A stretch of DNA of 64,000 nucleotides from Akkermansiaceae bacterium (GCA_031371325.1 JANMJJ010000198.1:492-64491); one strand, 5' to 3'. Numbered from the stretch's first letter, positions 1 through 64,000 are shown. Notes: a model not told the origin generated them from the sequence alone. Program-made: numbers and translations.

Positions 1-780
1 CTTAAGTTTCCTCAAGAACTGGCCGGATTGGTCCTTTCACAGAATAGCGACTTGCCGCTCGCTGCAATGGTGGTGCCAGAGGCTTTCAAGGAACGCATCC
101 AGCGGGTGATTCATGAGTTCCGCCAACAGGCGAAACTGAAGAAATACGGGATGTCGAATCGGCGGAAAATCCTGCTCGCCGGTCCCCCCGGCACCGGCAA
201 GACGATGACGGCGAGAATTCTTTCCCACGAACTGCGCCTTCCTCTCCACACGATCCAAGTGGACAAGCTGGTCACGAAATTCATGGGTGAGACCAGTGCC
301 AAGCTGCGCCAGATTTTCGATCTGATCCGGGATGAGCGCGGAATTTACCTTTTCGATGAGTTTGATGCGATCGGCGGAGATCGGTCCCTCGAAAACGATG
401 TTGGGGAGATGCGCCGGGTTCTCAATGCGCTGCTACAATTTATCGAACAGGACAGCTCGGAAAGCCTGATCATTGGAGCCACCAACAACCACGGGCTCCT
501 CGATCGTGCCTTATTCCGACGTTTCGATGACGTGCTCCACTATGAACTACCAGACGAGGCAGCGCGGCAGCGGCTGATCGAAAACGTGTTGGGTAATTTC
601 AAAGGCCGTCTGGCTTGGAAAGCCATTCTCACCGGGAGCAAGGGACTCAGCCAGGCGGAGATCGACCATGCCTGCCGAGACGCGATCAAGGATTCGATCT
701 TGAACGACCAACCCAAGGTGGAGACCGCCAGTCTGGTAAGAACCTTTCAGGAGCGAAGCCAGACCCACCCACGCAAGTGA
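1..780 (+). CDS. ietA: AAA+ ATPase, IetA-like (5' end lies outside the window)
   Basis: Frame is open from base 1 (LKFPQELAGL...). Walker A GPPGTGKT, Walker B YLFDEFD, SRH ATNN...LDRALFRRFD. Ends 3 bp before an S8 protease gene, the IetAS arrangement. Confidence 0.85.
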   Translation, partial: LKFPQELAGLVLSQNSDLPLAAMVVPEAFKERIQRVIHEFRQQAKLKKYGMSNRRKILLAGPPGTGKTMTARILSHELRLPLHTIQVDKLVTKFMGETSAKLRQIFDLIRDERGIYLFDEFDAIGGDRSLENDVGEMRRVLNALLQFIEQDSSESLIIGATNNHGLLDRALFRRFDDVLHYELPDEAARQRLIENVLGNFKGRLAWKAILTGSKGLSQAEIDHACRDAIKDSILNDQPKVETASLVRTFQERSQTHPRK

Positions 781-783
781 CCC

Positions 784-3276
784 ATGGCTACCGAGCGTTT
801 CCCCCATCTTTTCCTGCCCGGACCATCGGGTCGCCGCGATGACTACAGCAGTCCACGCCGCGGTGGAGATGGCCCCCGGCTCAGACCTCAAGACCGTCCG
901 GTGCACGCAGAGTGTATCAGACTCGCCTTGGTTACCGCGTGGGCCCAGGCCGAAGAGCGGCGAGCGGTCGCGTATTCAAGCCGGGGCGGGGTCTATCTTG
1001 AATTCGCCAGTGAACCGGGATTCGATCTGGTTCTGAAAAGCCTGGAGTCCCGGCAGGCGGGGATCAAACTCCTCAACGTCAGGATTGAAGGCAATGCCGG
1101 CGAGGAGACTACCCGCGCGACGGTTTTCATCCCTGCGGACAAAAGCACCTATTTTCTCAAGAAGGTCATCGAATACGCCACCACGGACAATCGGCCGAAG
1201 AAGGACGGCACGATCACGCCGAAGAACGGAACCTTGATCGAAAGCATCGGCGACGTCAGGGCCGCCCTCTTGGAATTCTCGTTTTGGCAGGATTCGCCAG
1301 ACCGGCTTCCCTCCGAGACACCTGAATGGGTGGAAGTGTGGTTGAGCAGCGAAGACCTTGGTGTGATCGAGATTTTTAAAGCACTGTGCGCGGCGCAGGC
1401 GATCGAGCTGGGTCAAGGGCAACTCACGTTCCCGGAGAGAACCGTCCTGCTAATTTTGGCATCAAGGACTCAGTTGGAGGCATTAATCGAACATTCCGAG
1501 TCGCTCGCGGAGTTCAGAGGCTCTCGAAAGAGAGCCACGTTTTACATCGAACAAGAGAATACCGATCAGGCTGAACGGGTAAACCATCTGATTCGCCGCA
1601 CCACAGTGCGAAATCCTGAGCAGACAGTGGTGCTTGTGCTGGATCATGGAGTCAACAACGGCCATCGACTGCTGGAGGCAGTTCTTTCCGATGAGGATTG
1701 CCACGCGGCAGATCCTGCGTGGGGGACGCAAGACGATCACGGCCACGGAACGCTCATGGCTGGCATGGCAGCCTATGGCGATCTGCTTCAATACTTGGAT
1801 GGTTCTCAGCCGATCATCCTCCGGCATAGCCTTGAATCCGCGAAAATTCTGCCGCCGCCACCAGAAGAGAATCCCCGTCGCCTATGGGGCCATTTCACCT
1901 CTCGGGGAATCAGCGAAGCTGAGTATCATCAGCCGCACAAAAAGCGAATCATTTGCATGGCCATCACAAGTGAGGACGGACTCAATCGCGGTCGCCCTTC
2001 ATCATGGTCAGGGCAGCTTGATGAATTGGCTTCCGGCTACAGTGACGACCGTCAACGGCTGATCATCGTAAGCGGCGGAAATGTCCGCGATCCCCATGAT
2101 TGGAAGCGATTTCCGGATTCGAACTTCGATTGTGAGATTCACGACCCAGCCCAAGCTTGGAACGCTCTGACCGTCGGAGCTTACACCAAGAAAATCCAAA
2201 TCACGGACCTGACACTGTCATCATACGTCGCGATTGCCGAGGCAGGCGATCTCTCGCCGTATTCTTCAACTTCTGCCTCGTGGCCGAAGCGTAAATGGCC
2301 GATCAAGCCGGAGATCCTACTTGAGGGAGGCAACGTCGCGCGAGGCCCCAACGACAGCATTTTCGATACCGATGACTTGAAGTTGCTTTCAACTTACCAC
2401 GATCCTCAGGTTGCTCAGTTCGCCGCCTTCGATGCCACCAGCGCGGCAACTGCACAAGCCGCATGGATGGCTGCACGGATTCAATCCACGTATCCCCATG
2501 CCTGGCCGGAGACTGTTCGTGGATTGATGGTGCATTCTGCGGAGTGGACGGAAACGCAGCGTCGCAAATATCTCCGAAACGAGTCAAAAGGCGCTTACTA
2601 TCAACTCGCCAAGATTTGCGGCTATGGCGTTCCAAATCTGGAGCGGACGCTGTCATGCGCTTCCAATTCACTGTCCTTGATTGCCCAGTCGACACTTCAG
2701 CCCTTCGATAAAAACGCGAAAGGCCGATACGTTTCCAAAGACATGCATATTTACGAGCTTCCCTGGCCGGTGGAAGTCCTGCGTGATCTCGGAGAGTTGC
2801 CCGTGCGGATGCGCGTCACTCTTTCTTATTTTGTAGAACCAAGCCCGGGTGAAATCGGTTGGAAGGATCGCTACCGCTATGCATCACACGGGCTTCGCTT
2901 CGAGCTAAACGGCCCGGGCCAAAGCTACGAGGAGTTTATCAAACATGTGAACCACAAAGCAAGGGACGAGGAGGACTATCAAAAAACCGAAGGGGCATCA
3001 GACCATTGGCAACTGGGTGAAGCTCGAAATGTCGGATCAATCCACTCGGATACATGGTCTGGCACCGCAGCCGAACTGGCTTTATCCGGACTGATCGCCG
3101 TTCATCCTGCTGTCGGGTGGTGGCGCGAGCGGTATCACTTGGGAAAATATAACAAAAAAACCCGTTACTCGCTTATCGTATCCTTCACGCTGCCCGGGCA
3201 AGAAATTGATATCTACACACCTGTAGCAATTCAGTTAGGCGTGCCGATCTCAGTGCCAATAACGCCTTCAACTTGA
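784..3276 (+). CDS. ietS: S8 (subtilisin-like) serine peptidase, IetS-like
   Basis: 830 aa. Catalytic Asp (VLDHGV), His (DDHGHGTLMAG) and Ser (ATSAA). Also PAQAWNALTVGA, IKPEILLEGGN, AWPETVRGLMVHSAEW, CGYGVP and the C-terminal RYSLIVS typical of ATPase-coupled S8 proteins. Confidence 0.88.
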   Translation: MATERFPHLFLPGPSGRRDDYSSPRRGGDGPRLRPQDRPVHAECIRLALVTAWAQAEERRAVAYSSRGGVYLEFASEPGFDLVLKSLESRQAGIKLLNVRIEGNAGEETTRATVFIPADKSTYFLKKVIEYATTDNRPKKDGTITPKNGTLIESIGDVRAALLEFSFWQDSPDRLPSETPEWVEVWLSSEDLGVIEIFKALCAAQAIELGQGQLTFPERTVLLILASRTQLEALIEHSESLAEFRGSRKRATFYIEQENTDQAERVNHLIRRTTVRNPEQTVVLVLDHGVNNGHRLLEAVLSDEDCHAADPAWGTQDDHGHGTLMAGMAAYGDLLQYLDGSQPIILRHSLESAKILPPPPEENPRRLWGHFTSRGISEAEYHQPHKKRIICMAITSEDGLNRGRPSSWSGQLDELASGYSDDRQRLIIVSGGNVRDPHDWKRFPDSNFDCEIHDPAQAWNALTVGAYTKKIQITDLTLSSYVAIAEAGDLSPYSSTSASWPKRKWPIKPEILLEGGNVARGPNDSIFDTDDLKLLSTYHDPQVAQFAAFDATSAATAQAAWMAARIQSTYPHAWPETVRGLMVHSAEWTETQRRKYLRNESKGAYYQLAKICGYGVPNLERTLSCASNSLSLIAQSTLQPFDKNAKGRYVSKDMHIYELPWPVEVLRDLGELPVRMRVTLSYFVEPSPGEIGWKDRYRYASHGLRFELNGPGQSYEEFIKHVNHKARDEEDYQKTEGASDHWQLGEARNVGSIHSDTWSGTAAELALSGLIAVHPAVGWWRERYHLGKYNKKTRYSLIVSFTLPGQEIDIYTPVAIQLGVPISVPITPST

Positions 3277-3304
3277 GGGTTCATAGAAGCTCCGAAGAGC
3301 CCAA

Positions 3305-3376
3305 CAAAACCAAGAACTCACCGCCCTCCGCGATTGGCTGCCCATGCTCATGAACGGCCAAGTGCGGGTGGGGTAA
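3305..3376 (+). repeat. hsdS 3'-tail copy 1 (QNQELTALRDWLPMLMNGQVRVG*)
   Basis: Direct repeat of 4873-4950, 5085-5150 and 5363-5437; one Leu codon is missing. Translates to the conserved C-terminal helix of type I RM specificity subunits. Confidence 0.9.
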
Positions 3377-3391
3377 TGCCAAAGCAAAGCC

Positions 3392-3535
3392 TTGTAGCGT
3401 CGCTCTATGAGCGTCGATGCCAAAGTCCCGCGCGAAGCCATCTTCCATTCAAAAATCAACATTCATCAATCGTCAATCTCCCCCTCTTCCATTCTGACAT
3501 CTCATCCGCCCGACGGTCGCAGACCGCCGCTACAA
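3392..3535. repeat. GTAG-type REP doublet (REPIN-like) with an internal heptamer run
   Basis: Left arm TTGTAGCGTCGCTCTATGAGCGTCG (3392-3416); inverted right arm CGACGGTCGCAGACCGCCGCTACAA (3511-3535). Each arm is internally palindromic. Confidence 0.75.
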
Positions 3536-3544
3536 AACATAATC

Positions 3545-4654
3545 ATGAAATCTCATCCATCCGTAGGTCGCAACTCTCCGTGTCATTGTGGCAGCGGTAA
3601 AAAATACAAGAAGTGCTGTTCAGAAGCAGATACCACAGCAATGGCAACCAAAGCGGCCATTGTCACACCTGGAAATGCGGCGCATCCCGCAATAAATGAA
3701 AGGGCAGGCTTGAGTGTTCATCCCTACTCGATTGCGAAAATAGTGGCGAACCCTCCTCCCAACATCTTGGCCAAACTCTCAAAACGCGATATCGCGGCAC
3801 TCAAAAACAAGTGGTCCTCGGCCAAAGTGGCCCTGTTGGAAACCGACGAGATTGTGTCGCGCTTGAAAAAACTCGGGATTGACGGCAGCCATGCCAGCTT
3901 TGGCAACTTGACGAGTGGACGCAGCTCGGCATGGAGCATCGGTAATATTTGGATTGACGGTCGGTCTGCGCAGTTAGGTGTCGACGAGGAGGATTTTATC
4001 TGTCTGTCGGCGTGCGAATTGTGGAAGCGGTATTGCCCCGGGCGGCCGTCCATGGAAATGCTGGACGACTGGGTAACCGAAGGTTATGAACTATCAGAAT
4101 CGCGCAAGGAAGTTGAAGCAGTCGAGATCTGGTTGCGGGTCTGGGAATACGTCCGCCCAAGGATCGAACCACACATGACCACCTTCGCTGCCGCCGATCC
4201 GGTGTTTCAGGTCTCGCAGTTTTTTGGAAACTGGATTCAGGATTTCACCACGGATGCTAGAAACGCGGCGACCCGTGAGTCAAAGTGTGCCGAGATGGGC
4301 ATCCAGGTCATCCATGAAGTGCTGGCCCAGTTCGTGGATGAGGACTTGGACACAATCCTCTACTTTCGTTGTGAACTCGGAGCTTTACTGTTTCATGCTG
4401 GCCGTTTCAAAGAAGGAGAGGCAATCCTTCAATCCGTCATCAGCGAATATCCCGATCGGTCTCGTGGATATGCAGAATTGGCGAGGGCCATGGGATGCCC
4501 CACGCACGGAACACCGAATTTTCCCCGTGCAATTTCCATCCTCGAGCAAGCGCTGGCCTACCCGGTGGTTGACGCCACAGACTATGATCTCAAATTTCGA
4601 TTGGATGACCTCCGTGAAAACATGCGGGCATCGGCACCGGCTTTGCCGTCCTAA
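3545..4654 (+). CDS. SEC-C motif protein with C-terminal TPR-like helical repeats
   Basis: N-terminal [19 protein letters not shown] is a SEC-C zinc-binding motif. TPR-like segments include [23 protein letters not shown]. Start placed at ATG 3545. Confidence 0.8.
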
Positions 4655-4950
4655 GACCAAAAACCGCTATCTGTCGGGAATTCGACTACCTCAGCCTCAT
4701 CTCGGAAACCAACATCAACCGCCTCACCACCGTCGCCAGCGGCGCTGCCTACCCAGCCGTGAACCCCGAAGTCGTCGCTGCCCAAACCATCGCCCTCCCG
4801 GACGCGGAACTCCTCCAACAATTCCACCAAACCACCGCCTCCTTCTTCAACCTCATCGAACGCCACCGCGCCCAAAACCAAGAACTCACCACCCTCCGCG
4901 ACTGGCTCCTCCCCATGCTCATGAACGGCCAAGTGCGGGTCACCGAATGA
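4630..4950 (+). pseudogene. hsdS: Type I RM specificity subunit HsdS, C-terminal fragment (end of TRD plus tail copy 2)
   Basis: Frame 1 reads [12 protein letters not shown]...SGAAYPAVNPEVVAAQTIALPD...FHQTTASFFNLIE...[40 protein letters not shown] and LRDxLLPxLMNG are HsdS motifs. The 5' part is missing and overlaps the SEC-C stop codon. Confidence 0.88.
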
Positions 4951-4979
4951 ATGCCGCTACCCACCGTGCCCCTGAACCT

Positions 4980-5081
4980 TGGACTGCGGCAGCCTGCTGC
5001 CGCTTTCAGATTTGCAGCCTGCTGCGAATCCGGGCCAGCAGGCTGGCTCCGGGAAAGCGGCAGCAGGCTGCACGCACTCCA
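4980..5081. repeat. REP-like inverted-repeat element (GGACTGCGGCAGC family)
   Basis: TGGACTGCGGCAGCCTGCTGCCGCTTTC ... GAAAGCGGCAGCAGGCTGCACGCACTCCA form long inverted arms. A related half-site TGGAGTGCGGCAGC occurs near 37658. Confidence 0.8.
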
Positions 5082-5084
5082 CGC

Positions 5085-5150
5085 CAACTCACCACCCTCC
5101 GCGACTGGCTGCTTCCCATGCTCATGAACGGCCAGGTGCGGGTGGGTTGA
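5085..5150 (+). repeat. hsdS 3'-tail copy 3 (QLTTLRDWLLPMLMNGQVRVG*)
   Basis: Direct repeat of the other tails, with its 5' end clipped by the preceding hairpin. Confidence 0.9.
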
Positions 5151-5161
5151 ATGTTCCAAAA

Positions 5162-5348
5162 CCCCAACGGGGTGAACGATGACAGCCCAGGGCAACGCCC
5201 TGGGAACCCGCCCACCCAAATTCCCAAGCCCTGAAGGGGCGACCCAAAGCTTGTGCCCGCCCTTGTGCCGCCCCTTCAGGGCTAGAAATTATTTTTCGCG
5301 TGAGTCCTAGGGCGCTGCCCTAGGCTGTCATCATTCGCCCCATTGGGG
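5162..5348. repeat. Nested REP-like palindrome (CCCAGGGCAACGCCCTGGG / GCCCTGAAGGGGC family)
   Basis: Outer arms 5162-5205 and 5305-5348. Inner arms AGCCCTGAAGGGGCG (5227-5241) and CGCCCCTTCAGGGCT (5269-5283). Confidence 0.8.
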
Positions 5349-5362
5349 GCTGAAGAATCCCC

Positions 5363-5437
5363 CAAAATCAAGAACTCACCACCCTCCGCGACTGGCTGCT
5401 GCCGATGCTCATGAACGGCCAAGTGCGGGTGGGGTGA
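5363..5437 (+). repeat. hsdS 3'-tail copy 4 (QNQELTTLRDWLLPMLMNGQVRVG*)
   Basis: Direct repeat of the other three tails. Confidence 0.9.
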
Positions 5438-5462
5438 GGCCAAATCAAAGCCCCGCGTCGTC

Positions 5463-5560
5463 GCCAAAGAAAAGCCTTGTAGCGTCGCTCTATGAGCGTC
5501 GATGCCCATGAGCCACGCGAAGCTCCCTGCCGCCATTCTGACATCTCATTCGCACGACGG
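5463..5560. repeat. Truncated second copy of the GTAG-REP element that follows tail 1
   Basis: 5463-5506 matches 3378-3421 with one mismatch. CCATTCTGACATCTCAT is shared (5533-5549 vs 3489-3505). The right arm stops after CGACGG. Confidence 0.8.
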
Positions 5561-5716
5561 CGGAATCCAAATGACGTCAGCATCGGCAGCGAGGAGATTA
5601 TCGCCGCTAGGAAGGAACGCAGATGGGCAGCCCTAACGCACGGGCTGTGGAGGTTCTGGATGCGGCGGCGCGACATGATCCTCGACACGCGTTCAAGTTT
5701 CTTTTAGCCCATCGCC

Positions 5717-6994
5717 ATGTCAGAGCTGTTGTCGATTGCCGTGTTGGGTTGTGGTTCCAGAGGGCGCACGTATTCGAGGCTCATTGCTTCGTCCGGTGAT
5801 CGTTACCGGTTGACCGCCGCCGCCGATCTGGTCGCGACCCGCCGGGAGGCCGTTTCCTCACTCGGCTCCTCCGGACAAATCCGCGAGTTCGATTCGGCGG
5901 ATTCATTTTTCTCCGCAGGAAAACTCGCCGAGGTGCTGATCATCGCGACTCAGGATTCTCAACATTTCGACCACGCGATGCGGGCGCTGGAACTGGGATA
6001 CCATCTATTATTGGAAAAGCCCGCCGCCGAGTCGCTCGCACGCTGTGAGGAAATCGACCGCCGCGCTCGCGACCTCGGACGGCGTGTCGCGCTCGGCTTT
6101 GTCCTGCGCTACACACCGTTTTATTCGACCGTGAAGCGGATCATCGACAGCGGGAAACTCGGTCGAGTGATATCCATTCGCAGCCATGAGGGAGTGGAGC
6201 CATTCCACCAAGCCCACTCCTATGTGCGAGGACATTGGGCGAAATCCAGCAACTCTTCACCGATGATCGTGGCGAAGTGCTCGCACGATGCCGACATCCT
6301 CTGCTGGCTCGGCGGAGCACCAGTGGCAGCGGTTTCCAGCCATGGCGATCGCTCGTGGTTTCGCTCGGAAAACGCACCCCAGGGAGCACCTGGCCGCTGC
6401 ACCGACGGCTGCCCCGTCGCGAAGGATTGCCTCTACGATGCCCACCACTACCTTACCGGCAAACGTCGCTGGCTCAGCATGGTGATGGACGGATACGAGC
6501 AAACGGATGACGCCGGGATTCTGGCTTTCCTCAAGTCCTCGCCATGGGGACGTTGTGTCTATCATTGCGACAATGACGTAGTCGATCATCAGGTGCTTGC
6601 CTGTGAATTGACCAACGGCATCACCGCCACCCACACGATGACCGCATTCGATTGCGGCCGCGGGATCGAGGTCTATGGCACGCTTGCGGCGTTGAAAGGA
6701 GGCGATCCTTATTCCGAAGCCGGTGCGCCGGAGTTATGGCTTCGAAATCACGCCGCAGGCAACATCGAGCCGGTGGAAATCCACGAACAGGACGACGCCG
6801 GATATGCCGGCCACGGCGGCGGTGATTGGGGTCTGGTTGACGCGCTCGACGGACTCTTCCGGGGTGCCAACGCACTCCCCCCCGGACTCGACGGACTCGC
6901 CGGGCACCGACTTGCCTTCCTTGCCGAGGAAGCACGCGTCACGCGGCGGCGGATCGAGTGCCAGAGCAGCGAGGTGGAGATTCTAGAGTCCTAA
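5717..6994 (+). CDS. Gfo/Idh/MocA family NAD(P)-dependent oxidoreductase
   Basis: GCGSRG Rossmann start, [26 protein letters not shown]. Confidence 0.9.
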
Positions 6995-8173
6995 CTGCTG
7001 CTTCACCTCGACAAACGCCTTCACGGCCCTATCCAAATCATCCCGCGTGTGAGCCGCGCTGATCTGGGTGCGGATGCGGGCTTTTCCCTGCGGCACCACG
7101 GGGTAGCTGAAACCAATCACATAGACTCCACGCTCCAGCATGGCATCGGCGAACCTAGCGGCAAGCGCCGCCTCACCTAACATGACTGGCACGATCGGGT
7201 GCTCGCCGGGCGCGATGTTGAAGCCGGCCTCCGTCATCGCTTGGCGGAAATAGCGGGTGTTTTGCTCCAAGGTGTCGCGCAGGCTGGTCGATTCTTTCAG
7301 TAGCCGCAGGGCTTCCAGTGATGCTCCTGCGATCACCGGGGCGAGGGTGTTGCTGAAGAGATATGGCCGCGACCGCTGCCGCAGCATTTCAATGATTTCC
7401 CGCCGACCGCTGGTGTAGCCACCGCTCGCGCCACCGAGTGCCTTGCCGAGGGTGCCGGTGAGGATGTCGATGCGGTCCAACACGTCGCAATGCTCGTGCG
7501 TGCCGCGTCCTTGATTACCCATGAAACCCACTGCGTGGGAGTCGTCCACCATGACCAGCGAATTATACTTATCCGCAAGATCGCAAATCGCTTTCAACGG
7601 CGCGATGAAGCCGTCCATCGAAAACACGCCGTCGGTGGCGATCATTTTGAAACGCGCGCCGTTCGCATCAGCCTCGATCAACTTGGCTTCAAGGTCGGCC
7701 ATGTCGCGGTTTGTATAGCGGAATCGCCGGGCTTTGCAAAGGCGCACGCCGTCGATGATGGAGGCGTGATTGAGTTCATCGCTGATGATCGCATCTTCCG
7801 GCCCTAGCAGCGTTTCGAACAGCCCACCGTTCGCATCAAAACAAGAGCCGTAGAGAATGGAGTCTTCGGTCCCGAGGAAATCACTCAGGCTTGCCTCCAG
7901 CTCCTTGTGGACGCCCTGGGTGCCACAGATGAACCGCACGCTGGCAAGGCCGTAGCCCCAATTTTCAAGCGCCTCATGGGCGGCCTGCCGGACCTTCGGG
8001 TGTTGTGCGAGACCGAGGTAATTGTTAGCACACATATTGAGGACCGGCCCCCCACCGTTCGTCCGCACGACGGTGCCCTGGGGAGTTGAGAGCAGACGCT
8101 CATGCTTGTAGGTGCCTGCCTCACGGATACTTGCGAGGAGGGACTGAAGGTGACGGGTGAATGGAGTGTTCAT
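6983..8173 (-). CDS. kbl: Glycine C-acetyltransferase (2-amino-3-ketobutyrate CoA ligase)
   Basis: [39 protein letters not shown] (PLP Lys), [11 protein letters not shown]. Adjacent to tdh. Confidence 0.95.
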
Positions 8174-8192
8174 CGTTAGATTGTCTTCGGGT

Positions 8193-9227
8193 TCAATGGA
8201 ATACCGTCCAGTCGAGTACGACTTTACCACTCATTCCGGTGTTCATGACTTCGAAACCTTTTTCGAAATCATCCGCGCCGAAGCGATGGGTAATCACCGG
8301 CTTGATGTCCAATCCGCCTTCCAGCATGACATTCATTTTATACCAGGTTTCATACATCTCGCGCCCGTAGATTCCCTTGATGGTGAGCATGTTGAAAATG
8401 ACCTTGTTCCAGTCGATCGGCATCGGCTCGCTGGGGATTCCGAGCATGGCGATCTTGCCGCCATGGCACATGGAGTCGATCATGTCGCGGAATGCGGCAG
8501 GATTTCCACTCATCTCCAGTCCCACATCGAAGCCCTCCGTCATGTGCAACTGTTTCTGCACCCCGGCGAGACTGCCCTTGGTGACATTGAGAGCGACATC
8601 GGCACCGAGCTTCTTCGCGAGATCCAAGCGGTAGTCATTCACATCCGTGATCACCACATGGCGGGCACCCGCATGCTTGGCGATGGCCACCGCCATGATA
8701 CCGATCGGCCCTGCGCCGGTGATGAGTACGTCCTCACCTAGCAAATCAAATGACAGTGCCGTGTGCATCGCATTGCCAAAAGGATCGAAAATCGAAGCCA
8801 CCTCTTCATCCACGCCCGGCGTGTGATGCCACACATTGGTCATCGGCACGCTGATGAACTCGGCGAACGCACCCGTGCGGTTCACGCCGATGCCCACGGT
8901 GGCCTTGCAGAGATGGCGCCGCCCGGCGAGGCAGTTGCGACAACGCCCGCACACGACGTGGCCCTCGGCGCTGACGATTTCACCGGTGTGGAAATCGCTC
9001 ACATTGGAGCCGACCTCCATCACTTCGCCGACGAATTCATGCCCGACGACCATCGGCACCGGGATCGTTTTTTGCGCCCAGGCATCCCAATTGTAGATAT
9101 GCAAATCCGTGCCGCAGATGCCTGTTTTGTGGACTTTAATGAGGACATCATTGATGCCAGCGACGGGTTCCGGGACGTCCTGCAACCACAGCCCGGGTTC
9201 TGATTTTGCTTTAACAAGTGCTTTCAT
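8193..9227 (-). CDS. tdh: L-threonine 3-dehydrogenase
   Basis: [42 protein letters not shown]. Start taken at MKALVK. Confidence 0.95.
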
Positions 9228-9282
9228 GTGAAAATACCTTTGGCCGGCATCGATTGATCCATGAGCCGGTGAGTCTCCCGAC

Positions 9283-9364
9283 TTCCGGGATACTGGAAGA
9301 GAATCCATTAAACTGGCAAGTTGAAATTTCCACTTTACAGGAAAAATCATCCAGCATAATGATC
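9283..9364. promoter_or_regulatory. Four tandem imperfect 16-bp palindromes (putative operators) in the divergent tdh / XRE-regulator intergenic region
   Basis: TTCCGGGATACTGGAA (9283), ATCCATTAAACTGGCA (9303), TTCCACTTTACAGGAA (9328), ATCCAGCATAATGATC (9349). The operator role is inferred. Confidence 0.5.
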
Positions 9365-9369
9365 ACAGC

Positions 9370-9981
9370 GTGCCAGCGAAGCGTGTCGCCAAGAAAGCCA
9401 GCAAAACCTCCACGGCGGCGGATGCCGAATCCATCAATGAGGACCTCGGACGCCGCGTGAAGAAGCTGCGCGGCGATCGTGGCTGGTCCTTGGAAGAGCT
9501 TGCGTCGGTGAGTGGAGTGAGCCGCTCGATGCTCAGCGAAATCGAGCGCGAACGTGCCAACCCGACGCTCAGCGTGACCTATCGGATCGCACGCGCGTTC
9601 GGCTTGTCCTTGCAGGATCTCATCGAAAGCGCGGATTCCGCATCATCGATCCAAGTCACCCGGGCCGACGACCGCGCGCAGGTTTTCCGCTCGGACAAGC
9701 AGTGCCAGATCCGCACCCTTTCACCGCTGAATCTCGAGAAGGACATCGAGTTCTATGAAGTGCGACTGCCGGTGAATGGGGCATTGAGCAGCCAACCGCA
9801 TGTGGACGGCACCCGTGAATTCCTAACGGTGAAAGAGGGTGGCGTGAACCTGAAATCGGGAACTTTCAACGAGGCCCTAGGCAAGGGAGACTCCGCCACC
9901 TACCGGGCCGATGTGGCGCATACCATCGGCAATCCCGGCAAGCACGAAGCCGTGCTGTTCCTCGTCGTCCTCTACCGTTGA
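9370..9981 (+). CDS. XRE-family HTH + cupin transcriptional regulator
   Basis: LRGDRGWSLEELASVSGVSRSMLSEIERERANPT HTH; C-terminal cupin (PHVDGTREFLTV, YRADVAH). Confidence 0.9.
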   Translation: MPAKRVAKKASKTSTAADAESINEDLGRRVKKLRGDRGWSLEELASVSGVSRSMLSEIERERANPTLSVTYRIARAFGLSLQDLIESADSASSIQVTRADDRAQVFRSDKQCQIRTLSPLNLEKDIEFYEVRLPVNGALSSQPHVDGTREFLTVKEGGVNLKSGTFNEALGKGDSATYRADVAHTIGNPGKHEAVLFLVVLYR

Positions 9982-9996
9982 AACAAATTTAAGCCT

Positions 9997-11715
9997 ATGA
10001 CAACCACTCCACAAACCAACAAGTCGGGTTACAATCGCTTCCTGCTTCTCGTCGCGGGCCTGGGCGGCCTTCTTTACGGGATCGACATCGGGATCATCGA
10101 CCCCGCGCTCGGCTATCTCGGCAAAACGATTTCCATGACCGAGGAAAACAAGTCGGTCATCGTGGCCGCAGTTCTCGGCGGCTCGATGTTTGCCTCGGTC
10201 ATCGCCGGATTTTTCGCGGATCTGCTCGGCCGCAAGCTCATGATGTTGATCAGCGGGGTGATGTTTGTCGCCAGCGTCGCCATCATCTTCACCTCCCAAA
10301 CCTATGTGCCGTTGTTGCTCGGGCGGATCCTCCAAGGCATGAGCGGCGGCGTCATCGCCGTGGTGGTGCCGCTCTATCTGGCGGAGTGTTTGAAAGCCGA
10401 TGCCCGCGGCAAGGGCACTTCCATTTTCCAATTCATGCTCACCTTCGGCATCGTGGTCGCCGCCTTCATTGGTGACCATTATACGAAGAACGCCGAGGCC
10501 GCCATCGCCCTCGCGAATGGCAACGAGGATGCCATCGTCGCCGCCGCCAATCATGCGTGGCGCGGGATGTTCCTCTCGGTGATCTATCCGGGAATTCTTT
10601 TCCTGATCGGTGGCTTCTTCATCTCCGAGTCGCCGCGCTGGCTCTACCGCAAGGGCCGCAAGCAACAGGCCCGCGAGGCCATGCTGCGGTCCCGCACGGT
10701 TGCGGAGACGGACTTCGAACTCGCCGAATTGGCTTCCTCCCTCGCCCATGAGCACGCCAAACCGAAGGTGACATTCATCGCCTCGCTAGGCGAGATTTTC
10801 ACCCAGCGCAAATACGTCGTCCCCTTCATCATCGCCTGCGTCATTCTCGGCTGCACCCAAGCCACCGGCATCAACTCGATCCTCGGCTTCATGACGACCA
10901 TCCTCCAGCAAGCCGGACTCGCGGCGGAAGCCGCCTCGCAGAGCGGACTGTGGATCAAAATCCTTAACTGTGTGGTGACTGTCGTCGCGGTGATGTTGGT
11001 GGATCGAAAGGGCCGCAAGTTCCTCCTCAAGCTCGGAACCGCTGGCATGATCGCCTCGCTCCTCGCCAGTTCCGTGATCTTCTATTCATTCGAGTCCAAG
11101 CGCGTCGATGTCGCGGAAAAGGTGAAATCCATGATCGTCGCCGACAAGCTGACCATTGATCTGAGCACCGCCGATCTAGGCAAGATCGTGGAAGACGGCC
11201 AACCCGTGCAACTATCTATACTATACACCTACGGCAAAAAACAAGGAATCGCCGTCGGCCTCAGCAACGACCCCAAGGTGAGTACCATCAAAGTCTCACT
11301 CCCTGCCGCTGACACGGAAAACGCAGGCAAGCCATTGGAAATCCTCCGTGCTAAAGCCGGCCCCGTGCCCACCAAGCAGACGGGCATCTTAATCGCCGTT
11401 TGCCTGGCGGTCTTCATCACCTTCTTCTCCGTCGGACCCGGCGTCTGCGTCTGGCTCGCGCTATCGGAATTGATGCCCACCCGCATCCGCTCCGTCGGCA
11501 TGGGAGTCGCTCTGTTAATCAACCAAGGTGTCTCCACCGGCATCGCCGCCTTCTTCCTGCCCATCGTGGGGAACTACGGCTACTCGGCCATGTTCGGCTT
11601 CTGGGCCGCCTGCACGGTGGTCTATTTCATCACCGCCGCGTTTTTCCTGCCGGAAACCAAGGGCAAAACGCTCGAGGAAATCGAGGAGTATTTCGAGGGC
11701 AAAAAATCGGCCTAA
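9997..11715 (+). CDS. Sugar porter (MFS) transporter with a large inserted soluble loop
   Basis: GLGGLLYGIDIG, ADLLGRK, ESPRWL, VDRKGRK, SELMPTRIR, PETKGKTLEEIE. Confidence 0.92.
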   Translation: MTTTPQTNKSGYNRFLLLVAGLGGLLYGIDIGIIDPALGYLGKTISMTEENKSVIVAAVLGGSMFASVIAGFFADLLGRKLMMLISGVMFVASVAIIFTSQTYVPLLLGRILQGMSGGVIAVVVPLYLAECLKADARGKGTSIFQFMLTFGIVVAAFIGDHYTKNAEAAIALANGNEDAIVAAANHAWRGMFLSVIYPGILFLIGGFFISESPRWLYRKGRKQQAREAMLRSRTVAETDFELAELASSLAHEHAKPKVTFIASLGEIFTQRKYVVPFIIACVILGCTQATGINSILGFMTTILQQAGLAAEAASQSGLWIKILNCVVTVVAVMLVDRKGRKFLLKLGTAGMIASLLASSVIFYSFESKRVDVAEKVKSMIVADKLTIDLSTADLGKIVEDGQPVQLSILYTYGKKQGIAVGLSNDPKVSTIKVSLPAADTENAGKPLEILRAKAGPVPTKQTGILIAVCLAVFITFFSVGPGVCVWLALSELMPTRIRSVGMGVALLINQGVSTGIAAFFLPIVGNYGYSAMFGFWAACTVVYFITAAFFLPETKGKTLEEIEEYFEGKKSA

Positions 11716-11726
11716 CTTCATTAACG

Positions 11727-13109
11727 ATGTCATTTCTTTCGATCAAACCCGCCATCGCCGCGCCGCTCGATCCCGGGTTTCTCCCGGCGGTGCTATACAA
11801 TCGCCACTACATTCAAAGCGCCCGTGACTCCGGCACCGCCGTGCCACTGGCTCTCGGTCTGGAACGGGAATGCGGCCTCGTCTCCCGCTTTGAAACCCTA
11901 GTGAACCCAAGCGGCGATGTAGAAACACTGCGCTATGTCGAACGCATCGTGAAGTTCCTACTATGGTCGCGCGGTGGCTGGAAACTGCATATTGGCGGAC
12001 CTAAAGCCATCGGTGACTCAATCCGTAAAAGTTACTCGGCACGCGGTGCCCGCAAGTTCGACTGCCAGATGATGGAACTCGCCTATGGCAAAAAGTTTGA
12101 AGTGATACTAACCTCACCCGACCAGGTGCCCGCACCCAAGGACATGCAAGTCGCGGCTGGTGGACATCTCAATGGCTGCCGGATCGGCTTCGACCTCGGG
12201 GCGAGCGATTACAAGGTTTCCGCCGTGATCGACGGTGAAGCGGTGTTCACCGAGGAAACCCCGTGGGACCCCAAAAACCAGGCAAATCCCGAATACCACT
12301 ATCATCATATTTCCGCCGCGCTCCACCGCGCCGCCGCCCACATGCCGCGCGTGGATGCCATCGGCGGCAGCTCCGCAGGCATCATCGTGGATAATGAAAT
12401 CCGCGTCGCCTCGTTGCTGCGGGCGATCCCCAAAAAGCTGTTCCCACAAGCGGCGGCCGTCTTCAAGCGGATCGAGAAGGAATGGAACGTGCCCATCGTC
12501 ATCATGAACGATGGCGACGTGACCGCCCTAGCAGGTGCGCTATCCCTGAACAAGACAGGCATGTTAGGCGTCGCCATGGGATCGAGCGAGGCTGCGGGTT
12601 TCATGGATCAAAAAGGCCGTATCCTCGGCTGGCTCAACGAACTCGCATTCGCTCCCGTCGATTACAATCCCAAGGCCCCGGCCGATGAATGGTCGGGCGA
12701 TCAAGGGGTGGGCGCACTGTATTTCTCCCAACAAGCGGTCAACAAACTCCTGCCTGCGGCGAAAATCAAATTGCCGAAAACCATGGATCTGCCCGAACGG
12801 CTCAAGGAGGTCCAAGGTCTCATGACCAAGGGCGACGAACGCGCGGCGAAGATATACGAAACCATCGGAGTCTATCTCGGCTACACGATTCCCCATTACG
12901 CGGAGTTCTACGATTACTCCCACCTGCTCATTCTCGGCCGTGTCACCACCGGCCAAGGCGGTGACATCGTTCTATCAAAAGCACGCGAGGTGCTGGAACG
13001 GGAATTTCCCGAGATCGCCAGCGCCGTAGCCATGCATGTGCCCGACGAGAAGACCCGCCGCGTCGGCCAGGCGGTCGCTGCCGCGAGTTTGCCAAAATTC
13101 AAAAAGTGA
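11727..13109 (+). CDS. ROK-family sugar kinase-like protein with an N-terminal extension
   Basis: RIGFDLGASD, MNDGDVTALA, GVAMGSSEAAG, NELAF. Start taken at MSFLSIK. Confidence 0.8.
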   Translation: MSFLSIKPAIAAPLDPGFLPAVLYNRHYIQSARDSGTAVPLALGLERECGLVSRFETLVNPSGDVETLRYVERIVKFLLWSRGGWKLHIGGPKAIGDSIRKSYSARGARKFDCQMMELAYGKKFEVILTSPDQVPAPKDMQVAAGGHLNGCRIGFDLGASDYKVSAVIDGEAVFTEETPWDPKNQANPEYHYHHISAALHRAAAHMPRVDAIGGSSAGIIVDNEIRVASLLRAIPKKLFPQAAAVFKRIEKEWNVPIVIMNDGDVTALAGALSLNKTGMLGVAMGSSEAAGFMDQKGRILGWLNELAFAPVDYNPKAPADEWSGDQGVGALYFSQQAVNKLLPAAKIKLPKTMDLPERLKEVQGLMTKGDERAAKIYETIGVYLGYTIPHYAEFYDYSHLLILGRVTTGQGGDIVLSKAREVLEREFPEIASAVAMHVPDEKTRRVGQAVAAASLPKFKK

Positions 13110-13113
13110 ACCC

Positions 13114-13950
13114 ATGATCCCCTCCCCTGATACCGAACGCCTGGCGGTCTGCTCTTGGTCGCTACTGCCCTCGGATCCGCATGATCTGGCGGCGAAATTG
13201 TTAGCGACGGGTATTCTCCGCGTGCAGCTTGCGCTCGACCCACTGCGCGAGTCCCCCGCCATCTGGGGCGATGCCGGACAAGTGTTGAAGCAAGCCGGAA
13301 TCACCGTGGTTTCAGGCATGTTCGGCTGTGTGGGCGAGGACTACTCGACACTGGATTCGATCCGACTAACCGGTGGGATCGCTGCTGACGGGACCTGGCG
13401 GAAAAACCTGGAAAACATCCGCGCCACCGTCCCCATCGCCACCGCACTGGGCATCAAACATGTGACCTTCCACGCCGGCTTCGTGCCACATGATCCGGCG
13501 CATCCCGACTTCGTGAAAATGGTGAAACGCCTCGCAGCCGTGGCGGAAATTTTCAACACTGCGGGAATCGCCGTTGGTCTTGAGACCGGGCAGGAAACAG
13601 CGGGCGAGCTGGCCGTATTGCTCGGCACGCTCCAATGTCCGAATCTGTTCGTCAACTTCGATCCGGCCAACATGTTGCTATACGGCAAGGGCGATCCCAT
13701 TCAAGCGTTGCACCTGCTAGAGCAGTGGATCCGGCAGGTGCATATCAAGGATGCGGTCAGCAGCAAGATCGCGGGCGAATGGGGCGAGGAAGTTGCCGTC
13801 GGTGATGGCGAAGTAAACTGGCAGGCCTTTTTCGCAGCGCTGCATGAAGCGAACTTCGCCGGTGATTTTGTCATCGAACGTGAAGCGGGCAGCCAGCGTG
13901 TGCTGGACGTCGGCCAAGCGCGGGAAGTGGTTCTGAAATCCCTTCGTTGA
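13114..13950 (+). CDS. Sugar phosphate isomerase/epimerase (xylose isomerase-like TIM barrel)
   Basis: GLETGQE, NFDPANM, QVHIKD, VGDGEVNW, VIERE. Confidence 0.9.
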   Translation: MIPSPDTERLAVCSWSLLPSDPHDLAAKLLATGILRVQLALDPLRESPAIWGDAGQVLKQAGITVVSGMFGCVGEDYSTLDSIRLTGGIAADGTWRKNLENIRATVPIATALGIKHVTFHAGFVPHDPAHPDFVKMVKRLAAVAEIFNTAGIAVGLETGQETAGELAVLLGTLQCPNLFVNFDPANMLLYGKGDPIQALHLLEQWIRQVHIKDAVSSKIAGEWGEEVAVGDGEVNWQAFFAALHEANFAGDFVIEREAGSQRVLDVGQAREVVLKSLR

Positions 13951-13961
13951 ACCCAAATCAA

Positions 13962-15011
13962 ATGCCAAATTCGCACTTACCTATCAAAACAAAACCGGTA
14001 ACCGTGGCCGTGGTCGGTCTCGGCTTCATGGGAGTCACCCATCTGCGTGCCTATCTTGATAATCCCATGGCGCGGGTTATCGCAGTGTGTGACGCGACTC
14101 GCCTGCCAGTAAACGGAATCCTAGCAGGTGTATCGGGCAATATCCAAGATGCTGCCGACATTCATCTAGGGCCGGAGGTTAAAGTTTTCACCAAGCTGGA
14201 GGATTTACTGGCAGAGCCGGAAATACAATTGGTGGACCTTTGCACGCCGACACCGCTGCATTTGGCACAAGCCATCGCGGCGTTGAACGCGGGCAAGCAC
14301 GTCATTTGCGAAAAGCCTCTCGCCCGGACCTCGGCGGCGGCGCGGGAAATCCTCGCGGTCGCCGCCAATTCGCCCGGATTCCTGATGCCTGCGATGTGCA
14401 TGAGATTCTGGCCGGGCTGGAGTGAACTCAAGCAAGTGGTGGAAGAACAAACTTACGGAAAAGTTCTAGCAGCGAGTTTCCGGCGGATGTCCGCGATGCC
14501 CGCGTGGAACACGCAGGGCACCTACTCCGCTGGCAGCGACTTGGGTGGTGCCTTGTTTGATCTGCACATCCACGACACGGATTTCATCAACCATCTGTTC
14601 GGCCGACCCGCGAGTGTGTTTTCCACCGGCGTCACCGGTGCGAATGGCGGGATCAACCACGTCGTCACGCAATACCATTATCCCGATGGTCCGGCTGTCC
14701 ACGCGGAGGGCAGTTGGCTGCTGACCGCTGGATTCAGCATGGCTTACACCCTGCATTGCGAGCGGGCCACGCTGGACTACGATTCGGCACGCGGCGCAGA
14801 TGCTCTAATCGTCACCGAAGCAGGACAATCCCCGCGCGTCGTAAAAACGGAAAGCACGGATGGCTATACCATGGAAATCGACTATATCGTCAACTGTGTG
14901 GCTAACCACCGGCCACCGAATCTCATCACCGCCGCCGACGGCGTGACGGCACTGGAGATTTGTGAAGCCGAGGAAATCTCGATCCGCACCGGCGCACTGG
15001 CACGACTTTAA
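13962..15011 (+). CDS. Gfo/Idh/MocA family oxidoreductase
   Basis: VVGLGFMG, KHVICEKP, GGALFDLHIHDTD. Confidence 0.9.
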   Translation: MPNSHLPIKTKPVTVAVVGLGFMGVTHLRAYLDNPMARVIAVCDATRLPVNGILAGVSGNIQDAADIHLGPEVKVFTKLEDLLAEPEIQLVDLCTPTPLHLAQAIAALNAGKHVICEKPLARTSAAAREILAVAANSPGFLMPAMCMRFWPGWSELKQVVEEQTYGKVLAASFRRMSAMPAWNTQGTYSAGSDLGGALFDLHIHDTDFINHLFGRPASVFSTGVTGANGGINHVVTQYHYPDGPAVHAEGSWLLTAGFSMAYTLHCERATLDYDSARGADALIVTEAGQSPRVVKTESTDGYTMEIDYIVNCVANHRPPNLITAADGVTALEICEAEEISIRTGALARL

Positions 15012-15123
15012 ACCATGAAGAGTAATATGAACCATCCGGGCCGATTCAAACTTTTCATCAACTCACTCGATTGAATCCGCACGCTGACTCATCGTTAGAG
15101 CCATTGATCTTCCCGCCACATTC

Positions 15124-15981
15124 ATGAAACTTTACCACTCCACCGCAGAAATTTTCGTTCCCGACGGCACTCCGGAGTCCGCAGCCCTGCAACGCGTCAC
15201 CCACCTCGGAATCGGGGCGCACCAGGACGACCTCGAGTTCATGGCCTTCCACGGCATCCTGAACTGCTTCGCCCGCGACGACCAATGGTTCGGCGGCGTG
15301 ACTTGCACCAACGGCGCGGGCAGTTCCCGCACCGGTCCCTACGCGGCTTTTTCCGATGCACAAATGATGGCAATCCGCCGCCAGGAGCAAAACACCGCCG
15401 CCACCGTCGGCGGATATGCCGCGATGATCCAACTCGACCACCCGAGCAGCGCCATCAAAAGCCCGACCGGGCAGGAGTTGAAAGACGACCTGATAACCAT
15501 CCTTGCGGCAACCCGACCCGAAGTTATCTATACGCATAACCCGGCGGACAAACACGACACCCATATCGGCGTGACTGTCGCAGCCCTGTTGGCCGTGCGC
15601 GAGCTGCCGCGTGACCAACGGCCCAAGCAGGTCATCGGCTGCGAGGTCTGGCGCAACCTCGACTGGCTGCCAGACGAAGATAAAGTCCTTATGGACGTCA
15701 GCGGACGCGACAATCTGGCAGCCGCCCTAAACGGTGTATTTGATTCACAAATCGCCGGCGGCAAACGCTACGACCTCGCCACCCTCGGCCGCCGCGCCGC
15801 GAACGCGACGTTCTTCAACTCGCACGCGACCGACGCGGCCACCCAGCTCATCTTCGGCCTCGATCTCACGCCGTTGGTGGCGGACGAGTCGAAAGACATC
15901 GTTTCGTATATCTGCGATCTCATCGGGCGATTCAATGCCGATGTCCGCCAGAAACTCAGCCAACGCCTTGGACATATCTAA
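15124..15981 (+). CDS. PIG-L / LmbE family N-acetylhexosamine deacetylase
   Basis: GAHQDDLE, TNGAGS, RRQEQ, YTHNPADKHDTH. Stop overlaps the nagB start. Confidence 0.85.
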   Translation: MKLYHSTAEIFVPDGTPESAALQRVTHLGIGAHQDDLEFMAFHGILNCFARDDQWFGGVTCTNGAGSSRTGPYAAFSDAQMMAIRRQEQNTAATVGGYAAMIQLDHPSSAIKSPTGQELKDDLITILAATRPEVIYTHNPADKHDTHIGVTVAALLAVRELPRDQRPKQVIGCEVWRNLDWLPDEDKVLMDVSGRDNLAAALNGVFDSQIAGGKRYDLATLGRRAANATFFNSHATDAATQLIFGLDLTPLVADESKDIVSYICDLIGRFNADVRQKLSQRLGHI

Positions 15982-16751
15982 TGGAAATCATCATCCAGCC
16001 AACCCAGCAAGCCGCGACCGAAGTCGCGGCTAGAATCATCGCCCGCCTGCTCCGTGACAAGCCCGCCGCAGTGCTCGGCCTCGCCACCGGCAGCACGCCG
16101 CTGTCGCTCTACCGCACGCTGATCGCGATGAACCTCGACTGGAGCCGCGTCACCACTTTCAACCTCGACGAATACATCGGCCTGCCCCGCGACCATCCCC
16201 AGTCCTATCATAGCTTCATGTGGGAAAATCTTTTCAAGCACATCAACATCGCGAAGGAAAACGTCCACATCCCGGATGGCAACGCGCGGGATGTCCCAAG
16301 GTTTTGCCGGGAGTATGAGGAACAAATTCTCGCGGCTGGCGGGATCGACCTGCAAGTCCTCGGGATCGGGACCGACGGGCACATCGGGTTCAACGAGCCC
16401 TCGTCATCCCTCGCCTCGCGCACCCGCATCAAGACGCTCACCCGGCAAACGTGCAAGGACAACGCGCGCTTCTTCGGCAGCGAGGAAAGTGTGCCACATC
16501 ATGTCATCACCATGGGCATCGGTACGATCATGGAAGCCCGGCAGAACCTGTTGCTCGCCTTCGGCCCTAACAAAGCCCGTGCCGTTGCCGAGGCAGTGGA
16601 AGGACCGATCACCTCGCTCAATCCGGCCTCCATCCTGCAAATGCATCCCGTGGTCAAAGTCATTCTCGACGAGCCCGCAGCAGGCGATTTGAAACGCTCG
16701 GAATACTATCGCTGGGTTTACGATGGCAAACCGGATTGGCAGTCATTCTAA
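15981..16751 (+). CDS. nagB: Glucosamine-6-phosphate deaminase
   Basis: VLGLATGSTP, TFNLDEY, LGIGTDGHIGFNEP, ITMGIGTI, PASILQMH. Confidence 0.95.
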   Translation: MEIIIQPTQQAATEVAARIIARLLRDKPAAVLGLATGSTPLSLYRTLIAMNLDWSRVTTFNLDEYIGLPRDHPQSYHSFMWENLFKHINIAKENVHIPDGNARDVPRFCREYEEQILAAGGIDLQVLGIGTDGHIGFNEPSSSLASRTRIKTLTRQTCKDNARFFGSEESVPHHVITMGIGTIMEARQNLLLAFGPNKARAVAEAVEGPITSLNPASILQMHPVVKVILDEPAAGDLKRSEYYRWVYDGKPDWQSF

Positions 16752-17290
16752 ATGGATAGATGCCCGGAATTTGCTTTCGGGATGATGGTGGCGGGTGCGG
16801 GTTCTTCGTTGAGTTCTTCCCGTCGGCGCTTGTCGCCACCGATTCAAGCTGCGCCAAAACTTGATTTCCGCCGTGGATGACCTGCTGCTGCTGGATGATG
16901 AGGACGCTGACCAGTAACAGCGGGATCAAGGACGCGGACAACAACCAAATGCTGCCGCCGCAGGGAGCTGGCAGCGCTTCTCGCAGGCAGTGAGGAACAA
17001 TCCGGTGGCGACGAGAGTCACCAAACCCAGGAGTCGGCGGCGGCGGATGAGTGCATCGTGCATGCTGTTTCGGGGCGCGATACGATCGCATGAGCCGTGA
17101 GGATCGAACTTTCCCTCGGAGAACGCAAGGGGCGAGGTGGCGCTGGCCGGTTTTCGTTAGGGCGGCAATTTGTTTCCAGCTTCCCCAATTTCCTTTTGCG
17201 GCACGCGCCGTCCCGCATTAGACGTTGATGCTGCGGAAAATGCCCTCACGGCATTCGTCAGACAGCATCCAACCTCAAAAATCCAACACC

Positions 17291-17662
17291 ATGCGTGCGC
17301 TCCTATATCTCCTCCCTCTCGTGCTGGCGGGCTGTGGCAGCTCCTCCTCCTCCGTCTCGCAACGTGAGATTTTGAAACGATCGCAAGCGGAAATCGCCCG
17401 GCGGGAGCCGTGGGCGGAGACCGCCGCCGTATTCGTCCAAAACCCCGGCGAGATCTCGCGGATCAATTGGAAAGTCAGAGCCGGTGCCTTCGACTATTCC
17501 GATTACCCGCGCTACCAAGGAATCTACTTGGTTGCCGGCACCGAGCGCGAACTGCGGTTCACCCCCGGTGGTTGCCTCACCAGTTACGCCGACTGCGGGA
17601 ACCATTGCCTAACGGCGGCTACCACGGATTCGACCGGCATACCGATGGCTCCGGAGAAGTGA
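17291..17662 (+). CDS. Hypothetical lipoprotein
   Basis: Signal peptide with a lipobox, MRALLYLLPLVLAGC. Confidence 0.65.
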   Translation: MRALLYLLPLVLAGCGSSSSSVSQREILKRSQAEIARREPWAETAAVFVQNPGEISRINWKVRAGAFDYSDYPRYQGIYLVAGTERELRFTPGGCLTSYADCGNHCLTAATTDSTGIPMAPEK

Positions 17663-17676
17663 CGCAGGACCGTATT

Positions 17677-18048
17677 TCACTGCTTCGAGCAGAACCATAT
17701 CTTGTTCCCTTCACTGTCGAGGAAGGCTCCGACCGGGTGACCGCCGTAATCGGCAATCGGATCGGAAATCGTGACGCCCGCAGCACTCAGCGCCTGTTCG
17801 GTTTCGCGGGCGTCTTCCACTTCCAGCGTGATCCGCGCGTTCAACTCGTCGGACGGCCTGCCGTACCAGTCGGCCATGGGCTTGAGCAGCAAGAGGGTCT
17901 GGTCCAACTGGAAACCATAGTTGACGCCATCCTCGATGGCCGGTGGAAGTCCGAGGGTTTTGCCGTAGAACTCGTTCGCGCGCGCCTCGTCAGTCACCGC
18001 CAACGCGATCGCCCTGACGCTCTTCAAGCCAAGTGGGGGATTTTTCAT
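17677..18048 (-). CDS. VOC (glyoxalase/bleomycin resistance) family protein
   Basis: IALAVTD..RANEFYGKTLG, ITLEVED, FLDSEGNKIWF. Confidence 0.85.
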   Translation of the reverse strand: MKNPPLGLKSVRAIALAVTDEARANEFYGKTLGLPPAIEDGVNYGFQLDQTLLLLKPMADWYGRPSDELNARITLEVEDARETEQALSAAGVTISDPIADYGGHPVGAFLDSEGNKIWFCSKQ

Positions 18049-18143
18049 AAGGAGGAACATTTACGGGTTTGAGCCGCTTGAAACAAGGGGAAATGAAATC
18101 TACAGGACGGGAAGAACAAGCTTTCCATCCGCCACCTTCATGA

Positions 18144-18440
18144 TTAGGAGCCCATTTCTGGATACCCAGCCAAAGGGTATCGACCGACGGAAACGCTGGC
18201 GGCGTTCACTGTTTTCCACCGAGGCGGAACCTTCTGCCTTGTTGTAGTTTTCGGAAAGAGCGGATCGAACTCCTGCATGTAATTCTTGATCGAAGTTGGC
18301 TTGCCGCCGAGAGCGTATCCCATCGCATTATAGGCCTCCGAAAAATTGGAGAATCCCAAACACTTCAATCCCTCCCGATCAAACTTGGAGAGAAAGAGGC
18401 CGGCAAGCATAAGGCGTTCACGTTGGGAAAAGGTCTTCAT
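18144..18440 (-). pseudogene. N-terminal fragment of a probable HNH/McrA-like restriction endonuclease joined to unrelated sequence
   Basis: GLFLSKFD..GL..LGF..F.EAYNA.GYALG.KPTSIKNY..EFDPLFP recalls N-termini of HNH-type restriction nucleases. Similarity stops at about 18250; lower GC. Family assignment is from recall. Confidence 0.5.
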
Positions 18441-18669
18441 TCGATCTTATCCTGCGAGAATTGCCCCCCCGTCAAGGACCGCCTCTCGAAATTCCGGTTG
18501 AAAGATGGATCGGTCGCGGTCACTTGGCGAGATTCGTCAGATTCCGCGCTTCGCTTCAAGATCTATCCGTTTGTTCACCACGCGCCCCTCCCTGCGGCTG
18601 ACGGCAAATCCAAATTTTCCGGCCAGATTTGAGTTTGGGAATCGCGCGGGCGGCCGCTAGGATCGCGCC

Positions 18670-20754
18670 GTGGCCGGTGAGGATCTCGATGGGCGATGGC
18701 AAACGGACGGAAAATTTTTCCGCGCCGGAAGCCAACGCGTGCGGATGAACGCGGTCACCTACGGGCCGTTTCCCGGTGGCTGGCCGGGGGCGTTCGCGCC
18801 GGATTTTTCGCGGATGGTCGCGGCGGGATTCAATGCGGTCCGGCTGTATGAACTGCCGGACCTGCGGCTGCTGAATGCTGCGGCGGAACACGGGCTGAAA
18901 GTCTTCGGCGGGTTGAAATGGGGGCACAGCGCGGATTTTTTCAGGGAACCCGGGATTTACACGGCGGCGGTGATTTCACTGGCGAATTCGCTGAAGGAAA
19001 TCGGCAATCATCCGGCGCTGGCCGGGATTTACGTGGGCAACGAGGTCCCCGCCGATCTGGCGCGCTGGATGGGTCCGCTCAAGGTACGGCGGGCGATTGA
19101 GGGACTCATCGACATCGGCAGGGAACTCGCGCCTCAACTGCTGTTTGCCTACGCGAACTACCCGAGCACCGAATACCTAGAGCCGGAAAACGCCGATTTC
19201 ACGGCCTTCAATGTCTATCTGGAAGACGAGCGGGCTTTCCGCAGCTATGTCAAACGGCTGCATCACGTCGCGGGCGACCGGCCGCTGGTGATCGCCGAGT
19301 TCGGCCTGGATTCGCGGCGCAACGGGCTTGAGCGGCAGGCGGAAGTCCTCGGTTGGGCGACCCAAGCCGCGCTCGATCTGGAAACCGCGGGCATGACCGT
19401 TTACGCGTGGAGCGACCGCTGGTGGAACGCTGGCGCGGAAGTCCTCGACTGGGATTTCGGGCTGCTGGATCGCGCAGGAAAACCCAAACCCGCCTTCTTC
19501 GCTCTCAACCCTCAACTCTCAACTATCAACCCTCTCCGCTTCAGCGTCATCGTCTGCACGCGCAACGGCAATGGCCGCATTGGCAATTGCCTCAACGCGA
19601 TCCGCCGGATGACCGGCAGCGGCTTCGAGACGATCGTGGTGGACGACGGTTCGACCGACGGCACCGGCGATTTCGTGGAGCAAAATTTCCCATGGGTCCA
19701 GCTGATCCGGCTCGAACCCGGCGGCTTGAGCGCTGCTAGAAACGCCGGTGCCGCTGCGGCATGCGGCGAGGTGTTAGCGTTCACCGATGACGATTGCGAA
19801 CCGGACATCGAATGGATCGCCCGGATGCGGCCGACGTTTCTCAAAGGCAAATATGCTGCGGCGGGCGGTCCGAATTTGCCGCCGAAATCGCGAAGCTGGG
19901 AAGAAGCCGTAGTCTGCGCCGCACCGGGAGCACCCAGCCATGTGATGCTGGACGACGAGGAAGCCGAGCACTTGCCGGGTTGCAACCTGGTGGTGACGAA
20001 AGCCGCGTTCGACGCGATCGGCGGCTTCGATCCGCAATTCCACACCGCAGGCGACGACGTGGATTTTTGTTGGCGCCTGCGGGACGCCGGGTTCCGCCTC
20101 GGCTTCGTGCCGGGTGCCTTCGTCTGGCATTGGCGGCGGCCGTCGATCGGGGCCTTTCTCCGCCAACAACTCGGCTACGGCCGCGCCGAGCATTTGCTGT
20201 TAGCGAAGCATCCGGCCCGCTTCTCGAAACGCGGCGACGCCAAATGGCGAGGCTTCGTCTATGGCGGCGGCCCGGTGCGCGTGATGCGGGATTCCATCAT
20301 CTATCACGGCCCGATGGGCGACGCCGGCTATCAGGCGATCACCAACCGGATGCTGCCGCTGCGAGGCTTGGAGAAATCGTTCGACTCGCTGAAATCGCGG
20401 CTCGCGCTCAAAGCCGTCGAATTTTTCCAACCCCGGCTGCGTGCCTGGGCGAGAAACCGGACAATTTTTTTCGGTTCGAAATCGACGGCCAAATCTGGAG
20501 ATCCCGGACCAGGTGAGGAGTTCACCATCGATTCGCCTGACGCCAAGGAGCGCGACCATTTTCTCAATCTCCTCATCCAACAAGGATGGAAGCCTGCGGG
20601 TGAAACCGATCTGTGGGATCTCGAAAAAGGCCCGGCCCGCATCCTCATGGCCACCGAGCGCGGCGATGGCCCGGCCAAGCGAATCCTCGTCCGGGTGTGG
20701 GGGCCGCTCTCAGCCGCCGATCTCAAGCGCTCCTACCGATTCATGGAGGCTTGA
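18670..20754 (+). CDS. Fusion of a glycoside-hydrolase-like TIM barrel and a GT2 glycosyltransferase
   Basis: N-terminal VTYGPF, GFNAVRLY, VGNEVP, VIAEFGLD (clan GH-A-like Glu pair). C-terminal FSVIVCTRN, VVDDGSTD, AFTDDDC, GDDVDFCWR. Confidence 0.85.
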   Translation: MAGEDLDGRWQTDGKFFRAGSQRVRMNAVTYGPFPGGWPGAFAPDFSRMVAAGFNAVRLYELPDLRLLNAAAEHGLKVFGGLKWGHSADFFREPGIYTAAVISLANSLKEIGNHPALAGIYVGNEVPADLARWMGPLKVRRAIEGLIDIGRELAPQLLFAYANYPSTEYLEPENADFTAFNVYLEDERAFRSYVKRLHHVAGDRPLVIAEFGLDSRRNGLERQAEVLGWATQAALDLETAGMTVYAWSDRWWNAGAEVLDWDFGLLDRAGKPKPAFFALNPQLSTINPLRFSVIVCTRNGNGRIGNCLNAIRRMTGSGFETIVVDDGSTDGTGDFVEQNFPWVQLIRLEPGGLSAARNAGAAAACGEVLAFTDDDCEPDIEWIARMRPTFLKGKYAAAGGPNLPPKSRSWEEAVVCAAPGAPSHVMLDDEEAEHLPGCNLVVTKAAFDAIGGFDPQFHTAGDDVDFCWRLRDAGFRLGFVPGAFVWHWRRPSIGAFLRQQLGYGRAEHLLLAKHPARFSKRGDAKWRGFVYGGGPVRVMRDSIIYHGPMGDAGYQAITNRMLPLRGLEKSFDSLKSRLALKAVEFFQPRLRAWARNRTIFFGSKSTAKSGDPGPGEEFTIDSPDAKERDHFLNLLIQQGWKPAGETDLWDLEKGPARILMATERGDGPAKRILVRVWGPLSAADLKRSYRFMEA
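19502..19529 (+). repeat. Heptamer tandem run (CYCTCAA-like x4) in the GH/GT2 linker
   Basis: CTCTCAA CCCTCAA CTCTCAA CTATCAA. Confidence 0.75.
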
Positions 20755-20795
20755 TTCACTAGGATCACAGCCGTTCCCTGCACCGGAGTAAGGGG

Positions 20796-20930
20796 AAAGG
20801 ATGGGAAGGTGAGGCGAAGGCCGAGTTCAAAGCCGCAGCGTATTATTATGAAGAACAAGCCGAAGGGCTGGGACAACGTTTCACCGCACACATCGAAGCC
20901 CCGCTCACCCGGATTCTTGCCAATCCATTG
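20796..20930 (+). pseudogene. RelE/ParE-family toxin N-terminal remnant
   Basis: Frame 3 reads KGWEGEAKAEFKAAAYYYEEQAEGLGQRFTAHIEAPLTRILANPL, matching the ParE-like pattern EA..E...A..YYE....GLG.RF...I. No start codon and no C-terminal half. Not in the ORF track. Confidence 0.65.
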
Positions 20931-21012
20931 GCACTTCATGGTCTTGGGCGATTCGGAGATCGCCCCTCCTTGTTGCCTTGCGGCGAAACCGCGTGCTGGC
21001 TAGGGATAGGCG

Positions 21013-21984
21013 ATGCCGCTGCTCACCCAGGATTTCGATTACCACTTGCCTGAGGAACTGATCGCCGCGCGGCCGCTCGCCGAGCGTTCCGCCTCGCGGA
21101 TGTTGGTCGTCCACAAGGACAGCGGCGTGATCGAACACCGGATGTTCCGCGACTTCCCCGAATACCTACGGGCGGATGATTTGCTAGTCCTCAACGACAC
21201 CAAGGTCATTCCCGCCCGGGTGTTTTCCGACGATGGCAAAACCGAACTGCTGTGCCTCGACCGCCTCTCCCCGCTCGAATGGCGCTGCCTCGTTCGACCG
21301 GGCAAGCGGATGAAGTTGGGCCGAAGTGTTAGCGTCGGCGGCACCCCGGGAATCGTGACCGAAGTCTTCGAAAATGGCGACCGTTTGATCCGCTGGGATG
21401 CGCCGGTGGATCTGGAAAAGCACGGCCACCTCGCCCTGCCTCACTACATGGGCCGCGATGACGAACTCGCTGACCGCGAGCGCTACCAGACCGTCTTCGC
21501 CCGCGAGGAAGGTGCCATCGCCGCGCCCACCGCCGGGCTGCATTTCACGCCGGAGCTGTTGGATAAAATCCCGCACGCATTTCTAACACTGCACGTCGGC
21601 GTCGGCACGTTCCGCCCGGTCAGCGTGGAAGTCGTGGCCGATCACATCATGCATTCCGAGCGCTACGTCGTCAGCGCCGCGACCGCAAAACGGGTGAACG
21701 CAGCAGGACGCGTCGTCGCCGTGGGCACGACGGTGACGCGGGTGCTGGAGTCCATCGGCAAGCCGATCCGCGAATGCCGAGGCGAGACGGACATCTTCCT
21801 CCACCCGCCCTATCAGTTCGGCGTGGTCGGCGCGTTGCTGACGAATTTTCACCTGCCGCAAAGCACGCTGATCATGCTGGTGAGCGCCTTCGCCGGGCAG
21901 GAACTGGTGATGGAGGCTTACCGCAAAGCCGTCGAGGAGCGTTATCGGTTTTTCAGCTATGGCGATTGCATGTTGCTGGTGTGA
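21013..21984 (+). CDS. queA: S-adenosylmethionine:tRNA ribosyltransferase-isomerase
   Basis: DFDYHLPEELIA, NDTKVIPAR, RYQTVFA, AAPTAGLHFT, TNFHLPQSTL, YRFFSYGD. Confidence 0.96.
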   Translation: MPLLTQDFDYHLPEELIAARPLAERSASRMLVVHKDSGVIEHRMFRDFPEYLRADDLLVLNDTKVIPARVFSDDGKTELLCLDRLSPLEWRCLVRPGKRMKLGRSVSVGGTPGIVTEVFENGDRLIRWDAPVDLEKHGHLALPHYMGRDDELADRERYQTVFAREEGAIAAPTAGLHFTPELLDKIPHAFLTLHVGVGTFRPVSVEVVADHIMHSERYVVSAATAKRVNAAGRVVAVGTTVTRVLESIGKPIRECRGETDIFLHPPYQFGVVGALLTNFHLPQSTLIMLVSAFAGQELVMEAYRKAVEERYRFFSYGDCMLLV

Positions 21985-22002
21985 TGTGAAAAATCCCCGG
22001 CG

Positions 22003-22761
22003 ATGAAACTCATTTCCTGGAACGTGAACGGCATCCGCGCCACGATTGGCAAAGGCCTCGGTGATTTTGTGACGGCGGAAAAGCCTGACATCCTCTGCCT
22101 TCAGGAAACCAAGGCCCGTCCCGAGCAAGTGACGCTGCCACCCGAGTTGGATGGCTTTCACGGTTACTGGGACTCGGCGCAAAAGCCCGGCTACTCAGGC
22201 GTCGCCGTGTTCACCCGCGAGCAACCGCTCGACATCCGGATGGGCCTGGGCATGGACGAGCACGACAAGGAAGGCCGCGTCCTAACACTCGAGTATCCGG
22301 ATTTTTTCCTGGTGAATGTTTACACGCCCAACGCGCAGGACGGCCTCCGCCGCCTGCCCTATCGGCTGACATGGGATGATGCATTCCGCCGCCACGTCGC
22401 CAACCTCGCGACCACCAAACCCGTCATCTTCTGTGGCGATCTCAACGTCGCCCATCAGGAAATCGACATCGCCAGGCCGAAGGAAAACCGCTTCTCCGCC
22501 GGCTTCTCCGACGAGGAACGCGCCAGCTTCGGCGAGCTGCTCAACGCCGGCTTCACCGACACCTTCCGCCACTTCTATCCGGACAAACGCGATGCCTACT
22601 CGTGGTGGTCGTTCCGCGGCGGAGCTAGGCAGCGCAACGTCGGCTGGAGGATCGACTACTTCGGCGTTTCCACGCCTTTCATGAGCCGCGTGAAGGACGC
22701 GGAAATCCTGCCGCACGTCACCGGCTCGGATCATTGCCCGGTGGGGGTCACGCTGGCGTGA
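22003..22761 (+). CDS. xth: Exodeoxyribonuclease III
   Basis: SWNVNGIRA, LQETK, CGDLNVAH, YSWWS, GWRIDY, GSDHCPV. Confidence 0.95.
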   Translation: MKLISWNVNGIRATIGKGLGDFVTAEKPDILCLQETKARPEQVTLPPELDGFHGYWDSAQKPGYSGVAVFTREQPLDIRMGLGMDEHDKEGRVLTLEYPDFFLVNVYTPNAQDGLRRLPYRLTWDDAFRRHVANLATTKPVIFCGDLNVAHQEIDIARPKENRFSAGFSDEERASFGELLNAGFTDTFRHFYPDKRDAYSWWSFRGGARQRNVGWRIDYFGVSTPFMSRVKDAEILPHVTGSDHCPVGVTLA

Positions 22762-22824
22762 AAACGTAGTCGAGGACTTCAGTCCGATCTTAATTGATTC
22801 GGACTGAAGTCTTCGACTACGTTT
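22762..22824. repeat. GTAG-type REP hairpin between convergent xth and rsmI (possible bidirectional terminator)
   Basis: AAACGTAGTCGAGGACTTCAGTCCGA ... TCGGACTGAAGTCTTCGACTACGTTT: 26-bp arms with one mismatch. Supplies the rsmI stop codon. Confidence 0.8.
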
Positions 22825-23512
22825 CAGAATGCACCAGCAGCACGATCTCCCCCTTCGGCGCGTGACTCTGGAAATTCGCCAGCACCTCCGCCGCCGTGCC
22901 GCGGTGGTAGGTCTCGAACTTCTTCGTCAACTCGCGCGCGACGCAGGTGCGGGCGGCGGGATTGATCTCTGCTAGAATCTCCAGCGTGGAAATGATCCGG
23001 TGCGGCGACTCGAAAAAGATCCCGGTTTCATCAGACTCCAGTGCGGCGGTTAGAGCGCTGCGGCGCTTGCCGGATTTCACCGAGAGGAAGCCTCCGAAGC
23101 GGAAGGCGTGACACGGAAAACCCGAGCCGATCAGCGCGGTGATGACGGCCGACGGGCCGGGCAGCACTTCGAGCGGCGTGCCGGATTCGATGCAGGCTTG
23201 CACCAGCCGGTAGCCGGGATCCGAGATGCCGGGCATCCCCGCGTCGCTGATGACGGCGATGGTCTCCCCCGCCCTCGCGGCGGCGATGAGATCCGGCGTG
23301 CGGCGGGCTTCGTTGTGCTCGTGGAGCGAAACGAGCGGTTTGCCGGAAATGCCGTGATGGGCTAACAACTGGCCGGAATGGCGGGTGTCCTCGCACGCGA
23401 TGCGATCGGCTGCACGCAGAATTTCGAGGGCGCGGAGCGTGATGTCGGATAGATTTCCGATGGGCGTCGGGACGAGGATGATCCGGCCGGAGATTTCGGG
23501 GGAGGTTTCCAT
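22817..23512 (-). CDS. rsmI: 16S rRNA (cytidine1402-2'-O)-methyltransferase
   Basis: PTPIGNLSDITLRAL, ACEDTR, SDAGMPGISDPG, FESPHR, RELTKKFE, KGEIVL. Confidence 0.95.
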   Translation of the reverse strand: METSPEISGRIILVPTPIGNLSDITLRALEILRAADRIACEDTRHSGQLLAHHGISGKPLVSLHEHNEARRTPDLIAAARAGETIAVISDAGMPGISDPGYRLVQACIESGTPLEVLPGPSAVITALIGSGFPCHAFRFGGFLSVKSGKRRSALTAALESDETGIFFESPHRIISTLEILAEINPAARTCVARELTKKFETYHRGTAAEVLANFQSHAPKGEIVLLVHSET

Positions 23513-23515
23513 GAT

Positions 23516-23938
23516 TCAGGCGAGATGAATCTCGCGGTGCAATTTCCCGCGCTCTTCGTCAATGATGAGCACTGGCTTGCCCTCATGGTCCACGCGGACG
23601 CTTGTCATGCTACCGCAAGCGGCAATTTCTCCAGCCGCATTGATCACTTCGAAGTTCCACGTCACCGACGACGCGCCGATCCGGAAAATGGCTAACAGCA
23701 CCTCGAAACGTTCGCCGCATCGGAACGGGCGCTTGTAGTCGCAGGACACTTTCACCCGCGGCCAACCGCCTTCAGCCCGGTCGAATACTAGGATGCCGCG
23801 CGACCGCAGGAACGCGTGCTCCGCCTCTTCGACGTATTTGAAAACATTCGGAAAGTGCATCCAGCCGCTGGCATCCGTATCGCCGAACGCGATTTCGCCA
23901 GCCCGCCGATGCACCGGATTTTCCATGGGCGAACTCAC
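23516..23938 (-). CDS. Acyl-CoA thioesterase (4HBT / hotdog fold)
   Basis: FGDTDASGWMHFPNVFKYVEEAE. Coupled to fabF. Confidence 0.85.
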   Translation of the reverse strand: MSSPMENPVHRRAGEIAFGDTDASGWMHFPNVFKYVEEAEHAFLRSRGILVFDRAEGGWPRVKVSCDYKRPFRCGERFEVLLAIFRIGASSVTWNFEVINAAGEIAACGSMTSVRVDHEGKPVLIIDEERGKLHREIHLA

Positions 23939-25182
23939 TCGAACTTGCTAACGAGTACCGACGCGTTGTGACCGCCGAAGCCGAAGCTGTTGCTCAGCGC
24001 GACCTTGACCGGCACCTCGCGGGCGGTGTTAGGGACCACGTCCAGATCGCACTCGGGGTCCTGGTCGTCCACGTTGATCGTCGGTGGAATGACGCCGTCC
24101 TTGATCGCCATGATACTCGCGATGAGCTCCACGCCACCGGCTGCGCCGAGCATGTGGCCGGTCATCGATTTGGTGGAACTCACCATCAGGCCGTTGTTGG
24201 CATAGTCCCCGAAGGCACGCTTGATGGCCTTGGTTTCAGCGATGTCGCCGAGGCCGGTCGAGGTGGCGTGGGCGTTGAGATAATCCACGTCTTCCGGATT
24301 CTTCTTCCCGTGACGGAGGGCCATTTGGATCGCGTAAGCCGGCCCGGCTCCATCAGGCGAAGGTGCGCTGATGTGATAGGCGTCGGCGCTGACGCCGTAG
24401 CCGATGAGCTCGGCGTAGATTTTCGCGCCGCGCTTGAGGGCGTGTTCAAGTTCCTCAATGACGATCACGCCGGCACCTTCACCCATGACGAAACCATCGC
24501 GGCCCTTGTCGAACGGACGCGAGGCACGCTCGGGTTCGTCGTTGCGGGTGCTCAGCGCCTTCATGTTGGCGAAACCGGAGAGGCCCATCGGCAGCACCGC
24601 CGCTTCCGCGCCGCCGCAGAGGATGGCGTCGGCATCGCCGAATTTGATGATCCGCCAGGCTTCGCCGATGTTGTGGTTCGACGTCGCGCAGGCGGTGACA
24701 ATGACCATGTTAGGACCTAGCAGGCCGAACTCCATCGAGATGATCCCACTGGCGATGTTGGAAATCATCATCGGGATCGTGAACGGCGACACCCGCTTGG
24801 TGCCTTTGGTCATGTAGGTCGTGTGTTCGCGCTCGAGGGTGGCCAGTCCGCCGATGCCGCTGCCGACCATCACGCCGAACCGCCGGGCATCCATCTTGGA
24901 AACATCCACGCCCGAGTCCTCCATCGCCATCTTCGACGCGGCCACGGCGAACTGGACGTAGCGGTCTGAACGCCGGGCGTCCTTCGGCATGCCGAAATAG
25001 CCGTCGGCATTGAAATCTTTCACCTCGCCCGCGATTCTGCAGTCGAACGGTGAGGGATCGATGTTGGTGATGGTTTTGATGCCACTGCGGCCCGCCTTGA
25101 GCCCCGCCCAAGTGCTGTCCAAGTCATTGCCAAGTGGGGTGATACATCCAATGCCGGTGATGACGACGCGTCGTTCGCTCAT
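23935..25182 (-). CDS. fabF: Beta-ketoacyl-ACP synthase II
   Basis: RRVVITGIG, TACATS, NAHATST, KSMTGHMLGAAG, NSFGFGGHN. Confidence 0.96.
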   Translation of the reverse strand: MSERRVVITGIGCITPLGNDLDSTWAGLKAGRSGIKTITNIDPSPFDCRIAGEVKDFNADGYFGMPKDARRSDRYVQFAVAASKMAMEDSGVDVSKMDARRFGVMVGSGIGGLATLEREHTTYMTKGTKRVSPFTIPMMISNIASGIISMEFGLLGPNMVIVTACATSNHNIGEAWRIIKFGDADAILCGGAEAAVLPMGLSGFANMKALSTRNDEPERASRPFDKGRDGFVMGEGAGVIVIEELEHALKRGAKIYAELIGYGVSADAYHISAPSPDGAGPAYAIQMALRHGKKNPEDVDYLNAHATSTGLGDIAETKAIKRAFGDYANNGLMVSSTKSMTGHMLGAAGGVELIASIMAIKDGVIPPTINVDDQDPECDLDVVPNTAREVPVKVALSNSFGFGGHNASVLVSKFE

Positions 25183-25264
25183 AATTAGTGGGAAAGTTTG
25201 GCCCGCCGGGCGCACCCGCGCAAGCCTCATCATGCGCTTGCGGATTTGTTTCAAGCTGAATGAC

Positions 25265-25792
25265 TTACTTCGCCGGCGAGGAGGTGCCTGTGGGCGACAG
25301 GAGCAGGTCGTCGCCGTTGTATGGGATGCGATCGGGGCCTGCGGAGCGCAGTTCAAGCTCCCGCCACGCCTCGGGATGGACGATCAACGGGCTACCCCAA
25401 CGGTCGATCAGCAGGCCCTCGCGGGAGAATACCGGCTGGCCCGCGCGGATGAAAATCTCACGATTCGGATTCTCACCGCGCAGCGCCGCTGAGAAATCCT
25501 CGTTGCCGCCGATGGGAAAATGCCGGGCGTCCTTGACCAGCGAAAAGTAACCGACCGCGACGCGCTGGATCTTCCGCAGGTCTTCGAGCGGCGGGGTCGC
25601 GGGATCGCCGTAGCCTGTTAGCAACGACTCGCTGGCGGTGGGTGCCGATGGAGGCACCGGCTGAATTTGGCTTTGCACCGGTTTCGCAGGCAGCCGCTTC
25701 TTGACGACATCGAGTTGATTCGAAACCCAGGCCAGTATCGCGACCATCGCGAAAACCAGAATCAACCCGAAGATGGGAAACAAGCGGCGCAT
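25265..25792 (-). CDS. Membrane-anchored hypothetical protein with a GspG (pseudopilin)-like C-terminal motif
   Basis: N-terminal TM helix. LIDRWGSPL...LRSAGPD.IPYNGDDL resembles the T2SS-G DPWG...SxGPD...DD motif. Confidence 0.65.
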   Translation of the reverse strand: MRRLFPIFGLILVFAMVAILAWVSNQLDVVKKRLPAKPVQSQIQPVPPSAPTASESLLTGYGDPATPPLEDLRKIQRVAVGYFSLVKDARHFPIGGNEDFSAALRGENPNREIFIRAGQPVFSREGLLIDRWGSPLIVHPEAWRELELRSAGPDRIPYNGDDLLLSPTGTSSPAK

Positions 25793-25798
25793 GGCAAT

Positions 25799-27268
25799 TC
25801 AAGCAATGAACCCGACCGGATTCGCGGTGCTGGCCGGATCGTAGAAGCTGCGGATGTTGGGTAGAACCATGTCCATGTCGCCCGAGGTCACGCCGAACCA
25901 GCGGAGCAGCTCGCAAAAATACTCGTCGGCGGAGAGTTGCGGGAGAATCCGGCCGCCGCGGCCGATGTCGTTGGCACCGTCGATGACGAGCGAGGGAAAG
26001 GCCCCGCGGATCTGGCCGCCGGCGACGGGAGTTCCCATGACCAGTTGATTGCCGCCCCACGCGTGGTCGGTGCCTTGGCCGTTGGAACGCAAGGTGCGAC
26101 CGAAATCCGAGCAGGTGAAGGTCACCACGTCTTGCGCGAGACCGAGCGTTTCGAGGGATTTTTGGAATGCGTAGAGCACCGCGTCGAGCGTGAGAAGCAT
26201 GTTGCGCTGGTTGGTGAGCAGCTCGGTGTGGTGATCCCAGCCGCCGAACTCGATGAAGATCGTCTGCCGCCGCAGCTTGAGCGCCTCGCGGATGGCGATG
26301 GTCTTGATGGCTGCCTTGAACTGGTCGGACAGCCAGTGGTTAGGAAACCCGGCGGCTGCCAGGACCGTGTTGAGGTTCAGGCCGTTGACCGATCCGGGGT
26401 TGTCGAAACTCGTTTGAAACTCCGTTCCGCGCTCGATGCTGTTGGAGGTGATCCGGCCGTGGGTGCGCTGGAAAAGATTCTGATAGTGGTCCTCGAGCGG
26501 GCTGGCGACCGTCGAGCGCAGCACTTGGTTCTTGGCTTGGCTGACCGCAGAATTCCCGCCGCTGCCGGTGAACGAAAGCGCGCCGCCACTGGTGATGACG
26601 AACTGCCCCTCGCTCTGGCCGATCTGGAACGCGGCATTTCCCGCGAGCGAGAAATTCATCGGCATGTAGTAGCCGCCGGTTTGTTCGGTGTTGAGCGCGG
26701 AGTGGATGACGTCCGCCGCGCGGCCGCCCCATCCTGATAGAACCGACATCCCCTGCGGCACCGAGGTCTGCCATTGCTCGATCTGGTCGCGGTGGGAAAA
26801 CAAGGCCTTGGGAATCGCGACATTGCCGTTGAGATACGCCTGCTTGTTGGCGATCGGCTCGATCAGCGTGCCGATGTTTGCAAGCAAGGAAACACGCTTC
26901 TTGGTGGCGTCGCCGCCCATGCCGTTGAACATTTCCGCGAGCCGGGTGCAGGCGGGATGCAGGCCGAAGCTGCGGCCGAGGTTGTCGGTAAAATTGAGCG
27001 GCAGCAACTGGCTGCGCGGGATTGCCAGTGCCGAACGCGAGGCCGCGTATTCATCGTAGCCGCCCGGCTGGTCGCGGGGAATGAGGACGTTGAAGGTGTC
27101 GCAGCCGCCGGATAGAAACAGGCAAACGAGTGCCTTGCGCTGGCCCGCCATTCCACCTTGGGCCGCAGCGTGGTTGGCCATCGTCAGGTTGAGCAAGGTC
27201 GAGAGGATCGAAGTCGAGCCGATGGCGGCACAACTGGTTTCTCCGAGGAATTGGCGGCGGGAGCGCAT
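25799..27268 (-). CDS. DUF1501 family protein (Tat signal)
   Basis: SRRQFLG Tat motif, KALVCLFLSGGCD, GGWDHH, SDFGRTL, GTDHAWGG. Directly follows DUF1800. Confidence 0.9.
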   Translation of the reverse strand: MRSRRQFLGETSCAAIGSTSILSTLLNLTMANHAAAQGGMAGQRKALVCLFLSGGCDTFNVLIPRDQPGGYDEYAASRSALAIPRSQLLPLNFTDNLGRSFGLHPACTRLAEMFNGMGGDATKKRVSLLANIGTLIEPIANKQAYLNGNVAIPKALFSHRDQIEQWQTSVPQGMSVLSGWGGRAADVIHSALNTEQTGGYYMPMNFSLAGNAAFQIGQSEGQFVITSGGALSFTGSGGNSAVSQAKNQVLRSTVASPLEDHYQNLFQRTHGRITSNSIERGTEFQTSFDNPGSVNGLNLNTVLAAAGFPNHWLSDQFKAAIKTIAIREALKLRRQTIFIEFGGWDHHTELLTNQRNMLLTLDAVLYAFQKSLETLGLAQDVVTFTCSDFGRTLRSNGQGTDHAWGGNQLVMGTPVAGGQIRGAFPSLVIDGANDIGRGGRILPQLSADEYFCELLRWFGVTSGDMDMVLPNIRSFYDPASTANPVGFIA

Positions 27269-27286
27269 GGATGTTAGAGCTGGGGA

Positions 27287-30200
27287 TTATTTCTGCACGA
27301 CGCCTTCCGGGCTGGTCATCGCGGTCCAAATGGCGAGGGCGACGCGGTCGTGCTGACTGAGGGCCGGATCGGCGAGAGCGCCGAGCATGATGCTGCGGGT
27401 GCGGGCGGTCAGGTTGCCGGCGCAGACGAGCAGATCGATGTGATCGACCAACGCGGCAGGACTTTCTGCCAGTAAGAGCGTATCGCTGTAGTCCATTGGC
27501 AATTCCCAGGTCCAACCGGATTTGAAGCCGTCATGCAGATAGTCCCACAGCAGATTTGGAAACGACACTGCGGAGTAAGTGTTGATGATTTGGAAGCCCG
27601 GGCTGACCAAGCCGCCGTTGCGGATTTCGCCCGGTGCCTGATAGACCGGCGTGTAGAAGTTAAAAACGCTCGGCGAGTTCATCGGCTCCTGGATGCTGTA
27701 GCCGTAAAAATTCTCGGTCCAATTCCACCAGACGAACTTCGGGTGCGCCTCGGCGAGATGGAACAGGCGGCCGAGGTGCATCGTGCGGATCACCGGCTCG
27801 CGGACCTTGCCGAACGAGGGCGAGAGCGACGGGTTGCGTGCCTCGGGATCGAGCAGGATCGTTTTGACCACGGCTGCTAGATTCCCGCGGACGCCGGTGC
27901 CGTCGTTCACGAAAACATCCTGCACGCGGTGGATGTAGGCGGGCGAGGGATTATCGGTGACGAGGAACTGGATAAGCTGGCGGCAGACGAACGGCGGCGT
28001 GTTGGAGTGCTCGAAGAGCGCCTCGACGGCGTCGCGCACGTCTTGGATGCCGTTGGTTTCCGAGGCATCGCGGGCCGGGATGACCACGCCGTGCGGCAGA
28101 TGTTTCACCTCGAAATCGTGACGGTCCGGATACATCACCATCGGCAACGTGAAGTGCTCGTCCGCCCAACCGCCGCCGCCCCAGCCGTAGGGCGAGGCGA
28201 AGTAGAGGCCGGTGAAAACGCGGGCGAGTTCGGTGATGTCGCCGTTGTCGTAGGTGGGGATCGGCTCGCCGTTAGAACTGAGCTTGCGGCTGCCATCGGG
28301 ATTGAGTTCCCACAGGCCGATGGTGAAAAGCTGCATGATTTCCCGCGCGTAATTCTCATCCGGATAGCGGGGGATCGACGGGTCGGCCTTTTGATTTCCC
28401 GCGTGGCTGAGATACCAGCCGAGCGACGGATGGAAGGTGACCTCGCGGAGCAGATCGCCGAAGTTGCCGAGCGCGTGGCGGACGAGGACGTCGTAATAGC
28501 TCGTCATTGCCTCGGGCTTCTCCTCGAGGTTCGCATCGCGGCGGGAAACGACGAGGATCTGCGAGAGCGCGAAGGCGACACGCTGGCGGAGTTGGTCCTC
28601 CCCGGCGATGGCGTTGCGGGCGAATGGCGTGGTGACGTTGTTGCCATAGACGAACTTGTCCTGGTCGCTGAAATTGTAAGTTAGGTCGGCACGCGGCCCC
28701 GCGCCATCGGCTTTGATTTCACGGATGTAGGGCTGGAGCAGCGATGGAGGAAGGGTGATCTGGGCGTCGATCCACGCGGAATAGCCGAGGCCTCTAACTT
28801 CCTGGATGGCCGCCAAGGTGGGACCGAATGAAGCCTGCATCAGAAAGCGCGACGCATTCACTGGCGATGGCTTGCCCGCTGCGGTGCTGCCACTCGTGCC
28901 GCCGGTGGGAGACGATCCTTGGAGTCGGTCCAACAGCGCCACCGCATCCCCGGCGAGGGTTTGGCCGTTGGCTTTCACCAGCGACTGCCCGAGCGAGCCG
29001 GTGCTAGTAGGTGAAGAACCGAGCACCTGGTTTTCGGCCCAGTCCTCGACTCCGTCGCCATCGGTATCGAACGGCTGAATCCCCGTGCGATAGAAAAATT
29101 TCCCGCTGGCCGGGGGAAACACCGCAGGGATCGTGAGCTGCCTGCGCCCGCCGACGATGGCTGACGCAGGAAGACCCGTCGCGGTTTGCCAGCCGTTGAG
29201 CCCGCCGCTGGTTTCGACGTGCTGGGCCTTGTCCGGGAGGTTGGTCCACGACAGGACGAAGTTGTTAGCAGAGCGCCAGGCTGTGAGATCGAGGTGCGAG
29301 TTGGCGTCGTCGGGGTTGGTGCCGGCCTTGCTTTCATTGAGGTTGCTCACGCCGTCGCCATCGTCGTCGGCAGCGGGCAGCCGGTGTTTTCCGCCGCTCC
29401 ACAGGACCCATGAGTCGGACAGGCCGTCGCCATCGAGGTCGTCGATCTTGCCGGTGAAGTTGAACCACCCAGGAAAGTTCGCGGCGGATAGAGGGTTGAA
29501 GCCACGTAGAAGCTCGACGCCGTCGGAAGCGCCATCGCCGTCGCTGTCGGCAACGCGCGGGTTGGTCCCTGCTAGAAATTCCTTGAGGTTGGACAGCCCG
29601 TCCGAGTCGGCGTCCAACAGGGCATCGGTGGCGCTGGCGGGATTGAACGAATTCGCGGTTTCCCACGCATCGGTCATGCCGTCGCAGTCCGTGTCCATAG
29701 GGGCGAGCGGGTTCGGCGTGATGAGGGCAAGGACGCCGACTTCTTTCCAAAAAGTCATTTGCCCAACGACTCCGCTCTGATTTTTCCAAAGCGTGGTCCC
29801 GGAGATCAACGAGGGATCGGTGGCAACGGCGGAATTGTCCGAGTATGAAGCGAGAGTGACCGGGGCCGCAGGGTTCGTTAGATCGGCGATCAGGAAATTG
29901 AGCGTCCAGAGATTCACCGCCGGATTCGGTTGGACTGCGGTGAATTCCATGCGCAGCGGCAGCGAATCATCCGCCGGGCCATAGCCGCTGAAGCCGAAGG
30001 CGCGGGTGCGGTCGGTGGGTGAGGTATTCCAATCGCTGTCCCAGAAACCGTCGTTAGGGAGTCCGTTGCGATGGAACACCCCTTCGATGCCGCGGAAACG
30101 ATGCACCAGCTTGCCATGGACATAACGGATGCCCATCCCGATCTGGCGGCTCCAACCGCTCTGGTTGATGTCGGCCACGGCTTCACACAGCATCGTCTCG

Positions 30201-32263
30201 TCGGAATTGATCGCTCCTAACATTGACTGCTCGTGATTCCAGAGCACGCGCAGATTGTCGATCCGCCAGCGCCAGGTGCGGGTGGCGGCGGTCCAGATCG
30301 GCACCGGCGGCGGCGTGCTCGCGGCGGAGAGCGGATTGGAGCCATAGGTGCGCTCGACCGCGTCGGTGAAGCCGTCGTTGTCGCTATCAGCTAGAGTGGG
30401 CGCCGACGGGAAGGGCGTCCCGTTGATCTCGTCGCCGTCGGTCAGGCCGTCGTCGTCGCTGTCGGGATCGAGCGGCGAGGTGCCATGGGCGGCTTCCGCA
30501 CCGTCGGCGATGCCGTCATGGTCGCTGTCCGGCTGATGGGGATCGGTGCCGGCGGCGATTTCTGCGGCGTTGCTCATGCCGTCGGCGTCCGCATCGGCGG
30601 TGGCGTCGGCCACGGCGGGATTGAAATGATTCTCGATTTCGACCGCGTCCGCCATGCCATCGCCGTCGGTATCCGTGCCGCTGTCGATGATCTGGATGCC
30701 ATGAATCGCCACGACATCGTTGTCGATGGCGGTGAGGGTGACGGACTGGGCCGATCCGGTTAGGTGGCGGTAGCGGACGATGTTTCCGGGTAAAATCGCG
30801 GCCTGGGTGCTCGCGGTGACTTCCTTCCAGCCGAGGAAAGGCGGGCTTGAGGACGCCACGAAATAGCGGTCGGTCGCCGGATCGCTGCCACGGCGGAGCA
30901 CCCCGCGGGCGTAGGGATAAATTTGCCCGACATACACGAGCAGGTCGTAGCTGGCGTAGGGAATCCCGGTTAGACTGACCGTGGCGGGTGTATTCGTTGC
31001 AGGGGTGCGCTGCGCTAAGATCATGCCGCCTAGCAGACGTGCGTCCCCCACCCCTTTGTGAAGACCCTCGCTGGAATAATGATACGACCAGCTTGCCGCC
31101 GCAGTGGTGGCTTGGCCGCGGTGGTTTTTCAGGGCGGCCTTGGACGCGTTTAGCACCGTGCCGTCGGGCACCCACCCTGGCAACGGATCCGAGGCATTCC
31201 ACCGCGGCAGGCGGAAATAGCCAGCCGGCTCTCCCGCGCCGAGGGGCGCGGCGGCTTGCGATTCGCAGATGAACTGGAGGCCGATCGCGCCCGGAAAATT
31301 GAAGGGCACAGACGCCGGATTCGCGGGGTTGCTGCCTTGTTCGAGCTCGATGTTATCCAGATAGGTGTCGCCATCGGTATCGGCGAGCAAGGGACTGCTG
31401 GTGGTTTCCCGGCCATCTGCCAGACCGTCCCCATCCGTGTCCTGGTTCAACGGGTTCGTGCCGAGAGTCGCCTCCTGCAAATCCGTTAGCCCGTCATTGT
31501 CGCTGTCTGGATCGGTGGGGTTGGTGCCTGCCAAAAACTCGGCGAGGTCGCTCCGACCGTCCGCGTCGGGATCGAGCAAGGCGTCCGCTGCATTGGCATC
31601 ACTGAGTCCGTAGATTTCCTCGAACCACAACGCCATGCCATCGCCATCAGCATCTGTCAGGGCGTCGGAATCCGCCTCCAGCGCGACGAAATCCAAGCTG
31701 ATGTAGCCGCCGGTCGCGCCACCCGTGCGTTCGATTTGCAAAGTGTTCGCGCCGGCGACGGCGGAAACCGACGCGGCGGAAACAGTGAAGACCAGCGTGG
31801 TGTTGGCAGTGATGGCGGTGCGGCTGCCGACCGGATGGCCGTTGAACGTCACCGCGACATCGTGTTTGGAATAGCCGGGAAGCGAGCCGTTGATCCAAGC
31901 CCCGCCACCGATTAGATCGACGGTGACCCGCAACCGCGAGGTCGCGAATGCCTGCGCGGCGGTCAGCGGGAAATGGATGCGGTCCCGTGGGTCGCCCTCG
32001 GTGACAGCCCGCTCGACAAGCGCGAGGTTCTCGTTTGCGGCGAGCACTCCGACGGGTGCCGGATAGGTTCCGGCGAAGTAGTAGTCGTCGTCCTTTGCCA
32101 CCGGCGAACCCGGAGCGAGGTTGGAGAAAAAACTTTCCTGGGAAAACGGCGTGCTATTCCCGTCATCGATGCCGAGTTGCCAGACGGGCGCGAATTGGGC
32201 GGCTGCCGCGAACCCCAGAAGTTGAGCGGTGGCTCCGATGACGTGAACAACAAGGCGGGACAT
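27287..32263 (-). CDS. Large secreted DUF1800 family protein with DxDxDG (TSP3-like) repeats and N-terminal beta-sandwich domains
   Basis: C-terminal ASRFLMQASFG, QLRQRVAFALSQILVVS, PDENYAREIMQLFTIGL, NTPPFVCRQLIQFLV, GKVREP. Many DSDxDG repeats; N-terminal signal peptide. Confidence 0.9.
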   Translation of the reverse strand: MSRLVVHVIGATAQLLGFAAAAQFAPVWQLGIDDGNSTPFSQESFFSNLAPGSPVAKDDDYYFAGTYPAPVGVLAANENLALVERAVTEGDPRDRIHFPLTAAQAFATSRLRVTVDLIGGGAWINGSLPGYSKHDVAVTFNGHPVGSRTAITANTTLVFTVSAASVSAVAGANTLQIERTGGATGGYISLDFVALEADSDALTDADGDGMALWFEEIYGLSDANAADALLDPDADGRSDLAEFLAGTNPTDPDSDNDGLTDLQEATLGTNPLNQDTDGDGLADGRETTSSPLLADTDGDTYLDNIELEQGSNPANPASVPFNFPGAIGLQFICESQAAAPLGAGEPAGYFRLPRWNASDPLPGWVPDGTVLNASKAALKNHRGQATTAAASWSYHYSSEGLHKGVGDARLLGGMILAQRTPATNTPATVSLTGIPYASYDLLVYVGQIYPYARGVLRRGSDPATDRYFVASSSPPFLGWKEVTASTQAAILPGNIVRYRHLTGSAQSVTLTAIDNDVVAIHGIQIIDSGTDTDGDGMADAVEIENHFNPAVADATADADADGMSNAAEIAAGTDPHQPDSDHDGIADGAEAAHGTSPLDPDSDDDGLTDGDEINGTPFPSAPTLADSDNDGFTDAVERTYGSNPLSAASTPPPVPIWTAATRTWRWRIDNLRVLWNHEQSMLGAINSDETMLCEAVADINQSGWSRQIGMGIRYVHGKLVHRFRGIEGVFHRNGLPNDGFWDSDWNTSPTDRTRAFGFSGYGPADDSLPLRMEFTAVQPNPAVNLWTLNFLIADLTNPAAPVTLASYSDNSAVATDPSLISGTTLWKNQSGVVGQMTFWKEVGVLALITPNPLAPMDTDCDGMTDAWETANSFNPASATDALLDADSDGLSNLKEFLAGTNPRVADSDGDGASDGVELLRGFNPLSAANFPGWFNFTGKIDDLDGDGLSDSWVLWSGGKHRLPAADDDGDGVSNLNESKAGTNPDDANSHLDLTAWRSANNFVLSWTNLPDKAQHVETSGGLNGWQTATGLPASAIVGGRRQLTIPAVFPPASGKFFYRTGIQPFDTDGDGVEDWAENQVLGSSPTSTGSLGQSLVKANGQTLAGDAVALLDRLQGSSPTGGTSGSTAAGKPSPVNASRFLMQASFGPTLAAIQEVRGLGYSAWIDAQITLPPSLLQPYIREIKADGAGPRADLTYNFSDQDKFVYGNNVTTPFARNAIAGEDQLRQRVAFALSQILVVSRRDANLEEKPEAMTSYYDVLVRHALGNFGDLLREVTFHPSLGWYLSHAGNQKADPSIPRYPDENYAREIMQLFTIGLWELNPDGSRKLSSNGEPIPTYDNGDITELARVFTGLYFASPYGWGGGGWADEHFTLPMVMYPDRHDFEVKHLPHGVVIPARDASETNGIQDVRDAVEALFEHSNTPPFVCRQLIQFLVTDNPSPAYIHRVQDVFVNDGTGVRGNLAAVVKTILLDPEARNPSLSPSFGKVREPVIRTMHLGRLFHLAEAHPKFVWWNWTENFYGYSIQEPMNSPSVFNFYTPVYQAPGEIRNGGLVSPGFQIINTYSAVSFPNLLWDYLHDGFKSGWTWELPMDYSDTLLLAESPAALVDHIDLLVCAGNLTARTRSIMLGALADPALSQHDRVALAIWTAMTSPEGVVQK

Positions 32264-32302
32264 GGAAGCGGGGAAGCTGCCCCATTTGCAGTAAATTTCA
32301 AT

Positions 32303-32591
32303 TCATCGTTTCCGAAAAAGCAAAAGGACGCCAGTCAGACCAATGAGCAAGACCGCCGACGGCTCGGGGATCGCCCGGACATTATCGACCATGAAAGAGC
32401 TGGCGACCTTGGCCCCGCGGAAATCGACCGCAGCGGAATGAAGGATCCGCAGCTCGCTAACAGCCGCGAGGGTGGCCGCTGGTCCACTCATGGATGCCGG
32501 AGAAATTTTCGAGCTGGTTGAGCGTCACCGCAGCTTGGAGCGGCAGGCTCAGGCATACGGCGGCCAGCAGGCATCGGAGGGTTCCTTTCAC
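32303..32591 (-). pseudogene. PEP-CTERM protein with an internal frameshifting deletion
   Basis: One frame gives MKGTLRCLLAAVCLSLPLQAAVTLNQLENFSGIHEWTSGHP (signal peptide). Another gives AATLAAVSELRILHS...VDNVRAIPEPSAVLLIGLTGVLLLFRKR* (PEP-CTERM). Frames switch at 32470-32480. Confidence 0.8.
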
Positions 32592-32665
32592 TTTCGCGAC
32601 GATGGCAGCGCGAATGATTTGCTCCAGAGAAAATTCCTGTGGAGACTCAGCCCGCTTCCCGCCCC

Positions 32666-33334
32666 ATGAAAATCACCCGCACCCTCGCGACCTGCACCAC
32701 CCCCGACGGAGCCCGGCTCACGCTGCACGAGCACGACGGCCACTATTTCCTCAAGGTCGCCGGCCTGCAATTGATGAGCACCACCGCCTCGTCGTCCGAG
32801 GAACAAATGGCGGAACTCTCGTGCGCCCACTTGCCGCCGAAGCCGCGCATCCTCATCGGCGGACTCGGCTTCGGTTTCACCCTCAAACGGGTGCTCGCTC
32901 TAACCGGACCCGCCGCCATCGTGGACGTCGCGGAACTTTTGCCCGAAGTGGTCGCCTGGAACCGCGAGTTCCTATCCGAGGTGAACGGCAAGCTGCTGGA
33001 CGACCCGCGCGTGGAAATCCACCTCCGCGACGTTTACGAACTGATCGACCGTTGTGGCAACGACCGCTACGACGCCATCCTGCTAGACGTGGACAACGGC
33101 CCGGACCCGTTCGTCCAGAAAGGCAACGAACGACTTTACGCGCCGCCGGGAATCCACCGGATCAAGAACGCGCTGCAACCGGAGGGCCGCGTGATTTTCT
33201 GGTCCGCGCATCCGGACAAGTCGTTCGCTCGCTCGCTGGAGAGCGCGTTCAAGCACGTCGAATGCATTTCGGCGAAAGCCTATCCCAAGGCCAAGCGTTT
33301 CACCCACACGCTGTTCGTCGCAGACCGCGATTAA
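32666..33334 (+). CDS. Spermidine synthase-like SAM-binding protein
   Basis: LIGGLGFGFTL, AELLPEVVAWN, DAILLDVDNGP. Confidence 0.85.
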   Translation: MKITRTLATCTTPDGARLTLHEHDGHYFLKVAGLQLMSTTASSSEEQMAELSCAHLPPKPRILIGGLGFGFTLKRVLALTGPAAIVDVAELLPEVVAWNREFLSEVNGKLLDDPRVEIHLRDVYELIDRCGNDRYDAILLDVDNGPDPFVQKGNERLYAPPGIHRIKNALQPEGRVIFWSAHPDKSFARSLESAFKHVECISAKAYPKAKRFTHTLFVADRD

Positions 33335-33338
33335 AAAA

Positions 33339-33917
33339 TCACGGCTTGTTTTTGATCAGGCGGTAACGGTCGTGATAGACGCCGGCGTTGAATTTCCGGC
33401 AGCATTCGTAACAGGCGACCGCCCGCTGGATCGGCCGCACCCGGTGGATCACGGCGAAGCAATTCGAGCAGACATAAGCGTGGTTGCGCTTCAACTTGCG
33501 GCGCTTGAACGGCAGCGTGTGATACGGTTGCTCACCCGGGATTCCCAGGTCGGTGCATGCCGTTTGCCACTCGGCCCCATGAGGATCGATGCGGCGGCGG
33601 CCACAACGTTCGTAGGCGACGAGATGCGCGAGCTCGTGCTTGAGGGTGCGCCAGAGTTCCTCGGGCTCGCAGTCCCTGAGCTTCGGATTGAGCTCGATCG
33701 ACCGATCCGGCCACCACGCGCGGCCGGCGGTGGTCTGCATCCGCGGGTTCCAAGACACCCGCACCTTGCGGGCGAGCTCGTTGAGGGAAAGCGATTTCGA
33801 AGCCTCCGCGCACCACGCCGTTAGACCGCTATCATCCCGCACGGGCTTGGTTTGCGGGGTCGCCGGAGCCTTCAAAACGCTGAACCACGAGGTCCAGCGG
33901 AATTCAAGTTGCGGCAT
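33339..33917 (-). CDS. SprT-like zinc metalloprotease
   Basis: WNPRMQTTAGRA, TLKHELAH, PHGAEW, CSNC..CYEC. Confidence 0.88.
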   Translation of the reverse strand: MPQLEFRWTSWFSVLKAPATPQTKPVRDDSGLTAWCAEASKSLSLNELARKVRVSWNPRMQTTAGRAWWPDRSIELNPKLRDCEPEELWRTLKHELAHLVAYERCGRRRIDPHGAEWQTACTDLGIPGEQPYHTLPFKRRKLKRNHAYVCSNCFAVIHRVRPIQRAVACYECCRKFNAGVYHDRYRLIKNKP

Positions 33918-34031
33918 GCTTCGACCCATTGGAAAGATGGCTACCAGCTTTCCTGAAAAATGGCAACAGGCGCGTCACGCGAATCGCGTTTTTAGAAACT
34001 TCGCGCCGTGTCTTCTGCTGTGCTGCCGGGA

Positions 34032-34614
34032 TCAGGAACCTTCGGGAAAACTCGACACCGCCACTTGCCGTTTCCTGGTTTCCTCACCCATCATGGATGG
34101 AGCATCCGGATCCATGACGGAACCCTCACCAAAGATCTCGCGTTTCAATATCCGGAAAATCGGCATCTGCTTTTTACGGTGCAGCCCGTAGGTCGGTTCC
34201 TTGCAAGCGTTCACGATGCGCTGGCGGAGCTTTTTCAGTTCCTCGTAGATTCTCTTCCAGTTGTTGGCGAACTCTTCGAAAATCCTTCTCAACGCTTCTG
34301 CAAACGAAGCCTGCAATTCAGGATCATCATTCAGCTCCACGTCGAGGTGATGGTGCGCAGCTTGGGCGGAATGCCTTTCATGCTCAACCTGCCATCCCGG
34401 AAATGCTTCGCCGCCATTTCATTGATTGCGACGAGGGATTGAAAGTCCCCCATGTAGTCGAGCGCCTGCCTGGCGGGAAAGACGAGGTTCAAATTCTTGG
34501 TGAACTTCTTGAATAGGCCCATGAACTCGAAGCGCAGATCCTCATCGTAAAACACGTCGTAAAACGCGTCGTAAAACGCGTCGGCGTCGTTGAGGTCCGT
34601 CAAACCCTGCTGCT
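34032..34614 (-). pseudogene. hsdR: Type I RM restriction subunit HsdR, C-terminal fragments
   Basis: FYDEDLRFEF..FKKF.K.L..VFP..AL.Y and LSMKGIPPKLR.I, then in a shifted frame DDPELQASF.E.L..IFEEF..NW..IYEEL, recall the HsdR C-terminal (DUF3387-like) region. A 12-bp tandem duplication gives DAFY-DAFY-DVFY. Confidence 0.65.
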
Positions 34615-35191
34615 TCAGGAATCAATGTGTTCGAACTGGGCGTTGCGCTCGACAGAGTTTCCCTCCTCCTTGGTTTTGCTCATGGCTTGCAAACTGTAGC
34701 CGAGTTGTTTGAGGAGAGTGGCCACCGAGCGCTCGCTGATCTGATGCCCCATGGCCTGAAGTTCGGCGGCCAGTTTGGCGGTGCTTTTGGCTGTCCAAAA
34801 CAAGGCGCTTTCGGGATGCCTGCGGGTCGCCGGAGAGACCAGGCTGTCAAGATCAGCAAGCAGGGTCGGGTTCTTGGTGGTGAGTTTCTTGCGTCCGCCG
34901 CCTTGCCGTCGGCTGGCATGAGGAGGCAGTGATGGTTTGGCGTCATCACCTTCGGCAAGTTCCCTAATCCCCCGGGCGACGGTCTCCCGGCCAAGACCGG
35001 TGATCTGAGCCATCATTTTGATTCCGCCATGACCCAAGCTGCGAGCCTCGGCGGAGGCCCAAAGCCTCAAACCCCGCTCGGTCAAAGTCGTCCGGATCGC
35101 TGCAAATTTGTCGGCCAAAACATCGGATTTGATCATTTATGATCCTTAGCTTTTCCAAACTAAAAGGCAATATTTGTTTTTGCGGGAGTCC
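34615..35191 (-). mobile_element. ISAzo13-family IS, left end and truncated transposase
   Basis: L.ER..RLWA.AEA..LGHGG, RR.GGGRK, L..LV.P.TR..PES.L.WT.KS..KLA.EL...GH, L...GYSLQ, RNAQFEHI match the ISAzo13 transposase N-half. The DDE half is missing. Confidence 0.85.
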
Positions 35192-35373
35192 TTAGGAATG
35201 ATGAATCCCGGTTTCGCTGGCTCGGGAGGGGGTGGAGTGCCATCCGGGAGATTGCCGAGGACGCGGGCGGTGATGGGCGATGACGTTTCTCGTGGCGTAA
35301 TTTTTTCGTCTTGGGAAAAAGCCGACGAAAGGCAGGAAAGCGCGGCCAGTAAAACGAGGGGGATTGGTTTCAT
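35192..35373 (-). pseudogene. 5' end of a secreted-protein gene interrupted by the IS
   Basis: MKPIPLVLLAALSCLSSAFSQ signal peptide followed by ARVLGNLPDGTPPPPEPAKPGFIIPK, then runs into the IS end. Confidence 0.6.
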
Positions 35374-35642
35374 AAGGAAGGCAGGATCGAGGAAGTCCTT
35401 CCTAGTGGACGGGTGAGTGAGGCGCAATCCCCAACAGATTGGCAAGGATCAATCTGGGCAGATGCAGGAAGTCCGTCTAGCCGCCGAAAGTGGTTCCATT
35501 CAAAGAACCCCCACCGCCACAGCGAGGAGTCCCCTTGCCACACAAGGCCGGTTTCCGCCAAGCAGGACAAGGGGATTGCCAATGAAACAAACTCGACACC
35601 CTTCCCCCATCACCGCCAGTGTCTGCGCCACGCGGCCGCCGC

Positions 35643-37010
35643 ATGAATTTTTCCCGCACCCACCTCCTGCGATTCCTCCTGCCCCTGGTGCTCGCCGCTT
35701 TGGGTGCCGCGCTTTGCGCCGTGCTGATCCCCGCGGAAACGGAGGCCGTCAAACAGCAGCTCATCGGCTTTCCGGATTCAGATGTGCAAGCCCACCAGGC
35801 GCGGCCGATGATCCTCGCGGCCCTGTGCTTTTTGCCAGCGCTGGCCGCTTTCATCTACACTCTCGGCGGCACCATGGACCGCTACATCGCCCGCCAGTTC
35901 GCCGGGATTTTCTGCGTCTGCCTGGCCGCCCTAGCGGTGATCTGGCTGCTGATGGACGTGAGCAACCGGATCTCGGATTTCCGGGATGCCAAAAACATCC
36001 TGCACACCGTCGCCACCTTTTATGCCATCCGCTCGCCCGCCGTGCTGTTGCTGCTGCTGCCCTACAGCTTGCTGTTAGCCCTGCTGTATTCGTTGGGAAA
36101 ACTCTCGGGCACCCGCGAAGTCATCGCGATGATCCAAGGCGGCCGCAGCGTGATCCGGATCACCATGCCGCTGATCATCGCCGGGATGTTTTTCAGCCTG
36201 CTGAGCCTCGGCTTGAACTACCACTGGGCGCCCAATGCCGAGGGCCGCGTCGATGAAATCTTGGACGAAGCCGGCGGCAAGCTTCCGATCAAGGCTCCCA
36301 ACGTGCTCTATCGGAATCCCGCCGACCGCCGCTTGTGGGAGATCGGTGCCTTTCCCAAGGACTACCACAAGGGCGAGCCGCTGATCGACGTCGAGGTCAC
36401 CACCACTCGCGAGGACAAGACCTTGGAAAGCCGGCTGTATGCCAAGCACGCGTCGTGGGACCGCAGCGGCCACCGCTGGACCTTCGAGCAGCCGCTCGTC
36501 GGAAATTTCCCGCCCAACTCGCCTCCGATTTTTGAAACCCATACCGAGCCGCTGGTCATCGACACCTGGCCGGAAACCCCGTGGCAACTCATCAAGCCCG
36601 GCCTAAGCGCCGCCAATCTCGGCGTGCCGGACCTCGCCGGCTGGCTCCAGGCCAACACCCGCCGCGGCCCCTTCGCCGATCCCGCGCCGTATCTCACGCA
36701 GTGGCATTACCGCTGGGCGCTGCCCTTCACCTGCATGGTCACCGTGCTGTTAGCCACGCCGCTGGCGATCCACTTTTCCCGCCGTGGCCCGGGCGGCGGC
36801 ATCTTCCTGGCCGTGGTGCTGTCCGCGCTGATGTTGCTGTGCATCAGCATCTCTCTGGCGCTCGGCGAAGCCGGCACACTCCGCCCCGCACTCGCCGCCT
36901 GGCTGCCCAACATTGCATTCACCCTGCTCGGCCTCTATCTCTTCCGCCGCCGGATCACCGGCCAACCGATCTATCTGATTTTGCGCAAGCTGCTTCCCGG
37001 AAATGACTAA
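35643..37010 (+). CDS. LptF/LptG family LPS export permease
   Basis: TMDRYIARQF, LLPYSLLLALLYSLGKLSGTREVIAM..GG.S..RI, HYRWALPF, AAWLPN. Confidence 0.88.
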   Translation: MNFSRTHLLRFLLPLVLAALGAALCAVLIPAETEAVKQQLIGFPDSDVQAHQARPMILAALCFLPALAAFIYTLGGTMDRYIARQFAGIFCVCLAALAVIWLLMDVSNRISDFRDAKNILHTVATFYAIRSPAVLLLLLPYSLLLALLYSLGKLSGTREVIAMIQGGRSVIRITMPLIIAGMFFSLLSLGLNYHWAPNAEGRVDEILDEAGGKLPIKAPNVLYRNPADRRLWEIGAFPKDYHKGEPLIDVEVTTTREDKTLESRLYAKHASWDRSGHRWTFEQPLVGNFPPNSPPIFETHTEPLVIDTWPETPWQLIKPGLSAANLGVPDLAGWLQANTRRGPFADPAPYLTQWHYRWALPFTCMVTVLLATPLAIHFSRRGPGGGIFLAVVLSALMLLCISISLALGEAGTLRPALAAWLPNIAFTLLGLYLFRRRITGQPIYLILRKLLPGND

Positions 37011-37024
37011 CCCACCGCTCTCCC

Positions 37025-37648
37025 ATGGCCCTCGCTGAACCCTGGCATGTCCGTTCCCGCGGCCGCGAATGCGCCGCCACCCAGCGCCCCTTCGTCGATG
37101 GCGAGACCATCGTCACCGCGCTATTCCCCGATCCCGAATCCAGCGGCTACCTCCGCCGCGACTATTGCGTCGAAGGCTGGAAGACCCATCAGGAAACCGG
37201 CGGGGCACCCTTCTCCTCCTGGCGCACCACCTACACCGCTGCCCCTAACAACGAAGCCGCCCTCGCCGCCGAAAAACTCAGCGCCGAGGAAATCCTCCAG
37301 CGCCTCGTCGAGGAAGACGAGGACCACACCGAGAACGCCCGCTTCATCCTCGCCGTGATGCTCGAGCGCCAGAAACTCCTGCGCGAAACCGACAGCCAGC
37401 GCACCCCCACCGGCATCCTCCGCGTGTACGAACACCGCAAAACCGGCGAGGTCTTCATCGTCAAGGACCCCGACATCGCGCTCAGCGACATCGAGGCGGT
37501 GCAGCAGGAAGTGTTCATTCTGTTGGAGAACAACGGCCGCTCGCCGGCTCCGGCTGAAGAACCGCAGGCAAAAGCAGTGGCGGAAACTGCAACGGAAGCC
37601 GACCTCCCGCCCGACGCTGATTCTAACGAAATCAAAGCGCCCGAGTGA
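37025..37648 (+). CDS. Conserved hypothetical protein
   Basis: Strong GC3 codon bias, co-oriented with lptF/G. Motifs RRDYC..GW and FILAVMLERQKLL. Confidence 0.75.
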   Translation: MALAEPWHVRSRGRECAATQRPFVDGETIVTALFPDPESSGYLRRDYCVEGWKTHQETGGAPFSSWRTTYTAAPNNEAALAAEKLSAEEILQRLVEEDEDHTENARFILAVMLERQKLLRETDSQRTPTGILRVYEHRKTGEVFIVKDPDIALSDIEAVQQEVFILLENNGRSPAPAEEPQAKAVAETATEADLPPDADSNEIKAPE

Positions 37649-37894
37649 GCCACCGCGTGGAGTGCGGCAGCGGCGACACCGCATTGGATTCTTGGAAGTG
37701 CGCTGCGGACAAAATCCTCCCCCAAGCAAGCCAAAGGTCAGCCGCCCGATGCATGTGTGCCGCAGCACATGCGGCGTCACAGTCACCGATAAGCCCGCTT
37801 TCTCCGCGCAGCGGCAAGTGGACAGAAATGTCCACTCCCCCCTATTGTGCCCACCACTTCCAGTGACACCCGTCCCGCCGGCATCCCCGGCAGC

Positions 37895-38086
37895 TCCCTG
37901 CTAGACGACTGAAATCTTCTTCAAGCGCCCCATGTAAATTCCTGCCATCCCCCCGATCCCTGCTATACGACTGTCCCGTGCCGATTTCACCCCTCAAACC
38001 CGCGCCAACACCCGCAGAATGGCATTTTCTGCAATTCCATCTATACGACTGGGAAAATCCGCCAGTCGTATAATAGGAAGTTAGGC
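37895..38086 (+). other. attI-like integron recombination region (no intI present)
   Basis: Three direct CTA(G/T)ACGACTG motifs (37901, 37963, 38041), an inverted copy CAGTCGTATA (38063-38072), then GTTAGGC (GTTRRRY core, 38080-38086) just before a cassette-like gene pair. Confidence 0.55.
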
Positions 38087-38135
38087 GTTGCTCCGCGCGC
38101 CTTGTAATCCCAGCCGAAAACCCTATGATGAAGAC

Positions 38136-38381
38136 GTGCCCACGATTTTACGCGAACGCGGTTTCCGCTTCTTCTACATGGCCGACAGGTTCGAGCCTCC
38201 ACACGTCCATGTTCAGCGCGACGACTGCGCCGCGAAGCTCTGGCTCGCCCCCCTCGAATTCGCTTTCGTCGAGGGCTTTCGCCGCCACGAAGCCAACGAT
38301 ATTCTTCACATCACAGAACAGCACCGCGACGAATTCCTTCGGGCGTGGTATAAAACCTTCGGAGACCTAAACCATGAATGA
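38136..38381 (+). CDS. DUF4160 family protein (putative TA toxin)
   Basis: MPTILRERGFRFFY...EPPHVHV...AKLWL...GF......I...I.....F..AW...FG. Overlaps the DUF2442 gene. Confidence 0.85.
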   Translation: MPTILRERGFRFFYMADRFEPPHVHVQRDDCAAKLWLAPLEFAFVEGFRRHEANDILHITEQHRDEFLRAWYKTFGDLNHE

Positions 38382-38655
38382 CCTTCGCATCCATCACGTT
38401 ACCTTTACCGCCGATTCCATGTCCGTGAGCTTTTCGGACGAGCGCAGCGTTGCCGTGCCGTGCCGTGCCATGCCTCTCAGTTCCTTCCCTCGTCGTAGCG
38501 CGGCGTCGCAGTCAGAGCGCGAGCAGTGGCAGCTCATCGGGCGTGGCCTCGGAGTTCATTGGGAGTCGCTCGACGAGGATTTGTCCGTCGAGAACGTCCT
38601 TTTGGCATACAGCCGCACCAAGACGTCCGAGTATGCTCACGCTTCGCACACATGA
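38374..38655 (+). CDS. DUF2442 family protein (putative antitoxin), possibly degenerating
   Basis: V.FSD.R.V.VP, FPR..AAS..ER.QWQLIG.G.GVHW.SLDEDLSVEN. A TGCCG microsatellite expansion lies near 38451-38474. Confidence 0.82.
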   Translation: MNDLRIHHVTFTADSMSVSFSDERSVAVPCRAMPLSSFPRRSAASQSEREQWQLIGRGLGVHWESLDEDLSVENVLLAYSRTKTSEYAHASHT

Positions 38656-38662
38656 ACGAAGC

Positions 38663-38765
38663 GCCTAACCATGAAGGGTGCAGCGGAGGCGACGATAGGA
38701 TCCCTCCGACTGCACCCTTTGGACCATACGCTGCTGCGAACCCCGCCTTCGCGCGCCAGCTGCAA
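38663..38765 (+). other. Left part of an attC site interrupted by a 50-bp hairpin
   Basis: GCCTAAC (RYYYAAC) follows the cassette stop codon. Removing 38673-38727 restores GCCTAAC-CATAC-GCTGCTGC-GAAC (R''-spacer-L''). The right half is missing. Confidence 0.6.
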
Positions 38766-38775
38766 CGATCATTCG

Positions 38776-39363
38776 TCACGGCGCGAATTTCGTCACTTCT
38801 TCGGCGATTTTTTCCGCAGCACCTTGGCCGAACTTGTCGGCGTTCTGCGACATGGCGATGACTCCGCCGAGCGGCCAACTGGCTTTATCGATCACAATCC
38901 GCCCGACTTCCTTGCCGGTGGACGCATCGCGCACGAACGCGGTCCCTTCCAGATGGGAACTGCCGGCACCCATGCCAACGAACAGCCGCAGCGAGGCGAC
39001 GCCATTGTTAAAGTTGGTGATTTCACCATCGACCAGCAGCGTCCGGCCCTTGACGGGTTTGGAGCCTACCGATTTGAATTTGGAATGGCCGCTGACTTCG
39101 GTGATGACTTGGCTGGCGATGCTTTCCCCGCATTGTTTCACGGATTGCCGGTATTCGCGTTGCTCCTCGGGGGTCCAGGTTGCAAACGAGTCCGGGTTCG
39201 ACGCGTCGCGCAGCGGGCGCACCACCAAATGATCGTAGTTGCCAGCCACCGGGGTGGACCGACTGCCTGATGGAGTTTGGAGGGACGAGACGCTGCCACA
39301 CGAAGTGAGGCCAAGGGCGAGGAGCAATCCGGCCGAAAGGCGCAGGTTAGGGTGAGTCATCAA
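38776..39363 (-). CDS. Lipoprotein, DUF4410-like
   Basis: Lipobox LGLTSC; LLVDGEITNFNNG...RLFVGMGAGSS. Confidence 0.75.
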   Translation of the reverse strand: MMTHPNLRLSAGLLLALGLTSCGSVSSLQTPSGSRSTPVAGNYDHLVVRPLRDASNPDSFATWTPEEQREYRQSVKQCGESIASQVITEVSGHSKFKSVGSKPVKGRTLLVDGEITNFNNGVASLRLFVGMGAGSSHLEGTAFVRDASTGKEVGRIVIDKASWPLGGVIAMSQNADKFGQGAAEKIAEEVTKFAP

Positions 39364-39544
39364 TAATTGTTAGGCGGTGGCTCGCAAGCTGTCCAGAGTC
39401 ATTCGAGAAAATCATTGGATGGGAACATCGCCAGCGTGCCGTCCGCCGTGCGCGGCCATTCCGTCGGCGGGCGATCCCAATACAACTCGACCCCGTTCTG
39501 GTCGGGATCGCGCAGATAGAGGCCTTGGCTCACCCCATGGCCGC

Positions 39545-40756
39545 TCACGGTCGATAGACATGCCTATTCCGCAGCACCGATTGGAACACCGGCGGCGGAT
39601 TGCAGAGCCGCGCGATCAGGTCGTCCCAGATTTCCTGGCCCTTGAGGATTTCTACCTCGATCCGCAGGAACACCACTGGCACGTCGATGGACTGCGGCCG
39701 CGGAAATCTAACTGCGTCCTTCTCGGTGGTCACGATCAGCTCCATGTCGCGCTCGACGCAGCGCTGCATGAAGTGCTCCACCTCCCGCCGCGAGAACCGA
39801 TAGTGGTCGGAAAAACGCCGCTTGATTTCCACCCGCGCGCCGAGTTTTTCCAACGAGCCCTCGAACGCCTCGGGCACCGCGATCGCGCTGATCGCCCCCA
39901 CCCACTTGTCCGTTAAAAATTCCAGCGGCTGCCGCTCACGCGTGAACACGTCCTCCAGATAGATCGGCCCGTGCGCGCACTCGATGATTTCCGCAGTGCG
40001 GTTGTATTTCCGGATGCGGGCCACGAGCGCTTCGTTCGAACTGCCATTGCACTTGGTGATCATGATGTAACTCGCCCGCCGCAGGTTTTTCGGCGGCTCG
40101 CGCAGCGTCCCGCGCGGCAACAGTGCCTCCGTCCCGAACGGCGAGCCGGAGTCGATCAGCACGATGTCGATCGAGTGCGCGAGGTCGAGGTACTGCATCC
40201 CATCGTCGAGCACGAGCGTGTCCGCGCCGAGTTGGCCGACGGCGAACAGCCCGCCTTTGACGCGGTTTTTGTCCACCACCACCGCCACGCCATCGAGGTT
40301 TTTCGCGAGCATGAACGGCTCGTCGCCGGCGAATTTCGAGTCCAGCAACAGCGCGCTGCCGGTCGAAACCACCTTGGGCATCCGTTCGCCGGGGATCGCA
40401 TTCCCCTGCTTATCCTGCCACTTTTGCGGGCGGTCGAGCTTCTTGCTTTTGTAGCCGCGGGAAAGGATCGCCACGCTGCGCCCGCGGTCGCGCAACGAAC
40501 GCGCCAGCAACTCCACCACCGGCGTCTTGCCGGTGCCGCCGACCGTGATGTTGCCGATGGCCACCACCTGCGTGCCGAGGTAAGCCTGCGGCCGCCAACC
40601 CTTGCGATACCGGCGCAGGCGGATTTGCACGATGATCCGGAAAATCCCGGAAAGCGCCCGCATCGCGAACCGCATCAACGCCGCCCGGAACCCCTTGGCG
40701 CGACCGAAGATCACATCCGCTCCCCAGCGTTCGAGTTCTTCGATGAGTTCCTTCAT
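39545..40756 (-). CDS. lpxK: Tetraacyldisaccharide 4'-kinase
   Basis: [55 protein letters not shown]. Confidence 0.95.
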
Positions 40757-41273
40757 GTCCTGCCAGAACCATGTCCCGCCGCGTCACTTGCGGGCAAGCG
40801 CCAATCCGGCGGGGAAAATTCCCGGCTATTCCGCTCTATCAATTGGTCCTTCTTGCGGCGTCTTCGGTCTGCTTGAATCCCACCGTTGATTGACCCCTCC
40901 CTGAAAAACTCATAACTGCTCATCCTCGTGCCCCCTCTTGCCCTCATTGGCAGCGGCTGCCAATTCCGCCGAACCAAGGGCACCGCGAAGGTTTTGCCTT
41001 GGGTGAAGAAGGTCAACTTTTCAAGCCACACAAAGTTTGGCACTGTGAACTCGGCACGCTCAATGATCTCCTCATGTTGACGCTGAAATCACCGGCATCA
41101 ACCACCGCCCGGGGTTCTTGCTTCTCGGTCGGGCCGTGGTTTCCGGGGCACGCGGGCGACGCTGATCGACAGCCATTGGGTTGACGGGGCAACGAATCCC
41201 GCCAGCCGGAAACATTGCATGAGGGTTGCAATTTCAGGAAATCCGTATTACCTCCGGGCGTCCCAGCCCACAC

Positions 41274-41921
41274 ATGACCTCGATTCGAACTATTGCCCGG
41301 TTTTCCGCAGCCATTGCCACACTCTTGCTGGCGAGTTGCGCCAACCACAAACCCGGTGCCCAATCCACCAAAGACGGCAAGCCGGTAAATCCTTTTCCCG
41401 CCGGCACCTACGATCATTTCAAGGCCGAGCCGAACTACCCGAAAACTTTCTCGGTCTGGAAAAACGAAGAGGTCTTCTCCCGCACCAATCCCGAGAACTC
41501 CTCGATCCGCATCAGCCTCGCGCAACAACGCGGCTTCCTCATGAATGGCGACGAGGTGGCGTTGGACTACCCGGTATCCTCCGGCGTCCCCGCCCGTCCC
41601 ACGCCGACCGGCACGTTTTATATCCTCGAAAAAGTCGTGGATAAAAAATCCAACAAATACGGCCACATCTACGACGCCGCCGGCGAAGAAGTGAACGGCA
41701 ACGCCGACCTATCCCTAGACGCCGTCCCCGAAGGCGGTCGCTTCGAAGGAGCCTCGATGCGTTACTGGATGCGCCTCACCAACGACGGCGTCGGCCACCA
41801 CATCGGGCCCTTGCCCAAGAGCCGCCGCCCGGCTTCCCATGCTTGCATCCGCGGGCCGAGCGCCACGATCCCGATCGTCTATTCCAAGGTGAAACCCGGA
41901 ACTCGGGTCGTCGTCGAGTGA
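41274..41921 (+). CDS. L,D-transpeptidase (YkuD) family lipoprotein
   Basis: Lipobox LLASC; VSSG....TPTGTF.I.EK, MRYWMRL, ASHACIR. Confidence 0.9.
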   Translation: MTSIRTIARFSAAIATLLLASCANHKPGAQSTKDGKPVNPFPAGTYDHFKAEPNYPKTFSVWKNEEVFSRTNPENSSIRISLAQQRGFLMNGDEVALDYPVSSGVPARPTPTGTFYILEKVVDKKSNKYGHIYDAAGEEVNGNADLSLDAVPEGGRFEGASMRYWMRLTNDGVGHHIGPLPKSRRPASHACIRGPSATIPIVYSKVKPGTRVVVE

Positions 41922-41944
41922 TCGCGTGATCTCAGTTTCCACGA

Positions 41945-41978
41945 AAAAGGCCCGGACGCATCAGCATCCGGGCCTTTT
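41945..41978. terminator. Bidirectional intrinsic terminator
   Basis: AAAAGGCCCGGA-loop-TCCGGGCCTTTT between convergent genes. Confidence 0.8.
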
Positions 41979-42008
41979 GATTTCAACCGTGGCACACCCG
42001 GTTGCTGG

Positions 42009-42431
42009 TCACTTGTCCTCTTCCTTGACGAACTTCTTGTGGCCCGCCTTTTTCATCTCCTTGAGCGAATCGACAATCTTCGCGACCTCGTCGATTTTGC
42101 CATTGAGAAACGCTTCTTCCACCTCGCAAAGCGTGACGTAGAGCTTGCCGATCATCTTGTGATACTCCGCAAATGCCTTCGCTTTCTCGGCACCTTCCGG
42201 CATGTCCTTGATCGTTTGGGGAACTTCCACGGCCCCTTTGAGCGCCGCTGCCTGGGCCTCGCGGGCTTGGGCGGCACCCTTCACCGGATCGGCCTCCTTG
42301 CGGAACGCTTTGAACGCATCGTTCATCGCTTCCATCTGCTTGCCCAAGGCCGTGGGTTCCTTTTCCTCCGCCCGTGCTGGGATCAGCATAAGTCCTGCCG
42401 CACAGCCCATTAGAAACAGTTGTTTTTTCAT
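42009..42431 (-). CDS. Cytochrome b562-like periplasmic four-helix protein
   Basis: Signal peptide; KQMEAMNDAFK (Met ligand position) and C-terminal KKAGHKKF (His ligand position). Confidence 0.65.
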   Translation of the reverse strand: MKKQLFLMGCAAGLMLIPARAEEKEPTALGKQMEAMNDAFKAFRKEADPVKGAAQAREAQAAALKGAVEVPQTIKDMPEGAEKAKAFAEYHKMIGKLYVTLCEVEEAFLNGKIDEVAKIVDSLKEMKKAGHKKFVKEEDK

Positions 42432-42478
42432 GTGCCCGGAATACGAGCGAAAATCGCCCTCACTTCCAACCGCAAATT

Positions 42479-44782
42479 TTGCGTTTTATTTTTCGCGCCA
42501 TTCCCGCCATCTTGCCGCGCTTGAACTTGAAACTGAAATGGCGGCGCGGGGTCATTCGCATCGGCGGCGCAGGCTTGCTGGCGGCGTTGCTGGGATGGTT
42601 TGCCTTGCCCTTCGCGGTTTCCCTGCCCGCAGGCTTGTTGGAAAATCCGGTGGCCTCGCCAGTTCTGTTGGACCGCCATGGCACGCCCATTCTGCACCTC
42701 ACGCTGCCGGATGCATCCCGCGCGACTCCCGTTAGGCTCGGCGAGGTTCCGGCCGACCTCATCGCCTGCACGCTCGCCGCCGAGGACAAGCGTTTCTATC
42801 AACACGGCGGGATCGACCTACTGGCCACATTGCGGGCGGGCCGCGATTTTTTCGCCCACCGCCGGGTGGTTTCCGGGGCCTCCACCATCACCCAGCAGCT
42901 TGTTAAAATTTCCTCGCCACCTGCGAAACGCAGCCCGTTCACCAAACTTTACGAAGCGCTTGCCGCCCGCCGCCTTGAGATGACTTGGACGAAACGCCAG
43001 ATCCTCGCCGCCTATCTCAACCGTCTCGACTACGGAAATCTCCGCATCGGCACCGCCGAGGCCGCGCGGTTCTTGTTCCAAAAACCCCTCGCCGACCTCT
43101 CGCTGGCGGAATGCGCCCTGCTCGCCGGCCTCCCGCAAGCCCCGTCGCGCCTCAACCCCATCAACCACCCCCAGCGTGCCACCGTCCGCCGCAACACCGT
43201 CCTCAATCGCCTCGCCGCCATTGGAAATCCCGACCCGACCCGCATTTCCGCCGCCCTCGCCGAGCCGCTCACCCTCCGCCCGCTCAGCGAATCCCAGCCC
43301 GCCCCGTGGCTTGCCCTGCAATCTCAAATTTCAAATTTCAAATTTCAAATCCAGACCACCCTCGACCTTCCGCTCCAGCGCGACCTCGAAGCCATCGTCC
43401 GCGAGGAAACCACCAAGCTCAGGGACGCCAACCTTCGCCACGCCGCCGTTGTCGTCATCGACAACCCCACCGGCGAAATCCTCGCCCTCGTTTCCTCCGC
43501 CGATTGGAACGACCCGCGCGGCGGCCAACTCAACGGCGCACTCACCCCGCGCTCGCCCGGCTCCACGCTCAAGCCCTTCACCTACCTCCTCGCCATGGAG
43601 CGGAACCACCGCGTCCCGGCTTCCATCCTCGCCGATATACCGAGCCCATTCCGCACCCCGCAAGGCCTCGATCTGCCGGAAAATTACGACCACAGCTACC
43701 GCGGCCCCGTCACCCTCCGCACCGCGCTCGCCTGCTCGCTCAATGTTCCGGCCCTCCGCGAACTCAATTTCCTCGGCGGGCCGCAACCCTTGTTCGAGCT
43801 GCTGGAAAACCTCGGCATCACCACGCTAGGCACCGATTCCTCCGTCCACGGCCTCGGCCTAACACTCGGTAACGCCCCCGTCCGCTTGCTCGAACTCACC
43901 AACGCCTACGCCACCCTCGCCCGCCAAGGCCGCTACTTCCCGCCACTTCTCTTCCCTTCAAAGTTCAATGTTGGCCGTTCGATGTTCGATGTTCGCAGTG
44001 CCTACCTCATCGCCGACATCCTCTCCGACGCCGACGCCCGCGCCCCCTCGTTCCAACCCGGTGGCCCGCTCGACCTGCCATTCCGTTGCGCCGTGAAAAC
44101 TGGCACGTCCTCCGACTTCCACGACAACTGGTGCCTCGGCTTCACCCCGGAATTCACCGTCGGCGTGTGGGCGGGAAATTTCGAGCAACAGCCGATGAAA
44201 GGCCTCTCCGGGATCGCCGGGGCCGGCCCCGTTTTCCACCGCACCATGCTCCGGCTCTATCAGAATGGCACGCCCACCTGGTTCCCGCGCCCCGCCGGAC
44301 TGGCGGAAATCACCATCGACCCGCGAAACGGAAAAATCATTCCCGCCGGCGACAAGAGTGCCCGCCGCGATCTCGCCCCCGCCGACCAACTCCCGCCCGC
44401 CGCCACTCCCGCCGACTACGACTCCACCGGCAAAGCCCTCCTTGATCCCACTTACGCTGGCTGGTTCGCCAGCCGCCACAATCTCCGCCGCAATGATCTT
44501 GCCCTTAGCACCACGGCACTCGCCCGGGAAGGCCTCCGCATCATCAGCCCGCCCGACAATTCCACCTTCCTCCTCGATCCAGAAATCCCCTCAGGCTCCG
44601 ACCAGCTCCGCCCCGTCACCAATCTCCCCGGCACCGCCCGTTGGCAGTCGGACACCCTGCGCATCGAACCCGCCAGCCCCGAGCCGATCATCCACCTCAC
44701 CGCCGGCACCCACGTCCTAACCGCCACCGATCCCGCGACGGGCGTCACCCACACCCTGACGCTCCGCGTGAAATCTTTGTAA
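42479..44782 (+). CDS. pbpC: Penicillin-binding protein 1C (start uncertain)
   Basis: Transglycosylase motifs EDKRFYQHGG, GASTITQQL. Transpeptidase motifs GSTLKPF, SLNVPA, KTGTS. C-terminal IISPPDNS domain. Confidence 0.9.
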   Translation: MRFIFRAIPAILPRLNLKLKWRRGVIRIGGAGLLAALLGWFALPFAVSLPAGLLENPVASPVLLDRHGTPILHLTLPDASRATPVRLGEVPADLIACTLAAEDKRFYQHGGIDLLATLRAGRDFFAHRRVVSGASTITQQLVKISSPPAKRSPFTKLYEALAARRLEMTWTKRQILAAYLNRLDYGNLRIGTAEAARFLFQKPLADLSLAECALLAGLPQAPSRLNPINHPQRATVRRNTVLNRLAAIGNPDPTRISAALAEPLTLRPLSESQPAPWLALQSQISNFKFQIQTTLDLPLQRDLEAIVREETTKLRDANLRHAAVVVIDNPTGEILALVSSADWNDPRGGQLNGALTPRSPGSTLKPFTYLLAMERNHRVPASILADIPSPFRTPQGLDLPENYDHSYRGPVTLRTALACSLNVPALRELNFLGGPQPLFELLENLGITTLGTDSSVHGLGLTLGNAPVRLLELTNAYATLARQGRYFPPLLFPSKFNVGRSMFDVRSAYLIADILSDADARAPSFQPGGPLDLPFRCAVKTGTSSDFHDNWCLGFTPEFTVGVWAGNFEQQPMKGLSGIAGAGPVFHRTMLRLYQNGTPTWFPRPAGLAEITIDPRNGKIIPAGDKSARRDLAPADQLPPAATPADYDSTGKALLDPTYAGWFASRHNLRRNDLALSTTALAREGLRIISPPDNSTFLLDPEIPSGSDQLRPVTNLPGTARWQSDTLRIEPASPEPIIHLTAGTHVLTATDPATGVTHTLTLRVKSL
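43321..43348 (+). repeat. Heptamer tandem run (ATTTCAA x4) in the pbpC TG/TP linker
   Basis: ATCTCAA ATTTCAA ATTTCAA ATTTCAA, an AT-rich island in a GC-rich gene. Confidence 0.8.
43961..43995 (+). repeat. Heptamer tandem run (ATGTTCG-like x5) inside pbpC
   Basis: AAGTTCA ATGTTGG CCGTTCG ATGTTCG ATGTTCG. Confidence 0.7.
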
Positions 44783-44862
44783 GTAGTCCAGCTTGGAAAA
44801 TTCCGCCCGTTTTCCCTCAGGAAATCAGTTGCGACCACACCCATGAACCGTAGAATCCCGCC

Positions 44863-45615
44863 ATGATTGCAGAAACACTCACCCTCGCGCAGATCGGCTA
44901 CGGCCACGGTGCAGGTTATGGCACAGGCGGCTTTTCGATGACCTACATCGTCATCATCGGCGTCTCCATGCTGGCCAGCTTCCTCATCAGCAACACCCTC
45001 AAACGCCGCTTCACCGAATACTCGCAAATCCCGATCCGGATGACCGGAGCGCAGGTCGCCGAAATGATGCTGCGCCAAAATGGCATCAACGACGTGCAAG
45101 TCATCAGCGTGCCCGGCCAGCTAACCGATCACTACGATCCGCTCAAAAAAACCGTGAACCTCAGCGAGTCCGTTTACGCGATGAACTCGGTCGCCGCCGC
45201 TGCCGTGGCCGCGCACGAGTGCGGCCACGCCGTGCAGCACCAGCAAGCTTACGTCTGGCTCGGCCTCCGCTCGAAACTTGTGCCTGCCGTCGAGTTCTCC
45301 AGCAAGATGCTCAACTACGTGATGATCCTCGGTTTCCTCGGCATCGGCTTCATGCACAACCTGACCATGCTGTGGGTCTGGGTCGGGCTTTTCGCCGTCA
45401 CCACCTTGTTCTCCTTCGTCACGCTGCCCGTCGAATTCGACGCCAGCCGCCGCGCCCTGGTCTGGATGGAGAGCAGCGGGATCGCCTCGAGCATCGAGCA
45501 CGACCGCGCCAAGAATGCCCTCTTCTGGGCCGCCATGACCTACGTCGCCGCCGCCATCGGCTCGCTCGCCCAGCTCCTGTATTTCCTGATGATGGCCCTC
45601 GGCCGCCGGGACTAA
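44863..45615 (+). CDS. Membrane zinc metallopeptidase (YugP family)
   Basis: LTDHYDP, AVAAHECGHAVQH, TLPVEFDASRRA, AAMTYVAAA. Confidence 0.92.
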   Translation: MIAETLTLAQIGYGHGAGYGTGGFSMTYIVIIGVSMLASFLISNTLKRRFTEYSQIPIRMTGAQVAEMMLRQNGINDVQVISVPGQLTDHYDPLKKTVNLSESVYAMNSVAAAAVAAHECGHAVQHQQAYVWLGLRSKLVPAVEFSSKMLNYVMILGFLGIGFMHNLTMLWVWVGLFAVTTLFSFVTLPVEFDASRRALVWMESSGIASSIEHDRAKNALFWAAMTYVAAAIGSLAQLLYFLMMALGRRD

Positions 45616-45649
45616 CAGGAGTGCCACACAACTGACAAAGTTCCCCGGT

Positions 45650-45850
45650 CAGCCGCCAGTCGTTGTAGCGAACGAACCATTTCCCCACTCCCGTCCGCAA
45701 AGCCGTGACGGTGGAATGCTCAAACAGATAGATTTCCTCGTATTTGATGCTCCTCCACCGACGCTCGATGAAGACGTTGTCCATCCAGCGCCCGCGGCCG
45801 TCCATGCTGATTTTTATCCCAAGATCCAACAGGCGACCGGTCCATTCGGC
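45650..45850 (-). mobile_element. IS3-family transposase C-terminal fragment
   Basis: GIKISMDGRGRWMDNVFIERRWRSIKYEEIYL...RYNDWR is the integrase-core end of IS3-family OrfB. Confidence 0.85.
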
Positions 45851-45958
45851 GGAGGTGCTTGTTTCGAGCGGGTGTCGATACGGACTTTAGCTTCCCCGCA
45901 GCGCACTTTGGTTCCCCTGCGTGCCCCTCAAATCCCTTTATTCAAAGGATTTAAGGAG

Positions 45959-46030
45959 TGTCCCCGCCGTGAATCGAACACGGATCTACAGTTTAGGAAA
46001 CCATCGTTCTATCCGTTGAACTACGGGGAC
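45959..46030 (-). tRNA. tRNA-Arg(CCT)
   Basis: GTCCCCG acceptor stem, D arm GTTCAACGGATAGAAC, anticodon loop TT-CCT-AA, T loop TTCGATT. CCA is not encoded. Confidence 0.95.
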
Positions 46031-46098
46031 TGGCAATGCCGGAAGGCGGGGAGGAGATAACCGGGCGGTGAGGGGCAGGCAAGCCAGTTGTGATGCGG

Positions 46099-47328
46099 CT
46101 AGGGCAGGCGCTGGGCGGAGTAGATGCCTTTGGAGCCGCTGCAACGGTAGGCGATGATGCAGGCGGTGGCGATGTAGAGGCCGTTGCCCGCGCCGAAAAG
46201 TTCCATGCCAAGGAAGGTGGAGGCCAGCGGGGTGTTGGTGGCACCGGCGAAAATGGCGACGAAGCCGAGCGCGGCGAAAAGATCGACCGGGGCACCGAGG
46301 GCGAGGGCGAGGGTGTTGCCGAGGGCGGCCCCGATGAAGAACAGCGGGGTGACTTCGCCGCCTTTGAAGCCGGCGCTGAGGGTGATGACGGTGAAGAGGA
46401 GTTTCCAGGCCCAGGCCGTGACCGGGATTTCAGTGGAGGTGAAAAGGGCGGGCAAGGTGATGGCGTCGGGGCGATTTCCCAAGACCCCGAGGCCGAGGTA
46501 GTCGGGGGTGTCGGCGAGGAAAAACAGGCCGATGACGATGAGTCCACCGACGACGGGGCGGAGTTCGGCGCGGGGAATGTAGCTCTTGAAAGCCGCGCCC
46601 AAGCGGTGGGAAAAGTTGGAGAACACCGAACTCGTTAGACCGAAGGCGACAGCGGCGAGCATGACTTTCCCCATCAGCCAGGGATTGGGCAAGGTGCCGG
46701 TGGCAAGCACGTTGACCTGATAGTGGGTGTGGCCGATGCCCCAGGTGCGGCAGGTCCAGTCGGCGAGGACGGCGGCGAAGAAGCAGGGAATGAGCGCATC
46801 GTATTGAACCCTGCCGACGACGAGGACTTCCAACGCGAACACCGCGCCGGCGACGGGGGTGCCGAAAATGGAGCCGAAGCCGGCGGCCACTCCGGCCATC
46901 AGCAAAATCCTAACAACGGGGGGATCGAGCTTGAGGAAGCGGGCGAAAGTGGCGGCGATGCTGCCGCCCATTTGCAGGGCGGTGCCTTCGCGGCCGGCCG
47001 AGCCGCCGAAGAGGTGGGTGACGAGAGTGCCTATCAGAATGAGCGGGGCCATGCGGCGGGGGACGCCGGCGCCGGGTTGGTGGATTTCATCGATGAGCAG
47101 GTTGTTGCCGCCGTCCGCAGATTTGCCGTAGAGGTGATAGAGCATGCCGACGCAGAGACCGGCGATGGGGAGAAGAAACAGCAGGCCCGGATAGGTGAAG
47201 CGGACGCGGGTGACGAAATCGAGCGCCCACAGGAAGAAGGCGGAGGCGGAACCGACGGCGATGGCCAGCGGAGTGAGGAGGGCGAACCACCGGAGGGTGG
47301 TTCGAAGATGGGGAAACAGTCGCTTCAT
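46099..47328 (-). CDS. eriC: CLC-F type fluoride/proton antiporter (EriC family)
   Basis: GNNLL, GREGT and GEVTP signatures of the fluoride-specific CLC clade. Confidence 0.88.
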   Translation of the reverse strand: MKRLFPHLRTTLRWFALLTPLAIAVGSASAFFLWALDFVTRVRFTYPGLLFLLPIAGLCVGMLYHLYGKSADGGNNLLIDEIHQPGAGVPRRMAPLILIGTLVTHLFGGSAGREGTALQMGGSIAATFARFLKLDPPVVRILLMAGVAAGFGSIFGTPVAGAVFALEVLVVGRVQYDALIPCFFAAVLADWTCRTWGIGHTHYQVNVLATGTLPNPWLMGKVMLAAVAFGLTSSVFSNFSHRLGAAFKSYIPRAELRPVVGGLIVIGLFFLADTPDYLGLGVLGNRPDAITLPALFTSTEIPVTAWAWKLLFTVITLSAGFKGGEVTPLFFIGAALGNTLALALGAPVDLFAALGFVAIFAGATNTPLASTFLGMELFGAGNGLYIATACIIAYRCSGSKGIYSAQRLP

Positions 47329-47369
47329 CTCGTGTGGCTCGGGAGTGCCGAAGAGATAAGGCCATGCTT

Positions 47370-48737
47370 TCATTCGAATTCGGTCAAGGCTTTCAGCGCG
47401 AGCTTGCGGGCTCCGGGTTGTTTGAATTTCGGCTCGGCGGCGGTGGTGAAGTCGGCCTTTGCGGCGGCGGATTTCCCAAGGACGAGGTAGGCGCGGCCAC
47501 GGTTGTAGAATGGGTAAGCATCGGCGGGGGCTAGCTCGATGGCGATGTTGTAGGACTTGATGGCTGCGTCGGTTTTGCCTGATAGAAAGAGTCCGTCGCC
47601 GAGGCGGTTTTGGGCCATGGCGGTGAGTTCGGCGTGGCGCGGGTGGCCCGGGGGCAGGCAGTCGCGGATGGCTTCGAGCACGAGCTGGCAGGTTTTCATG
47701 GCGGCCTCGACCTTGGGTGATGGGCCGGTCGCTTCCTTGAGGTTTTCCTTGGCGATTTCCAGCAGCGAGTCGATGGGCGCGGCGGCGAATGCGGCGGGGC
47801 CGTTGGCGGCGGTGGCGAGGCGGAGGGCCTTGATGCATTCCTCCGACTTGCCGGCGGCGGCGAGCTGGTTGATTTCCTTGGAAGTGGGGATTTTGACGAG
47901 CTCGGCTTTCGGCAACGCGGGTGTGGCGGGAGGTGTGGCGGCGGGACCTGCCAGATAGATGTCTTCGCCGACGAGGCGCGAGTATTCGGCGGGGATCTGC
48001 GCGCCTGCGGACTGTTTCATGACGCCGGCGCGGGTGCGTTTGAAAACTTGCTCGATGGTGAGGCCTGGGGTTTGCAGGTGTTTGAGGAGCTCGCCGGTGT
48101 AGAGGCCGTTGGCTCCGCCGCCGTCCTGGGCGGTGTGCCCGGCGTCGGTGGCGAAGGCGATGAGCGATCCGGCGGGTGGTTTCATTTCCGCGAGGCCGCC
48201 GCAGGTAGTGGCATCGCGGGTGCGGGTGTCGCGCGCCAGCGGGGTGTTGCGGCAGGCATCGAGGATGACGAGATTGCAGCGGGCCCCGGCGGCGCTCATT
48301 TCGGCGACGACTTGGTCGGCGTTGAAGAGCTTGGTTTCGGCGAGCATGCGGAGCGTCAGGTCATCGGATCCTTCCGGTTGATAGCCGGATTTGATCGGGA
48401 TGAGGTAATTGGAACCGGCCACCGAGATGCCGTGGCCGGCGTAGTAGAACAAAGCGACTTCCGAGTCCTTGATTTGTCCCCGGAAATTGGCGACGGCCTT
48501 TAACAGCTCATCGCGCGAGACATTGTGTTCCTCGATCACGGTGAAGCCGAGGCCGCGCAGGGTTTTCGAGACCGCCTTGGCATCGTTGACGGAGTTGCGG
48601 AGGGGGCCGACGGCCGCGTCGTATTTCGCGTTACCGACGACGAGCGCGACACGGGGCTTGGCAGGCGTTTCTGCGGAAGCGAGAATCAGCGCCAGCGCGT
48701 AGACGGCAGAAATCGCGAATCGCAGGCGGCTGATCAT
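47370..48737 (-). CDS. Caspase-like (peptidase C14) protein with signal peptide and C-terminal TPRs
   Basis: RVALVVGNAKY, LRNSVNDA, YAGHG (His), LDACRN (Cys), TPR YNRGRAY. Confidence 0.9.
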   Translation of the reverse strand: MISRLRFAISAVYALALILASAETPAKPRVALVVGNAKYDAAVGPLRNSVNDAKAVSKTLRGLGFTVIEEHNVSRDELLKAVANFRGQIKDSEVALFYYAGHGISVAGSNYLIPIKSGYQPEGSDDLTLRMLAETKLFNADQVVAEMSAAGARCNLVILDACRNTPLARDTRTRDATTCGGLAEMKPPAGSLIAFATDAGHTAQDGGGANGLYTGELLKHLQTPGLTIEQVFKRTRAGVMKQSAGAQIPAEYSRLVGEDIYLAGPAATPPATPALPKAELVKIPTSKEINQLAAAGKSEECIKALRLATAANGPAAFAAAPIDSLLEIAKENLKEATGPSPKVEAAMKTCQLVLEAIRDCLPPGHPRHAELTAMAQNRLGDGLFLSGKTDAAIKSYNIAIELAPADAYPFYNRGRAYLVLGKSAAAKADFTTAAEPKFKQPGARKLALKALTEFE

Positions 48738-48840
48738 GGAAGGTTTCTGGTCGCCCTTCCTTCGCAGGTCAATCCGAATGGCTGGGGCGACGCATCAACT
48801 CGGATTGACTCGCGGCGTGCGGGATCGTCAAACTCCGGCC

Positions 48841-49674
48841 GTGAGAATCCTTGTTCTATCAATCAGTCTGCTGGCGGTGGGATGTGCGGTGAAAACGCCG
48901 GTGGCGGAGGAGGAACCGATGGTCGCCGGGGATTCGGCCGCACCGTCGCAACTGACACCTGCGGAATCGATGGCGATCGCCCATCAACTGGCGACGCATC
49001 CGTGGCGGCCATTCGCGGGGAACATCCTGCATGGCAAGGACCGGTCGGGCATCCTGGTGAACACCCCGGACGCCGGGCTTGATCCGCAGCAACCCCGCAG
49101 AGGGTGGTGGATCCCGGGAGTGGTGAACGAGGGGATTCCGTACAAATGGGGTGGGTTCGATGGTCCGGAAACGTTTGATGCGGCGGTGGCCAATGGATCT
49201 GCGGCGGGCGATGTCTCGTCACCCGAGAAGCGCCGGGCGGACAATGCGGAGGTAAGTGCCCACGCCGCAGGGGTGGATTGCTCGGGGTTCGTTTCCCGCT
49301 GTTTGAAATTACCGTCGGTCCACGATACCGCGAAATTGCCATCCATCTGCGACGAATTGCCAAGCGCGGCGGAACTGCGGCCCGGCGATTTGCTCAACAT
49401 TCCACGACGGCATGTGGTCCTTTGCGCCGGTTGGTCGAATCCGGAGAAGACTTGGATCTTCTACTATGAAACGGGTGGTGGGCCGCAGTACTGGAAACCC
49501 GGGCTGAAAAAGGCTCCGCTGGCGGCGATGTTAGGGCTGGGTTACAAGCCGCTGCGCTACTGCGGCATGGCGCATCCACCGGTCAAGCCTGGCAGCAGCG
49601 CGAAGGACGTGCTGACGCGCACGGTAAAAGCCACGGCGGAGGTGGTTGCGAATCCGACAGTGGGAGAACCCTGA
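48841..49674 (+). CDS. NlpC/P60-like lipoprotein
   Basis: Lipobox LAVGC; PYKWGG, GVDCSGFVSR, LRPGDLL, HVVL. Confidence 0.8.
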   Translation: MRILVLSISLLAVGCAVKTPVAEEEPMVAGDSAAPSQLTPAESMAIAHQLATHPWRPFAGNILHGKDRSGILVNTPDAGLDPQQPRRGWWIPGVVNEGIPYKWGGFDGPETFDAAVANGSAAGDVSSPEKRRADNAEVSAHAAGVDCSGFVSRCLKLPSVHDTAKLPSICDELPSAAELRPGDLLNIPRRHVVLCAGWSNPEKTWIFYYETGGGPQYWKPGLKKAPLAAMLGLGYKPLRYCGMAHPPVKPGSSAKDVLTRTVKATAEVVANPTVGEP

Positions 49675-49796
49675 GTCTGCGCTTCCACGGCATCCGTCGG
49701 CACAATCCGCTCAAAAGGAAAAGCACCGCGACTTGAGTGCCCACAGGAAAAACACCGATGCAGCACCGGCGCAAACGGCCATGGGCATCTACCAAT

Positions 49797-50402
49797 CTAT
49801 GCATGGGAAACGCGAACGGCCAACTCGGCGATTCTTCGGCGTGTCTTCTCAAGGCTGGGACAGGATTCGGCCGCGACTTCCGGCATCCAGCTTTCACGAA
49901 TGAAAGCTTCCAACAATTCATTGTATCCCGGCCCGATGCTTGAGGTGCCCGAGGGTGTCATTGCCTTCCTGATCTTGGCTGGGGATCCTTGGGCGAGTCG
50001 GATCAATTCCGCTTTCGGGTCGGCAAGCTGCTCCGGACTGCTAGATATCTGTGACATGGGTATGCGGAGCAGTTCGGCGATTGCGGAGCGATGGCCAAAT
50101 AACCACGCTTCCACTTCGCGGACGCAAATCCGAAAGAGAAAATCCGTCGAAGTGTCCTCCATCAGCCAAGTTCTTTTTAAAGCCGGAGGGCACTCACAGG
50201 CATCAAGATCTGTAAGCATCAGCACGGGCATTCCCCACCGGCCCATGTTTTGATAGCTCTCAACATTCTTTTTGAGCCTACCATGGCCCCTTGCGTTTTC
50301 TTCGCGATAAACAGTGAGCGGCTTCGCCTCGGCGATCAACTTGCGCCCTACAGCGAGCCCGGGAATGTCCTCAGCTACGAGATAAACCGTGGAATAGGTC
50401 AT
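49797..50402 (-). CDS. TOPRIM-like (DUF4276-like) putative nuclease
   Basis: LVAED, LTDLD (DxD), VREVEAWL, PEQLADPK, CPSL. Translationally coupled to the ATPase. Confidence 0.75.
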   Translation of the reverse strand: MTYSTVYLVAEDIPGLAVGRKLIAEAKPLTVYREENARGHGRLKKNVESYQNMGRWGMPVLMLTDLDACECPPALKRTWLMEDTSTDFLFRICVREVEAWLFGHRSAIAELLRIPMSQISSSPEQLADPKAELIRLAQGSPAKIRKAMTPSGTSSIGPGYNELLEAFIRESWMPEVAAESCPSLEKTRRRIAELAVRVSHA

Positions 50403-51568
50403 TACAGGCTCAGTTGCAGTTGATCCACATTCTTCGGGTGAGTGGTCGGCAACAAAACCTGACCGACCGAAAGACCACTTCGGATCATGATTGCTTCCTG
50501 AGGTTCCAGTTTGCGGATTTCGGTTCCTTCCGTGGAGGGCTGAAGCCGAATCACTTCCTCCGCCGCGATTGATGGATCGCCTAAAAGGGCCTCGCTATGG
50601 GTGGTGATAATCACTTGCCGAGTGCTCTTCGACCTTTTTTGTACCTTTTGGATCAAGCGAGGCAAGTGCCGAACAATTTCTTCGTTTAAGGACAGCTCCG
50701 GCTCTTCAAGCAACAGCAGCGAACCTCCGTCCATGAGTGACCAAAGCAAGCCGATCAGTCGTAGCGTGCCATCCGAGAACTGACTTTCCCGCTGCCAAGC
50801 GCCCTTAGGCCGCCAGTGCGCGAAATTGGCTTCAATATGGGGATGCCCGCTAACCGGGTCTTTCTGAAACCGCAATTCCTTGAATTGCGGAACCACGCAA
50901 TCCAATGCGGCTTGAATTCTCCGAAGTCTGGCGTCACGGGTCTTTTCTCCGGTCGCCGCAACTCTTTGTAGAAATCCCTGCCCGAAGGGATCCTGTTCGA
51001 CCATATTGCCACCGATCAAATTGGCGAACTTCAGCAACTGAGGCACCAGATGAAGATAAGTGGTTTCGCTAAAGAACCGAGCCAGTTCACGAAAATCCAA
51101 GTTCGCGTTGATCTGTTCCAAATAAGTCTGGGTCAGCCGTTCGGGATCTTTCCGATCGTCGGCGTCAGGGCGTTGATGAATCACTTTGCGATTCAGTTCG
51201 ACCATCTCGCTGGTGATGACAATTCGGTTGTTGGCTTTTCCTTCGCCTTTGAAGCCCAGCAAATATCTCCAGATTTTGTCTGGAGATTCTTCAATTGTGA
51301 CGTCCAGTAACACTTCGTTGTCATGCTTTGCATTGAGACAGCGGAGTTTGGACAGTCCGCCGCGATCATTGACCGCCTTTTGCAGGCCGCCCCCGGACGG
51401 CTTGACCCCGGAGGGAAGGGCCACGTCCCTGAGAAAACGCAAGGAATCGAGAAGATTGGATTTACCGCTCGCGTTCGGGCCAATCAAGAAAACACGGTCT
51501 CCAAGTGGACCCGCATCCAGCGACTTGAAGTTCATCCAGTTCTTGAGACTGATTTGTTGGATTTTCAT
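50402..51568 (-). CDS. ABC-type (AAA_21 / RecF-like) ATPase
   Basis: GPNASGKSN, FSDGTLRL, LLLEEPELSL, ITTHS. Confidence 0.9.
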   Translation of the reverse strand: MKIQQISLKNWMNFKSLDAGPLGDRVFLIGPNASGKSNLLDSLRFLRDVALPSGVKPSGGGLQKAVNDRGGLSKLRCLNAKHDNEVLLDVTIEESPDKIWRYLLGFKGEGKANNRIVITSEMVELNRKVIHQRPDADDRKDPERLTQTYLEQINANLDFRELARFFSETTYLHLVPQLLKFANLIGGNMVEQDPFGQGFLQRVAATGEKTRDARLRRIQAALDCVVPQFKELRFQKDPVSGHPHIEANFAHWRPKGAWQRESQFSDGTLRLIGLLWSLMDGGSLLLLEEPELSLNEEIVRHLPRLIQKVQKRSKSTRQVIITTHSEALLGDPSIAAEEVIRLQPSTEGTEIRKLEPQEAIMIRSGLSVGQVLLPTTHPKNVDQLQLSL

Positions 51569-51624
51569 GATTCTTTAAAGGGAAACGACAGTCGCTGCCA
51601 CTAAGGATTCGCTTTGCAGCGATC

Positions 51625-52896
51625 TCATGGAGCTGAGAGAGTTTGATTCTGCCAGCGTTCGATGGCAAGGCGGATGCCAGCGGCTTTGTGGAGAGTTTCC
51701 TCGTATTCCTTTTCGGGATCGGAGTCAGCGACGATGCCGGCACCGACTTGATAGACGAGCTGGTCGCCGCTGCGGACGAGGGTGCGGATGGCGATGTTGA
51801 AGGAGCTTTCACCATTGTAGCCGAGCCAGCCGATGGCCCCGCAATAGATGCCACGCGGGGCTTGTTCGAGTTCGCGGATGATTTCCATGGCACGCTTCTT
51901 GGGCGCGCCGGTGATGCTGCCGCCGGGAAAGCAGGCGGCGAGGGCGGCGATGGCATCGACCTCGGGCCGGAGGATGCCGGTGACGGTGGATACGAGGTGG
52001 TGGACCTGGGCGAGAGTTTCTAACCGCAGCATGTCGGTGACCTCGACGCTGCCGAATTCGCAGACTTGGCCGAGGTCGTTGCGGAGGAGGTCGGTGATCA
52101 TGACGAGCTCGGCGATTTCCTTGGCGGATGTCTGGAGTTCGTAGGCGGAGCGGCGGTCTTCGTCGGGATCGGGGAAACGCGGGCGGGTGCCTTTGATCGG
52201 CCGGGTCTCGATGCCGCGGCCGGAAATTTTCAGGAACGATTCCGGCGAGGAACTGAGGATTTCGCGACCGTCGAGTTTCAGGTAGGCGGCCATCGGCGCG
52301 GGCGAAGCGTCGCGCAGGGTTTCGTAAAGGCTGAAGAGGTCGCCGGTGACGGTGGCGACGAATCCTTGGGAAAGATTCGCCTGATAGATATGCCCGGCGG
52401 CGATCCAGTCCTTGATGCGGGCGACGCCGGCGATGAATTGGCTGCGGGCTGTGAGCGGAGAGAATCCGCCGATTTGCGCGGTGCCGGTGGTGGTGTGGAG
52501 TTGTTCGGAAAGTTGGCCTGTTTCCCACCACGTCTGATCATGGTGGCTGTAAACGAGCATTTCCGGGTAGTCGCCGAAGACGAAACCGCCCTCGTAGTCG
52601 ATCCACCCGCAAAGTCCGCCGACCGGAAATCCGTGGTCGCCGGTGCGTTTCGGGCCGGCAGCGAGGGCGGCCCGGAGGATTTCCAGATTGGCTGAAATAT
52701 GTACATTTCCCCGCAGCACTCGCAAAGGGTTGGCCGCGATGACCGAGAGCGGCCGGGAACCACCCGAGGGAAAATTTCCTGCCGTGTCGAAAAAAACCAG
52801 CCCGGCGAGATGCCGCAAGCGCCCTGCCACCTCGACGGGAGACAAGCCATTGAGCCGGACCGGACTCGCTACGGGTCGCATCAGAGATTCCGCCAT
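51625..52896 (-). CDS. pabB: Aminodeoxychorismate synthase component I (anthranilate synthase component I family)
   Basis: IYQANLS, SSPESF, TRPIKGTRPR, KEIAELVMITDLLRNDLG, FPGGSITGAPKKRAM. Confidence 0.88.
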   Translation of the reverse strand: MAESLMRPVASPVRLNGLSPVEVAGRLRHLAGLVFFDTAGNFPSGGSRPLSVIAANPLRVLRGNVHISANLEILRAALAAGPKRTGDHGFPVGGLCGWIDYEGGFVFGDYPEMLVYSHHDQTWWETGQLSEQLHTTTGTAQIGGFSPLTARSQFIAGVARIKDWIAAGHIYQANLSQGFVATVTGDLFSLYETLRDASPAPMAAYLKLDGREILSSSPESFLKISGRGIETRPIKGTRPRFPDPDEDRRSAYELQTSAKEIAELVMITDLLRNDLGQVCEFGSVEVTDMLRLETLAQVHHLVSTVTGILRPEVDAIAALAACFPGGSITGAPKKRAMEIIRELEQAPRGIYCGAIGWLGYNGESSFNIAIRTLVRSGDQLVYQVGAGIVADSDPEKEYEETLHKAAGIRLAIERWQNQTLSAP

Positions 52897-52949
52897 TGCC
52901 GCCCGAACCAATGCCCGCCACGCGTCCGAAGCAAGCCGGAAACACGACT

Positions 52950-53045
52950 GTTTGCAGCATCCCTTCGGCAAGGCAAAGGGGACCAGCAGCGAGCACATCA
53001 AACACGTTTTGGAGGACGGGGAGCTGGTCCGCGAGCAGGAATTCG
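52950..53045 (+). pseudogene. Short remnant resembling RhuM-family proteins
   Basis: FGKAKGTSSEHIKHVLEDGEL matches the RhuM-like LF......ISEHI.N.F..GEL motif. No intact ORF. Confidence 0.5.
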
Positions 53046-53286
53046 CCGAAAACCGCCTGCTCATCCTCTCGCCTTTTGCCTATGGCAAACCTTCACGCCC
53101 GCCCAAGAAAAGCTGCTCGCTGCGCAACCACTTCATCCTGAGCAGGGCCTGATTGTCCCTTCTGCGGTTACGGGAAAGAGGAAGGGACGACGATAAGGTC
53201 GCCACTCCTTATGTCGCGGGTTCCTGAAAGGATTGGCGGCGAGTTTCGCAGTGGACCGGGCCTGCCTCTCCGGCGATGCTCGGCGC

Positions 53287-54969
53287 ATGACGAAAGGTTC
53301 GGGATGGATGCGGATCGCTGCGGCGGCGGCCAGCGGCTTGTTAGTGGCGGGGCTGTTCCCGCCGTTTGATTTCCCGGGGATGGTGTGGGTGGCGTTGATG
53401 CCCTTGTTGTGGGCGCTGTGGGCGGTGGAGGGCAAACGTGCGGGCTGGAAAGGATTCGGGACCGCCTATCTGGCGGGAGCCGTTAGCTGTTTGATCCAGT
53501 TCAACTGGGTCGCGTCGGTCTCATGGCTCGGGGCGATTCTGCTGCCGCTCTATCTGGCGGTTTACTGGGGCTTGTTCGGTTGGTTCGCGGCGACGATCGG
53601 CAAGCCGCGGAAAAACGGTGGCGCGTGGGAAAGCCTGCGGGTGGCGTTCTGCCATGGGGCGGTGTGGGCGGGGTGCGAGCTGCTGCGCGGCTGGGTGATC
53701 ACCGGGATCAGTTGGAACGTGATGGGCACGGCGTTGGGCGAAACGCCGGTGATGGCGCAGGGCGCGGATTTGTTAGGCGTGGCCGGGCTTTCGCTGGTGC
53801 TGGTGTTTTTCCAAGCGCTGCTCGTGCAAGCGGGGCAAAATCGGAAGCGCCGGGAGGTGGGGATTGCCGCCCTGCTGGTGGGGTCACTTTATGGCTACGG
53901 GAAATTCCGGATCGCGATGGAGGCGAAGGGCGAGTCCGTGCGGCTGAAGACGTTGTTGGTGCAGCTTGATATCCCGCAGGACGCGGCGCGGGTCTTGTGG
54001 ACGGATCTGGAAACCCACCAGGCTTACGAGGTTGAAACGTTGAAGGCTCTCGACGCCTTGAAATCGCCCGACGGGAAAATTTCCCCGCAGTGGCCGGACT
54101 GGGTGATGTGGCCGGAATGCGCTCTAACGGGCCGGATTCTCCGCACTGACGACGGCGGGTGGGGGACGTGGCAAATCAACCTGGACACCATCGCCCAGGT
54201 CCGCGAGGCGGGGCCGTTTTCCCTGATCTATGGCGTCAATGAATTGGAAGCCGAGAAGAGAGGCGAGGGGCTGGTGATGAAGGAAAACGGCAAGGCTTAC
54301 AATTCCATCGCGGTCATGTCGCCGTCCGATGAGCTGCAAACCTATCGGAAACGACACCTGGTGATATTCGGCGAGACGATCCCATTCGTGGACTCGATCC
54401 CGTGGTTGAAACAAATCTACGAGCAGCAGTCGGGCGCGGAATACCACGGTTCCTTCACGCCGGGCGACTCGCTCGAGCCGCTGCCGATCCTCGCCGGCGA
54501 GACGATGATCGGCGCGATTCCGACGGTGTGTTTCGAGGACTCGGTGCCGCGGCTGACCCGGAAATTCGTCCGCCCCGGGCCGCAGGTGATCATCAACGTG
54601 ACCAACGACGGTTGGTTCAAGGAGTCTGCTGCGGCGGCCCAACATTTCGCCTACGCCCGCTTCCGCGCCATCGAGTTGCGGCGGCCGATGCTGCGCTGCG
54701 CCAACACCGGAGTCAGCGCGGCCATCGATTCGACAGGGTCCACCGCCCACCCGGATAGCGGCAAATCCCAGATCCTAACCGACGCGAAGGGCAGCCACTT
54801 CACCCGCGGCTCGCTGCTTACGGAATTGAAGATCCCGCTCCACCCCACGTTTTCCTTGTTCGCTGTGCTCGGCGATTGGGGGCTTCTCACCTTGGCAGCG
54901 GCGGGTCTGATGGTGGCCGCTTTGACCTGCGGACCGCAGTTTCCGCCGAACCTCCCCCCCTCTCGATGA
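53287..54969 (+). CDS. lnt: Apolipoprotein N-acyltransferase
   Basis: N-terminal TM helices; WPEC, YRKRHLVIFGE.IP, VCFED, VTNDGWF, RAIELRRPMLRCANTGVS. Confidence 0.93.
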   Translation: MTKGSGWMRIAAAAASGLLVAGLFPPFDFPGMVWVALMPLLWALWAVEGKRAGWKGFGTAYLAGAVSCLIQFNWVASVSWLGAILLPLYLAVYWGLFGWFAATIGKPRKNGGAWESLRVAFCHGAVWAGCELLRGWVITGISWNVMGTALGETPVMAQGADLLGVAGLSLVLVFFQALLVQAGQNRKRREVGIAALLVGSLYGYGKFRIAMEAKGESVRLKTLLVQLDIPQDAARVLWTDLETHQAYEVETLKALDALKSPDGKISPQWPDWVMWPECALTGRILRTDDGGWGTWQINLDTIAQVREAGPFSLIYGVNELEAEKRGEGLVMKENGKAYNSIAVMSPSDELQTYRKRHLVIFGETIPFVDSIPWLKQIYEQQSGAEYHGSFTPGDSLEPLPILAGETMIGAIPTVCFEDSVPRLTRKFVRPGPQVIINVTNDGWFKESAAAAQHFAYARFRAIELRRPMLRCANTGVSAAIDSTGSTAHPDSGKSQILTDAKGSHFTRGSLLTELKIPLHPTFSLFAVLGDWGLLTLAAAGLMVAALTCGPQFPPNLPPSR

Positions 54970-55094
54970 GCTTGGCACCGCTCCACCGGCCAGCTCCACG
55001 GGTATCCCGAGGGTTCCGTTCCATGAAGCATCCGCGCCGAAAGAGCACGAATTCCGATTTGATTTTTTCTCCGCAGCGTTCACAAGCTCCGGGC

Positions 55095-55652
55095 ATGGCG
55101 AAAGCAAAGGACGAAAACCGGGTGGTGGTGAAGGTGTTTCTCTACGGAATCCAACCGCAGATCTGGCGGCGCTTCTCGATTTCGGCGGACATCCCGTTCA
55201 TCCAGTTCAGCGATGCCGTGCAAGCGGTGATGGGCTGGGACAACAAGAGCCCGCATGAGTTCCGCCATGGCAAGGGCAAGCGCCTCGTCGATGTCATCGG
55301 GCCGATCGGGCTGGAGGATCAGACGGCCGGCGAGTTCCAGGACGAGGCGGTGTTGACGGTGAAGAATTTCATCGGCAAACGGCGGCTGCCGATCCGGATT
55401 CTCTATCGCTATGATTTCGCCGACGAGTGGATCCACGAAATCGTCTTTGAAAAATGGGCCGCCGGTGAAGGCGGGCCGGAAGTGATGGAAGGCGCGCGTG
55501 CGTGCCCGCCGGAAGACTTTGGCGGGACCTTCCAATACATGCAGGCACTGCACGGGGAAATCGAATGGGCGCATCCGGGATATGAGCCGGAGGTGTTCGA
55601 TCCGAAGACGGTGAGCTTCGAGCAGAAGAAGGCGGTGAAGAAGCGGAAGTAG
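55095..55652 (+). CDS. pRiA4b ORF-3 family protein
   Basis: PQIWRRF, Q.VMGW...H, YRYDFADEWIH, GARACPPED.GG. Confidence 0.85.
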   Translation: MAKAKDENRVVVKVFLYGIQPQIWRRFSISADIPFIQFSDAVQAVMGWDNKSPHEFRHGKGKRLVDVIGPIGLEDQTAGEFQDEAVLTVKNFIGKRRLPIRILYRYDFADEWIHEIVFEKWAAGEGGPEVMEGARACPPEDFGGTFQYMQALHGEIEWAHPGYEPEVFDPKTVSFEQKKAVKKRK

Positions 55653-55679
55653 GGGGCATGGACGTCTCGTCCCTTCCCC

Positions 55680-56522
55680 CTATTGTGGAGCCTCAACCAG
55701 GCGGATCCCGTTCTTCTCGATGGTGATCTTGCCCTTTTTAAAGAGCGCACCGGTGGCTTGCTTGAAGGTGCGCTTGCTGACGCCGAGTTCCTCATTGATT
55801 TCCGCCGCCGAGCTGTGATCGCCGAGGGGCCAGAAGCCGCCGCGGGCAGCGAGTTCGGCCAGGATCTGGCCTTCGAGGTCATCGACCTTGGCGCGGCCGG
55901 GGGCGTGCAGGCTGAGGTCGATTTTTCCGTCCGGCCTAACATCGGCGATGTAGCCCTTGAGGGATTCGCCGGGCTGGAGGGGTTGGAAAACATCGTTGGC
56001 GAAAATGAGGCCGCTGTGACTGCCGTTGACGATGGCCTTGTAGCCGAGCGCGGTTTTGCCGAAGACGATGAGATCGACTTCCTGGCCGGGGCGGAAGTCG
56101 TGCGGGCCTTGGTCCATGTGCCGGGCGATGCGGGTGGAGGCGATGATGCGGCCGGTTTGCGGGTCGATGTGGACGTGGACGATGTAGTTTTTCCCGACGT
56201 CCATGCGGACTTTTTGCTCGCGGAAGGGGACCAGCAGATCTTTCGGCAGCCCCCAGTCGAGGAATGCGCCGACGCCGGTGATGGCCACGCATTTGAGCCG
56301 GGCGAATTGGCCGGTCATGACCTTGGGCGTCTTGAGCGTGGCGACCGGGCGGTCCTCGGAATCGTGGTAAAGGAAGACATCCACGAATTCCCCGAGCGCC
56401 CATTTGACCGGCATTTCACGGCGCGGCAGGAGGATTTCCCCGAGTTCGCCGCCATCGAGAAAGAGCCCGAAGGTTTTTTCGTGGAGGATTTGAAGGGATG
56501 CACGTTCGCCGATGGCTGCCAT
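55680..56522 (-). CDS. CvfB-like S1 RNA-binding protein
   Basis: [56 protein letters not shown]. Confidence 0.9.
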
Positions 56523-56623
56523 GCCGGGACGATGGACCGGGTGCGGCCGGGAGTCGATGGCGAAGAATCCCAGTGAATCCACACGCGACAAGCCGCCGCA
56601 GCACCGCTAATTTCACCCCGCCC

Positions 56624-56995
56624 ATGAACGACCTCCGCGCCTGCGCCGCCGCCCTCGGCCTTGAAAAAATCGAACGCCACATTTTCCTCTGCGCGGATCA
56701 AACCGAGCCGAAGTGCTGCACCAAGGAGGCCGGGCTGGCGTCGTGGGAATTCCTGAAGCGGCGGTTGAAAGAGCTCGGACTCGCCACGGGAACGGAGCCG
56801 AAAGTTTACCGGACCAAGGCGAACTGCCTGCGGGTTTGCCTACATGGCCCGATCGCCGTGGTCTATCCGGAGGGCGTTTGGTATCACTCATGCACCCCGG
56901 CGGTGTTGGAGCGGATCATTCAGGAGCATCTGATCGGTGGAAAAATCGTCACGGAGTTTGTCTTTGCCCAAAACGACCTCAAGACTCGCGCATGA
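56624..56995 (+). CDS. Thioredoxin-like [2Fe-2S] ferredoxin
   Basis: [35 protein letters not shown]. Confidence 0.9.
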
Positions 56996-57993
56996 ACGTC
57001 GCCCTTGAAACATTACTTCTCGTCTTTGCGACCGATGAAGGAATCGCCGTGCCCAAGCGCGCCTTATTCATCGGCGCGGAGCCGCATCCCGCGTTGAAGG
57101 GCTGGCCGGAGGTGATCGGTTGGCAGCCGCTCAAGCCACTGGCCGCAGCATGGGAGCGGGCGGATTTTCCGCGCTCGGAGGAGCTGCCGGATGGCAAGTG
57201 GCCGGTGGTGCTGGTCTTGCCGGGCAAGTCGCGGGACGAAGCGCTCGCGTGGTTCGCGATGGCGCGGGAGCGGCTGGAACCGGGCGGGAAATTGGTCGTC
57301 GCCATGCCTAACACCGCCGGTGCCGGGCGCTTCGAAAAGGAACTCGCCAAGGCGACGGGCAACATCGTCTCGCTGCAAAAGCACAAGTGCCGGGCCTTCC
57401 ACGCGACCGAAGACAGCACGTGGAGCGAGGAGATTTTCCACCAATGGCGGACGCTCGGCGAACTGCGGGAAATCTCCGGCTTCACCGTGCAAGCCGGGAT
57501 TTTCAGCAGCGATCACATCGACCCCGGTTCGCAGCTCCTCGCCGACCATCTGCCCGCCCATTTGCACGGCAACGTCGCGGACCTTGGCGCGGGTTGGGGG
57601 TTTCTATCAGCAGCCGTGTTGCAGCGCTGCCCGAGCATCGAACGGTTGGACTTGTTCGAGGCGGATGCGCGGGCCTTGGCCTGCGCCCGCATGAATCTCG
57701 CGGCCTACCCGCGGGTAATCGGTTTCCACTGGCACGACGTCACCACCGGTTTGCCCGGAATTTACGATGCGATCATCATGAACCCGCCGTTCCACACCGG
57801 CCAGGCGACGGACGTCGATCTCGGCCGGGCCTTTCTCAAGATCGCCGCCGCCTCGCTCAAGCGCGGGGGAAAATTGCTGCTGGTCGCCAACCGCCAACTC
57901 CCGTACGAAGCCGCTCTCCAAGCCAGCGGCCTGGCCTGGCGCAAGATCGCCGAGGACCGGATTTACAAGATCCTCTCCGCCGATAGTCGCTAA
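56992..57993 (+). CDS. RsmC-like class I SAM-dependent methyltransferase
   Basis: [39 protein letters not shown]. Confidence 0.85.
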
Positions 57994-58012
57994 TCAGACA
58001 GAAGACTTCTTT

Positions 58013-58714
58013 ATGAAACTCGTCAAACTCCTCGCCAATCTCGGCTACGGCTCCCGCAAGGAAGTCCAGCGCCTGATCCGCTCCGGTGCCGTCACCGATG
58101 CGGACGGAAATGTGTTGGGCGAAAACGACGTCCCGCCCCACGACCAAATCCGCTTCCGCGGCGAGGCGCTCGATCCACCCGCGCCGCTGGTCATCATGCT
58201 CAACAAGCCGGACGGCTACACATGCAGCAGCGAGGACCCCGGCTCGACGATTTACGACCTGTTGCCGGAACGCTTCGCCCACCGCAACCCGGGCCTGAAC
58301 CCCATCGGCCGGCTCGACAAGGACACCACCGGCCTGCTCCTTCTAACTGACGACGGCAAGCTCCTCCACAAGATCATCCATCCGAAATCCAATTGCCTGA
58401 AAATCTATCAAGTCCAGCTCGACCGCCCGCTGGAAGGCCAGGAGGGCGAGTTGTTCGCCTCGGGCACGTTGGTTCTGAACAGCGAGGCCCGGCCATTGCT
58501 TCCAGCGAAGCTCGAAGTGTTAGGCGAAAGGGAAGCGCGGGTCACCTTGCACGAGGGCCGCTACCACCAGGTCCGCCGGATGTTCGCCGCCGCCGGCAAC
58601 CACGTGCTCGGCTTGCAGCGGATTTCCATCGGTGGCTTGAAAATGCCGGCTGACCTCGCAGAAGGGGAATGGCGGGTGTTGGAGACAGAGGAGTTGGCGA
58701 GCGTCTTCAAATGA
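58013..58714 (+). CDS. rsuA: RsuA-family pseudouridine synthase
   Basis: N-terminal S4 domain; LNKPDGY, GRLDKDTTGLLLLTDDG, EGRYHQVRRMF. Confidence 0.88.
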   Translation: MKLVKLLANLGYGSRKEVQRLIRSGAVTDADGNVLGENDVPPHDQIRFRGEALDPPAPLVIMLNKPDGYTCSSEDPGSTIYDLLPERFAHRNPGLNPIGRLDKDTTGLLLLTDDGKLLHKIIHPKSNCLKIYQVQLDRPLEGQEGELFASGTLVLNSEARPLLPAKLEVLGEREARVTLHEGRYHQVRRMFAAAGNHVLGLQRISIGGLKMPADLAEGEWRVLETEELASVFK

Positions 58715-58868
58715 CGTGGATTCTGCCGGTTGTGTCTCCATCCCATCAACCGACCCAGCCGATGAACCCAAAAGCACCCTGAAACGCCCACTGCGGAAGT
58801 GACTTCCGCGATTTCCCCAGTGACGAAATGTGCCAATGCGCAACCCGCCCGCTGAGATGCTTGGCGCT

Positions 58869-60212
58869 TCACTTCGCCGTCGGCAGCGCCTGCCGCCAGC
58901 GGATGGCGGCAGCGGCGAGGCGTTTAGCGAGGTCCGGTTTCCCGGCGGCAAGGTCGTGTTCCTCGGCGCGGTCAGTGACGACGTCGTAGAGTTCCACGCC
59001 GCCGCCATCGGCGTTGAGCAGCAGTTTCCACGGTCCTTCGCGCATCGCGAGGTTCGGGCTGCGATCACGGCCCGCTGGATATTGGAAGGCGGCATTGCGG
59101 CCGTATTCCCAGAACAGCGGATACTTTCTCACGACACGCTGGCCGAACCACGCCGCGCTGAGATCCTCGCCATCGAGCGCCGCGCCATCTGGCAGCGCGC
59201 CGCCGGCGATGGCGCACAGGCTGGGAAACAAATCGACGGCGGCAAGCACGGTGGACTCATCCACCTTTCCGGCGGGGATGTGGCCCGGCCAGCGGACGAT
59301 GAATGGCAGCCGGATGCCAGCTTCGTAGAGACTCCACTTGCCTCCGCGCAATCCGGCGGAGCGTGCGCCATTGAAGGTCGGTGCGGGTCCGTTGTCGCTG
59401 GCGAAGACGATGAGTGTGTTTTGCTCGAGTCCGAGATCCCGCACGCCATCGAAGAGTCGTCCGAGTTGCCGGTCGGCCTCCTCTAATACCGGATGGAAAT
59501 TCGCCGGGGTGTCGCCACGCTGCGTCTGGCCATCCGCCACCCACGGAGTGTGGACATCATCCGGCCAGACCTGTACGAAGCACGGCTGCTCCTTGTGGCG
59601 CTTGAGAAAATCGAGGGTCTTGTCCACGAAGAAGGCCGTGCGCTCCCGGCGTTGCACTTTGGCAGGCGCAGCTCCGCCCTCGATGTCGGGATGCGGCTCC
59701 GGGCTTTCCCAAGTGCTGGCGGATTCGTCGAAACCGTAGGCGGAAATCTTCGGCGCATCCGCCACGTCGCGCCCGCCTCCCAGGTGCCACTTGCCGAAGT
59801 GCCCTGTCGCGTAGCCCGTAGCCTGGAGCTGTCGTGCGATGGACGGAGCCTTCGGATCGAGAAAATCCGCCTGTTCGCTGGAGCGGTTGCCGTCGCGCGT
59901 TTGGAGGTAGTTGGTGATGCGCCAGCGTGCCGGAAACATGCCGGTCATCAACCCGGCCCGCGAGGGAGAACAAACGGGCGACGCGCTGTAATACTGCGTG
60001 AATCGCATTCCCTCGCTGGCGAAACGATCGAGCCGCGGCGTGGGGGCCTGTTGGCCGCCATAACAACCGAGATCTCCCAAACCCATGTCGTCGGCGAGGA
60101 TGAAAATGACATGCGGCCGGGCGGCCGGGGCCTCCGCAGCGTGGCCGGATTTTCCCCATGCGATGAAGGCAACCGCGAGTGTGAGCAGAAGACAACGGGG
60201 CATGGTTTTCAT
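58869..60212 (-). CDS. Sulfatase (S1, formylglycine-dependent)
   Basis: ILADDMG, CSPSRAGLMTG, GKWHLG, SDNG, LYEAGIRLP; signal peptide. Confidence 0.93.
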   Translation of the reverse strand: MKTMPRCLLLTLAVAFIAWGKSGHAAEAPAARPHVIFILADDMGLGDLGCYGGQQAPTPRLDRFASEGMRFTQYYSASPVCSPSRAGLMTGMFPARWRITNYLQTRDGNRSSEQADFLDPKAPSIARQLQATGYATGHFGKWHLGGGRDVADAPKISAYGFDESASTWESPEPHPDIEGGAAPAKVQRRERTAFFVDKTLDFLKRHKEQPCFVQVWPDDVHTPWVADGQTQRGDTPANFHPVLEEADRQLGRLFDGVRDLGLEQNTLIVFASDNGPAPTFNGARSAGLRGGKWSLYEAGIRLPFIVRWPGHIPAGKVDESTVLAAVDLFPSLCAIAGGALPDGAALDGEDLSAAWFGQRVVRKYPLFWEYGRNAAFQYPAGRDRSPNLAMREGPWKLLLNADGGGVELYDVVTDRAEEHDLAAGKPDLAKRLAAAAIRWRQALPTAK

Positions 60213-60346
60213 GTAGAATTCAAGCACAGGCCCTTATTGCCCTGCAAGCTGGCGGAATACGAGCGTGAACTCCCAGGATCGCGCCGTGTCGATGGTGCGC
60301 GTCATCGAGCGGTGCGCGGACAGCGGAACTGCGCCGGGGATTCGCC

Positions 60347-60874
60347 TCAATCTTTCGCGGTCAATCGGCGGTGGACTTCTTCGGTGAGCATTTCAATCCG
60401 CTCGCTCATGGTCTTGGTGATCTCAGTCAACTCGGTGTTCTGGCGCATCAAGGTCAGCAGTTTCGCGGTTTGCTCGGCGGCCAGGTTTTCCCGCTGTGCG
60501 CTGGCGTGGGCGAGGTCTTCACGATGTTGCGCGTCGGCATCGGCGTGCGCCTTATCACGATCCGCCTGACGGGTCTGGGCCAGCAGAATCAACGGCGCGG
60601 CATAGGCGGCCTGCAAGCTGAACGCCAAGTTGAGCAGGATGAACGGATAGATGTCGAAATGGACCACGCCCGCCGAATTCACCGCGATCCACACCGCGAC
60701 GATGGCGGTCTGGCCGACGAGAAACGCGGGGGTTCCGAAAAACCGGGCAAAGGCCTCCGCCTTGAGCGCGAACCAATCGCTGCCGAACACCGGCGCGAGG
60801 TGATTGTGCTTTTCGTGGAAACGGAAATGGTTGGTCTTGGCGGCGGGCGGCGCGGCAGGCTGGGAGGTATCCAT
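60347..60874 (-). CDS. DUF1003 family membrane protein
   Basis: FARFFGT, FDIYPFILLNLAFSLQAAYAAPLILLAQTRQ..RD. Confidence 0.9.
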   Translation of the reverse strand: MDTSQPAAPPAAKTNHFRFHEKHNHLAPVFGSDWFALKAEAFARFFGTPAFLVGQTAIVAVWIAVNSAGVVHFDIYPFILLNLAFSLQAAYAAPLILLAQTRQADRDKAHADADAQHREDLAHASAQRENLAAEQTAKLLTLMRQNTELTEITKTMSERIEMLTEEVHRRLTAKD

Positions 60875-61026
60875 GGCTCCGAATAACGGCGATGTAGGTT
60901 GCGGCGTCCAGCGACAGTTTGGGAGGGTGTAACTGAAAGTGGTGAGCAACATAGGGGGAGTGGACATTTCTGCCCACCTGCCGCTGCGCGGCGAAAGCGA
61001 GAGCGCGAAATCAATCGGTTAGAGCC

Positions 61027-61250
61027 TCATCTGCCCAATTTGCCTGCCAGATCGGGGGCCGGTCGGTACACAAATGCATTTCCAACCTTGCCCCGTTGTA
61101 GGAGACCTTTCGATTCGAGAGCGGCAAGGTCATTCTTGGCCGTTTGATTGGAAATGGCGTGGGAAGTTTGGTGGCTGACGACCGTGCAGGCGGAAAACTG
61201 ATGCTTCAACGCGTGTTTCAACAACGCGAGCTGAAGATGGTTGAAATCGC
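61027..61250 (-). pseudogene. C-terminal winged-helix fragment of a Fic-family protein
   Basis: NH.Q..LL.HAL.H.....T..SHQ.SH....QTA..DL..L...GLL...K.G..F.Y.P..DL..KL. No Fic domain upstream. Lies just downstream of tRNA-Leu. Confidence 0.65.
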
Positions 61251-61339
61251 TGTCCGCGCCCAACTGACGCCTCAAAGATGCGCCTGCAAGTTTCGTTAGA
61301 CTCAGTCACTTATGATCCATTTCAAAATCGTGCGAAAAA

Positions 61340-61421
61340 TACCGGGAACAGGACTCGAACCTGCACACCTTTCGATACTAGAACCTAAATCTAGCGCGTC
61401 TACCAATTCCGCCATCCCGGC
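61340..61421 (-). tRNA. tRNA-Leu(TAG)
   Basis: GCCGGGATGGCGGAATTGGTAGACGCG-CTAGA-TT-TAG-GT-TCTAG, long variable arm, GGTTCGAGTCC T arm. CCA is not encoded. Confidence 0.96.
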
Positions 61422-61630
61422 GTTCGGGCGCGACTCTATCGTCACCCGGGCATGGAGCAAGCCCACAATGCGCGCTCGTGAAAATCCCCTCCGGCCTGCG
61501 GGATTCATTCATCCTGGCCATGCCTCAACGGGACGCCACGCGGCCCAATCGCGCCCTCCGGCGTCTATGGCTGACCCGGATTTTTTCCAAGATCCTTGTG
61601 CCGGACGGTCGCGGCGGTTAATTCATCGCC

Positions 61631-61996
61631 ATGGATTTTGAAACATTGAGCCTGTGGGCGGACGAGGAACTGAAATCGCTGGTGAAAGTCCTGCCGCAGG
61701 ACATCCAAGACGCAGCGGGAAAAGTGGCGGTTTCCCTCGAGGAAAAACCCGGTCAAGGAGCCTACGACGAGGAACTGGAAGGCGACGAACTCGGGCTGTT
61801 CGAAGGCCCGTCCGCGATGGAGGATGCCGAACCGGGCGAAATCCCGCGGATCCGGCTATTTCTAACCAACTTGTGGCAATGGGTCGGCGAGGAAGAACAC
61901 GACTACCGCGACGAAGTGGGCACCACCTTCCTCCACGAACTCGGTCACTACCTCGGCTGGGACGAGGACGAGGTCGCCCAACGCGGCTTGGAATAA
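61631..61996 (+). CDS. Small zincin-like metallopeptidase
   Basis: LGLFEG, PRIRLF, TFLHELGHYLG. Confidence 0.85.
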   Translation: MDFETLSLWADEELKSLVKVLPQDIQDAAGKVAVSLEEKPGQGAYDEELEGDELGLFEGPSAMEDAEPGEIPRIRLFLTNLWQWVGEEEHDYRDEVGTTFLHELGHYLGWDEDEVAQRGLE

Positions 61997-62064
61997 GCGG
62001 CGGGATTTCTACTTCCATCATCACGCGAATCGGACTAATTCAGACAACCCTCAACCACAAAACC

Positions 62065-63120
62065 ATGGACATTCTCGGATTCATCAAAGGCGAACTGCTG
62101 GAAATCATCGAATTCAACGACGACTCGCGCGACACCCTGGCGTGGCGCTTTCCCGACGAGGACAAGACGATCAAGAACGGCGCGCAACTCATCGTCCGCG
62201 AAAGCCAGCTCGCGCAGTTCGTCTATCTGGGCCAGTTCGGCGATTGCTTCGGCCCCGGCAAACACTCGCTAACAACCGATAACATTCCGGTCCTCAACAA
62301 GCTCAAGGGCTGGAAATATGGCTTCGAGTCGCCCTTCAAGGCGGACGTTTATTACGTCACCACCCGCCTTTTCACCGGCAACAAGTGGGGCACCGCGAAC
62401 CCGGTGATGATGCGCGACAAGGACTTCGGCGTCGTCCGCCTGCGGGCGTTCGGCTCGTTCGATTTCAAAATCGTCAATGCGCCGGTTTTCCTCAAGGAAG
62501 TCGCCGGCACCGACCAACATTTCCGGCTCGATGAATTCGCCGACACGATGCGCTCGCGGATTGTTAGCGTGTTCAGCGAGGCACTCGCATCCTGCGGCGT
62601 GCCCGCGCTCGACGTGGCTTCGCGCTACTCGGAACTGGGTGATGCCTTGTTGCCACTGATCAATCCGCAGGTGACCACGAAGTATGGCATCGAGATCACC
62701 AGCTTCCTCGTCGAAAACGTCTCCGTGCCACCCGAAGTGGAAGCGGCCATCGACAAGCGGTCGAGCATGGGTGCCATCGGCAATCTCAACGACTACGTGA
62801 AATTCCAAATGGCCGAGTCCATGACCAAAGGCGGCGACGGTGGCGGATCTCCCGCCGCCGCCGCCGGCCAAATGGCGATGGGCTTCGGCATGGCCCAGGA
62901 AATGATGAAGTCCATGCAGGCCCAGCCGCCGCCGCTGCCCGGCGCTCCGGCTCCCACAGGCATTCCCGATTTACTCAGCCCGGAACAAGCCGCGCAAATC
63001 CTCGGCGTGTCCGAGGCCGACGTGATCGCCTCGATCGACGCCGGTGATTTGAAGGGCAAGAAGATCGGTTCTGCCTATCGAATTTCCCGGGCCGCCATCG
63101 ACGCCTTTCTCGCCGAGTAA
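62065..63120 (+). CDS. SPFH/band-7 (YdjI-like) protein with a C-terminal excisionase-type HTH
   Basis: GAQLIVRESQ, GPGKHSL.T.NIP, KWGTANP, GVVRLRAFG. C-terminal LLSPEQAAQILGVS......I..GDLKG.KIG..YRI. Confidence 0.88.
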   Translation: MDILGFIKGELLEIIEFNDDSRDTLAWRFPDEDKTIKNGAQLIVRESQLAQFVYLGQFGDCFGPGKHSLTTDNIPVLNKLKGWKYGFESPFKADVYYVTTRLFTGNKWGTANPVMMRDKDFGVVRLRAFGSFDFKIVNAPVFLKEVAGTDQHFRLDEFADTMRSRIVSVFSEALASCGVPALDVASRYSELGDALLPLINPQVTTKYGIEITSFLVENVSVPPEVEAAIDKRSSMGAIGNLNDYVKFQMAESMTKGGDGGGSPAAAAGQMAMGFGMAQEMMKSMQAQPPPLPGAPAPTGIPDLLSPEQAAQILGVSEADVIASIDAGDLKGKKIGSAYRISRAAIDAFLAE

Positions 63121-63131
63121 CCGACGCCCCC

Positions 63132-64000
63132 ATGGCCGAAGTCAGCGCGCTGAAAAAACATCCCTGCCCACAATGCGGCGGCGATGCCGAGTGGAACGCC
63201 GCCAAGCAGGCGCTCGCTTGCCCGTATTGCGGCACGATCGTGCCGTGGGCCGACGGCGAGAACCCGTTAGGAGCCGCGATCGTCGAGCACGACCTGGAAG
63301 CGGCGCTCGCTTCTATCAGTCCCGCCAGCCACGGGCTCAAGGCCGAGAAGAAATCCGTGAAATGCGAAAGCTGCCAGGCGATCAGCATCTTCGACCCCGA
63401 CCGCGCCGCGCAACGCTGTGACTTCTGCGGTTCCCCGGCGATCGTGCCGGTGGCCGACATGGAGGATCTCATCACGCCGGAAAGCCTGTTGCCTGCGGTC
63501 ATCGCCGCCCCGCAGGTCCGCGACCAACTCCGCGCGTGGTATGGCAGCCGCTGGTTCGCCCCGACCAAACTGAAACGCGCCGCCCTAACCGACACGCTGC
63601 ACGGCATCTATCTGCCCTACTGGACCTTCGACGCCCACGTCGATGCCCAGTGGACCGCCGAGTCCGGCTATCATTATTACGTCACCGAAACCTATCAGGA
63701 CGCCAACGGCAAAACGCAAAGCCGCCAGGTCCAGCGAACCCGCTGGGAAGACAGCGCTGGCCAGTTGTCGCATTTTTTCGATGACGACGCCGTCCCCGGC
63801 ACCGTCGGCGTCCACACTGCCCTGCTGCACAAAGTGGAGCCCTTCCCCACCGTCAGCGACCTCAAGCCCTACGACCCCGCCTACGTCCGCGGTTGGACAG
63901 TCGAGTGCTATCAGGTCGATCTCGGCCAAGCGTCGCAAGTCAGCAAGCAGCAGATGGACGCCACGATCTATCAACTCTGCTCACGCGAAGTCCCCGGCGA
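63132..64000 (+). CDS. Zinc-ribbon protein (3' end outside the window)
   Basis: MAEVSALKKHPCPQCGG...CPYCG...CESCQ...CDFCG (four CxxC), GIYLPYWTFD. Open to the window end, so absent from the ORF track. Confidence 0.85.
   Translation, partial: MAEVSALKKHPCPQCGGDAEWNAAKQALACPYCGTIVPWADGENPLGAAIVEHDLEAALASISPASHGLKAEKKSVKCESCQAISIFDPDRAAQRCDFCGSPAIVPVADMEDLITPESLLPAVIAAPQVRDQLRAWYGSRWFAPTKLKRAALTDTLHGIYLPYWTFDAHVDAQWTAESGYHYYVTETYQDANGKTQSRQVQRTRWEDSAGQLSHFFDDDAVPGTVGVHTALLHKVEPFPTVSDLKPYDPAYVRGWTVECYQVDLGQASQVSKQQMDATIYQLCSREVPG

What the first reader, a model, noticed from the sequence alone, without database searches (positions are those of the whole stretch)
3305..5560. Array of four hsdS 3'-tail repeats separating cargo: a possible hsdS-anchored cassette-capture system
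Seen: the last ~22-25 codons of a type I RM hsdS gene occur four times in direct orientation (3305, 4873, 5085, 5363), each with its own stop codon. Between and before them lie ietAS, a SEC-C/TPR gene with a longer hsdS piece, and palindromic elements. Established: this C-terminal helix is the conserved block of HsdS, and conserved hsdS blocks mediate TRD exchange. Inference: the tail acts as an att-like landing pad. An incoming unit of [cargo + tail] recombines into the resident hsdS end, regenerates a functional gene and pushes older tails downstream, like an integron array without an integron integrase. I do not know of a named system with this layout.
Basis: partly seen in the sequence, partly recalled or inferred. 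Interest (0 to 1): 0.85.

Follow-up and report, generated by a model that had tools for sequence, protein, structure and literature searches.

The report
hsdS tails mark stacked defence insertions
Five leftover copies of the end of a restriction-system gene (hsdS) sit between anti-phage genes and small palindromic repeats, and the same scar follows about a dozen ordinary genes in this genome, so they are likely footprints of the host's own recombination slotting new genes in behind a gene end rather than a dedicated integron-like machine.

Summary
The four tails are real and a fifth lies just upstream. Another contig ends in an intact hsdR-hsdM-hsdS that likely adjoins the array. Two of the joins recur in a second strain, so misassembly is unlikely. 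Other genomes show the same layout: 11 of 34 intact hsdS genes of this family have downstream orphan tails, always on the same strand, bracketing mostly defence or toxin-antitoxin genes in varying order. It is not an att site: no recombinase nearby, no hairpin, and the tails start at variable points. It is not hsdS-specific: 14 of 2154 genes here (ilvD, prmA, trpC, holA...) have their 3' end copied behind cargo, against 1 on the upstream side. At ilvD, relatives show both the empty site and the donor form. Best reading: homology-anchored insertion with long target duplication creates each tail; tail-flanked units then likely spread by ordinary recombination. The scan noted hsdS-tail arrays on other DNA before. 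My paper searches found the process in print, not this layout.

The parts
1..780 (+). ietA, AAA ATPase (starts 182 bases upstream of the window, G000:C86:309); first cargo gene, preceded by a fifth hsdS tail at C86:148-223
   Evidence: PADLOC IetA E 4.8e-74
784..3276 (+). ietS, subtilase; second cargo gene
   Evidence: PADLOC IetS E 4.3e-30; Pfam Peptidase_S8
3305..3376 (+). orphan hsdS tail T1 (one codon deleted), 28 bases after the ietS stop
3393..3534 (.). REP-like element el1 with short inverted ends; 10 sites in the genome
   Evidence: whole-element folding not better than shuffles (z -0.4)
3545..4654 (+). SEC-C/TPR gene, cargo of unknown function; its last codons and stop overlap the hsdS piece
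   Evidence: Pfam SEC-C E 2e-7, TPR weak; no PADLOC hit
4634..4950 (+). 3' piece of a different hsdS allele (about 105 codons of a second TRD2 type) ending in tail T2 (4873-4950)
   Evidence: 88.6% over 325 nt to L141, 68-74% to intact hsdS genes L147, L060, L071; only the tail matches the intact hsdS on C47
4980..5081 (.). REP-like hairpin element el2; 14 sites in the genome
   Evidence: z -8.0
5085..5150 (+). orphan hsdS tail T3 (shorter 5' side)
5162..5348 (.). REP-like nested palindrome el3; 16 sites in the genome; weak Acido-Lenti-1 similarity below the Rfam cut-off
5363..5437 (+). orphan hsdS tail T4
5478..5560 (.). second, truncated copy of el1; end of the array
   Evidence: D3, D4
4873..5437 (+). 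block T2-el2-T3-el3-T4 (about 565 nt), whose two ends recur at the end of C47 (118 nt, 95.8%) and the start of C86 (223 nt, 97.3%): a long duplication bracketing ietAS + el1 + SEC-C gene
5717..6994 (+). Gfo/Idh/MocA oxidoreductase, first gene outside the array; similarity to the closest relative begins near 5679

Best explanation
The array is likely a stack of insertion scars made by host recombination, each event likely adding [gene end + new cargo] at the hsdS end and leaving the older gene end behind it. Step 1 (inferred): incoming DNA from a relative pairs with the resident gene through its conserved 3' end, and its far end is joined illegitimately, either by trimming, circularising and a single crossover, or by linear homology-facilitated illegitimate recombination; the product is gene - cargo - orphan tail. 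Step 2 (inferred): because the variable TRD2 precedes the conserved 70-nt tail, the tail is often the only shared sequence, so orphans mostly start at or inside it; longer remnants can be trimmed later. Step 3 (inferred from shared joins and changed order): once flanked by two tails, a unit can be imported, lost or reordered by ordinary recombination between tails. Shown: the layout, its polarity, its recurrence in three phyla, the defence-type cargo, the same scar at housekeeping genes, and the empty/donor/hybrid trio at ilvD. Not shown: the enzymes, circles, or current activity.
For: Polarity: no locus among 93 has tails on both strands; 11 of 34 intact hsdS genes with 3 kb or more downstream have an orphan. 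Unit = tail then cargo: C86:148-3769 aligns with L032 at 87.5% from the tail through ietS; L029, L055 and L094 likewise for PDC-M19. Far join differs for the same cargo: SEC-C gene (window vs L016, the latter at a short microhomology), DUF5615 pair (L103 vs L106), AAA pair (L103 vs L113), PDC-M19 (L029 vs L094). Orphan starts: 32 at -60..-20, 17 inside the tail, 11 longer, of 60. Spread as units: same join for the DUF5615 pair in L106 and L142, el1-to-tail in 5 loci, el3-to-tail in 3 genomes; same cargo first or second in different arrays (L103, L113, L030, L110, L029). General process: 14 of 2154 ORFs with a downstream same-strand copy of their 3' end (46-223 nt) vs 1 upstream, 2 opposite-strand, 3 mid-gene, 4 5'-end; hosts include ilvD, prmA, trpC, holA, bioD, hisJ, malQ. 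ilvD: G116 and G156 empty, G065 same cargo without orphan, G142 and G144 own orphans of about 53 and 45 nt. No tyrosine recombinase on C47 or C86, no resolvase in the genome, ComEC and DprA present. Precedent: 56 of 60 one-sided-homology recombinants in E. coli were gene-end duplications of 109-950 bp (PMC3240628, section read).
Against: No intermediate was seen; only assembled contigs were available. The C47-C86 join is inferred from a shared repeat, not bridged. The clustering of orphan starts near the beginning of the conserved tail (32 of 60) is tighter than random trimming predicts and could reflect a preferred cut site. 23 of 34 intact hsdS genes have no orphan. The genome is 83% complete, so a recombinase could be missing. 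The ilvD comparators are other species (88-92% identical), so donor and recipient halves could not be assigned by SNPs. Loci were chosen by an exact tail pattern and are not a random sample.
Confidence: 0.7

Rival explanations
1. A dedicated integron-like system: a site-specific recombinase acting in trans uses the hsdS tail as an att site and integrates circular cargo+tail cassettes.
For: Same polarity, cargo in different ranks, some joins conserved between genomes; orphan starts cluster; the tvr locus shows repeat-guided excision in an hsdS locus (PMC6265443).
Against: No recombinase on either contig; no hairpin in the tail (z 0.1 and -0.9); boundaries range from +16 to about -340; same scar at unrelated housekeeping genes.
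Confidence: 0.07
2. Whole hsdS-plus-neighbour segments were added in tandem or displaced (TRD replacement pushing the old hsdS end downstream) and then eroded by deletion to the tail, with no later mobility of tail-flanked units.
For: 11 of 60 orphans keep TRD2 remnants; the window's 4634-4950 piece is another TRD2 allele; L016 looks like a deletion derivative of the window's arrangement; hsdS alleles differ between strains that share the cargo.
Against: Does not explain why erosion stops at the tail start so often, nor identical tail-cargo-tail units in different array positions.
Confidence: 0.13
3. REP/RAYT activity creates the duplications: HUH nicking at the palindromes primes insertion and copies the adjacent tail.
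For: Three different REP-like elements each sit between tails; 16 Y1 transposase matches in the genome; el1-tail units occur away from hsd genes in L142, L143, L146, L151.
Against: Most cargo between tails, here and at housekeeping genes, has no palindrome at the join; the elements occur at 10-16 other sites.
Confidence: 0.07
4. The array is a misassembly of strain alleles.
For: Metagenome assembly; contigs break inside the repeats; one run holds two TRD2 alleles.
Against: Single contigs span tail-ietAS-tail and el1-SEC-C-hsdS piece in run X1, and a strain about 1% different in X2 covers the same joins; multi-tail arrays occur in many independent genomes.
Confidence: 0.03

Closest known systems
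Insertion with long target duplication (Furuta, Abe and Kobayashi 2010, PMC2853133; passages and Discussion read)
   Same: Integrase-free insert under 20 kb between long, variable, imperfect direct repeats; empty site in relatives (shown here for ilvD).
   Different: There the R-M genes are the cargo; here an R-M gene end is the target, events stack serially, and cargo is other defence genes and REP-like elements.
Homology-facilitated illegitimate recombination and circularise-plus-single-crossover gene-end duplication (Amarir-Bouhram et al. 2011, PMC3240628; one section and passages read; author names recalled)
   Same: One homologous anchor, one illegitimate join, variable gene-end duplication.
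   Different: Laboratory plasmid assay in E. coli at about 1e-9; not natural arrays, and no later shuffling.
T6SS immunity arrays by sequential displacement in Vibrio (Kirchberger et al. 2017, PMC5361080; passages read), and Rhs C-terminal displacement (seen only in its text and reference list)
   Same: New modules enter at a conserved anchor, older pieces shift downstream, integron-like order without an integrase, later spread by homologous recombination.
   Different: There the displaced parts are effector ends and immunity genes of one system; here a 70-nt conserved gene end brackets unrelated cargo.
Pneumococcal tvr (SpnIV) locus (Kwun et al. 2018, PMC6265443; abstract and one section read)
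   Same: Direct repeats from hsdS conserved sequence, toxin-antitoxin-like genes inside an hsd locus, excision between repeats.
   Different: Has its own recombinase TvrR and shuffles complete TRD-encoding sequences; neither is present here.
Defence genes embedded in type I R-M loci (Payne et al. 2024, bioRxiv 10.1101/2024.01.29.577857; search listing and three passages read; author name from an earlier scan note)
   Same: Cargo found here includes its PDC and HEC candidates.
   Different: The text has no occurrence of 'recombination' or 'hsdS'; the tails offer a route by which such cargo arrives.
Integron cassette arrays (recalled)
   Same: Polar array of cargo separated by short related repeats.
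   Different: No IntI, no attC hairpin, no fixed crossover.

Membership tests
Integron / CALIN | IntI tyrosine recombinase beside the array | tested here: not met
   10 PF00589 matches in the genome, none on C47 or C86; whether any is an IntI was not tested
Integron / CALIN | attC sites folding as imperfect hairpins | tested here: not met
   Tail folding z 0.11 and -0.85; the repeat is coding sequence of hsdS
Integron / CALIN | Fixed crossover point | tested here: not met
   Orphan 5' boundaries from +16 to about -340 relative to the LRDW codons
tvr-type translocating hsdS locus | Recombinase gene inside the locus | tested here: not met
tvr-type translocating hsdS locus | Spare complete TRD-encoding sequences flanked by repeats | tested here: not met
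   Only about 105 codons of a second TRD2 remain, with no central conserved repeat before it
tvr-type translocating hsdS locus | Circular intermediates | not testable with these tools
   Only contigs, no raw or long reads
Insertion with long target duplication | Direct repeat over 30 bp, variable length | tested here: met
   45-565 nt at hsdS, 46-363 nt at other genes
Insertion with long target duplication | Insert under 20 kb with no mobility gene | tested here: met
   0.1-5.5 kb; exceptions carry a RAYT as cargo (L105, prmA site)
Insertion with long target duplication | Empty site with a single copy in a comparator genome | tested here: inconclusive
   Met at ilvD (2 of 29 relatives); no conspecific empty allele found for the hsdS array
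Insertion with long target duplication | R and M genes inside the insert (criterion of Furuta 2010) | tested here: not met
   Inserts carry IetAS and other cargo; the R-M gene is the target
Homology-facilitated illegitimate recombination | Homologous join on one side, non-homologous or microhomology join on the other | tested here: met
   Pattern only: tail-to-cargo side conserved, cargo-to-tail side variable
Homology-facilitated illegitimate recombination | RecA dependence and DNA uptake | not testable with these tools
   ComEC and DprA genes are present; competence not shown

The most novel reading that the evidence does not exclude
The conserved hsdS tail is a shared docking sequence for an integrase-free pool of defence cassettes exchanged across Verrucomicrobiota, Desulfobacterota and Gammaproteobacteria: tail-flanked units excise as circles and re-enter next to hsdS, and gene-end capture of this kind is a main route of gene gain in these bacteria. 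Orphan gene ends would then be a genome-wide marker for finding and ordering newly acquired defence genes.
Probability: 0.3. Interest if true: 0.75.

Novelty: new variant of a known kind. Interest (0 to 1): 0.5.

Why it matters
How defence genes pile up in R-M loci that lack any integrase is an open question; the embedding paper lists such cargo without a route. Orphan tails record each insertion, give its order, and point to uncharacterised cargo (the SEC-C/TPR gene, the genes in L068 and L070) as defence candidates. The housekeeping-gene cases show the route is general, and the ilvD trio makes it testable by comparison alone. A specialist would find the layout striking but the chemistry familiar.

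Tried and rejected
Joints in the laid contigs that skip between repeats (223 to 5954 in X2; 5280 to 5702 in X3/X4) were not used: they lie in repeats and have short sides. The X1 joint suggesting a second TRD2 allele (118 to 666, depth 4.8 vs 5.3, side 25 letters) and the lack of cover of this hsdS in X2 are weak hints only. No laid contig bridges C47 to C86. An empty site for the whole island was sought from both flanks: none of 18 oxidoreductase loci and none of 19 left-flank loci links the two sides or holds hsdR. Rfam gave no match above a gathering score. The first genome-wide tail screen was too noisy and partly cut; searches replaced it. In one search the 14 hits include one REP-derived ORF (C42) and one tandem integrase-like case (C132), leaving 12 clean; leuD (363 nt) was dropped by the paralogue filter. 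In one search L016 was wrongly classed intact (SEC-C fusion); it does not enter the 11 of 34. For one search, 19 of 79 rows were dropped (contig-edge genes, frameshifted whole genes, near-duplicate loci). L057's weak second hit was excluded. Paper searches found no description of orphan hsdS tails bracketing cargo; the library lacks most subscription papers, Nobusato 2000 was not read, and supplements were not opened.

Full report
Observation. The window is G000:C86:492-64491. A fifth copy lies at C86:148-223, behind the same palindrome that precedes the last window copy. The genome holds seven copies in all: five on C86, one at the end of C47, one on C29. The reverse end of C47 carries intact hsdR (1031 aa), hsdM (538 aa) and hsdS (436 aa) (PADLOC Specificity_I E 1.6e-86). 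Its last 118 bases match the start of the window block 4873-5437 at 95.8%, and the first 223 bases of C86 match the end of that block at 97.3%; the only other contig end that touches the block does so through the el2 repeat alone. The likely order is hsdR - gene - hsdM - hsdS[tail] - el2 - (gap) - el3 - tail - ietA - ietS - tail - el1 - SEC-C/TPR - piece of another hsdS[tail] - el2 - tail - el3 - tail - el1 - oxidoreductase. The join across the gap is inferred.

Assembly check. In run X1 one contig spans the fifth tail, ietAS and T1, and another spans el1, the SEC-C gene and the hsdS piece up to T2. Run X2, from the same study, holds a strain with 28 differences in 2.9 kb that covers the same joins. 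X1 may be the source sample, so X2 is the independent piece. The short stretch T2-T4 and the link to C47 are not bridged.

Recurrence. 9 of 36 same-genus genomes and 0 of 24 from other families matched the tail in a first draw; 55 of 208 in the whole genus, many weakly. An exact-pattern scan of species representatives gave 69 stretches, a metagenome scan 7. Over 93 loci there are 122 distinct tails, never on both strands; 11 of 34 intact hsdS genes with at least 3 kb held downstream have an orphan tail. This set was chosen by the tail itself and is not random. Multi-tail loci come mostly from Verrucomicrobiota, also from Desulfomonile, Geobacteraceae and Sedimenticola records. Of 16 multi-tail loci from other genomes that I annotated, 10 have a PADLOC match between tails (Kiwa, Shedu, PDC-S25, PDC-M19, PDC-M24, HEC-01B, NsnB-like, a weak PDC-M64), 2 more a toxin-antitoxin-type Pfam match, 1 a Y1 transposase, 1 an unknown gene, and 2 only a short spacer.

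What the unit is. Alignments between genomes start at a tail and run through the cargo behind it: C86:148-3769 against L032 at 87.5%, L029 against L055 and L094. The join from cargo to the next tail often differs for the same cargo: SEC-C gene (window: into a TRD2 remnant at about 4634; L016: straight into the tail at a short microhomology), DUF5615 pair (L103 vs L106), AAA pair (L103 vs L113), PDC-M19 (L029 vs L094; none in L055). In other cases the join is shared: DUF5615 pair in L106 and L142, el1-to-tail in five loci, el3-to-tail in three genomes. The same cargo stands first behind hsdS in one array and second in another (AAA pair, PDC-S25, PDC-M19). Of 60 orphans, 32 begin 60 to 20 bases before the LRDW codons, 17 begin later, 11 keep longer TRD2 remnants. 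So joins arise independently and imprecisely, and finished tail-cargo-tail units likely travel.

Not an att site. No tyrosine recombinase lies on C47 or C86 and no resolvase was found in this 83%-complete genome. The tail folds no better than shuffles. The palindromes are separate genome-wide repeats (10-16 sites each) in a genome with 16 Y1 transposase matches; calling them REP-like rests on their form and on recall. Here they behave as cargo.

Not specific to hsdS. Of 2154 ORFs screened, 14 have a copy of their last 46-223 bases downstream on the same strand within 6 kb, against 1 upstream, 2 on the opposite strand, 3 mid-gene and 4 of a 5' end; 12 of the 14 are clean. Hosts include ilvD, prmA, trpC, holA, bioD, hisJ, malQ and a vanZ-family gene, and leuD by hand; cargo includes VapC-type toxins, a cytosine methylase, a RAYT and unknown genes. 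A second hsdS family shows the same scar around an MntA pair on C34. The two copies differ by 3-22%, and similarity mostly ends at or near the stop codon. At ilvD, of 29 relatives, G116 and G156 run from ilvD straight into what follows the orphan here, G065 has ilvD plus the same cargo and no orphan, and G142 and G144 carry another cargo with orphans of different length. G000 is thus a hybrid of a donor form and an empty form, joined inside the gene end.

The lone C29 tail is not a stray: it lies beside rplQ, and in three of four close relatives checked the gene left of the hsd island adjoins rplQ directly. It is likely the island's old right end, separated by a later rearrangement.

Mechanism. 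Incoming DNA with a gene end plus new cargo is likely anchored by homology and joined illegitimately at its far end. Two known routes give this product: linear homology-facilitated illegitimate recombination, and trimming, circularisation and a single crossover, which in E. coli gave gene-end duplications of 109-950 bp in 56 of 60 clones (PMC3240628). My data do not separate them. In the window the last event added ietAS, el1 and the SEC-C gene with a 565-nt duplicated block and a remnant of another TRD2. hsdS is likely a hot spot because its end is conserved across phyla while the TRD before it varies, and because defence cargo is favoured and turns over. ComEC and DprA are present, so transformation is a plausible entry route. 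All enzymatic steps are inference.

Comparison. It works like insertion with long target duplication (PMC2853133) and like sequential displacement in Vibrio T6SS arrays (PMC5361080), whose authors also drew the integron parallel. It fails the tests for integrons and for tvr-type loci. My eight paper searches found no account of orphan hsdS tails bracketing defence cargo, within the limits of the library. Earlier notes of this scan report the hsdS pattern on other DNA at least eight times with similar readings; they are not independent support. What this case adds is the two-sided junction analysis, the genome-wide control at housekeeping genes and the ilvD trio.

Verdict. Real, recurrent, a new variant of a known kind of recombination scar; interest 0.5.

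Noticed in passing
G000:C29:13734-13860 and G000:C47:7402: The lone tail beside rplQ and the island's left flank are on different contigs, yet these flanks adjoin in G023, G162 and G142; serS, next to the tail here, is about 17 kb away in G142. Suggests a rearrangement that used the island's repeats.
   Followed up: partly
G000:C29:22498-22887, C82:7356-7469, C4:3154-3494, C37:15260-15324: 3' ends of other R-M-type genes (MmeI-like, type ISP-like, methylase; labels recalled from motifs) recur on other contigs as 65-400-nt pieces; whether orphans or paralogue ends was not settled.
   Followed up: partly
G000:C29:838-1561, C97:1679-2393, C165:396-2363: Mirror cases in which a gene's 5' end is duplicated upstream around cargo (GxxExxY protein, VapC pair).
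   Followed up: no
G000:C141:40897-45179: Four or five related 120-150-nt repeats separate short unrelated ORFs downstream of a tyrosine recombinase at C141:37762-38409: a possible true integron array; not examined.
   Followed up: no
G000:C47:2975-3908: A 217-codon ORF between hsdR and hsdM is bracketed by a 90-nt direct repeat and preceded by an el1 copy.
   Followed up: no
L142, L143, L146, L151: el1-tail or tail-el1 units stand behind ordinary genes far from any hsd gene in the stretch held, as if the REP-like element carried the tail to new sites.
   Followed up: partly
L108:118-666 in run X1: A contig joins the central hsdS region to the tail with other sequence between, at a depth similar to the resident TRD2: possibly two specificities in one population (short side, weak).
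   Followed up: no
window 5560-5679: About 120 bases between the truncated el1 and the start of similarity to relatives have no assigned origin.
   Followed up: partly
window 27287-32263: A 1658-aa ORF with internal repeats of Asp/Gly-rich type; not examined.
   Followed up: no
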